Made by a program: the position numbers and the translations under genes
Part shown: positions 1-64,000 of the stretch, piece after piece
Layout: every line of letters begins with the position of its first letter
Position numbering within the stretch: the stretch's first letter is position 1
The notes under the pieces: model-generated
Database searches by the model: none
Told to the model about the DNA's origin: nothing
The model's input: only the letters and a program-made list of their open reading frames with translations
DNA from: an uncultured bacterium
Lineage (GTDB): Bacteria; Zixibacteria; MSB-5A5; CAIYYT01
NCBI GenBank assembly: GCA_963726455.1
Contig: CAVSCK010000004.1
Location: 576,001-640,000, forward strand
Direction of reading: 5' to 3'
DNA length: 64,000 nucleotides

Positions 1-778
1 TGATCGCCAAAGCCGGCTGACCATGAATGTCGTGAAGATTCTGGACATGCTCGACGAGTACGACACCAAGGCGACGTTCTTTGTGCTGGGTTGGGTGGCC
101 GACAAGTATCCGGGCTTACTGGTCTTGATCAGGTCGCGTGGGCATGAATTGGCGACTCATGGCTACATGCATGAATCGATCAAGCGCCTCAGCGCGGAGG
201 AGTTCAAGAGCGATCTGACTCGATCGATACAAGCCATCTACCGGGCCTCGGGTGTGCGCGTAAAAGGATTTCGCGCGCCGACGTTCTCAGCAGACCGCAA
301 AGTGCCGTGGATCTGGGAAGCGCTGATTGCCAACGGGATAACCTACGATTCGAGTATCTTCCCAATCTACCATGATCTGTATGGCGACCCGAGCGCGCCG
401 AGATTCCCGTACATCATGCACGCCAACAGCGGCTCGCTCTTGGAAATTCCGCCGACAACCTACTCGATTTTGGGACGGCTGATGCCGGCCTGCGGCGGTG
501 GATCTTTCCGCATGTTTCCTTATTGGTACACCGAACGGGCGCTTAAAGCATATAACAATAGTGGGTATGCTGCGACGGTTTACTTGCATCCGTGGGAACT
601 GGATCCCAATCAGCCGCGGGAAACGGCCGGCCTGAAGAGCCGGCTAAGGCATTACACCAACTTGCATACTGTAGAAAGAAAACTGCGTCGGTTGTTGGAC
701 AAATATGAGTTCGGGCCCGTATGTGATATCTACCCGCAGACCGCCGACAGCGCCGTATCACTTGAGAACAGAGGATGA
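1..778 (+). CDS. Polysaccharide deacetylase, PEP-CTERM/XrtA-locus type with DUF3473-like C-terminus (5' partial)
   Basis: ATFFVLGWVA, HELATHGYMH, GFRAPTFS, GGGSFR and YLHPWELD motifs; the frame is open to the window edge upstream of ATG 23. Confidence 0.85.
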   Translation, partial: DRQSRLTMNVVKILDMLDEYDTKATFFVLGWVADKYPGLLVLIRSRGHELATHGYMHESIKRLSAEEFKSDLTRSIQAIYRASGVRVKGFRAPTFSADRKVPWIWEALIANGITYDSSIFPIYHDLYGDPSAPRFPYIMHANSGSLLEIPPTTYSILGRLMPACGGGSFRMFPYWYTERALKAYNNSGYAATVYLHPWELDPNQPRETAGLKSRLRHYTNLHTVERKLRRLLDKYEFGPVCDIYPQTADSAVSLENRG

Positions 779-782
779 TTAA

Positions 783-1898
783 ATGAATAAATCGAAAGTT
801 GCCATCCTGAAAACGACGCCGGAGACGGTAATTGCCGACTATGCGAGACTGATGGACCTGGCTGATTATTCGAAGCATGTCAGCCAGGCAAATGACCTCA
901 TTCTCAAGCTGAATCTCTCCTGGACGAAATATTTCCCGGCGTGTTCGAGCCAGCCATGGCAGGTCGAGGGCGTGGTCTCGAAGCTGATGGCGGACGGTTT
1001 TTCGCCTACCAAAGTGATACCGGTTGAAAACAAGACCGTCGTAACCAATCCCCGCAAGGGAGCCGCCAATAACCTGTGGCTACCGATTCTGAATCAATAT
1101 CAGCTCGACTTCAAGCCGCTGCCTGAGCAGGAGTGGATTGTCTATAAGTTCAAATCGAAATTGCTGAAGCTGAACGACATCTTCCCCGAAGGGATTGAAA
1201 TTCCCAAGATGTATGTCGGACGGCAGATTCTGCATCTGCCGACCGTAAAGACGCACGGGCATGCGGTCACGACCGGGGCAATCAAGAATGCTTTTGGCGG
1301 GTTACTGAAAGAAGTACGGCACTACGCACACAAGTACATGCATGAGGTGCTGGTCGATCTGGTTCTGATGCAGCGGGAATTGCATCCCTCGGTGTTTGCC
1401 GTGATGGATGGCACCGTTGCCGGCAACGGCGCGGGGCCGCGCACGATGGACCCGGTAGTAGCGAACTACATTTTGGCGTCGGCAGATTCGGTGGCCATCG
1501 ATTCGGTCGCGGCAAAACTGATGGGATTTGACCCGTTGGCGATTCCGTATATCAAGATGTGTGACCAGATGCAACTTGGCAATGGCGATCCACGCAACAT
1601 CGAAGTCGTCGGGGCCGATGTCAGCGACGTGAACCTGCATTTTACCACCAAGAAGTCATTCGTTATTTGGGGCGACCAGTTGTTGCGCAAGGGGTCGCTG
1701 CGTTTTCTGGAGAAGATCGCACTGCATTCACCGCTCATGGTCTGGGCGCCGGCGGCATCGAATTTCTATCATGATGTACTGTGGTATCCGACGGTCGGGC
1801 AATCCAAGATCAACAAGTTCAATAATACTGAGTGGGGCAAGCTCTGGCGTGACTACAAAGAAGGCCGCCGGAGTCCGGCTCGACAGACAGTAGGGTAG
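783..1898 (+). CDS. DUF362 domain protein
   Basis: LKLNLSW, LPTVKTHGH..TTGAIKNAFG, VMDG..G.GP and D.VAID motifs typical of DUF362. Confidence 0.8.
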   Translation: MNKSKVAILKTTPETVIADYARLMDLADYSKHVSQANDLILKLNLSWTKYFPACSSQPWQVEGVVSKLMADGFSPTKVIPVENKTVVTNPRKGAANNLWLPILNQYQLDFKPLPEQEWIVYKFKSKLLKLNDIFPEGIEIPKMYVGRQILHLPTVKTHGHAVTTGAIKNAFGGLLKEVRHYAHKYMHEVLVDLVLMQRELHPSVFAVMDGTVAGNGAGPRTMDPVVANYILASADSVAIDSVAAKLMGFDPLAIPYIKMCDQMQLGNGDPRNIEVVGADVSDVNLHFTTKKSFVIWGDQLLRKGSLRFLEKIALHSPLMVWAPAASNFYHDVLWYPTVGQSKINKFNNTEWGKLWRDYKEGRRSPARQTVG

Positions 1899-2021
1899 CA
1901 GCCCCGCCGATCTCATAGCTTCCCAAGGGTTTACGCGAATCCCACACTACGCGAAAATTGCCTTGCGCCGAAACGACGCTCTGGCTATTTTATCGACAAT
2001 AAGTTTCATAATGGGGTTGGC

Positions 2022-3521
2022 TTGGCACTTCGCAATATCATTTTCATTCTACTATTAGCGTTCGCTTCGGCGGCGTTCGGGCAGGTTATCCCGGTTCCAT
2101 ACGCGATTGACTTTCAGCCCACCTGCGACGATTTTCTGTTGGTCTGGCATTATTGCGGTGTGAACATGATCACATACGGCGATAATGGAACCATTGCGCG
2201 AAACTACTATGTGGTGAATCGCCCGGGGGCTGTAACAAGGGCGGCCATTGCATTCGACAGCATCGATGCCGGAGCTGTGATCGACCAGGTCTCGATCTTC
2301 ATCTGGGGCAAAGATCCGTTTCCTTCGAATCAGGGCGGCCCACAGTCACCATTCATGCTCACAATATATGACCACCTGCCGGAAAATACGAACGAGGCAG
2401 CACTCTGGGGTCCGAACGTCGTGTTGCCCGAGTGCGTTCCTTCGACCGGCGCGTGGGTCACGTTTCCGGTGCATCATGCTGCTTCTGGAAACGGGCGGAT
2501 AGTAGTCGAATTTCGCTGGCTGCCTGCGACGCCTTTGGCGCCGCTTCCGGCGATTGATTATCTACCCGGACAAGTTCGAACTTACGCGGGCTATAATTCA
2601 GGTGATTATGTCATTTGGGCGCCGGAACTGACAGGCAATATGCTGGTTCTGCTGAGCTGCAATCTGACGGACACCATTACGTCGGCTGAGAATTATGGAA
2701 CCATGCCCGACTCATTTTCAGTGTACGTAAGCGCGGACAGCGCGACGATTGACGGTTCTGAGGCCTTGACGATAAATGATTCACTGCACACACGGCTTGC
2801 GAGATCATCGGCGGCGGGAAAATACGCGTCAGTTTCGGCCTGGAAGGGAGACCGCGCCAGCCAGCCGTCAAGAGCTATCTACCTGGATCCAACTCAACCG
2901 TTGCGATTTCCGCTGGAAGTAAGTCCCGAATCAGTTCTGGTGGAGACCGGAGTCTCTGACACGGCCTGGGTGGAAGTGCAGGTCACAAATCCCTCAGACC
3001 GCTCGTTTCGGTATGCCCTGCAAGCGCCGGCATGCGGATGGCTCACATGTGATGCCGCTGAGAGAATGGTATCGCCGAGCCAGACGGATACCGTTTCCAT
3101 CATGGTCTCACGCTATGGTCTCGATAACGGAACATACTGCGATACCGTGCGCCTTGAGTGCTTGAGTGACGGCTTGAAGTTTCTGCCCAAATCAATTACG
3201 GTCGTGAACAAGGTGGATCAGGTAACGGGAGTCGTTGACGAAACGCCGCCGCTAGTGCGGGAAGTTGTGCTAGGGCAGAATTACCCGAATCCTTGCAATG
3301 GTAGTACGGTCATTGTTTCGGCGTCGCCGGCGCCTGTAACGATCGTCAACGTTCTGGGGCGGGAGATTGTCGTGCTGAACGCGCTGGACGGTGGCGCCAG
3401 TCAGCTTCATAGGTTCTCGTGGGATGGCCGCGATTCACAAGGGCGTGAGGCAGCGAGCGGCGTGTACTTCTATCGTCAAATGGGGAGCACATCGATTCGT
3501 AAGTTGATCCTGCTCAAGTAG
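2022..3521 (+). CDS. Secreted protein with BACON-like Ig domain and FlgD/T9SS-type C-terminal sorting domain
   Basis: Signal peptide (AFG/Q); C-terminal LGQNYPNPCN...WDGRDSQG..ASGVYFYR...KLILLK; TTG start. Confidence 0.75.
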   Translation: MALRNIIFILLLAFASAAFGQVIPVPYAIDFQPTCDDFLLVWHYCGVNMITYGDNGTIARNYYVVNRPGAVTRAAIAFDSIDAGAVIDQVSIFIWGKDPFPSNQGGPQSPFMLTIYDHLPENTNEAALWGPNVVLPECVPSTGAWVTFPVHHAASGNGRIVVEFRWLPATPLAPLPAIDYLPGQVRTYAGYNSGDYVIWAPELTGNMLVLLSCNLTDTITSAENYGTMPDSFSVYVSADSATIDGSEALTINDSLHTRLARSSAAGKYASVSAWKGDRASQPSRAIYLDPTQPLRFPLEVSPESVLVETGVSDTAWVEVQVTNPSDRSFRYALQAPACGWLTCDAAERMVSPSQTDTVSIMVSRYGLDNGTYCDTVRLECLSDGLKFLPKSITVVNKVDQVTGVVDETPPLVREVVLGQNYPNPCNGSTVIVSASPAPVTIVNVLGREIVVLNALDGGASQLHRFSWDGRDSQGREAASGVYFYRQMGSTSIRKLILLK

Positions 3522-3615
3522 GGGACAGCCCCTCCCTGTTTCAGTTTGAAATACGGGCAAAACTCCATTCAAATTGTCTTAAACGCCTAAGCAATTACTG
3601 CCGATCAAATTAGAT

Positions 3616-5901
3616 ATGGAGACAACTTCCCAGCCGCAAGTGACAGCGGAGGCGCTGGCGTCATTTGTGCGCGAGGTCAACGCCTCGACCAAGAAACTTG
3701 CTATCTATCCTACCGGGCATCCGGCCTCGATCAAGGCGGCTGAGAAACCGTTTTCGATGCTCGAAGAAATTCTGCGTTCCGGCGGCCGGGTGATTCTTGC
3801 CGTCGCCGAAGGCAAACTGGTCGGCAACGGAATGCCACTCGATGACCGGCTGCTTATGGATGGATTGGGAAAAGCAATATATGAATCAGGCCTGGCGAGC
3901 ATCACCTTCGAACCGGGAGTTGAATTTGACGGTTTCGAGAAATTTCTCGCTCATTTGAACCTGAAAAAGGAGCAGCGCGACCTCCAGGGTTTGATTGACG
4001 CGGAGGGAATTGTCGGGATCGGAATCGGCAAAGTGCAATACCAACTAGTCAATGAAAATGAGCGCGTCGTTTCAGCCGACGCCGCGGAGAATCTGGGCGA
4101 TATGTCTGCTGGGTCAGTCCAATCGACCGTTGCCGAAGCACTGCGCAAACATCCGGCTCTTCTGTTGCAACTGCTTTCCCGAGGCCATTATGAAAGCGAA
4201 AAGACGGACGATGTTCAGGCAAAAACGACCGAAGGGAGCAAACCCTCATCTATCGCAGACACAGTCAACGCGCGCGCGATTCATTCGTTTGCCGCTGACG
4301 GCGATCTTGCGCCTGTGGTCCAGGAATTGTCAGGTTGCTCAAACGAAGAGTTGCTCGGCCTGCTGGTGACGGCCTTGCGGGAATCACTGGCTGATCGAAC
4401 CAACACGACGATGCTGCAGATGACGCAGACGCTGTTCACGTTGAGGGAAGTACTTGCCCAACGTGAAGCGCTCGACCTGCTGCCGAAATTGCAGCAGGCG
4501 CTAGCGGATCTGAACATAGCCGACCCAAGATATATCGAACTGATACTTGCCGCCGACTCGTCGCCGCGCAAGATCGCTTACACCCAGATTCAGAACATCA
4601 AGGAAGAATTCGCCAAGGGCACAATCGCTACCGAAAGACTGGACGAACTGCAAGGATGGTTGGAAACAATCAACGACGGTCAATATACAGACGACGTGAT
4701 CAAGGGCTTCTACCAGGACGCCGAGGCGCGCGACTACAAGCTGAGCGAATCGCAACTTTCGATGATGACGCGGCTGGCGATGATCGGCGCGCAGCAATTC
4801 GGAACGGCGCTGTCGGATTCGCAATTGCGACAAATCAAGGATCGCATTGCCGAACCCTCCGTAACGCAGGAAGCATTTGAATTGTTGGCCAATCAACTGG
4901 AGCAGTACTATCTCAAGTTTCTGGAGGCCGGCAACTATTCCGAGGCGCAGGAAATACTCGGACTGATCTGCCAGAAATTCGACACAGAACTTATCTACAC
5001 GGAAGGCGTAGCGGAATACGCCTCGCAGGTGCATCAGCGGATGACGTCGGCAAAGATTACTGAGTCGCTGGTGTACAAATTGAGCCGTCACTTTGACGCG
5101 GTCTCCAAGATGATGACACCGCTGCTGGAGATGTTCTTTAGCGTCGAGGCGATACTCGTATTTGCGTCCTACATTGCAAATGACAATCGCGGCGTTCGGG
5201 TCCTGCTTATCCGCCTGCTGTCGGGATTCGGGGTGCGCACCGTCAACGCTTTCCGGGTGTTGCTCTCGGATCGCACGTTGACCACGCGCGGAGCAGTTGG
5301 TAGCGGGCAGAATCAGGATACTTGGTATCGGCTGCGCAATATCATATTTGTCCTGGGCAATATTCCGCACCCGGACTCCGTGTCAATGGTCAAGCACTTC
5401 ACCGAGGATAAGGAAGCTAGAGTGGTGCTGGAGGCGACATCGGCGCTGGAAAGACTGGGGGGCGCCGAGGCAGCGACTACTTGCGCCCAGTTGCTTAGCC
5501 ATCCTGCAAAAGAGGTCCGGCAAAGGGCCTTGCACGCCCTGATGACAAACAATTCGACAGCGCAATACGAATATGTTGAGGAGTATTTCGTTCGCAACGT
5601 GGAGGAACGCTCGGCGTCGATGCCGGCCCTCATAAAGCTTGACAGCAAGCGCGCGTTCAGCTTTCTTGGTTCAGTTCTGTTAGGCGACTCGGAGATTTAC
5701 GCCAAATACCACGACAAACCGAACGAGGAGTTGAACGAGACGATCGTCAGCACGTTAATACAATTGAGGTCGACGGTATTTGACGAGGTTATGCGGAAAT
5801 ATGTTAGAGACCACACACGGACATTGTTAGGCCATTTCCGCAAGCCAGACTCGGTGAAGATAGCCGAGCGATACTTCAGGACGACCTCAAGTGGACTATG
5901 A
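3616..5901 (+). CDS. HEAT-repeat helical protein
   Basis: N-terminal YPTGHP motif; C-terminal HEAT-like repeats (WYRLRNIIFVLG, RVVLEATSALERLG, EVRQRALHAL). Confidence 0.7.
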   Translation: METTSQPQVTAEALASFVREVNASTKKLAIYPTGHPASIKAAEKPFSMLEEILRSGGRVILAVAEGKLVGNGMPLDDRLLMDGLGKAIYESGLASITFEPGVEFDGFEKFLAHLNLKKEQRDLQGLIDAEGIVGIGIGKVQYQLVNENERVVSADAAENLGDMSAGSVQSTVAEALRKHPALLLQLLSRGHYESEKTDDVQAKTTEGSKPSSIADTVNARAIHSFAADGDLAPVVQELSGCSNEELLGLLVTALRESLADRTNTTMLQMTQTLFTLREVLAQREALDLLPKLQQALADLNIADPRYIELILAADSSPRKIAYTQIQNIKEEFAKGTIATERLDELQGWLETINDGQYTDDVIKGFYQDAEARDYKLSESQLSMMTRLAMIGAQQFGTALSDSQLRQIKDRIAEPSVTQEAFELLANQLEQYYLKFLEAGNYSEAQEILGLICQKFDTELIYTEGVAEYASQVHQRMTSAKITESLVYKLSRHFDAVSKMMTPLLEMFFSVEAILVFASYIANDNRGVRVLLIRLLSGFGVRTVNAFRVLLSDRTLTTRGAVGSGQNQDTWYRLRNIIFVLGNIPHPDSVSMVKHFTEDKEARVVLEATSALERLGGAEAATTCAQLLSHPAKEVRQRALHALMTNNSTAQYEYVEEYFVRNVEERSASMPALIKLDSKRAFSFLGSVLLGDSEIYAKYHDKPNEELNETIVSTLIQLRSTVFDEVMRKYVRDHTRTLLGHFRKPDSVKIAERYFRTTSSGL

Positions 5902-8654
5902 GAGTTAAATACGGCTGGATTGTCTTACTTCTCCTGTTATTGCCTGCTACCGGCACCGCCCAATTCTATTTTGGCAAGAACAAGATTCAGTATTCGACCT
6001 TCAAGTGGAAGGTATTGTCGACGCCGCACTTTCGCGTCTATTTTTATGAGGAAGAAAAGCCAATAGCCGAAATCGCTGCGGCGGCCGCCGAACAATCGTA
6101 CGACATTCTTTCGGACAAGTTTAACCACTACATTTTCAAGAAGATCCCGCTGATCATATACAGCGCGCCGACGTTCTTTGCCCAGACCAACGTAACACCG
6201 TCGCTGCTTCCAGAGAACGTCGCCGGTTTCACAGAGTTCTATAAGGGACGCATGGTGGTACCGTTCAACGGTTCGGTGGGCGATTTTCGGCGGGTGGTAA
6301 GACACGAGCTGGTGCACTCGTTCATGTACGACAAGATTCTGGCCAATATTTCCGAGCATCGAAAGACGAATTACTACGGCCCACCGCTCTGGTTTACGGA
6401 AGGCCTGGCTGAATGCTGGTCGCGTCCGTGGGATACCGAAGCGGATATGATAATGAGCGATATGGCCCTCTCGGGAAACATTCGCAACATCGACGATCTC
6501 GATGAACTGACCGGGAGTTTCTTTATGTACAAATACGGCGAATCGTTCTGCCACTTCGTCGAAGATCATTACGGACACGACAAGCTGGGTATGATGTTCA
6601 CCAACTGGTGGAAAGCGAAGAACTTCGAGGCCGTATTCAAGATGACGGTCGGCAAGAGTATTCGCGATGTCGGCGACGAATGGGTGTACGACCTCAAGAA
6701 GAAGCATTTCCCGAAACTGGAAAAGGGTGACCTGCCGTCAAGCGTCACCACACCTCTGGCGGAGAAGGAGTTTGCCGTCAAGCCGGTGGCACTGCCGATT
6801 TCGTATCGCGGCGCTGATGACTGGATTGTTTACAAGGCCAACAAGCTCGGCTACTCCGGAATCTACATGCGTTCGCCGTCGAAAGACGAGGAAGTCACCC
6901 TGGTCAAAGGCGAGCGCTCGTCGGCGTTCGAGTCGTTGCACTTGCTGCAAACCAGAATCAGTGTCGACTCCGGAGGCAGGATCGCGTTCGTGTCGAAGCG
7001 CTACGAGCGGGATGTCATCTACGTTTATGATGTGCTCGCCGGCAAGATTACGGCGACGTATGAGTTTCCGAAACTGTTCCAGATAACGTCACCATCTTGG
7101 TCTCCCGACGGCAAGGCGATCATCTTTTCCGGCGCTACCTTCAATGGCGTGTATGACATCTACACTTACTCGATCGCTGATTCGAAGCTGCGTCAACTGA
7201 CGAATGACATTTACTATGATACCGAACCCGTGTACACTTTCGACGGCGATGTGATATTTTCGTCCGATCGCGGCAGCTTCGGTTATGAGAGCTATCGTAA
7301 TTTGTTCCGGCTGGTATTGCCCGATAGTACGATCACGCCGTTGACGTACGGAAAATTCAACGACCTGTCGCCCCAGTTCGTGGGACGCAATTTGCTGTTC
7401 ACGTCTGACCGTGGGGGCAGCCCGAACGTGTACATGCTTGACACCAACGCCCAGGTGCTGCAACTGACAGACTTTGCCACCGGTGCGTTTGATCCCGTAG
7501 TCGGCCATAACAAGCTAATATTCAGTGCCTATCAGAACTTCAGCTTCAACATTCTCTCACAACCCTACGACAGCTCGCTATTCGTTCCGGTGCAGGTTAC
7601 GCCGCCGGCATTTACCGCGTGGAACCCCGAATACCTGTCCGGCAAACTGGAAGAGGGCGTACTGGACTACAAGAACGAATACTCGATTGACGTCGCCCAA
7701 TCGGCGATTGCCTACGACGCGGTGGTGGGCTCAATTGGCGGTTTCCAGACGGTATTTTCCGATATGTTGGGCAACCGCCTGTACTACGTCTTGATTTCCA
7801 ATTCGGCCACGACCAAGGATGAGCTGTTGAAGTCATTTAACCTTGGGATCACTTATGTCAACAAAACCCATCGCCTCAACTGGGGTGTCGGGGCATTCCA
7901 TCTGTATGACGAGCATTTCGATGATTATGAGGGTTATGTCTCCGAGCGCCAAACGGGAGCGGAGGGTTTGATATCCTATCCGCTTTCGACTTTCACGCGC
8001 GTTGAAACCTCGATCTTTCTGCGACATTCTTTTCGGAAGAAGTTACAGTTCGACACGCAGCGTAATGCAATCCTGTCGACCAACTACATTTCACTGGTAC
8101 ATGACAACTCGTTGTGGGACGTTTCCGGGCCGATCGACGGTATGCGATTCAATGCCACACTGGGGCTGACGACAGATTTCTATTCGGGCAGAATATTCAA
8201 TCGGTTGGCATTTGTGGATTTCCGCCACTACCTGCGGATAGGCAAGTACTCGGCGTTCGCGACGCGAGTTTTTGGATTTGGTTCCGATGGAAGCGAGCCG
8301 CAGCGAATTTACCTGGGCGGAAGCTGGTCGTTGCGTGGATATGATCGCAAAGCGTTTTATGCGCGCAAGGTGGCGTTGATATCGAATGAGTTGAGATTCC
8401 CGTTGATTGATGACCTTTACGTTGGCTTCCCATTCGGGAGAATTGGATTTCAAGCGATCAGAGGCGCAGTGTTTGTCGATGCCGGCAGCGGCTGGAATGA
8501 CAAATTTGACCGGCTGTCGGGATCATTCGGAACAGGCGCACGCGTTTCGCTGGGATATCTGATGGTGTTGCGTTTCGATTTCGTGCGCCGAACCGATTTC
8601 CGCAAGATCACTTCGCCGTGGGTGTTTGATTTCTTCTTTGGGTGGAATTTCTGA
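5898..8654 (+). CDS. Omp85/BamA-TamA family outer membrane protein with N-terminal peptidase MA-like domain and TolB/PD40 propeller
   Basis: Signal peptide, QFYFGKNKIQY, HELVH...WFTEGLAE zincin motif, SWSPDGK repeats, LGG..SLRGY lid motif, terminal Phe; ATGA overlap with the upstream gene. Confidence 0.85.
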   Translation: MRVKYGWIVLLLLLLPATGTAQFYFGKNKIQYSTFKWKVLSTPHFRVYFYEEEKPIAEIAAAAAEQSYDILSDKFNHYIFKKIPLIIYSAPTFFAQTNVTPSLLPENVAGFTEFYKGRMVVPFNGSVGDFRRVVRHELVHSFMYDKILANISEHRKTNYYGPPLWFTEGLAECWSRPWDTEADMIMSDMALSGNIRNIDDLDELTGSFFMYKYGESFCHFVEDHYGHDKLGMMFTNWWKAKNFEAVFKMTVGKSIRDVGDEWVYDLKKKHFPKLEKGDLPSSVTTPLAEKEFAVKPVALPISYRGADDWIVYKANKLGYSGIYMRSPSKDEEVTLVKGERSSAFESLHLLQTRISVDSGGRIAFVSKRYERDVIYVYDVLAGKITATYEFPKLFQITSPSWSPDGKAIIFSGATFNGVYDIYTYSIADSKLRQLTNDIYYDTEPVYTFDGDVIFSSDRGSFGYESYRNLFRLVLPDSTITPLTYGKFNDLSPQFVGRNLLFTSDRGGSPNVYMLDTNAQVLQLTDFATGAFDPVVGHNKLIFSAYQNFSFNILSQPYDSSLFVPVQVTPPAFTAWNPEYLSGKLEEGVLDYKNEYSIDVAQSAIAYDAVVGSIGGFQTVFSDMLGNRLYYVLISNSATTKDELLKSFNLGITYVNKTHRLNWGVGAFHLYDEHFDDYEGYVSERQTGAEGLISYPLSTFTRVETSIFLRHSFRKKLQFDTQRNAILSTNYISLVHDNSLWDVSGPIDGMRFNATLGLTTDFYSGRIFNRLAFVDFRHYLRIGKYSAFATRVFGFGSDGSEPQRIYLGGSWSLRGYDRKAFYARKVALISNELRFPLIDDLYVGFPFGRIGFQAIRGAVFVDAGSGWNDKFDRLSGSFGTGARVSLGYLMVLRFDFVRRTDFRKITSPWVFDFFFGWNF

Positions 8655-9808
8655 TGGGAAACTGGCGGATTCTGATACTCGGCGGATTGATTGCGGCAAT
8701 TATTTTGCAAAGCGGCTGTGCGTCACGTCCCAGACCGCTGGCGCCCTTTGATGTAACACCACGTCCATTGATGTACTATCAGACACCGGCCAATGCGAAT
8801 CTGATTACTCCGTCCGACGGCAGTGTCTTCGACACACTGCTCTGGAGCCGCAAACTGAATGGCGGTTTGACCGCGCAGGTAGTCGGAACGGACAGTTTTG
8901 TGGTGGTGCCGAGTTTCAATGAGCGAATCTATCTGCTGAATCCGGATGATGGCAAGCATTACTCAATGCTCGGCACCGAAGCCGCAGTTGGATCGCCGAC
9001 AGTGATTTCGGGGAACTTGCTTTACTTTGTTGAGGAAGCAGGGGGGGATTTGTTGACCTGCCTGAACCTTGCCACACGCAAAGCGGTGTTTCATACGAAA
9101 ATCGTCGACTCTCCGGGAGCGCCGATATTGGACGGGGGCGACGTGTATATCACTTCCAGGACGGGAAACGTCTATCGCATTAACGGCCGGGACGGCAAAG
9201 TGATCTGGACCTATGAGACGGGGGGGATTTCCTACAGCTCGCCGACGGTGGACAGCCAACATGTGTATGCCGGCACCGACCGGGGAGAGATTGTCTGCCT
9301 CGACAAGAACAAGGGCACGAAGATTTGGTCATTCAAGTGTGGCGGCGCAATCTACTCGCGACCGGTCGTCGGAACTATTCTCTATTGCACCTCGGGAGAC
9401 GGAATCCTGTACGCGCTGGAGCCGTCGAATGGGTCACTTCTCTGGAGCTTCACCACGCACGGTCCGATCCATACCACACCGGTTCTGGCCGATGACCGGC
9501 TTTTGTTCGGCTCGGATGATAAGAGCGTGTACTGCCTCGACGCGCATACCGGGAAGAGCATCTGGGCGCATGAAACGGACGCGATTGTTCAGTCGTCGCC
9601 TCTGGCAACAGATACGACTTTCATTGTCTGCAACAGTGCAGGCAATGTTCTTCAATTTGGCTATTCCGGAAACCTGCTAAGGACGCTGAAGGTTAAGGGT
9701 TCAATTGACGCCGCACCGTCGATTATCGACGGCAAGTTGTTCGTCGTGACTCGCCTGAGAATGCTATATTGTTACGGCATTTCGAAGCACCTTCCACCTG
9801 CCAACTAA
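8654..9808 (+). CDS. PQQ-like beta-propeller lipoprotein (BamB-like)
   Basis: Lipobox LQSG-C; repeated G..YALD...G..LW units; TGATG coupling to the Omp85 gene. Confidence 0.8.
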   Translation: MGNWRILILGGLIAAIILQSGCASRPRPLAPFDVTPRPLMYYQTPANANLITPSDGSVFDTLLWSRKLNGGLTAQVVGTDSFVVVPSFNERIYLLNPDDGKHYSMLGTEAAVGSPTVISGNLLYFVEEAGGDLLTCLNLATRKAVFHTKIVDSPGAPILDGGDVYITSRTGNVYRINGRDGKVIWTYETGGISYSSPTVDSQHVYAGTDRGEIVCLDKNKGTKIWSFKCGGAIYSRPVVGTILYCTSGDGILYALEPSNGSLLWSFTTHGPIHTTPVLADDRLLFGSDDKSVYCLDAHTGKSIWAHETDAIVQSSPLATDTTFIVCNSAGNVLQFGYSGNLLRTLKVKGSIDAAPSIIDGKLFVVTRLRMLYCYGISKHLPPAN

Positions 9809-9811
9809 CTC

Positions 9812-9864
9812 TGACAATTTGACAGCTTTCGTGCCAGCGTGACGCTGGCTCTGCCATTTTGGCA
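9812..9864. promoter_or_regulatory. Three phased TG(A/C)CA-N3-TG(A/G)CA-like sites, candidate enhancer (UAS) for a sigma54 activator
   Basis: TGACAattTGACA at 9812, TGCCAgcgTGACG at 9832 and TGCCAtttTGGCA at 9852; exact 20-bp period. Confidence 0.6.
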
Positions 9865-9943
9865 TTTTCATCACTTAAAGCTATTCTCGACGCGTTCCCA
9901 CTAACTGTCTACGAATATGTCACTTAGGCCTCACAGGAAAAGG

Positions 9944-9960
9944 TTGGCACGGCATTTGTT
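9944..9960 (+). promoter_or_regulatory. Sigma54-type -24/-12 promoter of hsp20-dnaK
   Basis: TTGGCACGGCATTTGTT compared with consensus YTGGCACG-N4-TTGCW (GG-N10-GT). Confidence 0.65.
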
Positions 9961-10056
9961 TTAAGTAGTGCCGGTTGGGACGAGGTGAAGTGGATGGAAA
10001 GGAAATAGAAGATGAGTTTGAGGCAACAACCATTCAGTCACGAAGGAGAAAGAAGT

Positions 10057-10497
10057 ATGTATCTCACAGTCAGCAAGCCCCGGATGCCGTTTGGAAGTAT
10101 GGCATGCAACATCGATCGTTGGTTCGAGGACATGGTCAGTGGGCGGCCGATGGGCGAAAACGAAATGGGCTGGGTTCCGAGAGCGGATATTCACGAAACC
10201 GAGGATAGTTTCGTCGTTCAGTTTGACCTGCCCGGCGTCGAGAAACAGGACGTCAAGGTGAAATTCGAAGACGACACTTTGATCGTGTCGGGCGAACGCA
10301 AGCACGAGTCGAAGGAAGACGACAAGAGCTTCCACCGGGTCGAACGGATCTACGGCAGTTTTACCAGATCGGTTGAGATGCCGAAAGCTGTTCAGGCCGA
10401 GAAGATCGACGCGACTTTCAAGAACGGTGTTCTCGAAGTCACGTTGCCGAAGGCCGAAGAGGTGAAGTCCAAGGAGATCGAGATAAAGGTCGGCTAA
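10057..10497 (+). CDS. Hsp20/alpha-crystallin small heat shock protein
   Basis: PRADIHET..DLPGV, FHRVERIYGSFTR, NGVLEVTLPK; SD GAAGGAG before ATG 10057. Confidence 0.92.
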   Translation: MYLTVSKPRMPFGSMACNIDRWFEDMVSGRPMGENEMGWVPRADIHETEDSFVVQFDLPGVEKQDVKVKFEDDTLIVSGERKHESKEDDKSFHRVERIYGSFTRSVEMPKAVQAEKIDATFKNGVLEVTLPKAEEVKSKEIEIKVG

Positions 10498-10540
10498 GCC
10501 GGAAGCGAAGTCGACACTGGAAACGATCGACAGGTTAGCG

Positions 10541-10587
10541 CCGAAGAAGCAGAGCCCGTTTGCAGTCGCGAGCGGGCTTTGTTTCGG
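10541..10587 (+). terminator. Long hairpin between hsp20 and dnaK (terminator or mRNA stabiliser)
   Basis: GCAGAGCCCGTT...AGCGGGCTTTGT stem with a T-rich 3' side. Confidence 0.45.
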
Positions 10588-10650
10588 AAGTTGAAGAGTG
10601 GCGCCGGTCGTACCGGCGTAACAGAATGAGAACGAAGGAGAGAGAATAAT

Positions 10651-12576
10651 ATGACGGACAAGATCATTGGCATCGACCTCGGCACGACCAATTCCTGTGT
10701 CTCGGTGATGGAAGGGTCAGAGCCGGTGGTCATTCCCAATTCGGAAGGGGCACGCACGACCCCATCGGTGGTCGGATTTACGAAGACTGGCGAGCGGCTG
10801 GTAGGACAGATTGCCAAGAGACAGGCGATCACCAACCCGCTTAACACCGTGTTCTCGATCAAGCGCTTTATGGGAAGGCACTACGACGAAGTGACGCAAG
10901 AGATCAAGAATTTCCCATACAAGGTGAAGCGCGGCAGTAGCGGCCTGGCCGTGATTGAAATCGACGGCAAGGATTATTCGCCGCAGGAAATCTCCGCCAT
11001 GATTCTGGGCAAGATGAAGCAGGCGGCTGAGGATTTCCTGGGACAGAAAGTCACGAAGGCGGTAATCACCGTGCCGGCGTACTTTAATGACGCGCAAAGG
11101 CAGGCGACCAAGGACGCGGGCAGAATCGCCGGGCTGGAAGTCATGCGCATCATCAACGAGCCGACGGCGGCATCGCTGGCGTATGGACTCGACAAAAAGG
11201 CCAACAAGAAGATCGCCGTGTTCGACCTTGGCGGTGGAACGTTTGACATTTCGATTCTGGAAATCGGCGACGGCGTGTTTGAAGTGTTGTCAACCAACGG
11301 TGACACGCACCTTGGCGGTGATGATTTCGACAAGCGCGTGATCGACTGGCTCGCGGATGAATTCAAGAAGTCAGACGGCATCGATCTGTCGAAGGATCCG
11401 ATGGCGTTGCAGCGATTGAAAGAAGCTGCCGAAAAGGCAAAGATCGAATTGTCGTCCACGAAGGAGACAACGATCAATCTGCCGTTTATCTCGGCGGATG
11501 GGTCGGGACCGAGGCATTTGAACCTGACGTTAACCCGGTCACGGTTCGAGGGCATGGTCGACGATTTGATTCGGCGCGCCATGGAGCCGTGCCGCAAAGC
11601 ACTGGAAGATGCCAAGGTAGCGACCGGCGATATCGGAGAAGTAGTGCTGGTCGGCGGAATGACCCGGATGCCCAAGGTGGTCGAGGAAGTGGAGAAATTC
11701 TTCGGACGTGAGGCGCACAAGGGCGTCAACCCAGATGAAGTTGTCGCGGTCGGCGCTGCCATTCAGGGTGGCGTATTGGCAGGCGATGTCAAAGACGTGT
11801 TGTTGCTGGACGTGACGCCGCTGTCGCTCGGTATCGAGACGCTCGGCGGTGTGTTCACCAAGTTGATCGAGCGCAACACGACGATTCCGACCAAAAAGGC
11901 GCAGGTGTTCTCGACGGCTGCTGATAATCAGACGTCGGTTGAAGTGCACGTGCAGCAAGGCGAGCGGCCCATGGCACTCGATAACCGCACGATTGGCAGA
12001 TTCCATCTGGACGGTATTCCGTCCGCGCCTAGAGGTCTGCCACAGATTGAAGTGACATTTGATATCGACGCCAACGGTATTCTCAATGTCTCGGCGCGCG
12101 ATCTCGGCACCGGCAAGGAGCAGAAGATTCGCATCGAGTCATCCTCCGGTCTCTCCAAGCAGGAGATCGACAAGATGGTGCGCGATGCCGAAGCCAACGC
12201 GGCTGCCGACAGTAAGCGCAAGGAAGATGTCGAGGTCAAGAACCGGGCCGATCAGATGGCGTTCGAAGCGGAGAAGACTCTGCGCGACAACGCCGACAAG
12301 ATCGATGAGGCGACCAAGGCCGATATTCAGAAGTCGATCGATCGCATCAAGGAGTTGACGCGTGGCAGCGACTACGCAGCCATGAAGTCTGAGACCGAGC
12401 GCCTGCAGAATCTGTTGCACAAGGCGGCAGAGGAAATCTACCGTAAGTCATCGACTCAGGCGGGCGCGCAACAGCAGCAGACAGGCCCACAGAGCGAGAC
12501 GCAGGAGCCGTCCAGCCAATCGCAAGCCAATGCGAACGGGCAGGCAGTTGATGCTGATTATGAAGTGGTGAAGTAA
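10651..12576 (+). CDS. dnaK: Chaperone DnaK
   Basis: [26 protein letters not shown]-terminal DADYEVV. Confidence 0.98.
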
Positions 12577-12618
12577 ACAATCGCATTTGGGCGATGTCGT
12601 GCGATCATGGAGCACAAA

Positions 12619-12663
12619 GAAACCCCGCCAGTAGATAGTGAACTCTGTCCATTGCGGGGTTTC
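12619..12663 (+). terminator. Hairpin downstream of dnaK
   Basis: GAAACCCCGC...GCGGGGTTTC inverted repeat with further inner pairing. Confidence 0.6.
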
Positions 12664-12728
12664 CGCTTTGAGTGTAAGAAGCGGATTCAATCCTTGACAT
12701 CCATAGCTGGTACAGCGTATCGTCGGAC

Positions 12729-13283
12729 ATGCTTACCGAACAATTGGAGTTCTTGAGGTCGCTTGCCGGCCGGTTAAATAGCGCCAGGATTCCATACATG
12801 CTGACGGGTTCATGGGCGATGACGCTCTATGGCCGCGGCCGAATGACCCGCGATATCGATCTCGTCGTTGAAGTTGACCAAGACGATGCTGACAAGATAG
12901 TTGAATTGTTTTCCAGCGATTGCTACGTGGATAGAGATGCCGTCCGAGATGCTGTCAAACGACGGTGGATGTTTAACATAATTCAGCAGCAATATTCGAT
13001 TAAGGCGGATTTTGTGATTAGAAAGGACGTCGAATTCCGTCGAGAGGAGTTCAAGCGGCGTCAATCAGTAGATATTGAGGGCACCCAAGTCTGGATCGCA
13101 ACTCCTGAAGATCTTATCTTGTCGAAGCTGTACTGGAGCAAGGACTCGCACTCGGAAACACAGTTTAAGGACGTCTGTGGCCTGATTTCAGGAATACAAG
13201 AGCTCGATTGGACGTATCTTAGAAAGTGGGCCAAGGAATTAGGTGTCGGCCAAACTCTTGAGGAAGCTAAAGCGAATGCATGA
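12729..13283 (+). CDS. Nucleotidyltransferase-fold protein (DUF6036/DUF2204-like)
   Basis: LTGSWA...RMTRDIDLV and PEDLILSKL motifs. Confidence 0.75.
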   Translation: MLTEQLEFLRSLAGRLNSARIPYMLTGSWAMTLYGRGRMTRDIDLVVEVDQDDADKIVELFSSDCYVDRDAVRDAVKRRWMFNIIQQQYSIKADFVIRKDVEFRREEFKRRQSVDIEGTQVWIATPEDLILSKLYWSKDSHSETQFKDVCGLISGIQELDWTYLRKWAKELGVGQTLEEAKANA

Positions 13284-13539
13284 CACAACGCCGGAAGTCG
13301 AGCGAATCTACAGCGAAATGCTGCGGTCGCGCACACCGCTGGAACGATTCCAAATGGTGAGCGAAATGTTCGATACGGCCCGGACACTCATGGCGGCAGG
13401 AATCCTGCGAGAGAATCCCAATCTATCTGAGCTTGAAGTGAAGCGGGAAGTATTCCGACGAATGTACCGCGAAGACTTCACGCCGGAGCAGATGGAGAAG
13501 ATCCTACAGCATATACTTCAGCCCGAGCCGGGGAAGTAG
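13276..13539 (+). CDS. Small helical partner protein of the nucleotidyltransferase (possible toxin-antitoxin pair)
   Basis: DTTPEVER...TPLERF...GILRENP; overlaps the 3' end of the upstream gene. Confidence 0.65.
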   Translation: MHDTTPEVERIYSEMLRSRTPLERFQMVSEMFDTARTLMAAGILRENPNLSELEVKREVFRRMYREDFTPEQMEKILQHILQPEPGK

Positions 13540-13662
13540 TTCACCAGTAGAAACAGTGCCGCACGCCGATTGTATTTCACGACAGCGATAGAATGATTCC
13601 GTCAGGAAAGGGTTCCCGACGGCGCAAGTGGCAACCGTACCGCACGGCTCCGACTGATTGTG

Positions 13663-14439
13663 CTACTTGTTCAGTTCGCGCTTAAGCGGACCCTCTCGAT
13701 AGGCAGGAACCCAGTAGTTGCCCCCGTCCTTGGCGAATCGCACCAAAGAAGAATCATCGATCGCATAGAAAATGATCTTTGCCGTACAAACCGCCAGAGC
13801 TGCCGCCTGCGCGGCGCCGAGTGCTTTTAGCGCCCACAACTCAAGTGAATTGCCCCCATAGTTTGCGAGCCGTTTCGCCTGATTAAGAGTCAAACTATCA
13901 ACGGAGTTAAGTTCCAGTGTTGTGGTATAGGAGTTGCCTAGAGCTTTGGCAACTTCGTCAGTTAGCGAAGTCAAGCCGTTAAGAGACAATATTCCAATTG
14001 ATGCCCAGGCCTTTCCGCCGGGATCTTTCTGAGTGAGATTCTTGATTTCTCCAGGTTTGAACAAGCTTAGTGCCTTTGCCTGAGCGGCAGAGAGACTGTC
14101 AAGACCATTCAGAAACAAGAAGTGACCGTTGAACCGTCCGAACATTTGCGCCTGCTTATCGGTGAGCTGCTTCAAACCATTCAACCACTATCCTCTTAAT
14201 TCGGCGCCGCTACTGCGAGTATAGAAGCCATTCGACTTGGCCAGCGTCTGCGCCTGCTCGTCCGTAAGAGTCTGAATCCTTGCCCACTGCAGAGTGTCGC
14301 CACTCGTGATTACCGCCGCAAATTCCTCGGCGGTTAGAGGCTGAATCGTGTTCTGGCCGAAAACATCTGAAGACAATGCTACTATGAAAACAAAGATAAG
14401 TATTCGAGCGGTTCGGAGAGGTATATTGCTTGTTGTCAT
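13663..14439 (-). pseudogene. Secreted leucine-rich-repeat-like protein interrupted by an in-frame TAG at 14188-14190
   Basis: GGAGG SD, signal peptide, repeats L.LNGL.SL...A.AL on both sides of the stop; both ORF pieces are in the same frame. Confidence 0.6.
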
Positions 14440-14578
14440 TTTGCGCCTCCTGACTTCTCGATCTGTGACTGATACAAAGTAGACGCGCAGGAAAGAGAAA
14501 GTCAACAAAAGATTAGACTAACCATAAGGCTTATTTCGGGACTGCCTGTCGACAGCATTTGGCAAAAGCGTCGCGCAG

Positions 14579-17500
14579 CTATTTTCCCGCGCAGGGCGCA
14601 GCGCCACCCGAGAAGATGTAGACGATCAGATAGACAACGTCCGAGATGTCAATTGCCTGATCGCAGTTGGCATCGCCTGCCAATAGCGGCACGGGCGCCG
14701 GGCCGCCGGAAAAGATGTAACCGATGAGATAGACAGCATCTGAGATGTCGATTGAGCCGTCGTGGTTGGCGTCACCGAAGACATACTGCTGGGTGACTTT
14801 GATCTGATCATAATAAGTGGGCGACCAGCCGAACAGACTGTCGCCGGCCTTGATCTGCAAGAAACGCGGTTGCGGAAACCGGCGGGAAAGTGATGTTGTC
14901 CAATGTCACCTTCAGCCGCGTCGTCATTATCGAATCGGGAATCTGATAATTCGGAATTGAGAAACCATACCAGTAGATGCTGGTGTCGGTGGCGGTAGCA
15001 TTCAGATTATTGCGAACCTGAGTGTCGGCGCTGAATTGCCTGATTACGGCTCCAGTGCAATTCTGGCCGCCGTGCGCGTAGGACGGCAGCGAATCGACGA
15101 TCATCGTTCCTGCGGTAACCAACGACTTGGGGATGCCGATTCCCAGCCAGTATTTGTCCGTCTGTGGCGGCCAGGAAGTTCCGCGCCACCACCAGGGCAC
15201 TTCAACCGTGGAATAGGTCTTGCTGGAAGCCTTGCTGGGAGCAGACAGCCGGATAGTTGTATGGCGGCCAGGGTTGACCGGGATGATTATACTGGAAATC
15301 ATAACCGAAATGCCAGCCGCGCGAAGTATCGGCAACACAGCCCCAACAGACTTGAGGATCAAGGTTGTCCGGCGAGGAATAGGTTCTATCATTGAGCACG
15401 TCGGCGCACAGGTAGAACATGCCGACATAAGGGCAGGTATCAACCGGTGACGTGAGCGCGTGGCCGGCATCATCTACGGCGAATATGCTGTTGTGAATCA
15501 GCGGGTCGCCGTCGTGCTTGCTCGGACACCCCGCGCCGTGCTCGGCGTTGTAAGTCGAACCTGCGTGGAAGGTGCGAGTTTCGCTGACGCCCTCCCAGTC
15601 GACGACATAAATGACTTCACCAACAGAGTATGTGGATTTGTTCGTGCGAATCTGAATGTGGCCGCTGGTGTTGTCGAACTGGCAGGTCTCTCCCGATTCG
15701 GGATTTCGCCCGTTGCCGTTGACATCCTCGCCGCCGTCGAAGAGACCGTCGTTATCCGAATCGCAGTCGTGCTCGGCGCGGAGGCCGTCGCTGTCAATAT
15801 CGGCGAAGTTGAGCGCATCGTTATTGTGTCCGGGATGGAAGCCGGGCTGGTCATGAAATGTGTAATTCCTGATCTCATTGAAATCCGAAACCTGATCGCT
15901 GTCGGAATCCGCCGAGCGGGCATAGCATTGGAATTTGCGCGGATTGTCGCTCCCATACGCAGGCGGTCCCAGGCCTTCGTCAAAGTCAACTATGCTGTCG
16001 AGGTCGGTGTCCGAAGTGAGCGAGGCCGCTTCTGCTTTGCCGGTGATCGTACCCGCCGGAAGTTTGTAGTAGTGGGTAATCTCGATGCTGCCATAGTCCC
16101 ACCATCCGGTTCGAAAACCAGCACCGACCTGCTTCTTCGAAGGCCAGGGATCGACCAGGTGAATCTGTTGCTGGCCAGCGGCGGTGCGTTCACCATTAAG
16201 AACCATCGTTTGACCGGGGGTGCAAATTAGAAGTGGGTGATGATTGACCGAAATTTCGGTGACAATCTCCGTCCAGGTCGGCTTGCCGGCAAGAGAGGAG
16301 GCCGTCAAATTGAGTTCCCAGTTCAGAGTTGATCCAATCTCATCTGCGGGAGACCACCACAAAAATCGCTGATGGCCAAGATCACCCTCCGGAGCGTTCG
16401 GATGGATGTGTTCACAGGCGGTATACGAAATGTGATCCTGCTTCAGCGTGCCGCCAAAGAAGTTATTGACCATGTCCAGTGAGGCGCGCGCAGAATACCG
16501 CGAGCAATGTTCACAGTGGACGATGTGATCGAAAGTAGCAGAGTGCTCGCGATTCCAGGGGCCGTTTGTTCCCGGCGATTCGGAACAACCCGGGCGCTTG
16601 CAGACAGGGGAATAGCCGTTGTCGTTGGTGATGCAAAGTAGCCGCGTGTCTTTGTGTTGCAGTTTTTGCGCGACGCTCAAATATACACTGTCAGGTCCGG
16701 TCGTATTGGGATTGTAGTAGAACTTCCAGTCCTCATGTTCGGTGAGCAATCGGTTCGAGTCAAAGACACGCACCCGCCAGTAGTACACACCTTCCGCCAG
16801 CCCATTCAAAGTGTAATTTGTGCCGATAGTATAGAAAGCGATCGCCGGATTTCCGAAGAGGGAGTCCTGGTCAACTTCGAGATAATACTGGACAGCGCCA
16901 TAGACCGATGCCCACTCCAATCGCGATCCCTTGCCGAGACTGCCGCCGTTCGGCGGGAAAGTTTGGATCGGGTTGCCGATCCGTTGGTAGCCACAGGAGT
17001 AATAGGTACCCCAATCGTACTCGCGCCAATCGATGGGATTGTTGTGGTCGAACCCGCTGGGACAGAGTCCGAAGCTGCTAAATGAACCATGGCTTGAAGC
17101 ATTGACGAACTCGCCTGCTCTCCAGATACTTTTCGCAGTGGCGTGCGAATACGGGATTCCGCCGACAAAACTACCGGTGCTTGACCAGCCGACAAAATCG
17201 ACGATCGTTTGCGGACCTGCGGCAGCCTTGTACATCCCGATTTCGTCCTCGGCGGAAGAGAATATTCCCACACTATCGCCCTGCGTGTAATATGTACCTT
17301 TGCCGTCAACAAAGTTTCCGTCGTTGGGGCCCTTACTAAAATTGACGCGCAGATAAGTCCTGGGTGGGAGAGTATAGTTCGGAAGAGTCGCTATGACTGA
17401 ACCTGACCGCCCGACAAGCTGGAAGCCGTTTACCGTGAGACTGACAGCACCGGAGTTAAATAGTTCAACCCAACTGGGAGTCCACGTACCGGAACCAAAT

Positions 17501-18285
17501 TCGCCGGCGTAAGGGCTGATCTCGTTGATTTTCATTTTACTGGAATCGGGTGAGCAATTGGTTACGGCGCCCGGCTCGCCGGTCACCCAAAACAATGGGT
17601 AGCCGGGAATCGGCGGAGTCCAGAAGTCGGCCCAGCGAATCCATTGACCGTTATCGTATTGCCAATTATCACAGACGCGAGGCGTCGAAAAGTCAAATGC
17701 GACCGAAGGATAGGGCGGCAGACCATTCGGCTGGCTTGCATATTCCACCCCAATATAGAATGGGCCGTTTACGCACAGAGGAATAGGCAGCCAAGCCGTA
17801 CCAACGTGCGGATCGCGGAATGTCGCCGAATCACAGCGGACGGGAAAACGATACAGTTCCTGGCTGGGGCCAAGGCAGGTGTCAGTCGACGAGGCGTAGA
17901 TCACAACTTGAAGCTTCAGTGGCCACGGGCGGCTACCGGCGTCGTAGAGCGTGAACTGAAGATTGAGAATGCTGAATGGATAGGAGGCGCGTTCGCAGGC
18001 AGTCGGGTCGAAATAAGTGACCGTCCTCATGCCGGGTCCGTAGCGGTCGGAATAGAACGAAAGAGTACCGTTGTGCTTGGACAGAGTGCAGTTGGCCTTG
18101 CTGGCCGACGAGTCGAACAAGGGAGTGCTTGCGGGAGAAATCGAAATCGCTCGGTCAAATTCGGCGGCATCGACAACTACAGGAAGAAGCAGAAAGAGTG
18201 CGAGCTGAAGAAGAAGCTGTATCAGTAACAATCTGGCCTTCAAGTGTGGTCGTCCTTTCTGGCGGAACAAATATCCGTCGGGCAC
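14579..18285 (-). CDS. Large secreted multidomain protein (lamin-tail, Fn3-like, C39-like, Ca-binding repeats, C-terminal dockerin-like); two frameshifts near 15230 and 14860
   Basis: INEI..WVELFN lamin-tail motif; EGVYYWRVRV; DSDSD/DSDND repeats; GDANHDGSIDISDAVYLI..GDANCD; probable TTG start at 18243; ORFs 15202-18285, 14808-15473 and 14579-14860 join into one reading. Confidence 0.7.
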
Positions 18286-18556
18286 GTCGAACTGTCAGAA
18301 AGCGCGAGCGAGAGAACCGGTCAGTATTAACAGGTCAGTTTTCCGAACAAGTATATTCGGAGCACATTATAACGCCAAAGCGCCGAAAAGTCAAGAGGAT
18401 AACGGGGTTGCGGGAGGTCGTGGCGTGCGTTGGGATGCCTGCAAAACGATAAGCCGAACTGCGAAAGTCGTTTCGGACAAAGAAGCTGGAGCAGGCAGTC
18501 GTAAGAGTAGGAAGCCATCGCGGGCGTCGGAGAACAAAAAAAGTCCTTTGAAGTAC

Positions 18557-18587
18557 TTGACATTCGGTGAGTTGTTCCTATTTTAAT
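18557..18587 (+). promoter_or_regulatory. Sigma70-like promoter of rplM
   Basis: TTGACA at 18557 followed by TATTTTAAT. Confidence 0.5.
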
Positions 18588-18621
18588 AAGTTTCTAGAGG
18601 AATCCTTTTGAGGAGATGTGA

Positions 18622-19056
18622 GTGAAAACATTTATTCCGAAAGTCGGCAGCGTAGAGCAGAAGTGGTTTGTTGTCGACGTCAGCGGCAAAATTCTTGGTC
18701 GGCAGGCGGCTAAAGTTGCGCGCATTCTGATGGGCAAGACCAAGCCGGAATACACACCGTTTCTGGATTTTGGCGATTTCGTGATCGTGGTTAACGCGGC
18801 CAAGGTACGGTTGTCGACGCCCAAGAAAGAATCAATCAAGACTTATCATTGGAATACGTTATACCCCGGCGGCCATCGGCAGACCACGTTTGCCAAAGCG
18901 GTCAAGGCCAAGCCGGAAGAGTTATTCCGTGATGCGGTGTGGGGAATGCTCCCCAAAGGTCCGCTGGGTCGCAAGATGCTCACCAAGCTTAAGGTTTACG
19001 GCGGCACTGTGCATCCGCACAAGGCCCAGAAGCCCGAAGCGCTGGAAGTGAAATAA
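18622..19056 (+). CDS. rplM: 50S ribosomal protein L13
   Basis: WFVVD..LGR, KPEYTP..D.GD, GMLPKGPLG, HPH.AQKP. Confidence 0.97.
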   Translation: MKTFIPKVGSVEQKWFVVDVSGKILGRQAAKVARILMGKTKPEYTPFLDFGDFVIVVNAAKVRLSTPKKESIKTYHWNTLYPGGHRQTTFAKAVKAKPEELFRDAVWGMLPKGPLGRKMLTKLKVYGGTVHPHKAQKPEALEVK

Positions 19057-19123
19057 TTGATTTGTAGTGACATCAGCGAGGGTCTTTGTGCGGCTCAGCG
19101 GTGTCGATATTGGAAGGTAGTTG

Positions 19124-19517
19124 ATGGCACAAAATAAGATTCATACTTCTGGAAGACGCAAGAATGCGGTCGCCAGTCTGTGGCTGACCGCCGGCACGGG
19201 TCAAGTGGACGATCAACGGAAAAGATCTGTTGCCGTATCTTACCCGTGAATCGCTGGTAGCGATCGCGACTGAACCGGTCCGAGTGGTGAGCCTGGAAGG
19301 TAAGCTGGACGTGGTTTGCAAGACGCGCGGCGGTGGCCTGTCGGGCCAGGCCGGTGCGATTCGTCTGGCAATTGCCCGGGCGCTCACAGCGTTTAATCCG
19401 GAATTGCGCAAACCGCTCAAAAGCGCCGGCATGCTGACGCGCGATCCCCGCATGGTGGAACGCAAGAAGTACGGCATGGTCAAAGCCCGCAAGCGGTTCC
19501 AGTTCTCGAAGAGATAA
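19124..19517 (+). CDS. rpsI: 30S ribosomal protein S9, with one extra G at 19207-19208
   Basis: SGRRKNAVA at the N-terminus; removing one G joins it to GGGLSGQAGAIR...RDPRMVERKKYG..KARKRFQFSKR. Confidence 0.93.
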
Positions 19518-19525
19518 TTTTATCG

Positions 19526-19558
19526 GATGGTCGGCGGAGTGCAACTCCGCCGACCGTC
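19526..19558 (+). terminator. Strong hairpin after rpsI
   Basis: GATGGTCGGCGGAGT-gca-ACTCCGCCGACCGTC, 15-bp stem. Confidence 0.65.
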
Positions 19559-19614
19559 AGACTTTCTGCCTGAGTCGGATTGCCTCGCAGTCTGACTTTT
19601 CGCACGAAGTAACT

Positions 19615-19700
19615 AATGACGCACATTCGGGGATCCAGGCGGGTGGTCGAGTTACGGCTCGCCCCGCGCGAGGAGATGAACCGGATGGAGGAACAACCAA
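19615..19700 (+). ncRNA. rpsB 5' leader (S2 autoregulatory, t44-like RNA)
   Basis: GCACA..CGGGG at the 5' end and TGGAGG..CAACC at the 3' end, directly upstream of rpsB. Confidence 0.55.
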
Positions 19701-19717
19701 CCAATCAGGAGTCAGTA

Positions 19718-20491
19718 ATGACCGAAATCCAAATTCGCGACCTTTTGGAAGCGGGCGTACATTTTGGGCACCAGACACGGCGCTGGAACCCGAAAATGAA
19801 GCGCTTTATTTTTGCCGAGAAGAACGGCGTCTACATCATCGATCTCAACAAAACCTTAAACTCGCTCAAGACCGCTTGCCAGAAAGTGCGCGAAGTCATC
19901 TCCAAGAATCAGCCAATTCTGTTTGTCGGCACCAAGAAGCAGGCGCAGGATGTGGTCAAGGCCGAGGCCATTCGTTGCCAGCAATACTTTGTGACCGAAC
20001 GCTGGCTGGGCGGCATGATGACCAATTTCCCGACGATCCGCAAGAGCATCAAGCGACTCAAAGATATCGAGAGGATGCAGGAAGACGGCACCTTCGAAAA
20101 ACTGACGAAGAAAGAAATCGCCGGCCTGTCAAAAGAAAAAGAGAAACTCGACAAGGTCCTGGGCGGAATCCGCGAAATGAATCGGTTGCCCGGACTGCTC
20201 TTTGTCGTCGACTGCAAGAAAGAGCGCATCGCGGTCGCCGAAGCGAAGAAGCTCGGAATTCCGATCATTGGTATCGTCGATACCAACTCCGATCCTGATC
20301 CGATCGATTTTCCGATAGCCGGCAATGACGACGCCATCAAGTCGATTCGCGTCATCACGCGTCAGGTGGTTGATTCGGCCATCGACGCCCGGTCGCTCGT
20401 GCTTGACAAAGAAGGCGCGCTGGCGAAGGCGGAGGCATTGGCTGAAGTGGCAGCGCCGGCCGGTGACACCAGAGAACAGAAAGGTAATTGA
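19718..20491 (+). CDS. rpsB: 30S ribosomal protein S2
   Basis: [44 protein letters not shown] before 19718. Confidence 0.97.
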
Positions 20492-20494
20492 CGA

Positions 20495-21088
20495 ATGGAA
20501 ATAAATGCTGAACAAGTAAGACTACTGCGTGAGCGTTCCGGCGCCGGTATGATGGATTGTAAGAAGGCGCTGACGGAAGCTAACGGCGATATGGATAAAG
20601 CGATGACGGTCCTGCGCGAGAAAGGCATTAGCAAAGCCGCCAGCAAGGCCGGACGCGAGACCAAAGAAGGCGGGATCGGCAGTTATGTACACCCCGGCGA
20701 CAAGCTGGCGGTGCTGGTTGAGGTGACGTGCGAGACCGACTTTGTGGCCCGCACGGATCAATTCAAAGAGTTGACCAGAAACCTGGCGATGCATGTCGCG
20801 GCCGCCAATCCGATAGTCGTGCGGCGCGAAGAACTCGCAGATGACCAGATCAAGGCGGAACGCGAGATCTATCGCACACAGGCGCTCAATGAGGGCAAAC
20901 CGGAGAAGATAGTTGATAAGATCGTTGACGGTAAGATAGAGAAGTACTACGCCGAAGTCTGTTTGATGGAACAGGCGTATGTCAAGGATCCGGATAAGAC
21001 CATTTCCGACTTGATGAGCGAGACAATTGGAAAGATCGGCGAGAATATGTCCGTTCGCCGTTTTATCCGATTCCGTCTCGGCGAGTAG
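20495..21088 (+). CDS. tsf: Elongation factor Ts (short form)
   Basis: LRERSGAGMMDCKKAL, CETDFVA. Confidence 0.97.
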   Translation: MEINAEQVRLLRERSGAGMMDCKKALTEANGDMDKAMTVLREKGISKAASKAGRETKEGGIGSYVHPGDKLAVLVEVTCETDFVARTDQFKELTRNLAMHVAAANPIVVRREELADDQIKAEREIYRTQALNEGKPEKIVDKIVDGKIEKYYAEVCLMEQAYVKDPDKTISDLMSETIGKIGENMSVRRFIRFRLGE

Positions 21089-21090
21089 CC

Positions 21091-21813
21091 ATGATGTCGG
21101 ACGGCCCGATATACAAACGAATATTACTGAAACTATCAGGTGAACAACTGGCAGGGGATCGAAGCTTCGGCATCGACCCCGCCCAGTTGGAATATGTTGC
21201 CACGGAAATCGAAAGCGTTTTCAAGCTCGGGGTGCAAGTCGGTATCGTCGTAGGCGGCGGCAATTTCCATCGCGGCGTTCCAGGAATCGCCATGGGAATC
21301 GGAAGAGCCACGGGCGATTACATGGGTATGCTGGCGACGGTGATTAACGCCATGGCACTGCAGGCGATCCTGGAGAGGCATAACATGTATACCCGCGTAC
21401 TCAGCGCGATTCGAATCGAGGCCGTCGCGGAGTCATATATTCGCCGCCGCGCCATTCGCCATATGGAGAAAGGGCGCGTAGTAATAATGGCGGCCGGCAC
21501 GGGCAATCCGTATTTCACGACCGATACGGCGGCGGTGTTGCGCGGTGTGGAGACCGAGGTTGATGCCGTGCTGAAGGCGACGAAAGTAGACGGTGTGTAC
21601 AATTGCGACCCGATGCTTGACAAGAATGCAGTACTATACAAGACAATCACTTACGACGACGCCTTGCAGCAACAGTTGAAGGTCATGGATGGCACGGCGT
21701 TTACGCTTTGCCGCGAGAACAAGTTGCCGCTAATCGTTTTTAAGTTGACCGTCCCCGGAAATCTCTATAGAGTCGTCATGGGTGAACGCATAGGCACTTT
21801 GGTGACAATTTAA
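21091..21813 (+). CDS. pyrH: UMP kinase
   Basis: RILLKLSGE, GTGNPYFTTD, KATKVDGVY. Confidence 0.97.
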   Translation: MMSDGPIYKRILLKLSGEQLAGDRSFGIDPAQLEYVATEIESVFKLGVQVGIVVGGGNFHRGVPGIAMGIGRATGDYMGMLATVINAMALQAILERHNMYTRVLSAIRIEAVAESYIRRRAIRHMEKGRVVIMAAGTGNPYFTTDTAAVLRGVETEVDAVLKATKVDGVYNCDPMLDKNAVLYKTITYDDALQQQLKVMDGTAFTLCRENKLPLIVFKLTVPGNLYRVVMGERIGTLVTI

Positions 21814-21829
21814 TCGGGAGTATTGTTCC

Positions 21830-22387
21830 ATGGTAAAGCAGATATTGGCAGACGCTGAGAATAAGATGAAGAAGTCAATCGCCGCGCTGAAGCATCACTA
21901 CTCGACGGTGCGTTCCGGCAAGGCGAACGTTCAGATGCTTGACGACATCAAAGTTGACTACTATGGCACGCCCACGCCTCTCAAGCAAGTCAGTTCCATT
22001 TCGACGCCTGAGGCGCAGTTGATCGTAGTTCAGCCGTGGGAGAAGACCTTGATCGGCGAAATCATCAAGGCGATTCAGAAATCCAATCTGGGGCTGAATC
22101 CGCAGGCGGATCCGCAAGTGGTCAGAATTCCGGTGCCGCCGCTCTCTGAAGAGAGAAGAAAAGACCTCGTCAAGGTCGTTAAGAAGATGGCAGAAGAAAA
22201 CAAGATCGCCGTCCGCAATATTCGCCGCGAAGGCATCGAGCAGCTCAAGAAGGAAGAAAAGGACCACAAGATTTCCGAAGACGAGTTGAAGGACGGCGAA
22301 GAAAAGATGCAAAATCTTACCAACAAATTCATCGAAGAGACCGACGCGCTCGCTGAGTCCAAAGAAGCTGAGGTGATGGCGGTCTGA
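21830..22387 (+). CDS. frr: Ribosome recycling factor
   Basis: VRSGKAN, VDYYG.PTPL, PPLSEERRKDL, VRNIRR. Confidence 0.97.
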   Translation: MVKQILADAENKMKKSIAALKHHYSTVRSGKANVQMLDDIKVDYYGTPTPLKQVSSISTPEAQLIVVQPWEKTLIGEIIKAIQKSNLGLNPQADPQVVRIPVPPLSEERRKDLVKVVKKMAEENKIAVRNIRREGIEQLKKEEKDHKISEDELKDGEEKMQNLTNKFIEETDALAESKEAEVMAV

Positions 22388-23136
22388 GCGAGAAGCTCAG
22401 TGCTGAGCTGTCGGCACTCGCGGAGAAGCTGTCTCCTGCGAAACTGCCGGTGCATGTTGCCATCATTATGGACGGCAACGGCCGCTGGGCTGAAAAGCGC
22501 GGCCTCGACCGTTCGGCGGGGCACCGAGCAGGCGTCGACGCCGTACGGCGTATCGTCGAAATCAGCGGCGACGTCAACATAAAGTATCTAACCCTCTACA
22601 CATTCTCCGTCGAAAACTGGAATCGCCCCAAATCGGAAGTTGACTTTCTCTTCAAGCTGCTCAACGACACCGCCCGCTCGCAACTGGGCGACCTGATCAG
22701 GAACAACGTGCGGCTGATCGCCACCGGGCAGATTGAGCAGTTGCCGCTGGTGCGCAGAAAGGCACTGTTGCACGCGATCGCCAAGACATCCAAGAATACC
22801 GGGCTGGTGCTTAACCTGGCTTTGAACTACGGCGGACGGATGGAAATCCTGGAGGCGGTCAAACGCATTGCCAAGGAATACAAAGCCAATCGACTCAAGC
22901 TGCCGGAAATAGATGAGGAGAAGTTCGCGACTTATCTGTTTACGCATCCGCTGCCCGATCCGGATTTGTTGATTCGTACTTCGGGCGAGTTTCGGCTGTC
23001 GAATTTTCTCTTGTGGCAAACGTCGTATACGGAACTATTTATCACCAACACCCTCTGGCCTGATTTCAGCCAGAAGGAGTTTCTCGAAATCATCCTCGAT
23101 TACCAGAAACGGGAGCGGCGGTTCGGCAAGTTATGA
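22384..23136 (+). CDS. uppS: Undecaprenyl diphosphate synthase (probable CTG start at 22384; first canonical start GTG 22450)
   Basis: HVAIIMDGNGRWA, FSVENWNRP, DLLIRTSGE.RLSNFLLWQ, ERRFG. Confidence 0.93.
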   Translation: MSEKLSAELSALAEKLSPAKLPVHVAIIMDGNGRWAEKRGLDRSAGHRAGVDAVRRIVEISGDVNIKYLTLYTFSVENWNRPKSEVDFLFKLLNDTARSQLGDLIRNNVRLIATGQIEQLPLVRRKALLHAIAKTSKNTGLVLNLALNYGGRMEILEAVKRIAKEYKANRLKLPEIDEEKFATYLFTHPLPDPDLLIRTSGEFRLSNFLLWQTSYTELFITNTLWPDFSQKEFLEIILDYQKRERRFGKL

Positions 23137-23951
23137 TATCGCGCAATTTGGCGCTGCGACTGCTGATCGCAGCCATCTTCATTCCACTCCTACTGTATGT
23201 CTTCCATCTTGGCGGCGTAGTATTCCTGGCATTGGTTGAACTGCTGATTATTCTGTCACTGTGGGAGCTATTCACTCTTACAGGTATCAGATTATATCTC
23301 TGGCAGAAGCTGGCACTGATATTGGTCGGCGCGTTTCCCGCGATTTCGGTGCAATACCTGCAGAGCCGTTTCCTGTTTGAGACGGTGGCGGCGCTGATCT
23401 TTCTGGTATCGCTGCCGCACGTATTCACGCGCAAGCTGGGAGATATCGGACGGTCGATGGGTATTTCCGCGTTCGGCGTGATTTATCTCGCGGCTGGATT
23501 CACGAGTTTGATTTTGATTCGTAGCGGCAATGTTGTGGACGCCAAGCTGGCTGCGGGTTGGGTGACATTCCTGTTTGCAGCAATCTGGATTATTGACACG
23601 GCGGCGTATTTCTTCGGCTGGAAATTCGGCAAGACTAAGCTGTCGCCGGCGATCAGTCCGCACAAAACTGTCGCCGGATTTGCCGGTGGATTTGTCGGCG
23701 GTATTCTGACAGCGGTGATGTTCAATTTCATCTTTCTGGCGGAGATCGGATTTGTGAAGTTGATTCTGCCCGCGATTATCATTGCGTTTTTCGGGCAGCT
23801 CGGTGATCTGGCGGAGTCAGTTTTCAAGCGAGAGGCCGGAGTCAAGGATTCGTCCAACCTGATACCGGGGCATGGCGGCATTCTCGACCGCTTCGATTCA
23901 CTCGTGTTCGCGGCGCCCGCGCTGTACATCTACTTGCGTTTGGTCTCCTGA
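23133..23951 (+). CDS. cdsA: Phosphatidate cytidylyltransferase
   Basis: Multi-TM; SPHKT..G, GDLAES.FKR..GVKDS..IPGHGGILDRFD. Confidence 0.95.
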   Translation: MISRNLALRLLIAAIFIPLLLYVFHLGGVVFLALVELLIILSLWELFTLTGIRLYLWQKLALILVGAFPAISVQYLQSRFLFETVAALIFLVSLPHVFTRKLGDIGRSMGISAFGVIYLAAGFTSLILIRSGNVVDAKLAAGWVTFLFAAIWIIDTAAYFFGWKFGKTKLSPAISPHKTVAGFAGGFVGGILTAVMFNFIFLAEIGFVKLILPAIIIAFFGQLGDLAESVFKREAGVKDSSNLIPGHGGILDRFDSLVFAAPALYIYLRLVS

Positions 23952-23988
23952 ATTGCCGTCTAAGTGTGGAACAATTGCTCGATTGGTT

Positions 23989-24810
23989 GTGGGAAAGGTT
24001 GCTAGACTCTTGGTAACAGTCTTCGTGATCATTATTGGCGTCTACGTGGTAGTGTGCGCGGCAGCGTTCCTCATGCAACGCCAACTGATTTACCATCCGT
24101 TCAAGCACATCATCTCCACCCCCGAGGCAGTTGGCCTAGATTATGAGGAACTGAAGTTGCAGTCGCCGGATGGTGTTAACTTCATAGTCTGGAGCATCCC
24201 GAACGATTCGGCGAAAATCAACGTCGTCTATTTCCACGGCAACGCGGAGAACGTATCGAACAATGTCAATACCTATAAGCTGTTTCATGATCTGGGCGTC
24301 AACGTGTATGCCTTCGAGTATCGCGGCTATGCAGATGCTGAGGGATCGCCTTCGGAGGATCTCGTGGCTGCCGATCTTGCGACCTTCGCAGACTATCTGC
24401 GCGCGCATCTCAACTCGGGTTCGCATGTGGTGGCATTGGGTCGTTCTCTCGGCGGGGGAGTGGCTGTCAAGTTCACGAATTGTTATCCGGTCGACGGGTT
24501 GATATTGGAATCAACGTTCAGCTCGTTGGCTGATGTGGGCAAGGCCGCGTTTCCATACCTGCCGGTTTCTCTGTTACTACGGGAGAAATACAACAGCGCG
24601 GAGATCATCAGGACATTCGACAAACCATTGCTGTCGATTCATAGTCCGGACGACGAAGTGATACCCTACGCGCTCGGCAGAAAGCTGTACGACGCCGCGA
24701 TAGGGGAGAAGCGTTTCGTCGAGATCACCGGCTCCCACAATTCCGGATTTCTCGAATGCGATAGCATCCTCCGTGACGCCTACGGGACTTTTCTCGCCCG
24801 TTTTCGCTAG
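23989..24810 (+). CDS. Alpha/beta hydrolase (ABHD13/17-like) with N-terminal anchor
   Basis: YFHGNAE, YRGY, GRSLGG nucleophile elbow, DEVIP, GSHN. Confidence 0.88.
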   Translation: MGKVARLLVTVFVIIIGVYVVVCAAAFLMQRQLIYHPFKHIISTPEAVGLDYEELKLQSPDGVNFIVWSIPNDSAKINVVYFHGNAENVSNNVNTYKLFHDLGVNVYAFEYRGYADAEGSPSEDLVAADLATFADYLRAHLNSGSHVVALGRSLGGGVAVKFTNCYPVDGLILESTFSSLADVGKAAFPYLPVSLLLREKYNSAEIIRTFDKPLLSIHSPDDEVIPYALGRKLYDAAIGEKRFVEITGSHNSGFLECDSILRDAYGTFLARFR

Positions 24811-24830
24811 ATAAATTTCCGACAAAAATA

Positions 24831-24860
24831 AAAGCGCCGATCTCGCAACCGACGCTTTGA
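24831..24860 (-). terminator. Imperfect terminator hairpin downstream of the Cys-type DUF1573 gene
   Basis: AAAGCGCCGAT..ACCGACGCTTT; homologous to the hairpin at 27116-27143. Confidence 0.45.
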
Positions 24861-24887
24861 CAATTGTATCAGTCGAGTAATTCGGTC

Positions 24888-25685
24888 TTACTTGCTTGCC
24901 TTGGACGTGGTGTCAGCCGGAGTTCCGGGCGCCGGTTTGTTGGCTGGCGCGGCCTGAATCTGCGGCATAATCACTTGCTTGGCGAGGCCGGTCGGAATTG
25001 TGTAACGGGTACCGGCCGCATCATTCAACTGGAATGTAAAAGACTTCTTGAATTCCTGGTCCGTAACCGACGCCTGAATCCTAACCTTGATCTCTTTATC
25101 CTTGCCCGGCTTGATTTCCGAATCGGGGAGGTCGATCTTGAGGTAACCATAGGGCTGGCTGACTAGCTTCAGACGCACGGTGTTCTTGGAGACGTTCTTG
25201 ACGACAACTTTCATCTCTTTGTCGCGGTTCTTGTCGTCCCACCTGATCGTGCTCGCTGAGAGAGCAAGAGGCAAAAGAGAATCAGGTTTCTCATAAGTTG
25301 TCCCTTTGAACGTCAGCTGAAATGATGAGCGGTCGGGATCGTTACTGGTGACTGCGGCCGACTTGGTCACCGGCCCGTGGCTGCCGCGGGAGGCGGTGAA
25401 AATCAACTCCACTTCGGCGCTATCACCGGCGGCGACTACGTCTTTCTTGAGGGGCGCCTTGGTGCAACCGCATCCGGGTTGGACTTTGAGGATCTTCAGC
25501 GAATCGATTCCCTTGTTCAGAAAGAAGTAGGAGTGACTGACGGCCTCACCTGCAGGAATGTAGCCGAAGTCGAATGAAGTTTGATCGATATACAATTTAG
25601 CTCCGATCGAAGGGCTTGCCTGAGCCAGGGCGGAGCCGCCGGCGAGGAGCAAAATGGCCATAGTGATAGGACGAAGGTAGTACAT
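24888..25685 (-). CDS. Secreted DUF1573-like Ig-fold protein, Cys form (PGCGCT)
   Basis: Signal peptide, FDFG.I...VSH.Y.F.N.G.DSL.I.KVQPGCGCT, second Ig-like domain; GGAGG SD before ATG 25685. Confidence 0.85.
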   Translation of the reverse strand: MYYLRPITMAILLLAGGSALAQASPSIGAKLYIDQTSFDFGYIPAGEAVSHSYFFLNKGIDSLKILKVQPGCGCTKAPLKKDVVAAGDSAEVELIFTASRGSHGPVTKSAAVTSNDPDRSSFQLTFKGTTYEKPDSLLPLALSASTIRWDDKNRDKEMKVVVKNVSKNTVRLKLVSQPYGYLKIDLPDSEIKPGKDKEIKVRIQASVTDQEFKKSFTFQLNDAAGTRYTIPTGLAKQVIMPQIQAAPANKPAPGTPADTTSKASK

Positions 25686-25738
25686 GGTATCCTCCATTTC
25701 GTGGATATTTATATTGGTTCGGTTAACTTGCTACAGGA

Positions 25739-26443
25739 CTACGATAGCAACTTCCTCGCAGCCAGCCGCAGGAGACTGGTTGATTCGTTGCGGAAGATCG
25801 GAGCAATGTCGTCAATCTGGCAACAACCCAGTTTGAGAATGGCCTCGACGACAACTCGCGCGTCCTGCTCCGTCTTCAGGTCGGATATCGTCAGACGACA
25901 GGTTTCGCGACATTCACCAACAGAGAGACGGATTTCATTTGTTTCCAGAGTGTCCAGCAACGTGGAAGCTTTATCTCTTTCCATTCCCAGCGCACTCAGA
26001 AGGGAAGTAATTTTCGGATTCTCTTCCGCGATACTCTTCTCCACGCCGGCGATGGCAACCTGATATCCAACCACCTGCCTGACGTTAAATGGCACCAAGG
26101 CGGCAATGAGGAAGACCAAGGCCACGGAACCAACGGCTACCAGGTAACGAACTCTGGGGAGACTACCGGAGGCCCGTTCCCAAATCGACCACAGAACGCC
26201 GGGGCGAGTCTCGGCTGCAGCCGCTTTCAACGCGACGCTCCGAACAACCTCCAACGGCAAATCATACGGCGGTTCGATATTGCTCACCGTGGCCAGATCA
26301 TCGATCAGGTTCTCTTCGGCCTGAACCAGCAAGCGGCAGTCGGCGCAGTTGCGGAGATGTTTCATCAACGCCTGGTCTTCAGCGCACTCGCTACGGCGCC
26401 ATTGGTGCAGTGCTAGTCGCTTTCTGGCGTGGCGGCACAACAT
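25739..26443 (-). CDS. Zinc-binding (ZAS/zf-HC2) membrane anti-sigma factor
   Basis: HLRNCADC motif, one TM helix, overlaps the sigma gene. Confidence 0.75.
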   Translation of the reverse strand: MLCRHARKRLALHQWRRSECAEDQALMKHLRNCADCRLLVQAEENLIDDLATVSNIEPPYDLPLEVVRSVALKAAAAETRPGVLWSIWERASGSLPRVRYLVAVGSVALVFLIAALVPFNVRQVVGYQVAIAGVEKSIAEENPKITSLLSALGMERDKASTLLDTLETNEIRLSVGECRETCRLTISDLKTEQDARVVVEAILKLGCCQIDDIAPIFRNESTSLLRLAARKLLS

Positions 26444-26982
26444 GTGCGTTCATCTCCTCGATCAGAGTTACGATTGTCAGTCCGGCAAAAGGCACCGGCC
26501 AATTTCTTTCTCATCTTGTCGCGCGCGCGTGACAGGCGCATCTTTATTGCCCCTTGAGACTGGCCCACCAATTCCGCGAGTTCAGCAATCCGCCATCCCT
26601 CCAGTTCAGCCAGCGTCACCAGAATGCGATCATCGGGCGAGAGAGCGGACAAGGCAATATCCAGTCTTCTTCTCGCAGCATACTGTCGCGCAGGATTTTC
26701 AGAACCGATCCGGGTATCACTTTCTGACGACACCGGTATCAATTTTTTCCACCAAGCGCTCCGAAAGCGGGCCTTGAATGAATGGTTGATGATCTGATAG
26801 AACCAGGGCCGGAAGGAGTCGATCTGTCTGAGCCCGGCGTAACCCCGATAGGCCGCAATCACGGAATCCTGGTACAAGTCATCTCCTTCTTCGCAGTTGC
26901 CCACGAGGCGACTGCAGTAAGCTCTGGCTTTCCGATGTTCGGTTTCGATCAGCTGCCAGAATGTGGTGCTCTGTCGTTCCAC
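26413..26982 (-). CDS. ECF RNA polymerase sigma factor
   Basis: DDLYQDS..AY, FRPWFYQI..H, ELEG..IAELA..VG.SQGAIKMRLSRAR; GTG start at 26982. Confidence 0.9.
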   Translation of the reverse strand: MERQSTTFWQLIETEHRKARAYCSRLVGNCEEGDDLYQDSVIAAYRGYAGLRQIDSFRPWFYQIINHSFKARFRSAWWKKLIPVSSESDTRIGSENPARQYAARRRLDIALSALSPDDRILVTLAELEGWRIAELAELVGQSQGAIKMRLSRARDKMRKKLAGAFCRTDNRNSDRGDERTCCAATPESD

Positions 26983-26992
26983 TTGCTTATAA

Positions 26993-27020
26993 AGATGCTT
27001 TGTAGCGCCAAAAGGTAACA
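26993..27020 (-). promoter_or_regulatory. Candidate ECF autoregulatory promoter
   Basis: TGTTACC-N15-GCATCT ending 10 nt before the sigma GTG. Confidence 0.45.
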
Positions 27021-27115
27021 ATATTTCGCATGGATGTCCGAATTGCCTCCGAATATGGTACAACCGCCGGGTATCCAGCGATTAGGGAATTGAAATCATG
27101 GAGTTAGCGGATAAG

Positions 27116-27143
27116 AAAAGCGCCGATCTTGCGATCGGCGCTT
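27116..27143 (-). terminator. Intrinsic terminator after the TGA-containing DUF1573 gene
   Basis: AAGCGCCGATC-ttgc-GATCGGCGCTT perfect stem, T tract on the minus strand. Confidence 0.7.
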
Positions 27144-27173
27144 GGATAATCAGGTCAGGCAAATAGATCTGTG

Positions 27174-27974
27174 CTACTTGCTCGTCTTGGCCGAGGTGTC
27201 AGCCGGAGTGCTGGGCGCCGGCTTCTTGGCGGGCGCGGCCTGAATCTGCGGCATAATCACTTGCTTGGCGAGGACGGTCGGAATCGTGTAACGACTTCCG
27301 GTCGAATCATTCACCTGGAAGGTGAAAGACTTCTTGAATTCCTGGTCCGTAACCGACGGCTGAATCTTAACCTTGATCTCTTTATCCTTGCCCGCCTTGA
27401 TTTCCGCATCGGGAAGGTCGATCTTGAGGTAGCCATAGGGCTGGCTGACAAGATTCAAGCGCACAGAGTTCTTGGAGACGTTCTTAACGACGACTTTCAT
27501 CTCTTTGTCGCGATTTTTCTCGTCCCACTTGATCGTTGCTGCAGACAAGGTCAGCGGCGACAGTGAATCGGGGCTGTCATAAGTCTTGGCTTTCAGCGAA
27601 AGCTGGAAATTGCCGCGATCATTGTCGTTGCACGTCACGGTCGCACTCTTGGTGACCGGTCCGGCATGTCCTCCCTTAGTGGAGGTAAAAATCAGTTCAA
27701 CTTCAGCGCTGTCACCGACAGCGACCACTTCTTTCTTAAGTGGAGCTTTGGTGCAGCCTCAGCCAGGCTGGACTTTCAGAATCTTGAGAGAGTCCGTGCC
27801 CTTGCTGAGGAAGAAGAACGAATGACTGACTGTTTCGCCACCGGGGATGTACCCGAAATCGAAACTAGTCTGGTCGATATAGAGTTTGGCGCCCTGACCC
27901 TTGGTCTCCTGTGCCAACGCGACGGCTGCGACCATAAGCAGAACGGACAAACCTATAAGAGCTAGTTTCCTCAA
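27174..27974 (-). CDS. Secreted DUF1573-like protein with in-frame TGA (27759-27761) at the first Cys of CGC; candidate selenoprotein (PG-U-GCT)
   Basis: ORFs 27759-27986 and 27174-27728 are in frame and read KVQPG*GCTKAPLKKEVV, against KVQPGCGCTKAPLKKDVV in the paralog; SD GGAGGA before TTG 27974. Confidence 0.75.
27707..27753 (-). promoter_or_regulatory. Candidate bacterial SECIS-like structure 3' of the TGA
   Basis: CCACUU-aagaaag-AAGUGG (loop 21 nt after UGA) and CGCUGUC-ggu-GACAGCG (loop 42 nt after UGA). Confidence 0.55.
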
Positions 27975-28098
27975 CTTGTCCTCCATAGGTTCATAGGTAT
28001 TTTCATGTGTCTAATTTACTCATTTCCATGTCGACTGTCAACTTCTAACCTCATTATACCCGCGTACAATGAGTGTACGTCGAGTATTTGCGTAATTC

Positions 28099-28836
28099 TT
28101 AGCTCTTCTTTTCGCTCGCCTTGAGCGCGGGTTGCGACTCCGCCACGTGAATCGGGAATGTATAGCGGGACTTCGCGGCGTCCGACATCTCAATGGTGAA
28201 TGACTTATTGTAATACTTCTCCTTCAGGCCGGTTTTCAGGTGGATGACCACATCGGCTTTGGCGCCGGGTGCGATTGGTTCCTGTGGCAGGTCAATCGAA
28301 ACCAGGTCTTCCGGAGATACAACCAGTCTTGCCGTGAGCGGCTCTTTCGAGACATTCTTCAGAACCACGGAAACGGATTTCCCTTTATCCGTCGACGACA
28401 ATCGCACTCTTCTGTTTTTCAATACTGCGATCGGGCCGGTCGACTCATCGGTGGTATAGATGTAGGTGCGGAATGATACTTCGTACTGGCTGGCGGCCGG
28501 GTCGTTGCAGTAAATCGTTGCCGTGCGCGTCTGCTTCTTTTCACGTTTGTTGTTGTCGAAGATGATCTCAAGAGGCAGACTATCATTAACGGCAATCACG
28601 CCCTCGCTGATTGGCGCCTTCGTACATCCGCAAGTTAGCTTCACGCGAAAGATTCGCAGGGAATCGGTACCGATGTTATTTACCCAATAGGTGTGCGAAA
28701 CGATGCTGGAATCCGGCATGAAGCCCATCTCGAACGACGGTTCGACCACTAGTAAGCGCGGGCCTCGCTGCTGGCCAAACACTACGCCGCTTAAAATCAA
28801 GGAAACGATCAAACCGAACTTTGTAACCAGCCGCAT
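28099..28836 (-). CDS. Secreted DUF1573-like protein (TCGCT)
   Basis: Signal peptide, VSHTY...N.GTDSLRI.RVKLTCGCTKAP, KSFTIE..D...RYT.P. Confidence 0.82.
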   Translation of the reverse strand: MRLVTKFGLIVSLILSGVVFGQQRGPRLLVVEPSFEMGFMPDSSIVSHTYWVNNIGTDSLRIFRVKLTCGCTKAPISEGVIAVNDSLPLEIIFDNNKREKKQTRTATIYCNDPAASQYEVSFRTYIYTTDESTGPIAVLKNRRVRLSSTDKGKSVSVVLKNVSKEPLTARLVVSPEDLVSIDLPQEPIAPGAKADVVIHLKTGLKEKYYNKSFTIEMSDAAKSRYTFPIHVAESQPALKASEKKS

Positions 28837-28882
28837 AATTCTTCTTCTGTTAAGATAACCGATAATTCCTACCTGGATCGAC

Positions 28883-29623
28883 TCACTCCACCAAACTGAT
28901 TGGCACTGTAAAACGCGTCATTTTGTTATCTGTGACGGCAAAAGTCAAGTACTCTTGAAACTTTGACACGGGGCAGGCCGGATTAAACTTGATCCTGATC
29001 TTGTCGCTGCCGCCCTTCGGGATCGGCTTGCCCGGCAGTTCAACGCTGCAGAATGATCTGTTAGGCATTGTGACCAGGCGCGCTTGTATGGCTACGCCGG
29101 CGAGATTGCGAATCTCAATTTCGGCTTCGGTGGCGCCTTTCTTCTTGAATACAACGCTGTCCGGTACGACCCGAACCGCCGCTGCAATATCACCCGGCCG
29201 ATAGCTGAATCCGCGCAGTTGAATGGTGACTTTGCCGATGTTGGTATCATTGAGGAGTAGTGAGGGGGTCTTGATGAACTGGCCGCTACTGGTCGCAGCC
29301 AGATTCAGAGTGATGTTTACCGTGAGTGTCTCTCCGGGCGCCGCCACGCGATCGGGAACCGGGATTTTGGTGCAACCACAGCCGGCCGCAGTTCTGATCA
29401 CGCGCAAGGTGGAGTCGGAATGGTTCACAATTTGGACCTGATGCTTAAGTAGCGTGCCAAAGGGTACATAACCGTAGTCAAAATCTGCACCAATGATCTG
29501 CACCGGTGAACTAGCGGCACTGGCGGATGCGAATAATGCCAGCAGCGCAAGAATCGACAATGCGGAGCTACAAACGGCGCGACTCCACTTTCGGTAACTT
29601 ACGAATGATCTTAAACTTAGCAT
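28883..29623 (-). CDS. Secreted DUF1573-like protein (GCGCT)
   Basis: Signal-like hydrophobic stretch, FDYGYVP, AAGCGCTKIP, RFTVP; start uncertain. Confidence 0.75.
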   Translation of the reverse strand: MLSLRSFVSYRKWSRAVCSSALSILALLALFASASAASSPVQIIGADFDYGYVPFGTLLKHQVQIVNHSDSTLRVIRTAAGCGCTKIPVPDRVAAPGETLTVNITLNLAATSSGQFIKTPSLLLNDTNIGKVTIQLRGFSYRPGDIAAAVRVVPDSVVFKKKGATEAEIEIRNLAGVAIQARLVTMPNRSFCSVELPGKPIPKGGSDKIRIKFNPACPVSKFQEYLTFAVTDNKMTRFTVPISLVE

Positions 29624-29728
29624 TATCGAACGCAACTGACGAGCATACCTCTGCTTCGCATTTTTCCTTTTATACAAGGATCGGCAGAAGCGGTCCAAAC
29701 ATTTTTGGCCAAAACTCGATAAAAATGA

Positions 29729-29758
29729 TTGACACCCTGCACATCAGTGCAGTATCAT
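29729..29758 (+). promoter_or_regulatory. lexA promoter with LexA operator TGCAC-N4-GTGCA
   Basis: TTGACA-cc-CTGCAC atca GTGCAG-TATCAT; the palindrome fills the -35/-10 spacer. Confidence 0.75.
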
Positions 29759-29796
29759 GGTTGAAGGGCAGGGAATCAGTTTGACAGGAGGTTGGA

Positions 29797-30411
29797 ATGG
29801 TTCCTTACGAAGACCTTACAGACCGACAGCGGGCGATTTACGCCTACATCGAGGAGCGGATCAACCGGGACGGCCAGCCGCCTACGATTCGCGAAATCGG
29901 CCAGAAGTTCGGGATTTCGTCGACCAACGGCGTGCGCTCGTTTCTCAATGCGCTGATCAAGAAAGGCTACATCTCAAAGTCCTCGGCCGTGGCGCGCGGA
30001 ATTCGGCTGGTCAAGGAAAACGCCGAGGCCATGATGATACCGCTGGTTGGCCAGGTGGCAGCCGGCATGCCGCTGACGGCGGAGGAGAATATCTCCGAAC
30101 GGATCGTTGTCGATCGCTCGTTTGCGCCGTCGGGGGATTTGTTCACGCTCAGGGTCAAGGGCGACAGCATGAAGAACGCCGGTATTTTCAACGGCGACTT
30201 TGTGCTGGTTCGCAAGCAGCCGTCGGCGAGTGCGGGCGATATTGTTGTGGCGGTGATCGGGGATGAGGCGACGGTCAAGCGCTACTTTCCCGAACGCAAA
30301 CATGTGCGGCTGCAACCGGAGAACGAGGCGTTCGGACCGATCATTATCGAACGCAGCGCGCCGGGATTCTATCTCGCGGGCAAAGTTGTCGGCTTGATGC
30401 GCCGGATGTGA
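29797..30411 (+). CDS. lexA: SOS repressor LexA
   Basis: LTDRQ, PPTIREI, VAAG cleavage site, GDSM, ATVKR. Confidence 0.96.
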   Translation: MVPYEDLTDRQRAIYAYIEERINRDGQPPTIREIGQKFGISSTNGVRSFLNALIKKGYISKSSAVARGIRLVKENAEAMMIPLVGQVAAGMPLTAEENISERIVVDRSFAPSGDLFTLRVKGDSMKNAGIFNGDFVLVRKQPSASAGDIVVAVIGDEATVKRYFPERKHVRLQPENEAFGPIIIERSAPGFYLAGKVVGLMRRM

Positions 30412-30450
30412 GAAATGGCGTTAGGTGGTTCACGCTTGATTGCCTGGTTT

Positions 30451-30519
30451 GTCATTCCCGCGCAAGCGGGAATCCAGATATTGACTGACCGTGTCATTCC
30501 CGCGCAGGCGGGAATCCAG
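30451..30519. repeat. Two direct copies of a 27-bp palindromic element GTCATTCCCGCGCA(A/G)GCGGGAATCCAG (REP/RPE/dRS3-like)
   Basis: Copies at 30451-30477 and 30493-30519 differ at one base; ATTCCC-N8-GGGAAT core. Confidence 0.85.
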
Positions 30520-30536
30520 TATTAGAATGACGTACT

Positions 30537-30785
30537 ATGTACCAAGACCTTGACGACGACATCGAAGTGATCGCGCTGTTCGAGCGCAACAAGCTGAAGC
30601 CATGCCGTTTTCGCTGGCGCGGCAAGGTCTACAAAGTCACGCGCATCACCGGCGACTGGGCCAGTGATGTCGGTCAGTCCAAGCTTCGTTATTATGCCGT
30701 TGTCGATTCCTCATCCAATTTCTTCCAACTCTGCTATGACGAACGCCTGATCAGTTGGAAGGTCGCCAAGGTGTGGGTGGAGTAA
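30537..30785 (+). CDS. Small DUF6504-like protein downstream of lexA
   Basis: P..FRWRG..Y.V..I...W...YY.V...F.L.YD....W pattern. Confidence 0.65.
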   Translation: MYQDLDDDIEVIALFERNKLKPCRFRWRGKVYKVTRITGDWASDVGQSKLRYYAVVDSSSNFFQLCYDERLISWKVAKVWVE

Positions 30786-30923
30786 GTTGAATTCCCGCCA
30801 AAGAAGTCTTGACATCAAATTAGATTAAACGATCTTGTATGTGATACGTTCTTGATTGTGCGGATGGGAGGCATCCTCTGAGTACTCAAGACGAACATCT
30901 TACGGACCCTGACGATTCTGGGA

Positions 30924-32849
30924 GTGTGCGCGTTTGCGACGTTGCACGGTGCGACGCGGTATGTTTCGCATTCAGGGAGTAACGAAGCGCCGTATACGTC
31001 GTGGGAAACGGCAGCCAATACGATAGAAGCCGCTAATCTCTCGATGCTGTCCGGTGACACAATGTATGTCGATACGGGGAGTTTCCAACTTACGCAGACT
31101 ATAGTCCTGCCCTCCAAGATCACTCTGCGCGGCAAGGGGATGGATTCGACAACGATTCTCGGCGACACGACGTTTTATGACATGTTCAAACCGGGAGATT
31201 CTACTTATGTCGAGGACATTTATTTTCGGGGCAACAAGTGTTTCCGGGGACTCAGCAAATACGCTTACGAAGGGCTTTGGAATTGGTGGGTGAACAGGTG
31301 CAGGTTCTCCCAATTCTCTTCGGAATCAATCTTATGCGACGAAACGGGGTATCTGCAAATCACACTTTGCCGCTTTGAAGATTGGGGTGGTTGGGGGGGG
31401 GCTTTTTCCGTCAGAGATGCCGGTGATTGCCGCATCACAAATTGCACCTTCTATGACCCTTCCGGAAGACTTCCGCTCGGCGATTTCACCTTCAATACGA
31501 ACAGTCAAATCGTGTTCGACAGCAATGTCGTTGTTGGTTGTGGCGGACCAGCCATCGCTGGCGTCGTTGGAGGCGGTGGATTCATCATGAAGTACAATTT
31601 GTTCTACGGTAAATCGGGCCTATTCGGCGTCGTGGGAGGAAGAGGCGACCTTGACATACAATTCAACAGCTTCTATGTGGACGTCCCCTCACAGTTTATA
31701 CCCGATGTCACCGTGATTTTTGTTCACGGATACGGATTACGCCATTGCTTTATCTATAACAATATAGTTGCCGGCGCGAATGTGAGGGTCGTACTTCCCG
31801 ACGAGATTCCTGACACTGCGGACGTTCGGGTGGCCTACAACGACTTCTACTCGACCGTGCAGACCGACAGATGGCTCGTTGGGTTAGTCTCTGGATCTGG
31901 CCCGCTCGACTCGGTTAATAGCAACGTCTTCGCCGATCCGATGTATGTCGATCCCGACAATGGTGATCTCCGTTTGCAGAAAGGTTCGCCCTGCATTGAT
32001 GCGGGGGCGCCCTGGATTCTCGATCAGGACGGCACGCGCTCGGACATAGGGGCGCTCGGAGGTCCCGGCGGTTCGGTATATCTCTATCAGGATTTGCCCC
32101 CAAAAGCTCCCGCGAAATTCACGGCGGGACCACGGGAAGGTCGGGTGATCCTCGGCTGGGAACGGGCCAGCGAGAGTGACTTTCGGAATTACGTTCTCTT
32201 TCGAGCAGTTGAGCCGAACGCTCCCCTCGACTCACAGCAAGTCTTCGCCTATCTCGACCGATCCGGCCGGACGACGGACGACATTCGCAAGAACATGTTG
32301 CCCTTCGAGGACGGCGGCAAGGAGCTTGACCTAGAGCAGTACATCCCGAAGTACGCCTTACGGGATTCGCGACGAAGCTACTTCGTCGACTGGCACCCCA
32401 TTGACACCGCAACATCTTACTACACGCTTGTAGCGGTAGACAGTTCAGGGCTGGTGTCTGACGCAGGTGTTGTTCAGGTAAACCCACCGCAAGCAGTGGG
32501 GCACCCCGTCATCGAAGACAGCGCGGAAAACACCGTGTCTGTCGGCGTGCCGGACAGCGCCTATTTGGAACCCAACTATCCTAATCCTTTTAATGCAACT
32601 ACCGCTCTTGTATACAATCTTCCTGCTCTCGGCGCGCAACCGGCGCCGGTGCATATTGAGATCTTCAACACCTTGGGGCAGAAAGTCAAGACACTGGTCG
32701 ACGAACGCCAGTCGTCGGGGCGACATACGGCTTACTGGAACGGAGACGATGATTACGGGAGATCTTTAAGCAGCGGAATCTATTTCTGCAGATTGGAGGT
32801 GTCGGGAATCGAGTTTGTCAAGAGTGGGAAGATGATCATTCTCAAGTGA
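30924..32849 (+). CDS. Secreted beta-helix (pectin-lyase-like) protein with Fn3-like domain and FlgD/T9SS-type C-terminal tag; start uncertain
   Basis: YVSHSGSN..PYTSW.TAA, LQKGSPCIDAG..DIGA, NYPNPFN...WNG.D..G..SSGIYF...KMIILK. Confidence 0.75.
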   Translation: MCAFATLHGATRYVSHSGSNEAPYTSWETAANTIEAANLSMLSGDTMYVDTGSFQLTQTIVLPSKITLRGKGMDSTTILGDTTFYDMFKPGDSTYVEDIYFRGNKCFRGLSKYAYEGLWNWWVNRCRFSQFSSESILCDETGYLQITLCRFEDWGGWGGAFSVRDAGDCRITNCTFYDPSGRLPLGDFTFNTNSQIVFDSNVVVGCGGPAIAGVVGGGGFIMKYNLFYGKSGLFGVVGGRGDLDIQFNSFYVDVPSQFIPDVTVIFVHGYGLRHCFIYNNIVAGANVRVVLPDEIPDTADVRVAYNDFYSTVQTDRWLVGLVSGSGPLDSVNSNVFADPMYVDPDNGDLRLQKGSPCIDAGAPWILDQDGTRSDIGALGGPGGSVYLYQDLPPKAPAKFTAGPREGRVILGWERASESDFRNYVLFRAVEPNAPLDSQQVFAYLDRSGRTTDDIRKNMLPFEDGGKELDLEQYIPKYALRDSRRSYFVDWHPIDTATSYYTLVAVDSSGLVSDAGVVQVNPPQAVGHPVIEDSAENTVSVGVPDSAYLEPNYPNPFNATTALVYNLPALGAQPAPVHIEIFNTLGQKVKTLVDERQSSGRHTAYWNGDDDYGRSLSSGIYFCRLEVSGIEFVKSGKMIILK

Positions 32850-32905
32850 TAGCGGAGTGAATTGCGGTAGCACGTTTCATCCAGACACCAATCAGCAAGT
32901 CAGAA

Positions 32906-34306
32906 CTATATTGCTCGCGGTAGTCTGTTCAGCCCATTCAATGCTGCCGTCTTGTATGCCTCGGCGATCGTGGGGTAGTTCATGACGGTGTCGACGAAAT
33001 AGTCGATGGTGCCGCCGAAAGTCATCACCGCCTGGCCGATGTGAATGATTTCCGTCGCGCGCTCGCCGATGATGTGCACACCTAACAACTTGTGGTCAGC
33101 AGGATCAAACAACAACTTGAGAACGCCGTCGTGGTCGTTGTTGATCTGGCCGCGCGGCAACTCGAAGAAATGCGCGATACCTTTTTCGTATGGATGCTTC
33201 TGTTGCTGCAAGCTTTCCTCGGTCTCGCCGACATAGGAAACTTCTGGGATAGTGTAAATACCAAACGGGAGATATTTCTGCGCCAGCGTGCGATGGCTGC
33301 CGGTGAATGCCGCCAATGATGCGATGCGTCCCTGATCCATCGCCGTTGAGGCCAACATGGGGAAGCCGACCACATCTCCGACGGCGAAGACATTCGGTAC
33401 TGATGTGCGATATACCTGATCAACTTCGAGTGTGCCGTTCTGCAACGGACGCAAGCCGATATGTTTGAGGCCGAGCGCGTCGGTGTTGCCCAACCGTCCG
33501 GCTGTGATCAGCAACACTTCGGCTTTGACGACCTGATCGTTGTCAAGCACGACCTCAATACCGTCATCAAGCACGTTGACAGCTTTCTGCGCATTTCCGA
33601 GGACCATGTCGATGCCGCTATCGCGCAGCAAACCGAACAAGATCTCGGCGAATTCAGCATCGAAGAAACTGAGAAGCTTGCTCCGCTTGTCGATCAGCGT
33701 AACTTTGATGTCGAGTTTGGAAAATATGCTGCCCCACTCGCAACCGATCACGCCGCCACCAAGAATCGCCATCGTCTTGGGAACGCGCTTCAGTTCAATG
33801 ATCGACTCACCGTCGAAGATTCGGACGCCGTCATAATTGAGTTCTGGGAATCGATAGGGGCGAGTGCCGACCGCGAGTACGATGTATTCACCGGCTATCG
33901 TACCGAGCTGTTCCATGCCGGAGTAAATTGCCATCGTATTGGCGTCGACAAATTGCGCGCGGCCGCTGTAAACGCGAATATTGTTTCGGCGCAGTTGGTC
34001 ACGAATGACGGCGACCTCGTTGTCGACGACAATGTTCTTCCGGTGCATCAATTCCTGGATAGTGACGCCAGGTTTCAGGGAAAGATCGAAGCCGTAAAAC
34101 GACCTTTGGCGCAGGCCGTCGAAGTAGACCGAGGTCTCCCGTAGCGTCTTTGATGGCAGAGTCCCGGTGTGCACACAGACGCCCCCGACCACCGCTTTTC
34201 GCTCCACGATGGCGACACTCTTACCAAGCTTGCCGGCCTGAATTGCGGCCCATTCGCCGGCCGGACCGGAACCGACGACGAGCAAATCGTACTTGTCAGC
34301 GAACAC
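32906..34306 (-). CDS. sthA: Soluble pyridine nucleotide transhydrogenase
   Basis: GSGPAG, GGVCVHTGTLPSKTLRE (single Cys), GIYTIPE, IHIGQAVM, NYPTIAEAYK.AAL. Confidence 0.9.
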   Translation of the reverse strand: MFADKYDLLVVGSGPAGEWAAIQAGKLGKSVAIVERKAVVGGVCVHTGTLPSKTLRETSVYFDGLRQRSFYGFDLSLKPGVTIQELMHRKNIVVDNEVAVIRDQLRRNNIRVYSGRAQFVDANTMAIYSGMEQLGTIAGEYIVLAVGTRPYRFPELNYDGVRIFDGESIIELKRVPKTMAILGGGVIGCEWGSIFSKLDIKVTLIDKRSKLLSFFDAEFAEILFGLLRDSGIDMVLGNAQKAVNVLDDGIEVVLDNDQVVKAEVLLITAGRLGNTDALGLKHIGLRPLQNGTLEVDQVYRTSVPNVFAVGDVVGFPMLASTAMDQGRIASLAAFTGSHRTLAQKYLPFGIYTIPEVSYVGETEESLQQQKHPYEKGIAHFFELPRGQINNDHDGVLKLLFDPADHKLLGVHIIGERATEIIHIGQAVMTFGGTIDYFVDTVMNYPTIAEAYKTAALNGLNRLPRAI

Positions 34307-34631
34307 GATAGGGCCTCATAGCGTCGATTCGAGGAAATTCTCGTCCTTGTCTGTTCATCCAATGCAACCCTAATAGTTTCTTGGCTTTGACACAATTCCG
34401 TTCTGAATTCGCGCCAATATACTACTAATTACGTAGCGGGACAAAGGCAGAAAAGCTGAATCAGTCGGTTGATCCGAGGTGTCTCTCGAAGGAACGACAA
34501 GGCCACTAACCGACAGAAGTTACTGTCAGACAATGCCTTGTTGGTCGATTATTTTAGTTGCGCCCGAAAACAGAATTACGTATTATAGGCAATTGCACAG
34601 GTATGCCGTGCAAAGAATTGAGAGGGCTTCG

Positions 34632-35093
34632 ATGAAAAGCGCCTATCAACAAATTATGGAGGAGAAGCTGACCTTAATGATCGACCCGACAGTGACCGAA
34701 TACGGCTGCGAGCTCGTGGAACTGCAATACGTTCAACGAAAAGCGCGGGCGCTGGTGCGGGTTTTGGTGGACAAACAGGGTGGGGTCACGGTTGATGACT
34801 GTGCGGCGATCTCGCATCGGATCTCCTTCCTGATGGACACCAGCGATCCCCTGGACGGCCAGTTTATCCTGGAAGTATCATCTCCGGGACTTGACCGGCC
34901 ATTGACTACGCCGGCAGATTTTCGCCGCAAGGTCGGTGAGTTGGTAAAACTATCGTTGAAAAACGAGACCGGTAACGGCGGGCCGCAAGGCCAGATCATG
35001 GGAGTGAGCGACACGGCGGTGACTCTGAGGACCGAGGCGGGCGAGGAGCACTACCGGTTGACGGATATCATCAAGGGAAGAATAATATTTTGA
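34632..35093 (+). CDS. rimP: Ribosome maturation factor RimP
   Basis: DK.GGVTVDDC, LEVSSPGLDRPL; start could instead be 34656. Confidence 0.92.
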   Translation: MKSAYQQIMEEKLTLMIDPTVTEYGCELVELQYVQRKARALVRVLVDKQGGVTVDDCAAISHRISFLMDTSDPLDGQFILEVSSPGLDRPLTTPADFRRKVGELVKLSLKNETGNGGPQGQIMGVSDTAVTLRTEAGEEHYRLTDIIKGRIIF

Positions 35094-35107
35094 AGTCGGA
35101 GCGGGTG

Positions 35108-36490
35108 ATGCAATACGACATTCTCGAGGCGCTCAACCAGATCGCCGTCGAAAAGAACATGGAACTCGATTACGTGGTTGAGACGTTGAAGGCCTCCCTG
35201 GTCTCGGCTGCGCGGAAGAAATATGGCGAGGGTGACAACATCATCGTGAACATCGATCGCCGTTCCGGCGAGATCAATATGCATGCGGTGAAGACTGTGG
35301 TCGAGGAAGTGACCAACCCCTTTGCCGAGATTTCGCTGAAGGAAGCGAAAGAGATCGATGCGGAAGCTGAAATCGGCGACGAAGTGGAAATCTTCATCCC
35401 ATTCGAGGAATTCGGCCGCAATGCCATCGCGTCGGCCAAACAGATTCTGATTCAAAAGGTGCGCGAGGCCGAGCGCGAGACAGTATACAACGAGTATATC
35501 AAGAAGGTCGGCGAGTTGGTCACGGGCACGGTGCAACAGGTTGACAAGGGCAATATCATCGTGAATCTGGGACGTGCCGAAGCCATACTGCCGTTGAAAG
35601 AGCAAATTTCCAAAGAAAAATACCGCCAGGGAGATCGGCTGCGCGCTTTGGTACTGGAAGTGCAGAAGTCGCAGCGCGGACCGCAAGTGGTACTGTCGCG
35701 CGCCAGCAATTCGCTGCTGCAGCGGCTCTTTGAACTTGAGGTACCCGAAATCTTCGAGCGCATCATCGAGATCAAAGCAGTCGCCCGCGAACCTGGTGAA
35801 CGCGCCAAGGTGGCGGTCGTGTCCGCCGATGAGCGTATCGATCCGGTCGGCGCTTGTGTCGGTGTCAAGGGTGTACGCGTGCAGGCCATCGTGCGGGAGT
35901 TGAACAACGAACGCATCGATATCGTGCCGTATCATCCCGACCCGGAGATTTTCGTGACGCGCGCATTAGCACCGGCTAAAGTGGTGCGTATCGACACTCT
36001 GCCCGAGGAAAGCACCATGACCATCGTGGTCGAGGACGATCAGTTGTCGCTGGCGATCGGCAAGGGCGGACAGAACGCCCGGCTGGCGGCGAAACTGACC
36101 GGCTGGAAGGTCAATATTCTCTCCGAGTCTGATTTCTTCGAGAGAAAACGCGAAGAAGCCGAGGCGAAGGTCGAAATATCGAAGTTGTCGATCGGCGAAG
36201 CGACAATTCAGAAACTGATTTCAGCCGATTACAAGTTCATTCAGGATATTCTGGAGGTAACACCGGCGCGTTTGACCGAGATCGAAGGTATTGGGCCCAA
36301 GAAGGCCGACCAGATCATCGAGGCCGCGCGCGAATACATGTTCGAACTGCAGACCAACAAGGCCGAGGCCGAGCAATTAGAAACCGAGGAAGACGAAGAG
36401 GAAGAGGCCGAAGTTGCTTCCAAGCCGCGTAAGGCAGCCGATCTGTTCCACGAGACTGTTGAGGATGAGGATCAGAGCGACAAGAAGTAG
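35108..36490 (+). CDS. nusA: Transcription termination factor NusA
   Basis: FGR....AKQ, REPGER.K, DPVGACVG, LAIGK.GQNARLA. Confidence 0.97.
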   Translation: MQYDILEALNQIAVEKNMELDYVVETLKASLVSAARKKYGEGDNIIVNIDRRSGEINMHAVKTVVEEVTNPFAEISLKEAKEIDAEAEIGDEVEIFIPFEEFGRNAIASAKQILIQKVREAERETVYNEYIKKVGELVTGTVQQVDKGNIIVNLGRAEAILPLKEQISKEKYRQGDRLRALVLEVQKSQRGPQVVLSRASNSLLQRLFELEVPEIFERIIEIKAVAREPGERAKVAVVSADERIDPVGACVGVKGVRVQAIVRELNNERIDIVPYHPDPEIFVTRALAPAKVVRIDTLPEESTMTIVVEDDQLSLAIGKGGQNARLAAKLTGWKVNILSESDFFERKREEAEAKVEISKLSIGEATIQKLISADYKFIQDILEVTPARLTEIEGIGPKKADQIIEAAREYMFELQTNKAEAEQLETEEDEEEEAEVASKPRKAADLFHETVEDEDQSDKK

Positions 36491-36592
36491 CCGCGCAGGT
36501 AGAATTCGTCGAAATCCCGAAAGTGGAGAATTCATCTATCGGAGCGTTCAGGGATTGATTTCCGGTAGTTCATTCGAATGATAGAGAGTGGT

Positions 36593-38860
36593 ATGGCAAG
36601 AAAGCGCCTTTACGAAGTAGCCAAAGAATACAATATCTCGTCGGAAGCGATCGTCAAGCTCGTGCGCGAACTTGGGTTCGATATCAAGTCGCACATGTCG
36701 ACGGCGGATGATGACATGATGAAAGCAATCGCTTCGAAGTTCTCGGAAGAGAAGGAGACTGTCAAGCAGGAGATCAGCCGCAAGAAGAAGATCCTTCTCA
36801 AGGAAGTGACCGTCGAGGAGAAGATCGTTCCTCCGGTTGCAGTCGCGACGCCCGAAGATGCCTTCGAGCTCGTAGAACCGGCCGGCACGGAGAAGATTGT
36901 ATCGAAGGCAAAAATTATCGAGCGCACGGCGCGGCAGGCCGCGGAATTGCGCAAGAAGAAAAAAGATCGGCGCAAGAAGAAACGCCACGAGGAAATCAAG
37001 TCGGCGGAAGTTAAAGCCGCATTCAAGAAGACCATGGCCAAGCTTGACCTTGGCAAGCGCATCAAAAAGTACAAACGCAAAGAGAAGCCGGACGGCACTA
37101 TAGTCGAGGAAGAGACCAGCGCCATTCAGGTCACTGAGTTCATGTCGCTGGCCGAACTGGCAGCAACCATCGGAGTCAAGCCGGCCGACCTGATTGCCAA
37201 GTGCATGGATCTGGGCATGATGGTGACGATCAACCAGCGGCTCGACATGGACACGATCGCGACGCTGTCGCTTGAGTATGGGCTGGAAGTAGAGGAAGTC
37301 AAGGAGATCGGTGTCGAGGAGGAGGGCGAGGTCCTTGATGAAGAAGATCTTCAGCCCCGCGCTCCGATCGTAACGATCATGGGGCACGTCGATCACGGCA
37401 AGACTTCACTTCTGGATTACATTCGCAAATCAAATATCGCCGGCGGCGAGGCGGGCCTGATCACACAGCATATCGGCGCTTATCAGGTGCGGGTGTCAAA
37501 CGGTTTCATCACCTTTCTCGACACTCCGGGCCACGAAGCATTTACCGCCATGCGCGCCCGCGGCGCCCATATCACCGATATCGTCGTGTTGGTCGTTGCT
37601 GCAGATGACGGCGTTATGCCGCAAACGCTCGAAGCAATTGACCATGCGCGCGCCGCTGGGGTTCCGATTATTGTTGCGATCAACAAGATGGATAAGCCGG
37701 GCGCCAAGCCCGATGCCATCAAGCAACAGCTTGCCGGACGCGGTTTGGTACCGGAAGAGTGGGGCGGCAAGTCGATCTTTGTCGAAGTCTCAGCCAAGAC
37801 CGGTATCGGCGTTGACAAACTGAAAGAGATGATTCTGCTGCAGGCAGAGATGCTCGAACTGAAGAGCAATCCCGATCAACTGGCGCGCGGAACGGTCGTT
37901 GAAGCCAAACTCGATCGCGGGCGTGGTGTCATTACCACGGTCATCGTCGACCGCGGCACCCTGCACGTGGGCGATCCGGTAGTTGCCGGCAATTACTCCG
38001 GCCGTGTTCGAGCGATGTTGAATGATCGCAGCGAAAAAGTTGAGGAAGTTCTTCCCGGAGAGCCGGTACAGGTGATCGGCCTGGCGGGTGTTCCGCAGGC
38101 AGGCGATTCGTTCCTCGCAGTCGACAGCGAGACAGAGGCGCGCGAAATATCCTCGCGCCGCATGCAGATTCGCCGCGAGCAGGATTTCCGTCAGCTCAAA
38201 CGCGTCACGCTGGCGAATCTTTACGATCAAATCAAAGAAGGCGAAGTCAAAGACTTACGCATCATTATCAAGGGTGACGTCGATGGGTCGGTGCAGGTGT
38301 TGAGAGACACGCTGGAGAAGATCGGTACATCGGAAGTCAGGGTTAATGTCATCCATTACGGCGTCGGCGGAATTACGGAATCCGACGTTCTGTTGGCCGC
38401 CGCCTCTAACGCAATTATTATCGGTTTCCATGTACGACCCGATGCGCGCGCACGGGAATTGGCCGGCAAAGAGAAGATTGATATTCGGTTGTATACGATC
38501 ATCTACGAAGTGGAAAACGATATCCGCAAAGCGCTCGAAGGCCTTCTGGAACCGGACCGTGAAGAGAGAATCACCGGTCTGGCCGAAGTCAAGAATACAT
38601 TCCGAGTTCCGAAAATTGGCGTCGTGGCGGGAAGCTACGTGCAAAGCGGCACAATTCACAAGGGCGACAAGGCGCGTATCATCCGTGATAACGTCGGGAT
38701 TTACGTCGGCGCCATCAACTCGCTGCGGCGTTTCAAGGATGACGCCAGAGAAGTGCCGACCGGCATGGAATGCGGAATCAAGATTGAAAACTTCGATGAT
38801 ATCAAAGAAGGTGACCTGATCGAGACATACGAAATAGTGGAAATTGCCCGCAAACTGTAG
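36593..38860 (+). CDS. infB: Translation initiation factor IF-2
   Basis: [22 protein letters not shown]. Confidence 0.98.
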
Positions 38861-38867
38861 TCTAGCC

Positions 38868-39149
38868 ATGCAGTTCGGAACTCTCCGCGTAGTCCTGCAG
38901 ATTCCGCAGTCGCGGTCGTTAAAGACCAAGCGGCAGGTAATCAAAGGAATCAAAGATAGATTGAAGAACCGTTTCAATATCTCCATCGCGGAGGTCGAGG
39001 ATAACGACCTCTGGCAGCGTGCTACGTTGGGTGTGGCCGTGGTGGCCAACGACCGACAGTTTATCGATCAAGTACTGGAGAACGTAATCAACTACATCGA
39101 ATCCAATCCCGAAGTGATCGTAGTTGACGTACAGAAGGAGCAATACTGA
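38868..39149 (+). CDS. DUF503 (YlxP-like) protein
   Basis: SLK.KR.VI..I...L..RFNIS.AEV...D.WQ; conserved position between infB and rbfA. Confidence 0.9.
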   Translation: MQFGTLRVVLQIPQSRSLKTKRQVIKGIKDRLKNRFNISIAEVEDNDLWQRATLGVAVVANDRQFIDQVLENVINYIESNPEVIVVDVQKEQY

Positions 39150-39520
39150 TGGCCTTCAAACGTATCGACCGGTTGCGCGACCAGATTAAACAAGTGGTCG
39201 CCGAGACGATTCAGCTTAAGCTTAAGGATACGCACGTGGGTTTCATCACGGTAACGGACGTGAAACTTTCCAGCGACCTGTCCGAGGCCACAGTGTTCTA
39301 CTCGGTATTCGGCGACGCGCTGACTCAGAAGTCGACCAATCGCGCCCTGGACCACGCCAAGGGATATATACAATCGGAACTGGCCCGGCAGATGTCGATT
39401 CGCAAGGTGCCGATTCTTACCTTCAAAGTCGATCGCTCAGTCGAACACGGACTGCGCATCGAAGAATTGCTGAACCGAATTCACGAAGATGATGAACGAC
39501 GAAAAGACGACACTGAGTGA
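39149..39520 (+). CDS. rbfA: Ribosome-binding factor A
   Basis: ITVTDV.LS.DL..A.V, P.LTF..D.S.E.G. Confidence 0.95.
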   Translation: MAFKRIDRLRDQIKQVVAETIQLKLKDTHVGFITVTDVKLSSDLSEATVFYSVFGDALTQKSTNRALDHAKGYIQSELARQMSIRKVPILTFKVDRSVEHGLRIEELLNRIHEDDERRKDDTE

Positions 39521-40475
39521 GATAGTTCAGAAGCTCCGGCAGGGGGGAAAAGTGCTGATTTCCGCACACGTGAACCCCGACGGCGATTCGATTGGGTCAC
39601 AACTGGCGATCTATGATCTCTGCAAGTTGTGCCAGTGTGAACCTACGATCGTCAACCAGGATAGCGCCGTGCCGCGATATAAGTTCCTGAACAAGCATGC
39701 ACTCGTCAACTTGTATAACCCGGAAACGGCTTACCCACAATTTGATTTCGCGATACTACTCGAGTGTCCGGAGCTGTCGCGAATCGGCAAAGTGCAGCAG
39801 CTGATACCCGAAGGATGTTTCGTAATCAACATCGATCACCATCCTGACAACCAGTTTTATGGACAGATAAATTATGTGGATAGCCACGCGGAAGCCGTGG
39901 GCGTCATGGTTTACAAGCTTTTCCATGAGGCGGGGTTTCCGATCACGCGTGACAATGCAGATGAATTATTCACCGCGATTCTCACCGACACCGGGCGCTT
40001 TCGCTTCTCTAACACCACGGCTGATGTCATGCACCTGGCCGCCGACCTGCTCACCGTCGGGGCCAATCCCAAGAAGATCAGTGACGCATTGTATGCGTGT
40101 TACGACAACAAGCAATTGCGCATGATCGGCGAAATGATCGCCGCGATGGAGATCGTGCATAACGGACGCACCTGCGTGCTTGTCTCCGATCGCGAATTGC
40201 GGGGGAAATACGGCAATGATGCGCAAGAGGTCGAGGGGCTGGCGGACTTCACGCTTTACACTTGCGGCGTGAAAGTGGGCGCACTGTTGCGGGAGCTGGG
40301 CCCTGCAGATACCAAGGTGTCGATGCGCGGGCATGGTGAAGTTGATGTTGCCGTCATTGCTAAAGTCCATGGTGGCGGCGGTCATCCTAATGCTGCGGGT
40401 TGCCACATTGCGCTGCCGCTGCGCGAAGCACAGAAGGTGTTACTCGAACAGATTGAGAAAGCGCTGCCGGCATGA
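39492..40475 (+). CDS. nrnA: DHH/DHHA1 phosphoesterase (NrnA-like)
   Basis: H.NPDGD.IGS, IDHH, DTG.F, GGGH..AAG. Confidence 0.88.
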   Translation: MNDEKTTLSEIVQKLRQGGKVLISAHVNPDGDSIGSQLAIYDLCKLCQCEPTIVNQDSAVPRYKFLNKHALVNLYNPETAYPQFDFAILLECPELSRIGKVQQLIPEGCFVINIDHHPDNQFYGQINYVDSHAEAVGVMVYKLFHEAGFPITRDNADELFTAILTDTGRFRFSNTTADVMHLAADLLTVGANPKKISDALYACYDNKQLRMIGEMIAAMEIVHNGRTCVLVSDRELRGKYGNDAQEVEGLADFTLYTCGVKVGALLRELGPADTKVSMRGHGEVDVAVIAKVHGGGGHPNAAGCHIALPLREAQKVLLEQIEKALPA

Positions 40476-41416
40476 ACGGATTCTTGTTAATAGACAAACC
40501 CGAGGGCATCTCGTCGTTCAAAGCCGTCTCCAAAGTGCGGCGAGCGCTTGGGATTGAGAAAGCCGGACATTGCGGCACTCTCGATCCGTTGGCAACGGGA
40601 CTGCTGATTGCCTGCCTTGGACGCGCCACAAAGTTGGCGCAGTTTGTCAGCAAGCAAGACAAGAGCTATATAACTGAGATCACATTGGGTTTCACCTCGA
40701 CGACCTATGATCGCGACGGAGAATTGACTGAGTGCGCGGCGAGCAGCCGACCGACTCAGGATGAAATTCTGGCGGCGATTGACCCGTTCGTTGGCGACAC
40801 TGATCAGATGCCTCCGATGTTTTCGGCAGTTAAGCACATGGGACAACCGCTGTACAAATATGCATTGAAGAATAAGCCGGTTGAGCAAACCGCGCGCAAG
40901 GTCCATATCGAGTGCATCAAGTTAAAGGAATACGAGTTTCCGCGACTTACGGTCGAAGTAGATTGTTCCAGCGGAACATACATTCGCAGTCTGGCTCATG
41001 ATCTGGGGCAGCAGCTTGGCTGCGGCGGATATGTGACGAAACTACGGCGTACGCGTATCGGCAAATGGCATGTTGAGGATGCTGTCGCGCTCGACAGTTT
41101 GGATGACCAGACACAGTCCGAAGGTGTGAAGACGGCGGATATTGCTCGCTTGGGCCGGGCATACATACCGATCGAAAGCATGCTGGATTTTCCGGCGCTT
41201 TGCGTGACCGAACTTCGCGCTACCGAGATACCGAACGGTGTCCCAATTCGCGCTAAAGATATCACCGGCCACGATGAGCCAATGGTGGCAGGACAACTTG
41301 TGGCAGTTCGCGATGGCCGCGGACTACTGCTTGCAGTCGGACGAATGATTGGCAACGGTACCACGCTCACTGGAACATCTAATGATCCGGTCGTCGAATA
41401 TGTCAGGGTGATTTGA
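40472..41416 (+). CDS. truB: tRNA pseudouridine(55) synthase
   Basis: GH.GTLDPLATG, PP.FSA.K, CS.GTYIRSL. Confidence 0.96.
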   Translation: MNGFLLIDKPEGISSFKAVSKVRRALGIEKAGHCGTLDPLATGLLIACLGRATKLAQFVSKQDKSYITEITLGFTSTTYDRDGELTECAASSRPTQDEILAAIDPFVGDTDQMPPMFSAVKHMGQPLYKYALKNKPVEQTARKVHIECIKLKEYEFPRLTVEVDCSSGTYIRSLAHDLGQQLGCGGYVTKLRRTRIGKWHVEDAVALDSLDDQTQSEGVKTADIARLGRAYIPIESMLDFPALCVTELRATEIPNGVPIRAKDITGHDEPMVAGQLVAVRDGRGLLLAVGRMIGNGTTLTGTSNDPVVEYVRVI

Positions 41417-42337
41417 ATGCGAGTCTTTAACAACGTAGAAGCGGCATCCGAGTTCCTGAAAGATGGATCGGCGGTGACGATCGGCAGTTTCGACGGCATC
41501 CACATCGGTCATCAGCAGATCATTCGCGAATTAGCCGCCTGCGGCCGCAGGAACAATTCCAAGTCGGTAATGGTGACTTTCGATCCCCATCCACAGAAAG
41601 TCGTGTCGACCCGAGACGTGCCGCCGCTATTGACGACCACTGCTGAGAAATTACGGCTTTTGGAGAAAGAAACACTCGATGCAGTCGTCGTACTGAATTT
41701 CACCAAGGAACTTGCCGCGCTGGGTGCGCGCGAGTTTCTGGAGCGATTTCTGATTGAGGGTCTGTCCTGCCGCTGCATGGTGATCGGCACCAATCACGCA
41801 TTTGGACATAAGCGGGAGGGAAACGTTGATTTCCTGCGCGCAAACGCAGACCACTATGGTTATCATATGATCGCGCTTGAGCCCATCATGTTCGGGGATC
41901 GTCCAGTCGGAAGTATGCGCATACGCAAGGAAATCGCAGGTGGCGACTTCGCCTCGGCGCTGAGTATGCTGGGGCACGACCTCGAATTCGAGGGTAAGGT
42001 GGTGCGCGGTAAGGGGATCGGGAAGAGCTTGGGTTTTCCGACCATAAATGTTAAATTATCCCCGGAGAAGATCGTACCGCCCCCAGGCGTCTACGCGGCG
42101 TATAATATCATTGGTTCGCAGCGACGTTACGGGATGATGTACGTCGGCGACGCCGGCCAGGAATTCGCTTTCGAGGTCAACATCTTCGATTACGAGGGTG
42201 ACCTCTATGGTGACACGGTCAGCGTTTTTCCGACGGCATATATGAGAAATTCTATCCGGTTTGCCGATTCGCAATCGCTGAAGCGGCAGATAGCGCAAGA
42301 TGAAGTGAAAATTAGAGAATTGTTTAACATAACGTAA
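41417..42337 (+). CDS. ribF: Riboflavin kinase/FAD synthetase
   Basis: GSFDGIHIGH, TFDPHP, GFPT.N, E..IFD..GDLYG; conserved synteny. Confidence 0.9.
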   Translation: MRVFNNVEAASEFLKDGSAVTIGSFDGIHIGHQQIIRELAACGRRNNSKSVMVTFDPHPQKVVSTRDVPPLLTTTAEKLRLLEKETLDAVVVLNFTKELAALGAREFLERFLIEGLSCRCMVIGTNHAFGHKREGNVDFLRANADHYGYHMIALEPIMFGDRPVGSMRIRKEIAGGDFASALSMLGHDLEFEGKVVRGKGIGKSLGFPTINVKLSPEKIVPPPGVYAAYNIIGSQRRYGMMYVGDAGQEFAFEVNIFDYEGDLYGDTVSVFPTAYMRNSIRFADSQSLKRQIAQDEVKIRELFNIT

Positions 42338-42349
42338 GGAGTAACAAAA

Positions 42350-42619
42350 GTGCCATTGTCTGGAGACAAGAAGAAAGAGATCATCGATCATTTCCATCTG
42401 CATGATAAGGACACCGGTTCGCCGGAGGTGCAGATCGCGCTGCTGACGCAGCAAATCAACGAATTAACCCTCCACATGCAGAAACATCCCAAGGACCTGC
42501 ATTCACGTCACGGTCTGTTGAAGATGGTGGGCAAGAGGAGACGGCTACTTAACTACCTGCGCGATAGCGATATCGAGAGTTATCGCCACCTCGTGGAACA
42601 ATTAGACCTGCGCAGATAG
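42350..42619 (+). CDS. rpsO: 30S ribosomal protein S15
   Basis: [33 protein letters not shown]. Confidence 0.97.
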
Positions 42620-42643
42620 TGCTGAAAGAATAGGCAAGAACAA

Positions 42644-44827
42644 ATGGAAAAATTCGAATTAGAAATTGGCGGTCGGATCCTCTCAATCGAGGTCGGTCGG
42701 GTCGCTAAGCAAGCAAGCGGAGCATGCTGGGTACGCTATGGCGACACCATCAGCATGACTGCCGTTTGCGGCGCCGACAAACCTGATTTTAACAAGGGAT
42801 TCTTCCCGCTCTCGGTCGACTACCGTGAGAAGACTTATGCTGCCGGCAAGATACCGGGCGGCTTTTTCAAGCGCGAAGGACGACCCAGCGAGAAGGAAAT
42901 TCTCTCTGCCCGTTTAATCGACCGGCCACTCCGTCCGTTGTTCCCGGAAGGGTACATGAACGAAGTGCAGGTCATGGTAACCACGCTGTCGTCCGATCAG
43001 GAAAACGACGCCGATGTTCTCGGTATTATCGGCGCGTCTACCGCGATCCAAATTTCGACGATACCGTTCACCAGTTATGTCGCGGCCGTGCGTGTCGGGA
43101 TGATCAACGGCGAATTCGTCGTCAATCCGACGTTCACACAACTGGAGGAATCGACCCTAAATCTCGTTATCGCCGCCACACCGGACCATATCACGATGGT
43201 CGAGGGTGGCTGTAATGAAATCAGTGAAGAAGACCTCATCAAAGCGCTGTCATTCGGTCATGAACAAATCCGCAAGATTTGTGACTTGATCAAACAGGTG
43301 CGCGACAAGGTTGGCAAAGAAAAAGCGCCGGTCATTCTGGCGGAAATTCCGAAGGATCTCAAGGCGCGCGTGGAGAAGCTCGCCAAGCAGCGCATTATCG
43401 ATTCGCACGAGATCGTTGATAAACAGGGGCACTCGGATGCTGTCAAGAAGATCGCCGAGGAGACTCAAACGGCTTTGGCCGAGGAATTCCCCGAGTGCGA
43501 GACGTTTATCAAACAGTATCTCGAAGAGCACGAGTCCGCTGATTTACGGCGTCGCATTCTCGACAACTCCAAACGCGTCGACGGCCGCGGGCCCGATGTA
43601 ATTCGCCCGGTCACCTGCGAGGTTGGAGTGCTGCCGCGCACGCATGGTTCAGCGTTGTTTACGCGCGGCCAGACGCAGGCGCTGGTGGTGGCCACGCTTG
43701 GCACCAAGCTGGACGAGCAGATCATCGACGCTTTGGAAGGCGAGTCGACCAAGAGCTACATGCTGCACTACAATTTCCCACCGTTTGCGACCGGCGAAGT
43801 GAAGCCGGTACGCGGGCCGGGACGCCGCGAAATCGGTCACGGCGCATTGGCGGAGCGCTCTTTGCAGGCGGTATTGCCGGCGGAGGGTACTTTCCCATAT
43901 ACGATCCGTTTGGTTTCCGACATTCTCGAATCCAACGGTTCCTCGTCGATGGCGACCGTATGCGGTGGCGCGCTGGCATTAATGGATGCCGGAGTGCCGA
44001 TCAAGTCGCCGGTGGCGGGAATTGCGATGGGACTGATTCTCGAAGGCAGCCGTTACAGTATTCTCACCGATATTCTCGGCTCCGAGGATCATTTCGGCGA
44101 TATGGACTTCAAAGTTGCCGGCACGCGCGAAGGTATCACGGCGTTCCAGCTTGATATCAAGATCGGCGGCCTGACGCTGGAGATCATGCGCGACGCGCTC
44201 GAACGCGCGCGCCAGGCACGGTTGAAATTGCTCGACATCATGACTCAGACAATTGCCGAGCCGCGCAATGACATATCTGTTTATGCACCGCGTATTATTA
44301 CCATCAAGATCAATCCGCAGCGTATCGGTGAAGTCATCGGCCCAGGCGGCAAGATGATTCGTTCGATCATCGAGCAGACCGGCGCCAAGATTGATATCGA
44401 AGATGACGGGACAGTTCAAATCGCTTCCGTGGAAGCTGAAGGCGGCCTCAAGGCGCGGGATATCATCCTGGCGATGATCGAAGAGCCGGAGGTCAACAAG
44501 GTGTACCAGGGCAAGGTGAAACGCATTGCCGAGTTCGGCGCTTTTGTCGAGATCATTCCCAACACCGACGGCTTGCTGCATGTCTCCGAAATCGCGCATC
44601 ATCGCGTGGAGCGTGTGGAAGACGAACTCGCTGTGGGCGACATCGTCGAAGTAAAAGTGCTGGCGGTTGAGCCCGACGGCAGGATCCGTTTGTCCCGCAA
44701 GGCGCTGACTCCACGGCCGGAAGGCATGGAGCCGGAACGCGAACGCCCCAGCCGTCCCGGCGGAGGCGGCGGTCCACGGCGCGGCGGTGACGGTCGAGGT
44801 TTCGATCGCAAGGGGGGGCGTCATTAA
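42644..44827 (+). CDS. pnp: Polyribonucleotide nucleotidyltransferase
   Basis: GKIPGGFFKREG, RREIGHG, SNGSSSMA, GDMDFKVAG, KH and S1 domains. Confidence 0.98.
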   Translation: MEKFELEIGGRILSIEVGRVAKQASGACWVRYGDTISMTAVCGADKPDFNKGFFPLSVDYREKTYAAGKIPGGFFKREGRPSEKEILSARLIDRPLRPLFPEGYMNEVQVMVTTLSSDQENDADVLGIIGASTAIQISTIPFTSYVAAVRVGMINGEFVVNPTFTQLEESTLNLVIAATPDHITMVEGGCNEISEEDLIKALSFGHEQIRKICDLIKQVRDKVGKEKAPVILAEIPKDLKARVEKLAKQRIIDSHEIVDKQGHSDAVKKIAEETQTALAEEFPECETFIKQYLEEHESADLRRRILDNSKRVDGRGPDVIRPVTCEVGVLPRTHGSALFTRGQTQALVVATLGTKLDEQIIDALEGESTKSYMLHYNFPPFATGEVKPVRGPGRREIGHGALAERSLQAVLPAEGTFPYTIRLVSDILESNGSSSMATVCGGALALMDAGVPIKSPVAGIAMGLILEGSRYSILTDILGSEDHFGDMDFKVAGTREGITAFQLDIKIGGLTLEIMRDALERARQARLKLLDIMTQTIAEPRNDISVYAPRIITIKINPQRIGEVIGPGGKMIRSIIEQTGAKIDIEDDGTVQIASVEAEGGLKARDIILAMIEEPEVNKVYQGKVKRIAEFGAFVEIIPNTDGLLHVSEIAHHRVERVEDELAVGDIVEVKVLAVEPDGRIRLSRKALTPRPEGMEPERERPSRPGGGGGPRRGGDGRGFDRKGGRH

Positions 44828-46102
44828 TTGACGAAAACATTTCGACGCACGGTCCTCGATAACGGATTGCGCGTCGTGAGTGAACAGATGCCGAACGTGA
44901 AATCAGTCTCGGTCGGCATCTGGATAGATGTTGGCAGCCGTAATGAGACTCCCAAGGAGAACGGCTGCTCTCATTTTATCGAGCATATGTGTTTCAAAGG
45001 GACGCGCCGGCGCAACGCCAAAGAGATTGCTCAAACGCTGGAAAATCTCGGCGGCACGCTGAACGCGTTTACGACGCGCGAAAACACCTGCTTTTACGCG
45101 CGCGTTCTGGATGAGCATTTCGAGATCGGTTTCGATGTTCTGGCAGACATCACCACGCAGTCCGTGTTTGATCCTGTCGAATTCAAGAAAGAGAAAGATG
45201 TAATCTGCGAGGAAATCAAGGACGTCTACGACACGCCGAGCGATGTCGTACATGACTACTTTGCCGAAGCGATCTGGGATTCGCATCCACTTGGCCAGCC
45301 GATTATGGGAAATGCCAAAGGTATCAAGGCGATGGAGCGCCGCGATGTCCTTGAATTCGTGCGGCGGCACTATACAACCGACAGCATTGTGCTGGCGGCG
45401 GCAGGAGCGGTTGACCACGACCATCTGGTGGAACTTGCGCAAAAGCAATTGTCGTTTCCCAAACCCGGTGCCGGCCGGAAGGTGAAACCGCCGGCATACA
45501 AGCCGGGCGGACTGACGATCAAACGCCGCAAGCTGACGCAGACGCACATTTGCATCGGCTTTCCCAGTATCGACTTTGCCCATCCGAAGAAGTATCACGC
45601 GCTGTTGCTCAATACTCTGCTGGGCGCGGGTATGGGATCGCGTCTGTTCCAGAGCGTGCGCGAGGAACGCGGTCTCGTTTACACGATCTATTCGTATCAG
45701 GACTTCTATCATGACACGGGCATTTTCGGACTATACCTCGGTTGCGATTCCAAGAAGACAGTTGAGGCCGTTGGTCTGGCGCTCAAGGAGCTCGCGGCCG
45801 TCAAGGTGGATTCGGTTACTGAAGAAGAGGTCGCAATGGCCAAGTCGCAACTTAAGGGCAGTCTGATTCTTTCGCTGGAAGGATCATACAATCGCATGAA
45901 TCGGCTGGGACGCTTCGAATTGTTTCGGCAGCCGCTGGTCACACTCGATCAAACCGCCGCTGAGATTGATGCAGTCACGCTCGAGGATGTGCGCACGGTC
46001 GCCCGCGAAATTCTGCGCGGGGATTACATGACGATTGTGGCGATGGGTCCGATCAGCGGCAGAGCCCTCAAGCAAATCGACTGGTCGGTACTTAAAGATT
46101 GA
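44828..46102 (+). CDS. M16 family zinc peptidase
   Basis: HFIEHM inverted zincin motif, NAFT, SRLFQ.VRE.RGL.Y; conserved position after pnp. Confidence 0.92.
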   Translation: MTKTFRRTVLDNGLRVVSEQMPNVKSVSVGIWIDVGSRNETPKENGCSHFIEHMCFKGTRRRNAKEIAQTLENLGGTLNAFTTRENTCFYARVLDEHFEIGFDVLADITTQSVFDPVEFKKEKDVICEEIKDVYDTPSDVVHDYFAEAIWDSHPLGQPIMGNAKGIKAMERRDVLEFVRRHYTTDSIVLAAAGAVDHDHLVELAQKQLSFPKPGAGRKVKPPAYKPGGLTIKRRKLTQTHICIGFPSIDFAHPKKYHALLLNTLLGAGMGSRLFQSVREERGLVYTIYSYQDFYHDTGIFGLYLGCDSKKTVEAVGLALKELAAVKVDSVTEEEVAMAKSQLKGSLILSLEGSYNRMNRLGRFELFRQPLVTLDQTAAEIDAVTLEDVRTVAREILRGDYMTIVAMGPISGRALKQIDWSVLKD

Positions 46103-46933
46103 TGATTATCGTTTGGTGTATAGCCGGCCTGGTCCTGCTGCTTCTCGTGATCTCACCTTTCCTTCGCAATCGTCTTAATGCCGGACCGCACCTGCTCGCA
46201 TTACACAGTATCCAACCGCGAGCGCTGGATTTCAGTTCAATCTCCCTCGATTCGTTTAATACTGTCCTTCAGAAATGCGCGGAGCGCGGACTCAAGTTCG
46301 GCACCATCGCGCAAGCGATCTGCCGACGATAGCTGCGTGGCGCTGACGTTCGACGACGGTTATGACGATCTCATGCAACTCCTGGCGGTAATTTCACAGC
46401 GGGGAATACCGATCACGGTTTTCGTGCCGACGGCATTCATCGGCAAATCGAATTCCTGGGATAATTTCCTGAATCGTAACCAGCGGCGTCATTTGTCTGA
46501 AACACAAATCAAGCAACTGGCGGCCGCCGGAGTCGAATTTGGCTCGCACACTCATTCGCACTGTGACCTGTCGAGATTGAGCGATGCTGCCATCGAACAT
46601 GAATTGCGCGAATCAAAGCGCATACTGGAATCATTGACCGACAGGGAAGTACGCTATATCGGATATCCCTTTGGTCGCTGCGATAATCGGGTTGTCGCAA
46701 TCGCCAAGAAGTTGGGATATCGGAATGGATTTTGGTCGGCGCCGCACAAGTCCGACGGCTTCAACTTCGGACGAACAGCGCTCAATCGATTCGATTCGCC
46801 GATTACGATCAGGGCCAAACTCTGGCCGGGACTGCTGTCCGGCGCCGAGTATCTCAAATGCCTGGTCATCAATCGCTTTTCACACCTCACGCCTTTGGTG
46901 GCGCGGTTCAGTTCACGCTCCGACAGCCGATAA
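46102..46933 (+). CDS. Membrane-anchored polysaccharide deacetylase, frameshifted near 46321
   Basis: TM helix plus LALHSI in one frame; LTFDDGY, GSHTHSH and YPFG in the next; deleting one T joins them. Confidence 0.7.
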
Positions 46934-47017
46934 TCAGACTAAGCGAAAAAAAACTTGCGCAGGGGCTGAATTGTTCTATTTTCCGCAGTAATTTTCAAAG
47001 GTGAAAGTCAGAGCCAT

Positions 47018-48312
47018 ATGACGACATGCTATATCGAAGACATCGCCAACCACATCGGCGAAGAAGTCACACTCAAGGGCTGGGTTTACAATACACGTTC
47101 GTCCGGCAAGGTTCGATTCATCATCTTCCGTGATGGCACCGGCATGATCCAGGCCGTGCTGGCGAAAGGCGAAACTCCGGAAGAGGACTTCGCCAAATTC
47201 GAACAGCTCACTCAGGAAACGTCGATCATGATCACCGGTCCGGTGAAAGAAGAACCGCGCGCCGAGGGCGGTTTCGAGATGATGGTGAAGAAACTGGAAG
47301 TCGTGCAGGTAGCGGAGAATTATCCGATCTCACCGAAAGAGCACACGACCGGATTTCTGATGGCGAATCGTCATCTCTGGCTTCGTTCGCGAGACAATAT
47401 CATATTCTCCGCGTCCGCAATGAGATCATTCAGGCCATTCGCCAGTTCTTCTACGAGCGCGGATACATCCTGATCGACACGCCCATTCTCACCGGGTCAA
47501 TCGGCGAGGGCGCATCGACACTCTTCGAGACACAGTATTTTGATCTCGGCAAAGCGTACCTGGCGCAGACCGGGCAACTGTATCTGGAAGCCGCTTGCAT
47601 GGCGCACGGAAAAGTCTACTGTTTTGGACCGACGTTCCGCGCCGAAAAATCGAAGACGCGACGGCATCTGACAGAATTCTGGATGATCGAGGCGGAAGTT
47701 GCCTACATGGAACTCGCGGGCGACATGGATCTGCAGGAAGACATGATCTGCTATATTTTGGAATGGGTGTTGGATAAATGCTCAGACCATCTGGTCGAAC
47801 TCCAGCGCGATCTTATGCCGTTGATTTCCGTCAAGAAGCCGTTCTATCGCGTCAGTTATGACGAAGCCGTGCAGAAACTGCAGGAGGCCGGTTCGCAAAT
47901 TCAGTGGGGAGCTGACCTGGGCGGCGAAGACGAGACGATCCTGACGAAGATGTACGACCGTCCGATTTTTGTGTACAACTATCCGCGCGATGCCAAAGCG
48001 TTCTATATGAAACGCAATCCGGATAATCCCAAGACCGTGCTATGCGCCGATCTGCTGGCGCCGGAGGGTTACGGAGAAATCATCGGCGGTTCGCAACGCG
48101 AAGATAATTATGATTACCTGGTCGAAGCGATCAAGCGGCACAATCTGCCGCTGGAACCTTTCGGCTGGTACTTGGATTTACGTAAGTATGGTTCGGTGCC
48201 GCATTCCGGTTTCGGGCTCGGCATCGAACGTACCGTGGCGTGGATTTGCGGCCTGCCGCACGTGCGCGAGACCATTCCGTTTGCGCGCATGTTATATCGC
48301 CTTTACCCTTGA
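47018..48312 (+). CDS. asnS: Asparagine--tRNA ligase, with one base missing near 47390
   Basis: GWV...R..GK..F..RDG; after the shift [43 protein letters not shown]. Confidence 0.93.
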
Positions 48313-48392
48313 TGTGATTGTGACAATAGGCAATCGCGGGGGTGTTCGGGTGGATGTCCCCGCGTTGTTATTTTAGCAAGAGATGATTTGAT

Positions 48393-50906
48393 ATGTCGAC
48401 TGAACGTGAAGCTCATGCGGATGTAAGAGCGGGATATGATTTCGCCCGCATCGATAAGAAGTGGCAGCAGAAGTGGGAGGAGACCAAACTCTTTCACACC
48501 AGTGAACATCCCAGGGACAAATATTATGTCCTGGTCATGTTTGCCTATCCCTCCGGTGACATTCACATGGGACACTTCCGCAATTACACCATCGGCGATG
48601 CGGTCGCGCATTACCAGATGATGAACGGCAAGGACATTTTCCATCCGTTCGGCTGGGACGCGTTTGGGCTGCCTGCGGAACAGGCCGCAATCAAAGGCGG
48701 CAAGCATCCGCGTGACTGGACGCTGAACAATATCAGTGTTTCGCGTGCGACACTCAAGAAAGTCGGTATCTCTTTCGACTGGGATCGCGAAGTCATCTCC
48801 TGTCTGCCGGACTATTACCGCTGGAACCAATGGCTGTTCCTGCAGATGTTCGAACGCGGGCTGGCGTATCGCAAGGAATCACTCGTTAATTTCTGTTATA
48901 CTTGCAACACCGTGCTTGCCAATGAGCAGGTTGAAACGGACGGCACCTGCTGGCGCTGTCACAATCCTGTCGGCAAGAAGCGGCTGAATCAATGGTATTT
49001 CCGCATCACCGATTACGCCGAGCGGCTGCTGGAAGGCCTGGACCGCCTCGATGGCTGGTCCGACCGCGTCAAGACGATGCAGCGAAACTGGATCGGCAAG
49101 TCAATCGGCTGTGAAATCGTCTTCAAGCTGGAGAATTCTTCGGTGGAGATTCCAGTGTTCACCACCCGCCCCGATACCATATTCGGGGTGACCTTCATGG
49201 CGATCGCGCCCGAAGCTGAACTGGTGACGAAACTGAATATTCCGGCTGATCGCAAGAAGACAGTCGAGGAATACATCGCCAAGTCGATTGCCAAATCGGA
49301 AATCGAACGCCAGGCCGAGACCGGCGAGAAAGACGGCGTCTTCACGGGACTGCATGCCATCAATCCGCTCAACGGGGAGCGAGTTCAACTGTGGATAGGG
49401 GACTATGTTCTTGCGTCGTACGGCACCGGCGTCGTTATGGGTGTGCCGGCGCACGATTCCCGCGACTTCGTCTTTGCGCATAAGTATAGCATTCCGATTC
49501 GCGTCGTTATCAAGCCGCAGGGACAGCCCGAGCCCAAGACACCCGACGCCATGACTGAGGCCTATGTTGATCTCGGAGAAATGTGTAATTCGGGCGAGTT
49601 CAACGGCAAGGTCGGCGAGGAAGCTATCGAGGCCGTGGTGCAATATGTCGAGTCGAAGAAGATCGGCCGCAAGAAGATCAATTTCAAACTGCGCGACTGG
49701 CTGCTCTCACGCCAGCGCTACTGGGGGACACCGATTCCGATCGTACATTGCCCCGACCACGGCGAAGTGGCGGTGCCGTACGATCAACTGCCGCTGGAAC
49801 TGCCGACCGAGGGGGTCGATTATATTCCCAAGGGACGTTCGCCGCTCGAAGATGTCCCGGAGTGGATCAACACGACCTGTCCCAAATGCGGTAAGCCGGC
49901 CAGGCGCGATGCCGATACTATGGATACATTTGTCGACTCTTCGTGGTATATGCTTCGCTACACTGATAACCGCAATGACAAGGCCATCTTTGACGCGGCC
50001 AAGGCCAATACCTGGATGCCTGTCGACCTGTATATCGGCGGCATCGAGCACGCTACCGGCCATCTGATCTATTTTCGCTTTTTCACCAAATTTCTGCACG
50101 ATATCGGTTATCTGACCGCCGATGAGCCGGCCCTGAAGCTGTTCAATCACGGCATGGTTATGGATGCCAAGGGCGTGATCATGTCCAAATCGCTTGGCAA
50201 TGTTGTCAGCCCGATGGAACTGATCGAAACCCGCGGTGTCGACACTTGCCGGCTGGCGATGTTCTTTGCAGCGCCATCGGATCGAGAAATTCCGTGGTCC
50301 AATGAAGGACTTACCGGCGTTGAACGCTTCCTGGCCAAATTCTACCGGACGATCGAGCAGGTGGCCGCGGGAGGCGGGAAAATCGATCTCCAGCATAGAT
50401 TCGCCACGACCGAGCTGTCGGGAGCTGCCAAAGAGACATACATTCTGCTCAATCAGACGATCAAGAAGGTCTCCGATGATATGAGCCGCATGCAGTTCAA
50501 TACCTGCATCGCAGCCATCATGGAATTTTTCGGGAAATTCGAGTCGGCAGGCGCGCTGGATCCGAGCTTCAACCGTTACATCATATCCAAGATGGTGCAA
50601 CTGATCGCGCCACTGGCGCCGCATTTTGCCGAAGAGGCCTGGGAGATGCTGGGCAACTCGACGTCAGTCTTTAAGTCCGCCTGGCCGCAAGCCGACCGCG
50701 ACGCGATACAGTTCAGCACGGTAACCGTGGTCGTCCAGGTGAACGGCAAGGTTCGCTGCGAACTGGAGATTGCGCGCGGAGCCGACGAAGCCACTGTAAG
50801 AGAGCTGGCGCTGGCAAACGACAAGGTGACGAAGTATATCGAGGGCAAGCAGATCGCCAAGCTGATTTACGTCAAGGACAAGCTCATAAGCATAGCCGTA
50901 AAGTGA
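48393..50906 (+). CDS. leuS: Leucine--tRNA ligase
   Basis: YPSG.IHMGH, GWDAFGLPAE, SRQRYWG.P, MSKS.GN. Confidence 0.97.
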   Translation: MSTEREAHADVRAGYDFARIDKKWQQKWEETKLFHTSEHPRDKYYVLVMFAYPSGDIHMGHFRNYTIGDAVAHYQMMNGKDIFHPFGWDAFGLPAEQAAIKGGKHPRDWTLNNISVSRATLKKVGISFDWDREVISCLPDYYRWNQWLFLQMFERGLAYRKESLVNFCYTCNTVLANEQVETDGTCWRCHNPVGKKRLNQWYFRITDYAERLLEGLDRLDGWSDRVKTMQRNWIGKSIGCEIVFKLENSSVEIPVFTTRPDTIFGVTFMAIAPEAELVTKLNIPADRKKTVEEYIAKSIAKSEIERQAETGEKDGVFTGLHAINPLNGERVQLWIGDYVLASYGTGVVMGVPAHDSRDFVFAHKYSIPIRVVIKPQGQPEPKTPDAMTEAYVDLGEMCNSGEFNGKVGEEAIEAVVQYVESKKIGRKKINFKLRDWLLSRQRYWGTPIPIVHCPDHGEVAVPYDQLPLELPTEGVDYIPKGRSPLEDVPEWINTTCPKCGKPARRDADTMDTFVDSSWYMLRYTDNRNDKAIFDAAKANTWMPVDLYIGGIEHATGHLIYFRFFTKFLHDIGYLTADEPALKLFNHGMVMDAKGVIMSKSLGNVVSPMELIETRGVDTCRLAMFFAAPSDREIPWSNEGLTGVERFLAKFYRTIEQVAAGGGKIDLQHRFATTELSGAAKETYILLNQTIKKVSDDMSRMQFNTCIAAIMEFFGKFESAGALDPSFNRYIISKMVQLIAPLAPHFAEEAWEMLGNSTSVFKSAWPQADRDAIQFSTVTVVVQVNGKVRCELEIARGADEATVRELALANDKVTKYIEGKQIAKLIYVKDKLISIAVK

Positions 50907-51272
50907 TCTAGGCAGTCGGTAGGGGCGGTTGTAACGACCGGTGCCCGCCAAACTGCTAGTAGTCTATTCCGCATCTTTATATAATATATCTTATCAGACG
51001 TTATCTGGTGAACGGGGAAGCAGCTCGGGCGCCGGCTCGCCACTCGATTATTTGCCCCCTGCTGACGTTGTGACCGGCGACGGTTGATTTGGCGAACGCT
51101 CCAGCTCGTCTCCACTGGACATATAATTGAGATCAGGCAACCAACAAGCTATGGGAGCATTCCCATACTTTGAAAATTCACACGCTTGCCATACAGGAAC
51201 TATCACTTTATGCGACGCGCCTAAGCACCACAACTACAATGGTTTCGCCAGCGTCAACTCTAGTATAGCCGG

Positions 51273-51289
51273 ATGGCTTGCTTGTTGCT
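51273..51289 (+). promoter_or_regulatory. Sigma54-type promoter upstream of the minor pilin operon
   Basis: ATGGCTTGCTTGTTGCT, GG-N10-GC, about 40 nt before ATG 51326. Confidence 0.55.
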
Positions 51290-51325
51290 TTGAATATGCC
51301 GGAATTGGAACGTGTGAGGTTTATA

Positions 51326-51685
51326 ATGAAGTTAAAGAAGTCAGACGGCTTTACCCTACTTGAGGTTATGATCGGGCTGATAATTTTCAGTCTCGGAATG
51401 CTGCTGCTCGGATCGCTGACCGTGGTGGCGTTGCGCGGGAACACCTGGTCGAACAAGACGACCCAGGTGGTTCAGTTGATGCGCGACAAGATCGAGGATT
51501 TCCGTGACGCCGATGTGGCTGATATGGCCAACGGTAGTGACGCGGTTAACGGCCTGAACCGGCAGTGGACGTTTGAGGATATCACTACGAACCTCAAGAA
51601 GATTACTGTCGTGGTAAGCTGGGAAGACCGGCAGGCCATCGCACGCAGGTGCAGCACGGTAACCTACATATCGGCTGGGAGTTAG
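51326..51685 (+). CDS. Type IV minor pilin, PilV-like
   Basis: G/FTLLEVMI prepilin cleavage site; R.W.....LK.ITV.VSW. Confidence 0.88.
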   Translation: MKLKKSDGFTLLEVMIGLIIFSLGMLLLGSLTVVALRGNTWSNKTTQVVQLMRDKIEDFRDADVADMANGSDAVNGLNRQWTFEDITTNLKKITVVVSWEDRQAIARRCSTVTYISAGS

Positions 51686-51686
51686 T

Positions 51687-52505
51687 ATGGGTAAACTGAA
51701 GGTAATTATGAAGGGCATCGGCGGCTTCACGCTCATAGAAGTGCTGATTGCCGCGCTGATAGGCAGCATTGCCGTGACAGCCGGCTTCAAACTCTTTGTG
51801 GACCAGAACAAGAGCCACATTATACAGTCGAACATATCCGACATGCAGCAGAACGGCCGTTCCGCAATTGATGAGTTGGTTGACATGATCCGCCAGGCGG
51901 GATATAAGCTCCCCCCAGGTGTTCCCTGCATCCAAAGCTGGGACTCTAATCCTGACACAATTGCCATTACGTTCATGGCTGAGCCGATTTGTTCTGCGCG
52001 ACTGAGCGATCCGATGCCACAGCCGTCGGCAGAACTGAAATGTCTCAACAGCGATCTCACCGTATTTCGCGAAAACACTTGGGCATATATTTACGATCCG
52101 GCAACACAAACGGGTGAATTCTTCTTCATCACTGCGGTTCAGACAGCTTCTTTTCACATTCAGCACAATCTTGCCCAGCTGTCCAAGAGTTATCCTGCGA
52201 ACTCGCAGGTGTTCATGTTGGATTTCTACAAGTTCTACGTCGACAACACGGACACCGTTCATTCGCCATTCATGATGATGAAGAACGGTGATCCTCCGGT
52301 AATTTACTCTGACAATATTGACGACCTGCAATTTCGGTATGTCGCAGCCAACGGTACAGTGGCGGACACGGTTGCATGGGACCGGATGATACGTGAGGTG
52401 CAAGTGCAACTGGTCGCACGTACCGAAAAGAGTGACTTGTTCCTGCACGACTATCGGCGCGACACACTGACCACCCGGGTTATGGTTCGTAATCTCGGGA
52501 TGTAA
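51687..52505 (+). CDS. Type IV minor pilin, PilW-like
   Basis: G/FTLIEVLIA, QQNGR.A...L...IRQAGY, LQFRY, C-terminal RN. Confidence 0.88.
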   Translation: MGKLKVIMKGIGGFTLIEVLIAALIGSIAVTAGFKLFVDQNKSHIIQSNISDMQQNGRSAIDELVDMIRQAGYKLPPGVPCIQSWDSNPDTIAITFMAEPICSARLSDPMPQPSAELKCLNSDLTVFRENTWAYIYDPATQTGEFFFITAVQTASFHIQHNLAQLSKSYPANSQVFMLDFYKFYVDNTDTVHSPFMMMKNGDPPVIYSDNIDDLQFRYVAANGTVADTVAWDRMIREVQVQLVARTEKSDLFLHDYRRDTLTTRVMVRNLGM

Positions 52506-52522
52506 GTAAAGTGAGGTTTGAG

Positions 52523-54196
52523 ATGAGACAAGTGCGAACATCCGAAAAAGGTTTTACCACTCTGATCTTTCTGTCATTACTGCTGATGCTGACATTACTC
52601 GGTGTCAATGCAATCATGACATCGACATCAGAAGTGGACATCGCGGGTTACGAGCTGAATTCGACCTATGCCCTGTACGCCGCTGAGGCCGGGCTCGAGA
52701 CCGGTGCGGCCGCATTGAGAAATCAGTATGACCGGTTTGGAGTGCCGCCTGATGTTCTTCCCACGGACTCGTTCAATGTCGGCAACTACGGCGTCAGGTT
52801 CGTGGTGACGAAACCGGGTGCTACGCAAAACAAGATATTGACCACGGGCGCGTACAAGGGACTCTATTCCCTGACGGATGAATACGTAATTACGGCCGTG
52901 GCTTCGACACCGAATGAAAAGGCCAAGACGACGTTACGGATGACTGTCGATGCGTCAGTCGTGCCGGTATATCAATTCGCGGTGTTCTACGAAAACGATC
53001 TGGAAATAGCGCCCGGACCTGCCATGGTACTTGGAGGCCGCGTGCATTCCAATCGAGATATGTACCTGGCGTCGGAGAATTCGCTCAGGATCGATTCATA
53101 TACGACGGCTGCGGGCAACGTGTTCCATGGCCGCAGTCCGCTGTCGGGTATGGCGGCCGCCAACGGTGACGTTCAGATCAAGGACGCAGACGGCGTCTAC
53201 CAGAGCATGAAGAACGCCGACGGTACCTGGCTGGATGCGAACTCGGCGAACTGGGTGGCGAATGCCGTGAACCGCTGGGCCGGCAAGGTCGAGGACAAGG
53301 AAATGGGCATGACCGAACTGAAGCTGCCCGTCGTCGCTTCCGGTGAGCCGGTCGACATGATCAATCCGGCGGGAGCCGACAATGTCGATAGTTATGAGCG
53401 CAAGGCAGGTTTGAAAATCGTCAACGGGCAAGTTTACTTTAAGAGACCCGACTCGACCTGGCAGAATGTTACGACCGATTTCACCAGCGCCGGTATCATT
53501 GCGTCAAAGACCTTCAAGGATACCCGTGAGAACAAGACCGTCTATTCCACCGACCTCGATATTTCCAAGTTGAATACTTCCGCTTATTGGCCGACCAACG
53601 GCATAATCTACTCCAGCAATGAAAACGGAACTAACCTTACGGCGACACGCCTCGTTAACGGCTCTACGTTGAAGGACAAGCTGACGGTGGCGTGTAACAA
53701 TCCGGTCTACACCAAAGGCGACTACAATACGGTCACGAAGAAATCGGCCGCTATTATGACTGATGCGATAACGGTCTTGTCGAACGGGTGGAACGACGCC
53801 AACAGCGCATTAGCCAAATCGAGCCGCGTCGCATCGAATACGGCCGTAAATTTTGCCTACATGACAGGAAACAAAGCATCTGGAGCCGGTGGCGGTTCCA
53901 GCTATTCGGGCGGTTTCGAAAACCTGCCGAGGTTCCTCGAAACCTGGAGCGGTAAGACGTTTACGTGGAGAGGGTCGGCGGTCTGCCTGTGGCAGTCAAG
54001 GTACGCGACGGGCACGTGGGGCGGCGGCTATTATGATCCGCCCAATCGAAATTGGGCATTCGACACGGATTTCCTTGATCCGACCAAGCTGCCTCCCGGT
54101 ACGCCTCTGATTTCAATTGTGATGAAGACGTCGTGGGTGGAACTCAAGGGGCAGTACGCTGAACAAGCATTGGCTGAGGCCATGGGTGGCTCTTAG
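52523..54196 (+). CDS. PilX-like minor pilin with large C-terminal domain
   Basis: KG/FTTL lacking Glu5, A.YAAEAG, G.VHSN, Y.PP.R.W.FD...LPPGTP. Confidence 0.82.
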   Translation: MRQVRTSEKGFTTLIFLSLLLMLTLLGVNAIMTSTSEVDIAGYELNSTYALYAAEAGLETGAAALRNQYDRFGVPPDVLPTDSFNVGNYGVRFVVTKPGATQNKILTTGAYKGLYSLTDEYVITAVASTPNEKAKTTLRMTVDASVVPVYQFAVFYENDLEIAPGPAMVLGGRVHSNRDMYLASENSLRIDSYTTAAGNVFHGRSPLSGMAAANGDVQIKDADGVYQSMKNADGTWLDANSANWVANAVNRWAGKVEDKEMGMTELKLPVVASGEPVDMINPAGADNVDSYERKAGLKIVNGQVYFKRPDSTWQNVTTDFTSAGIIASKTFKDTRENKTVYSTDLDISKLNTSAYWPTNGIIYSSNENGTNLTATRLVNGSTLKDKLTVACNNPVYTKGDYNTVTKKSAAIMTDAITVLSNGWNDANSALAKSSRVASNTAVNFAYMTGNKASGAGGGSSYSGGFENLPRFLETWSGKTFTWRGSAVCLWQSRYATGTWGGGYYDPPNRNWAFDTDFLDPTKLPPGTPLISIVMKTSWVELKGQYAEQALAEAMGGS

Positions 54197-54244
54197 GCCG
54201 CCGGAACAATCCCTCCCCTGACTGACTCACTACCGCTACTTCCA

Positions 54245-54278
54245 CGAGAGGGTCGCACCGACCCTCTCGATTTATTTG
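54245..54278 (+). terminator. Intrinsic terminator after the pilin operon
   Basis: CGAGAGGGTCG-cac-CGACCCTCTCG followed by ATTTATTT. Confidence 0.75.
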
Positions 54279-54297
54279 TGGTCATCCGGGAATAGGA

Positions 54298-55221
54298 TTA
54301 GTGCACACTCAATCCCCAGCGTGCAAGATGCGGACTATAGAACAGCTTCTCTACCCTCCCGATAATCATTCCGCGACCGACGGTACCCCAAAAGCGCGAA
54401 TCGTATGAATTATCGCGATTGTCACCCAGCATAAAGTAATTGCCCGGCGCCACAACAACCGGATCGAAAGAATCCCGCGCTTCAACGATCGCAGAATCGC
54501 GATGAACGACCTGCGATGAGGGCGCTTCTTTGCGTCCGTTGACGTACAGCTCCTTGCTCACCATTTGAACGGTGTCTCCCCCTATTGCGACGCATCGCTT
54601 AACGTATGTGATCTGTGGATTCGGAGGAAATTTGAAGACAATTACGTCTCCTCTATTGGGGCGGGCGTCTTCGTATGCCGAAAGATCGACAAGAAGCCGT
54701 TCGTCCACCATCACGGATGGCTCCATACTGCCAGTTCTATTAATGTAAATCCGAAAGTTGCCGTACATCGGTACGAGCGAGGATTCCGCCACCCAAAACA
54801 AGACGGCAAACACGATGTAGGTCCGGACAGATCCGGGACGCGGGGGCTTCTTTTCGAGCCGATGAAATTCCCTGGCCTTGGCTGCGGCCGTCCAGAATAC
54901 CGATGCCGTGAATACCGCTCCGGTGAGCATGGGAAGCATAATATTGAAGGGCGCGGCCTTCCAGTATACGAACGCCGCCATGATCAGATTCGAAAGCAGA
55001 ATACCGGAACACATCGCCGAAATGGCGAGAGCATATCCGCCGGCGTAGAGGTGTCCCACGCCGGGACAGACAATGCTGAGGAGTACCGCGATGACCGGCT
55101 TGGGGTGCCCGCTATACTTCAGCCTTCTTGACTTACCGCACTGGGGACAATGGTACATCTCCGAGGACACTTCGTGTGGTTCCAATTCCAGCACGGCGCC
55201 ACACTTGCATTCCTGTTCCAT
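54298..55221 (-). CDS. lepB: Signal peptidase I with N-terminal zinc ribbon and extra TM segments
   Basis: GSMEP, RGDVIVF, YVKRC, GDNRDNS.DSR.WG; N-terminal CKC..CPQC and PGVGHLY. Confidence 0.85.
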   Translation of the reverse strand: MEQECKCGAVLELEPHEVSSEMYHCPQCGKSRRLKYSGHPKPVIAVLLSIVCPGVGHLYAGGYALAISAMCSGILLSNLIMAAFVYWKAAPFNIMLPMLTGAVFTASVFWTAAAKAREFHRLEKKPPRPGSVRTYIVFAVLFWVAESSLVPMYGNFRIYINRTGSMEPSVMVDERLLVDLSAYEDARPNRGDVIVFKFPPNPQITYVKRCVAIGGDTVQMVSKELYVNGRKEAPSSQVVHRDSAIVEARDSFDPVVVAPGNYFMLGDNRDNSYDSRFWGTVGRGMIIGRVEKLFYSPHLARWGLSVH

Positions 55222-55349
55222 CGCCTGCTCCTCCATTTTCTATTCATAGTATAGTCACTAACGGTCGCAAATGTGAAACTTGCGACGGGAGAAATTTACT
55301 GGAGGTGAATGATGTGACAAGTGATTTTGTAAGGAAACGAACGGCCGAA

Positions 55350-56810
55350 TTACTTTATGCCGTAGCGATCGATGCGATCGCGAAGGGTATTGCGGGAGAT
55401 GCCGAGCGACTCGGCGGCCTTGACCTGATTGTTGTTCAGGTGCTGGAGCGTCAGGCCGATGACGGCCTTTTCGAAAGCTTCCTGGATATGGGCGTAAATC
55501 TGTCCGTTGGAACTCGTGTAGATCTTGCCGTAGATCGGTTCCAACAGGCGGCGGAACATCTGGTAGTAATTATCCTTCAATTCATCGAAGTCGATCTTGA
55601 CCAGCTCGCGGCGGTCTTTAACGATCGGCAGGTCGTCGACATCCAACGCCCGATTCTTGCTCATAACAACGGCCGTCTGAATCGTGTTTTCCAGCTCGCG
55701 AACGTTTCCCGGCCAGGGGTACCTGAGGAGGAGCTTCATGGCATCGGATGTAATGCCCTCGATGTGTTTGCCGGTGGCCTTGTTATAAATCTGCAGAAAA
55801 TGATTTGCCAGCAGCGAGATGTCATCGCGGCGTTCACGCAACGACGGCAGATAGATCGAAACAACTTTCAGGCGATAGAACAGGTCGATACGGAATTTGC
55901 CGTCCTTGATCGCCGAGACGAGACTCTTGTTCGTAGCAGCGATGACGCGGACATTGACTTTAATTGTCTGCTCCCCCCCTACCCTTTCGAATTCCTGCTC
56001 CTGCAACATGCGCAAGAGCTTGCTTTGAGTGGCCATTGAGGTGTCGGCGATTTCATCGAGGAAGATCGTGCCGCCATTGGCTAATTCGAATTTGCCGAGT
56101 TTGCGCGAGTAGGCATTGGTGAAAGCGCCTTTTTCATGTCCGAACAGCTCGGACTCCAGCAGCGTTTCCGTGAGCGCGGCGCAATTGACCGAGAGGAATA
56201 CTTTGTCAGAGCGATTCGAGTTGCGATGTATGGCCCGCGCGACCAGTTCCTTGCCCGTTCCCGATTCGCCGAAAATCAATACTGCCGCATCCGACTTGGC
56301 GACGCGACCGATCATCTTGGCGATCTCGACGATTTCCTCTGACGAACCGACGATTTCGCGATAGGTCTCGGGCATTTCGCCGAGCGAGTCGGGCAGTGAC
56401 GTCCGATGCATTTCGGGCCGTGTTTCGTGGTGCGCCAACGTTGAGGCATGCAGTTCTTCCGTTGCCTTGTTGATCGTGACCAGCAGCCGCTCGATCTGGA
56501 ACGGCTTGGTAACGTATTCGTAAGCGCCCTCTTTCATCGCTTCCATCGCGTTGTCAGTAGAAACGTAGCCGCTGATAATAATCACCGGCGGAGAGTCGGC
56601 GATGCCCTTGATTTCCCTGAGCAGATCCAACCCGGATCCGGACGGCAGGTTGACGTCGAGGAGTACGACATCCGGGCTCTTGGATTTAATGAAGTCGACG
56701 GTACCCGGGGCATCCGCCAGAATATCGACATGATACTCCTTGGGATCTACGAGTTCCACGAGGGTCTCGCTTAAACTCCTGTCGTCGTCGACTAGCAGAA
56801 TGCTTTTCAT
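55350..56810 (-). CDS. Sigma54-dependent response regulator (NtrC family)
   Basis: REC domain, GESGTGKE, GAFTNA, WPGNVRELEN, Fis-type HTH. Confidence 0.93.
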   Translation of the reverse strand: MKSILLVDDDRSLSETLVELVDPKEYHVDILADAPGTVDFIKSKSPDVVLLDVNLPSGSGLDLLREIKGIADSPPVIIISGYVSTDNAMEAMKEGAYEYVTKPFQIERLLVTINKATEELHASTLAHHETRPEMHRTSLPDSLGEMPETYREIVGSSEEIVEIAKMIGRVAKSDAAVLIFGESGTGKELVARAIHRNSNRSDKVFLSVNCAALTETLLESELFGHEKGAFTNAYSRKLGKFELANGGTIFLDEIADTSMATQSKLLRMLQEQEFERVGGEQTIKVNVRVIAATNKSLVSAIKDGKFRIDLFYRLKVVSIYLPSLRERRDDISLLANHFLQIYNKATGKHIEGITSDAMKLLLRYPWPGNVRELENTIQTAVVMSKNRALDVDDLPIVKDRRELVKIDFDELKDNYYQMFRRLLEPIYGKIYTSSNGQIYAHIQEAFEKAVIGLTLQHLNNNQVKAAESLGISRNTLRDRIDRYGIK

Positions 56811-56855
56811 ATTACTCCTCTCATCAGTAATAATCGGCGAAGAGAGGGTGTTTAT

Positions 56856-58217
56856 TTACTTGTCTTTGGAGATTTTGTACTTCTCTAGCAGATCGTAAAG
56901 CGTTGTCCGGCTGGTACCGAGGTCGCGGGCGGCCTTGGAGACGTTCCAGTTGTTTCGTATTAGAGCGGCGCGGATGTGATTCGACTCGGCTTCCTCGCGC
57001 ACTTCCTGCAACGATTTCTGGCCATTCGCCGCCGAACCCTCAAAACCGAGGTCTTCAGCAGTCAGGCGGTTGGTGGACGAGAGAATCACTGCGCGTTTAA
57101 TCCGGTTTTCCAGCTCGCGAATATTGCCCGGCCAGTCGTACGAGCGCATGCGTTGCAGCGCCGAGGGTCCGAAGCTGAGATTGGCTTTGTTATTCTCGGC
57201 GGCGTAGACGCCCAGCAGGTAATTGCCGATGATGGCGATGTCGTCCTCGCGTTCACGCAACGGCGGCAGATCAACGTTAATGACTGTCAGGCGGTAATAC
57301 AGATCCTCGCGGAAACGCTTCTTTTCGACTTCCTCGGTAAGCGAGCGATTCGTAGCGGCGATCACTCTGACATCAAGTGGAATGACCGTCTTGCCGCCAA
57401 CGCGCTCGATAATTCGATCCTGCAGGAAGCGCAACAGCTTGACCTGCAGCGCCAGCGACAGCTCCCCTATTTCGTCCAGGAACAACGTCCCTTTGTCAGC
57501 CAATTCAAACTTGCCGATCTTCTGAGTAAAGGCGTCCGTGAAGGCGCCCTTTTCATGCCCGAACAATTCGGATTCCAGTAGCGTCTCCGGAATTGCCCCG
57601 CAGTTGATCGTCACAAACGCCTTCTCCGCGCGGTCCGAACGGCTGTGAATAGCTTTGGCGATCAGCTCTTTGCCGGTTCCCGACTCCCCGGCGATCAGGA
57701 CAGTGTACGGCGTCCGCGCGACCGTCTCCACCAGGCGAAATACTTTGAGCATCCGCGGCGAATGCCCGATGATGTTGGAAAACCCGGTGTACGGCTCCAC
57801 TGTCTCACTGAGCTGTTGATTCTCGTCTTCGAGCTTCCGGATATATGCCGCACGATCGACGATTACCTTGAGATCGGACAGATCAATCGGCTTGGCGTAG
57901 AAATCAATAGCGCCGGCGCGAATCGCGGCCAGGGCGTTGGCGTGCTCGGTGTTCCCCGTCACCATCACGACTTTTACCTTGGGGTCAAGTTCGAGAAGCT
58001 GCGGCAATATTTCCAGCCCTTCCTGACTACCTCCATATGGCGACAGGGCGATATCGAGCAGCACCACCTGCGGGCGATTCTCCCGCGCCTGGGAAATGGC
58101 TTCATCCGCAGTGCCGGCAGTGCAGACAACGTATTCGGATTCCAGTGCCATCGACAGCAGGTTGCGGATGCCGTCTTCATCATCAACGATCAGGATCTTA
58201 GCTTTATGTTCAGTCAT
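56856..58217 (-). CDS. prsR: PEP-CTERM-system-like sigma54 response regulator
   Basis: LD..L.P.....EG, VTGN...NA..AI..GA.DFY.KP, GAFTDA, WPGNIRELEN; coupled to a PrsK-like kinase. Confidence 0.75.
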   Translation of the reverse strand: MTEHKAKILIVDDEDGIRNLLSMALESEYVVCTAGTADEAISQARENRPQVVLLDIALSPYGGSQEGLEILPQLLELDPKVKVVMVTGNTEHANALAAIRAGAIDFYAKPIDLSDLKVIVDRAAYIRKLEDENQQLSETVEPYTGFSNIIGHSPRMLKVFRLVETVARTPYTVLIAGESGTGKELIAKAIHSRSDRAEKAFVTINCGAIPETLLESELFGHEKGAFTDAFTQKIGKFELADKGTLFLDEIGELSLALQVKLLRFLQDRIIERVGGKTVIPLDVRVIAATNRSLTEEVEKKRFREDLYYRLTVINVDLPPLREREDDIAIIGNYLLGVYAAENNKANLSFGPSALQRMRSYDWPGNIRELENRIKRAVILSSTNRLTAEDLGFEGSAANGQKSLQEVREEAESNHIRAALIRNNWNVSKAARDLGTSRTTLYDLLEKYKISKDK

Positions 58218-60280
58218 GCTGATTTCAGTCTCATTTTGAAACAGGTTCCTTCACCCACTCTGGAGCTGACTGTCAAAGCGCCTCCCATTTGTTCGACAAG
58301 TTCCTTGGACTGGAATAGTCCGATTCCAAGGCCGCTGGACTTACTCGTCTGGAAGGGCCGGAACAGCTTATCACGGATGAAATCGGGCGTCATGCCGACT
58401 CCGGTGTCGCGCACGGTTAAGACCACTCCGCCATCTTCGACCGCGGCACCCAAGTGCAGCTCTCCCCCGCCGGGCATCGCCTCGATGGCGTTAATTACGA
58501 GATTCGACAAAACACTTTTCAGACGCTCCGGGTTACTCTTGACGGCCGGCAGGTCGCCGAGATCAAGTTTGACCGCAATCTTATGCTGTCCAGACAACTT
58601 CATTTCCTCAATCAAATCTAACACAACCTGCTTGAGATCGCAATCGGATAGCGGCATCGCGGCCTCTTTCGCCGGCGAAGTGAGCCGCCCGATCATTCGT
58701 TTCATGCGCTCCTGCGCTCCTCGCAGGGTGTCGATCGTCACCTGCTGGAAGCGCGGGTCACCAAATCTGGTTTCGGCATTTTGCAGGATCATCGACAGCA
58801 TGGAAATCAAGTTCTTGACGTCGTGAATCACAAACGACGAGACCTTGGTGAACGACGCCAATTCCCTGGTCTCAAGCAATGCTTCCGACTGACTCGCCGA
58901 CAATAATGACAGCGCAAGCTGGTGCGATATGGAATCGATAAGAAAACGCACGTCGGAGGTCATGGCGGTTGCCGAACGGCAACTGATGAAGCCGACCAGT
59001 TCTTTGCGAGCCAATAGCGGAATCAGGAATTCGATCGCTTCGGAGTCAAGAAACCGGCTTTCGTCGGGCGAGCAGTCCCCCAGAAACGGGCGAATTTCCT
59101 CGCGGGAAAGCATGCGGCCCGCGCGGAACAACCAATCCTCCACCGACGGCAGTAAGACGGTACGCTGGTCACGCGAGGGATAGCCAAGATCGAATTCGCC
59201 GCGACGGTCTCCCTTGAGGGCGATTACGATATCGCTCATCTGGCATTTCTTTTCCAGCACGCTCACGATGCAATCGAACATTTCACGTTTGTCGGTCGCA
59301 GCGCCGACATCCTCCGCGAAAGTTGACAGATCAGTGAGCAGGTCCAGTTTGCCGGAATAGATTGACCGGTCGACCAGTCCACGCCAGCGCGCCTTGATCG
59401 AACTCGAAAAGAAGAGCGCCACAAAAGCCAAAATCAGCATGAAGGCGGCAAGCACCGAAAAGAATACTTTCGGCGAACCTCCGAGCGAAATCAGCAACCA
59501 CACTGCCCCACCGAGCATCACGAGGTAAGCGCCCACCAGCAGCACCGCTACCGATGAGTAGACGGCTTCGCGGGAGATTACGACTCGCTGGCCGGTGATC
59601 TCTTCGAAGACAAGAAAACGTGACACGAGCACGAGAGCTCCGATCGACACCAGCGCGGCGGCCTGAATACTCACGAAATCGATGCGGGCATATAGTAGTC
59701 CCAGCATCGCCGCGATCAAGAGCACGGCGAACAGCAACGCGAGTATCAGAGCCGGTTTGAACAACGCACTTCGCAAACGTCCAACGGATGCACGGAAAGT
59801 GCTCTCCAGTTGGAATAGGCAGAAGGTGTAACTGATGATCAACACCGCGAGAAAATATTTGCCGAGCGTGTTCAGGTGGATGAATCGCTGTTCGGTCTGA
59901 TCGATTTGCAGATGGAAGAGCGGCGAAAAGAACGAAGCCACAGCAGCGGCAACCATCAAGAAGATCAGGAGGTAGACGGTCAGACCGCGCTGGCGCAAGC
60001 TCGCCAAACCCGATTCGCGCGCAAAGACCAGCATGAATAACAGCATCAAAGCGCTGGTTACGGAGAGTGTTGACGACAGAATTCCCTGCTGCCAGGTTTG
60101 CAAGACGACGTTGCGCGGAATTATCAGGATATAGGCAACCCACATGACGAGAGTTGCCAGACAAGTGACTACAAAAAGCTGGGCGGAGATATGAACCGGT
60201 TTACGTACCAACACGAACAGCATCGTAAAGAAGGCGGCAAAGCAAGCTCCGATCTCGGCAAGGTCATATAGCGAGAACAT
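58214..60280 (-). CDS. prsK: PEP-CTERM-system-like membrane histidine kinase
   Basis: Multi-TM N-terminus, GAF-like region, SFVIHDVKN, NA.EA, D.G.GM..DFIR..LFRPF, GIGL.Q. Confidence 0.8.
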   Translation of the reverse strand: MFSLYDLAEIGACFAAFFTMLFVLVRKPVHISAQLFVVTCLATLVMWVAYILIIPRNVVLQTWQQGILSSTLSVTSALMLLFMLVFARESGLASLRQRGLTVYLLIFLMVAAAVASFFSPLFHLQIDQTEQRFIHLNTLGKYFLAVLIISYTFCLFQLESTFRASVGRLRSALFKPALILALLFAVLLIAAMLGLLYARIDFVSIQAAALVSIGALVLVSRFLVFEEITGQRVVISREAVYSSVAVLLVGAYLVMLGGAVWLLISLGGSPKVFFSVLAAFMLILAFVALFFSSSIKARWRGLVDRSIYSGKLDLLTDLSTFAEDVGAATDKREMFDCIVSVLEKKCQMSDIVIALKGDRRGEFDLGYPSRDQRTVLLPSVEDWLFRAGRMLSREEIRPFLGDCSPDESRFLDSEAIEFLIPLLARKELVGFISCRSATAMTSDVRFLIDSISHQLALSLLSASQSEALLETRELASFTKVSSFVIHDVKNLISMLSMILQNAETRFGDPRFQQVTIDTLRGAQERMKRMIGRLTSPAKEAAMPLSDCDLKQVVLDLIEEMKLSGQHKIAVKLDLGDLPAVKSNPERLKSVLSNLVINAIEAMPGGGELHLGAAVEDGGVVLTVRDTGVGMTPDFIRDKLFRPFQTSKSSGLGIGLFQSKELVEQMGGALTVSSRVGEGTCFKMRLKSA

Positions 60281-61119
60281 TACTCTTCAGAGACTTCAAG
60301 AAAGTATCTGACGATCGAACCCGTGGTGAAAAAGCTGGAGACGGCGGAGACAAAGACCAGCGCCACCATCAATATGAGAATCAAACCGGGATTGAATTTC
60401 CGCACGAGCGTATCCGTGCTCTGCAATGGGAGAATGAGCAGCACGGTGATAATGAACTGCGGAATTGCCACGAAGAAATAAGTCATGAAGAAATTCCGGA
60501 AAAACAAATTAAAGGTACCGCTAAAACAGGAGCCCAGTTTTCGCTTCCGAATCATCAGGTACGGAATGGCATAGATGAAGAGCGCAATCAACAACGAGCT
60601 CAAGAGTGCCAGACCGAGCGACAACGCGTATTCGCGCCGCGGCGAACCGGCCACGTACTCGCGAAAGAGGCCGGGGATTAATCTGAATAGAAGAATGACT
60701 GCCACTTCGGTGACGAGCCAGATGAGAAATATCTTGCCGTATTCTTTCCAGGCGGACTTCACCGCAACGCCGAAGCTGGGTTTCTCGCCGCGATAATACG
60801 CGAGAAACATTAGCGTTGCCGCACCGGTCAGGAGTGATTCAATAAACAGCGAGGTCGCCAGATTGATCCACTGAAAGGCGGTGGGCATGTATGCGAGGTG
60901 TTGCGGATAGTGCGTGATGCCGACATTGGTGCACCAGATCAAAAGTGGAATCAGCCACGATGCCAATAGCGGCGAGAACATCGAATTGATGCCCCAAACC
61001 GCAAGCAGCCCGACGAGAACATACAACAGAAACGGCGGCCAGAGCCGCACGTTAAATAAAGCGAGGAACAGTCGACCATAAGTCGACAGAAAGAAATTCA
61101 GTTTCTCCAGCGCTGACAT
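60280..61119 (-). CDS. Multi-pass membrane protein
   Basis: About six hydrophobic helices; stop overlaps the kinase ATG. Confidence 0.7.
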   Translation of the reverse strand: MSALEKLNFFLSTYGRLFLALFNVRLWPPFLLYVLVGLLAVWGINSMFSPLLASWLIPLLIWCTNVGITHYPQHLAYMPTAFQWINLATSLFIESLLTGAATLMFLAYYRGEKPSFGVAVKSAWKEYGKIFLIWLVTEVAVILLFRLIPGLFREYVAGSPRREYALSLGLALLSSLLIALFIYAIPYLMIRKRKLGSCFSGTFNLFFRNFFMTYFFVAIPQFIITVLLILPLQSTDTLVRKFNPGLILILMVALVFVSAVSSFFTTGSIVRYFLEVSEE

Positions 61120-61132
61120 GCGACCTCGACGG

Positions 61133-62662
61133 TTATTGGTTTGGACCGTTAACTTCGTTGGACGTTGGCGAAACCACGCCCCACTTGTCTACTACAACTA
61201 CCACGTAGTAGAATTTCTGTCCCTTTACAATATTGTTATCGACAAACGAAATCGTGCTCTGACCGGTGACCACGCCTGTCAAATTGGCCGGTTGCGTGGG
61301 CACCCCGGCGCTGGCGGCACGATAAATCCGATACGCGGCAAAGTCCTTGTCGTCATTCGGAGTCCAGCCGAGAGTCACACTCGTCGAATCCTGATTCGTG
61401 ACAAACAACGTCACGGCTTTAGGAGGCAGATTCGCGAAGGTTGTCGCCTTGACGATGTTGCTTTGAGCGCTCTGGCCCGCCTTGTCAACCGTGAATACGG
61501 CATAATAGTAATCTGTGGCCGGCTTTCTCGAATTGTCTCGGAACGATGTCGAATTGACATCAGTCTGTGTCGTCAGCAAAGTGGATCCTGTGGTAACATT
61601 GGCGCTGTCGGACCTGAAGAGGCGATAGCTGCCGAAATCAGATGTAGTTGAACGCGACCAGTCCAGTTCAATCTCGCTTTCAGAGACGACAAATGCAGAC
61701 AGCGTCACTGCCTCGGGCGGATTGGCTACTGTGACAAAAGTCAACGCCGCTCTTGCTGCCGCCTGATTTCCGGCAGCATCAGTAAAGCTGCCCGTGACGG
61801 TACCCTGGACCACGCTCACGCCTCCGGGAATCACGTAATCGGTTTCATAGACGCCATTCTGGGCGGCATTTTCAACCAGGTTGATCGTGCCCAAACTACT
61901 GACTGCGACGGAGGCCACTCCCCCCGACTCGCCGCCGTCGAGTGTAAAATGTATCTGATCGCCGGCATGGAGTATTTGCCCGTTCGAGTTTTCGGTCACC
62001 GATATGATGGAAGCGCGCGTGTCGAGAATGACACTGTCTTGTACGAAGTGAGAGGTCTCATTACCTTCCACATCGCGAAAGCGTGCATAAACAGATTTCA
62101 CTCCGTCGCCGGGCGTAAGCTGCCAATTTCTGTTGGCGGAAAACGCTTGCCAGGTCGAACCGCTGAATGTTGAGTCGTTGCTGATCTTAACGAGTTGCGT
62201 CCCACCGGGGGCCACCAGGCCAAGTGATACGTCCACCGAACGGACATACTTGGCGCCGGAAGATATCGAAACCGCAAAGATATTAGGAGTTGCCGAGACC
62301 GGCGTAGAGCGCTTGCTCTCGAGTCCATTGAGACCGAGCGAGCTTACCTGATAGATATAGCGCAGCCCGTTACGAAGAGCGCCGTCCGTAAATGTCAACT
62401 GAGTTGTTGAGTCTATCAAGTCGGTATGACTGCTGCCGGTGTCACCACGATAGATCATATAGCGCGCAATCAAACTTGGATCAGAAATCTCCCAGCTTAG
62501 AATCACGGTACGGTCTGACACCAAAGTCTGAACCGTCTTCGGAACTTCAGGCGCTCCAGCTACCGTATTGGTCTGAGTTGGCTTGCTGATCTGGTTCGTG
62601 CACCCGCCGGCAATCAGGAGGCCGCCGGCTAATATCACAATGAGTAAGAGAATATTCTTCAT
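61133..62662 (-). CDS. Fibronectin type III repeat lipoprotein
   Basis: Lipobox AGG-C; Fn3 motifs L.W...Y.IYR...F.D.....Y.Y.V; DG.K.VY..FRD..GN. Confidence 0.8.
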   Translation of the reverse strand: MKNILLLIVILAGGLLIAGGCTNQISKPTQTNTVAGAPEVPKTVQTLVSDRTVILSWEISDPSLIARYMIYRGDTGSSHTDLIDSTTQLTFTDGALRNGLRYIYQVSSLGLNGLESKRSTPVSATPNIFAVSISSGAKYVRSVDVSLGLVAPGGTQLVKISNDSTFSGSTWQAFSANRNWQLTPGDGVKSVYARFRDVEGNETSHFVQDSVILDTRASIISVTENSNGQILHAGDQIHFTLDGGESGGVASVAVSSLGTINLVENAAQNGVYETDYVIPGGVSVVQGTVTGSFTDAAGNQAAARAALTFVTVANPPEAVTLSAFVVSESEIELDWSRSTTSDFGSYRLFRSDSANVTTGSTLLTTQTDVNSTSFRDNSRKPATDYYYAVFTVDKAGQSAQSNIVKATTFANLPPKAVTLFVTNQDSTSVTLGWTPNDDKDFAAYRIYRAASAGVPTQPANLTGVVTGQSTISFVDNNIVKGQKFYYVVVVVDKWGVVSPTSNEVNGPNQ

Positions 62663-63408
62663 CAGAACCTCACCGTCCCTACGATGCGAACGCCGTCAAG
62701 ATCTGGATTTGGATAGACACCCAGATTGGTTCCGGACACATCAATGCCGTAGTCAGGAAAGAACAAGACCGCATCGAGGAGGTTGTAGAGCCAGATTCCG
62801 CCCAGTACCCCCAACGCGACGCTGCGATTCCGCTCGGCATCGTACGCGTCTTTCTGCACGGCGTAGAGCTTTGGAAGCATTGTTTGACGCTGCTCGACGG
62901 AACGAGTTTGACTGTAGAGCGCGTTGAAATCGTCATATTTGTTCCGGCGGTCACTATAACGAAGTTGCATTATCCCTACCACGGCACCTGCCACAGCCGC
63001 ACCGCCGGTCAGTACTGCTCCGCGCGTTCGACTGCCGGTATAACGTTGTCCCCAACCGGGAATGATCAACGATCTCATGGCGGCCCGAAGGCGGGTCTTG
63101 GGCGTCATCTTGATGTCAATCGACATAGCATCCCTGCCGGACAGGACAACACTCGAATGATAGGTCTCGTACCCTTCGTGATGCGCGGTGAGGGAATACA
63201 TTCCGCTAAGCTTCTGGGCGAAGGTCGTCGGCGTAACACCGGCCACTGTATAGTCGCCGGTCAAAATAACTGTAGCACCGGTCGGCCTGGAGGTGATACT
63301 CACTACCGGAGAGTTAGCCGACTGCGCCAATGCCACCACTGACAGACAAAAGAAAGCCGTCAGTAGCGACAGAATCCGTTCTGCTCTAAGCACATACAAG
63401 TTTTTCAT
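62662..63408 (-). CDS. PEGA-domain protein with DUF5683-like C-terminus
   Basis: ITSRPTGATV...G.TP; SLIIPGWGQ.Y; W.YN..DA; terminal Phe; start uncertain. Confidence 0.75.
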   Translation of the reverse strand: MKNLYVLRAERILSLLTAFFCLSVVALAQSANSPVVSITSRPTGATVILTGDYTVAGVTPTTFAQKLSGMYSLTAHHEGYETYHSSVVLSGRDAMSIDIKMTPKTRLRAAMRSLIIPGWGQRYTGSRTRGAVLTGGAAVAGAVVGIMQLRYSDRRNKYDDFNALYSQTRSVEQRQTMLPKLYAVQKDAYDAERNRSVALGVLGGIWLYNLLDAVLFFPDYGIDVSGTNLGVYPNPDLDGVRIVGTVRF

Positions 63409-63498
63409 ATCGGCGGGAATATATTCCTGCTCAAACGCCACTGCAAGTTTTTTGACAAAAAAAGTGGAATAACGCGACGGTTCCCGACGCGGCAAGCG

Positions 63499-64000
63499 CT
63501 ACATGCCGCGTGAACCCAGCATGACGACCACGGTACGTAACATAATCGTCACATCCTTGCGGATACCGCGCGATTCGATATAACGGATGTCATAATCCAC
63601 CTTGGATTTTACATCTTCTATCGAACCGTCGTACCCACGTTCTACCTGAGCTAATCCGGTAATTCCCGGAAGCACATCAAGGCGACGTGCATAAGTGTCA
63701 ATTTGCTGTGTCAGTTTCTGGACAAAGAAGGCACGTTCCGGACGCGGCCCAACGATGGCCATCTCGCCTCTCAGTACATTGATGAGCTGTGGAAGTTCAT
63801 CGAGGCGCGTCTTACGCAGGAATCTGCCGACGCGTGTGGTGCGCGGATCGTTCTTGGTCGCCCAAACCGGCCCGCATCTCTTTTCAGCGTCCGCCACCAT
63901 AGTACGGAATTTGAAAACCATGAACGGCTTGCCGAAAAGATTCTCTTTACGTCTGTCAATACTTTGCCTGCGACAGCGCAACAAACAGTCGTTGCAAGTG
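63499..64000 (-). CDS. Bacterial sugar transferase (priming glycosyltransferase), 5' partial
   Basis: KFRTM, DPR.TRVG.FLRKTRLDELPQL.NVLRGEM..VGPRPE, PGITGLAQV. Confidence 0.92.
   Translation of the reverse strand, partial: TCNDCLLRCRRQSIDRRKENLFGKPFMVFKFRTMVADAEKRCGPVWATKNDPRTTRVGRFLRKTRLDELPQLINVLRGEMAIVGPRPERAFFVQKLTQQIDTYARRLDVLPGITGLAQVERGYDGSIEDVKSKVDYDIRYIESRGIRKDVTIMLRTVVVMLGSRGM

Follow-up and report, generated by a model that had tools for sequence, protein, structure and literature searches.

The window (the whole 64,000-nucleotide stretch of DNA that was analysed) lies on contig C4 of a five-contig, 3.64-Mb genome. The locus is made up of four DUF1573 genes on the minus strand, one of them carrying an in-frame TGA, together with an ECF-type sigma factor gene and its putative anti-sigma partner. 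The features, all on the minus strand, are as follows.

27174..27986, minus strand: full gene of a probable DUF1573/OS_HP2-type selenoprotein (open reading frames and translation with TGA as Sec; PF07610; NF041425)
27759..27761, minus strand: probable Sec codon UGA, codon 76, first position of U-G-C (translation; same column in 26 of 26 distinct Sec forms)
27912..27986, minus strand: predicted signal peptide, residues 1-25 (N-terminal sequence; modelled helix 2-25)
27585..27878, minus strand: DUF1573/HYDIN-VesB-like Ig domain, residues 37-134, with U76-G77-C78 (Pfam; beta-sandwich, pLDDT above 90)
27270..27554, minus strand: second beta-sandwich domain, residues 145-239 (modelled strands; weak Cep192-type matches; tandem ASH/Ig-like Foldseek matches)
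27725..27743, minus strand: hairpin 1, CCACUU-AAGAAAG-AAGUGG, beginning 16 nt after the UGA (per-sequence folding)
27707..27723, minus strand: hairpin 2, C-GCUGUC-GGU-GACAGC-G, codons A89 V90 G91 D92 S93 (nucleotide invariance, folding, covariation)
24888..25697, minus strand: Cys twin with the CGC motif (77% protein identity to the Sec protein; PF07610)
28099..28836, minus strand: Cys paralog (LTCGCT), directly upstream of the Sec gene in the same orientation (open reading frame, PF07610, alignment)
28883..29698, minus strand: Cys paralog (AGCGCT); the listed TTG is probably upstream of the real start
26413..27063, minus strand: ECF-type sigma factor (sigma-70 region 2 and 4 and ECF matches)
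25739..26443, minus strand: putative anti-sigma factor overlapping the sigma factor frame, with H-x3-C-x2-C near the N terminus; no Pfam match
28013..28041, minus strand: promoter-like site TTGACA-17 nt-TAAATT upstream of the Sec gene start, 10 of 12 consensus positions matched (consensus scan; such sites were no more numerous than in shuffled sequences)
27118..27143, minus strand: terminator-like hairpin of 11 pairs with a T-rich tail, 31 nt after the Sec gene stop (consensus scan; such hairpins were no more numerous than in shuffled sequences)

The gene of interest runs from an ATG at 27986 to a stop codon at 27174-27176 and comprises 271 codons (270 residues and the stop). Its only in-frame stop is the TGA at codon 76, seen as 'tca' at 27759-27761 on the plus strand: the protein reads ...KILKVQPG up to the TGA (27761-27759) and continues with GCTKAPLKKEVVAVGDS... 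in the same frame, leaving 194 open codons 3' of the TGA. Codon 76 aligns with the first cysteine of a C-G-C-T-K motif that is invariant in the three neighbouring minus-strand DUF1573 paralogs, the local motifs being PGCGCT (24888-25697), LTCGCT (28099-28836) and AGCGCT (28883-29698). A first-pass annotation, made from the letters alone, had pointed to this replacement of the first Cys of the CGC motif and to roughly 190 intact downstream codons close to the Cys twin; the alignment bears out the former, and the open frame and an identity of 77% to the twin over the whole protein agree with the latter. All four window proteins match PF07610 (DUF1573) above the gathering score and PF22544 (HYDIN/VesB-like Ig) well above the Pfam thresholds. 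In the Sec protein the PF07610 match scores 92.8 bits against a cut-off of 26.1 and covers residues 37-134.

We searched 61 genomes of the class in six frames for DUF1573 homologs and found them in 60, with 241 matches, 150 of them listed. At least 44 of the 61 genomes have at least one listed match with exactly one TGA inside it; this flag alone does not give the position of the codon, and the column was confirmed by tblastn in the fetched loci only. In these loci the TGA falls at the first-Cys column, PG-*-GCT[KQ]AP, in all 26 distinct TGA-bearing homologs (Sec forms), and 35 distinct Cys forms have PG-C-GCT at the same place. Two of the Sec forms, the window gene and another copy on contig C5, belong to the genome analysed here, and 20 other genomes supply the remaining 24; together they span 21 genomes and six families of the class. 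A nucleotide signature consisting of TGA-GGN-TGY-ACN, 27 free bases and GCTGTCGGNGACAGC has an exact match in 193 of 285 genomes of the phylum, in 141 of the 198 that are of high quality and, by genus, in 94 of 130, while the reversed control pattern has none in any phylum genome. Because the TGA is conserved and the signature is found across the phylum, errors of sequencing or assembly are excluded, as is a private nonsense mutation. In addition, contigs of relatives (151-787 nt, 80% likeness) from three sequencing runs cover 27759-27761, with no other letter listed there. The search of sequencing runs for the window itself gave a highest share of sampled words of 0.08, and there was no RNA run among those listed.

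Sec and Cys forms interleave in a maximum-likelihood phylogeny built from 25 Sec and 33 Cys rows. Parsimony requires 14 changes between them, at least eight of which are forced by well-supported branches. Repeated Sec/Cys interchange, as read from this tree, is what a functionally important cysteine usually shows, and its frequency here marks the first Cys of CGC as the residue to mutate in tests of DUF1573 function.

The genome encodes a complete set of Sec factors, all matching above curated cut-offs. The tRNA-Sec gene (Rfam RF01852, 70.9 bits; ARAGORN anticodon TCA) is directly adjoined by selA (TIGR00474, 515 bits) and selB (TIGR00475, 303 bits) on contig C3, and selD (TIGR00476, 392 bits) lies elsewhere in the genome. 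selD itself has one in-frame TGA, with a single conventional hairpin, GGCCAAA-GUU-UUUGGCC, starting approximately 13 nt after it. The first-pass annotation had read the TGA-for-Cys replacement as selenocysteine and its checks had included the presence of selA, selB, selC and selD and of homologs with TGA at the same position. All four genes were found, as were the 26 Sec forms of the fetched class loci; with the column conserved in many genomes and an RNA structure specific to Sec forms downstream (below), the selenocysteine reading has held up. selA exceeds its cut-off in 57 of the 61 class genomes, which makes Sec decoding the norm for the lineage; because selA is nearly universal in the class, the co-occurrence of Sec forms with Sec machinery is not a discriminating test. 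The one genome of family f1 that has no selA match (G006, 89% complete) has no TGA form among the matches listed, a single case.

Two hairpins follow the UGA in the coding region. The six-base-pair core of hairpin 2 (27708-27722) begins 37 nt after the UGA, with 36 nt between, and a seventh, flanking pair extends it to 27707-27723. Its consensus, GCUGUC-GGN-GACAGC, is identical at the nucleotide level in nearly all Sec forms, every third codon position included; at nearby codons, for instance those of Gly77 and Thr79, every synonym occurs. The six-base-pair stem is perfect in 24 of 26 Sec forms versus three of 35 Cys forms, the loop is GGN in all 26 Sec forms, and the seventh pair covaries (C-G in 16, U-A in five, A-U in one). 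Hairpin 1 varies in sequence and register by lineage but folds in almost every Sec form: the segment that holds it folds at a mean of -9.7 kcal/mol in Sec forms and of -3.1 kcal/mol in Cys forms, whose encoded amino acids are the same, a difference for which the P values of the per-sequence rank tests overstate the case, the sequences being related. RNAalifold on the 26 Sec forms calls hairpin 2 only and misses hairpin 1 because the latter occupies at least three registers; in one fixed register it is 65% paired, with modest covariation. The composite 65-nt fold has an energy of -25 kcal/mol (z = -2.56). One Cys copy, in L053, retains both hairpins and adjoins its Sec sibling, which points to a recent Sec-to-Cys change.

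An Rfam scan of 27500-27900 with E-values up to 10 returned no SECIS family, only two microRNA matches at chance level. We compared the hairpins with the bSECISearch consensus as it is summarised in PMC13188914: an apical loop of 3-9 nt on an upper stem of 4-16 bp, a distance of 16-37 nt between UGA and apical loop, a G within the first two loop nucleotides (mostly G, then G or U) and a minimum free energy of -7.5 kcal/mol or lower; the same source mentions that some bacterial SECIS elements depart from this model. Loop and stem sizes fit for both hairpins (3 nt and 6-7 bp for hairpin 2; 7 nt and 6 bp for hairpin 1). Hairpin 2 likewise lies within the coding sequence shortly after the UGA, opens its loop with G-G and has an energy of about -9.7 kcal/mol; its apical loop, however, is 42 nt from the UGA, the sole point on which it departs from the consensus. 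Hairpin 1 of the window gene is within the allowed distance (21 nt) but has no loop G of this kind (AAGAAAG), and at -5.8 kcal/mol it is weaker than the consensus allows, the median among Sec forms being -10.3 kcal/mol. Neither hairpin alone thus fits the bSECIS consensus on every point, and the Sec-DUF1573 genes differ further from the consensus in having a second, covarying hairpin between the UGA and hairpin 2. We infer that hairpin 2 binds SelB and that hairpin 1 acts as a structural spacer. The two-hairpin SECIS, with its invariant hairpin just beyond the consensus spacing, is the one mildly new element here. The many Sec forms that have one invariant and one covarying hairpin lend themselves well to studies of SelB recognition and of how bacterial SECIS elements must be spaced.

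Taken as a true stop, the TGA would mark a pseudogene, an assembly error, or the boundary between two products, a 75-residue secreted peptide and a 184-residue protein started at the GTG at 27728. Gene calling with table 11 does yield exactly these two frames, and public collections hold the 184-residue form together with 37 more truncated relatives among the matches listed. Against this, the TGA keeps to one column in all 26 Sec forms and the signature recurs in 193 of 285 phylum genomes; the frame and the PF07610 domain (residues 37-134) cross the TGA, as does a confident AlphaFold2 model; truncation would take away the signal peptide along with half of the first beta-sandwich; its internal 'start' falls within the conserved hairpin region; and the contigs of relatives from three runs list no other letter at 27759-27761. 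We consider a true stop very improbable. The UGA might instead be read through as an amino acid other than selenocysteine, by near-cognate Trp or Cys insertion or through reassignment of TGA in this organism. The sole point in favour of such decoding, that the frame is open under any code with TGA as a sense codon, has to be set against long window frames that are bounded normally under table 11, a TGA that aligns only with Cys and never with Trp or Gly, a complete Sec system in the genome, an RNA structure 3' of the codon that is specific to Sec forms, and a selD gene with a comparable hairpin after its own TGA; the chance of non-Sec read-through is slight.

It is highly probable, then, that 27174-27986 is a genuine Sec-encoding gene for a secreted, two-domain DUF1573/OS_HP2 selenoprotein. 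Selenocysteine would be inserted at the codon-76 UGA by the genome's own SelA, SelB, SelC and SelD, guided by an RNA element that closely follows the UGA within the coding sequence and would consist of the variable, covarying hairpin and the invariant one. The comparative data make this insertion mechanism well supported.

The family itself is not new. The first-pass annotation had hoped for novelty but left it for a search to confirm; the UGC (UxC) form of DUF1573/OS_HP2 is in fact already published as a selenoprotein family and has its own model, NCBIfam NF041425. OS_HP2 is listed in Table 2 among the new selenoproteins of Olavius symbionts (Zhang and Gladyshev 2007, PMC1976440), a table of the 2008 GOS survey gives 'OS_HP2, pfam07610, UxC' (PMC2398784), and reviews name DUF1573, PF07610, with UGC as a selenoprotein family (PMC9312934, PMC13188914). 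The window gene is a new, unannotated member of this family, first reported in 2007. It shares with the earlier members PF07610, a Sec in first position of U-G-C, abundant Cys homologs and prediction by Sec/Cys pairing. The original OS_HP2 proteins came from deltaproteobacterial worm symbionts and ocean samples, whereas the window gene comes from what is probably a Zixibacteria clade, and its product has a second beta-sandwich domain and a predicted signal peptide. The passages of PMC1976440 on OS_HP2 give no SECIS for it, and the legend to Figure 5 there covers other families. In NCBIfam, NF041425 ('OS_HP2 family (seleno)protein') is the best and sole match of the Sec protein, with 74.3 bits where the cut-off is 100; the Cys twin reaches 80.0 bits. 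Because the score is below the 100-bit cut-off, we place the Sec protein in a divergent, probably Zixibacteria clade. Among the papers listed in full-text searches on DUF1573 and on Zixibacteria selenoproteins there were only incidental mentions of DUF1573 and no functional study, nor any description of a Zixibacteria Sec-DUF1573 clade or its SECIS. The present findings leave the current understanding of selenoproteins unchanged. What they do establish is that the published DUF1573/OS_HP2 (UGC) family is near-universal, and often multi-copy, in one uncultured phylum (signature in 193 of 285 genomes).

Public annotation truncates these genes. That gene callers would split the window gene had been anticipated in the first-pass annotation, and a collection of 5.8 billion protein clusters indeed has it only as a 184-residue piece starting at codon 87 (P0003). 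Among the 120 matches listed, 38 are fragments, 161-196 residues long, that span 58-68% of the query. All eight pieces that we inspected start with M/V-[VI]-A-V-G-D-S, within the hairpin region, and they include 'DUF1573 domain-containing protein' entries from Zixibacteria MAGs. Annotation thus cuts the Sec-DUF1573 genes of the phylum to about 180 residues and the NF041425 cut-off misses the clade, both of which call for a concrete fix.

At the N terminus of the Sec protein a basic n-region precedes a hydrophobic core, and A-L-A is followed by Q-E, which suggests a Sec-type signal peptide. An AlphaFold2 model from a 58-row alignment (mean pLDDT 91.6, pTM 0.78) has a helix at residues 2-25 and two beta-sandwich domains, at approximately 35-136 and 145-239, with U76-G77-C78 placed after the strand 67-74. 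Both structural features had been proposed from the sequence in the first-pass annotation: the Ig fold is supported by the PF22544 match and by the model with its Foldseek matches, and the predicted signal peptide is read from the N-terminal residues together with the helix modelled at 2-25. Columns that are invariant or nearly so include F42, G45, H55, G63, C/U76, G77, C78, T79, D92, S93, K113, N169, T222, D227, R232 and P236; of these H55, D92, S93 and K113, all nearly invariant, lie in the first (DUF1573) domain.

Foldseek against the PDB returned tandem ASH/Ig-like domains with E-values from 4e-13 to 1e-8: Hydin and other ciliary central-apparatus proteins, CEP192 SPD-2, 2qsv, RbmA and a PapD-like chaperone. 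The tandem beta-sandwich fold is common to these and the Sec protein, but the query-normalised TM-scores are only about 0.3, owing to a different orientation of the domains, and none of the matches is annotated with a Cys or Sec active site. Nothing thioredoxin-like appeared among the Foldseek matches in the PDB, nor any lead to an oxidoreductase or a metal site, and a PDB sequence search gave no relevant relative, only one chance match (E = 0.39). The 2qsv entry is a Porphyromonas gingivalis protein without assigned function.

The mature protein would consist of two ASH/Ig-like beta-sandwiches, with the U-G-C triplet of the first as its functional centre; the first-pass annotation had suggested a redox or metal activity for the CGC motif, and either may apply. 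This triplet would most likely cycle between selenol/thiol and selenenylsulfide in the cell envelope as a redox site of the thiol-disulfide type. Because the fold is not thioredoxin-like and there is no oxidoreductase or metal match, the proposed redox mechanism is argued by analogy, from the example of other Sec/Cys pairs and of CXC motifs. Redox proteins with CXC motifs include Mia40 (CPC) and Erv2 (a CGC tail), and CGC peptides serve as isomerase mimics. These likewise have two chalcogen residues around one small residue; their folds are unrelated and there is no homology, so they offer a lead on the chemistry of the site and not on family membership. It is plausible, by the same analogy, that two chalcogens one residue apart could form a strained, reactive (selenenyl)sulfide.

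Alternatively, the U-G-C site, possibly with H55, may bind a soft metal or metalloid (Cu, Hg, Zn, selenium or sulfur species) in the envelope instead of taking part in thiol-disulfide exchange. Ig-like metal binders of the periplasm exist, and H55 is nearly invariant alongside the invariant C/U76 and C78. In the tables of two reviews, several metal-handling selenoprotein families co-occur with DUF1573, among them mercuric transport or reductase-like proteins, YHS and CobW-like proteins (PMC9312934, PMC13188914). However, the neighbours of the gene array are lexA, an alpha/beta hydrolase and the ECF sigma module, no metal-handling genes adjoin, and no Foldseek match is to a metal-binding protein. 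An argument from strand pairing that H55 lies close to U76 was considered and set aside, since the strand topology of Ig folds makes such a guess unsafe. Taken as a full account of the site, metal binding appears unlikely; as a bare choice between a redox and a metal- or metalloid-binding role for U-G-C, the odds are roughly even.

Taking the RNA and the protein together, the Sec-DUF1573 genes of the phylum may define a distinct, two-part class of bacterial SECIS, and DUF1573, with the ECF link of the Cys twins, may be a non-thioredoxin, Ig-fold redox module of the envelope whose active residue is the first Cys or Sec of CGC. We put this joint reading forward only tentatively. The invariant GGN-loop hairpin would then bind SelB at a fixed offset of 36 nt, outside the 16-37 nt window, and the spacer hairpin, variable in sequence and always foldable, would bring the SelB hairpin within reach of the ribosome.

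The Cys paralogs, for example the twin and its orthologs linked to sigma and anti-sigma genes, have the same two-domain build, a signal peptide and CGCTKAPL; they differ from the Sec protein in having Cys for Sec, with synonymous codons free and neither hairpin present. The gene order in three genomes of the same genus is lexA, a DUF1573 paralog, the Sec gene and an alpha/beta hydrolase. In same-genus genomes the Cys twin groups with the ECF sigma factor and the putative anti-sigma factor in a module apart, one that the sister genus also conserves; orthologs of the twin are embedded in this conserved ECF sigma/anti-sigma/DUF1573 arrangement, and elsewhere the sigma/anti-sigma pair is linked to the Cys twin and not to the Sec gene. 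In the window, the module (25739-27063 with 24888-25697) stands between the Sec gene and the hydrolase. Comparison of the Sec gene with the twin in 60-nt windows gives 83-97% nucleotide identity in the 3' 360 nt versus 53-78% in the 5' half, and because of this difference we ascribe part of the likeness to recent gene conversion.

The DUF1573-type selenoprotein gene of the window (the Sec gene, 27174-27986) has a counterpart elsewhere in the source genome, and among the related loci there is also a cysteine version that keeps the downstream RNA elements:

G000:C5:467647-468324 (L056): second Sec-type DUF1573 gene of the source genome
L053:1555-2250, minus strand: Cys (TGC) DUF1573 copy retaining both SECIS-like hairpins

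The L056 gene is 34% identical to the Sec gene, has its TGA in the same column and carries the same invariant hairpin 2 (GCUGUC-GGN-GACAGC), the sole further exact match to this element in the genome. In two other genomes of the class (G024 and G048; L047 and L048) there are three tandem DUF1573 paralogs, every one of which has TGA in its motif and hairpin 2 after it, and by sequence the array consists wholly of Sec forms. The Cys copy in L053 adjoins its Sec sibling and retains both hairpins, a pattern suggesting that Sec was replaced by Cys, or the gene duplicated, only very recently.

The source genome encodes the machinery that such genes call upon:

G000:C3:128061-131394, all on one strand: selB, selA and the tRNA-Sec gene, head to tail
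G000:C4:1791814-1792734 (L018): selD with a single in-frame TGA (...SCAG-TGA-AS...)
G000:C3:645393-646257 (L019, L020): second selD-like region

The first of these is a compact Sec cluster. About 13 nt after the selD TGA a hairpin begins that has 7 bp and the loop GUU, and this combination identifies SelD as a further predicted selenoprotein. The second selD-like region comprises two adjoining family matches in different frames (profile positions 22-119 and 119-310), possibly an additional selD copy that has been frameshifted or split.

Within the window, the Sec gene and its Cys twin, which lie about 1.5 kb apart, appear to have undergone recent gene conversion: in 60-nt windows their 3' halves (27174-27536 and 24888-25250) are 83-97% identical at the nucleotide level, whereas their 5' halves reach 53-78%. 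The terminator-like hairpins 3' of both stop codons resemble each other, which is also in keeping with gene conversion. The twin belongs to a three-gene module:

25739-27063 plus 24888-25697: ECF-type sigma factor, putative anti-sigma factor and Cys-type DUF1573 gene

The putative anti-sigma gene overlaps the sigma gene and encodes H-x3-C-x2-C close to the N terminus; its product has no Pfam match. Across the loci compared (the window, L028-L032, L034, L038, L039, L062 and L063) the module is kept both by relatives within the genus and by the sister genus, and only in the source genome is it located between the Sec gene and the alpha/beta hydrolase gene.

Divergent from the DUF1573 array are lexA and a small DUF6504 gene (29797-30785), a pair also found beside the array in distant class members (L044, L045, L047, L048, L052, L064 and L065). 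Further along lies:

30924-32849: beta-helix protein of 641 residues

A weak C-terminal match to FlgD-Ig / Por secretion tail domains suggests that this protein may be a T9SS-type cargo.
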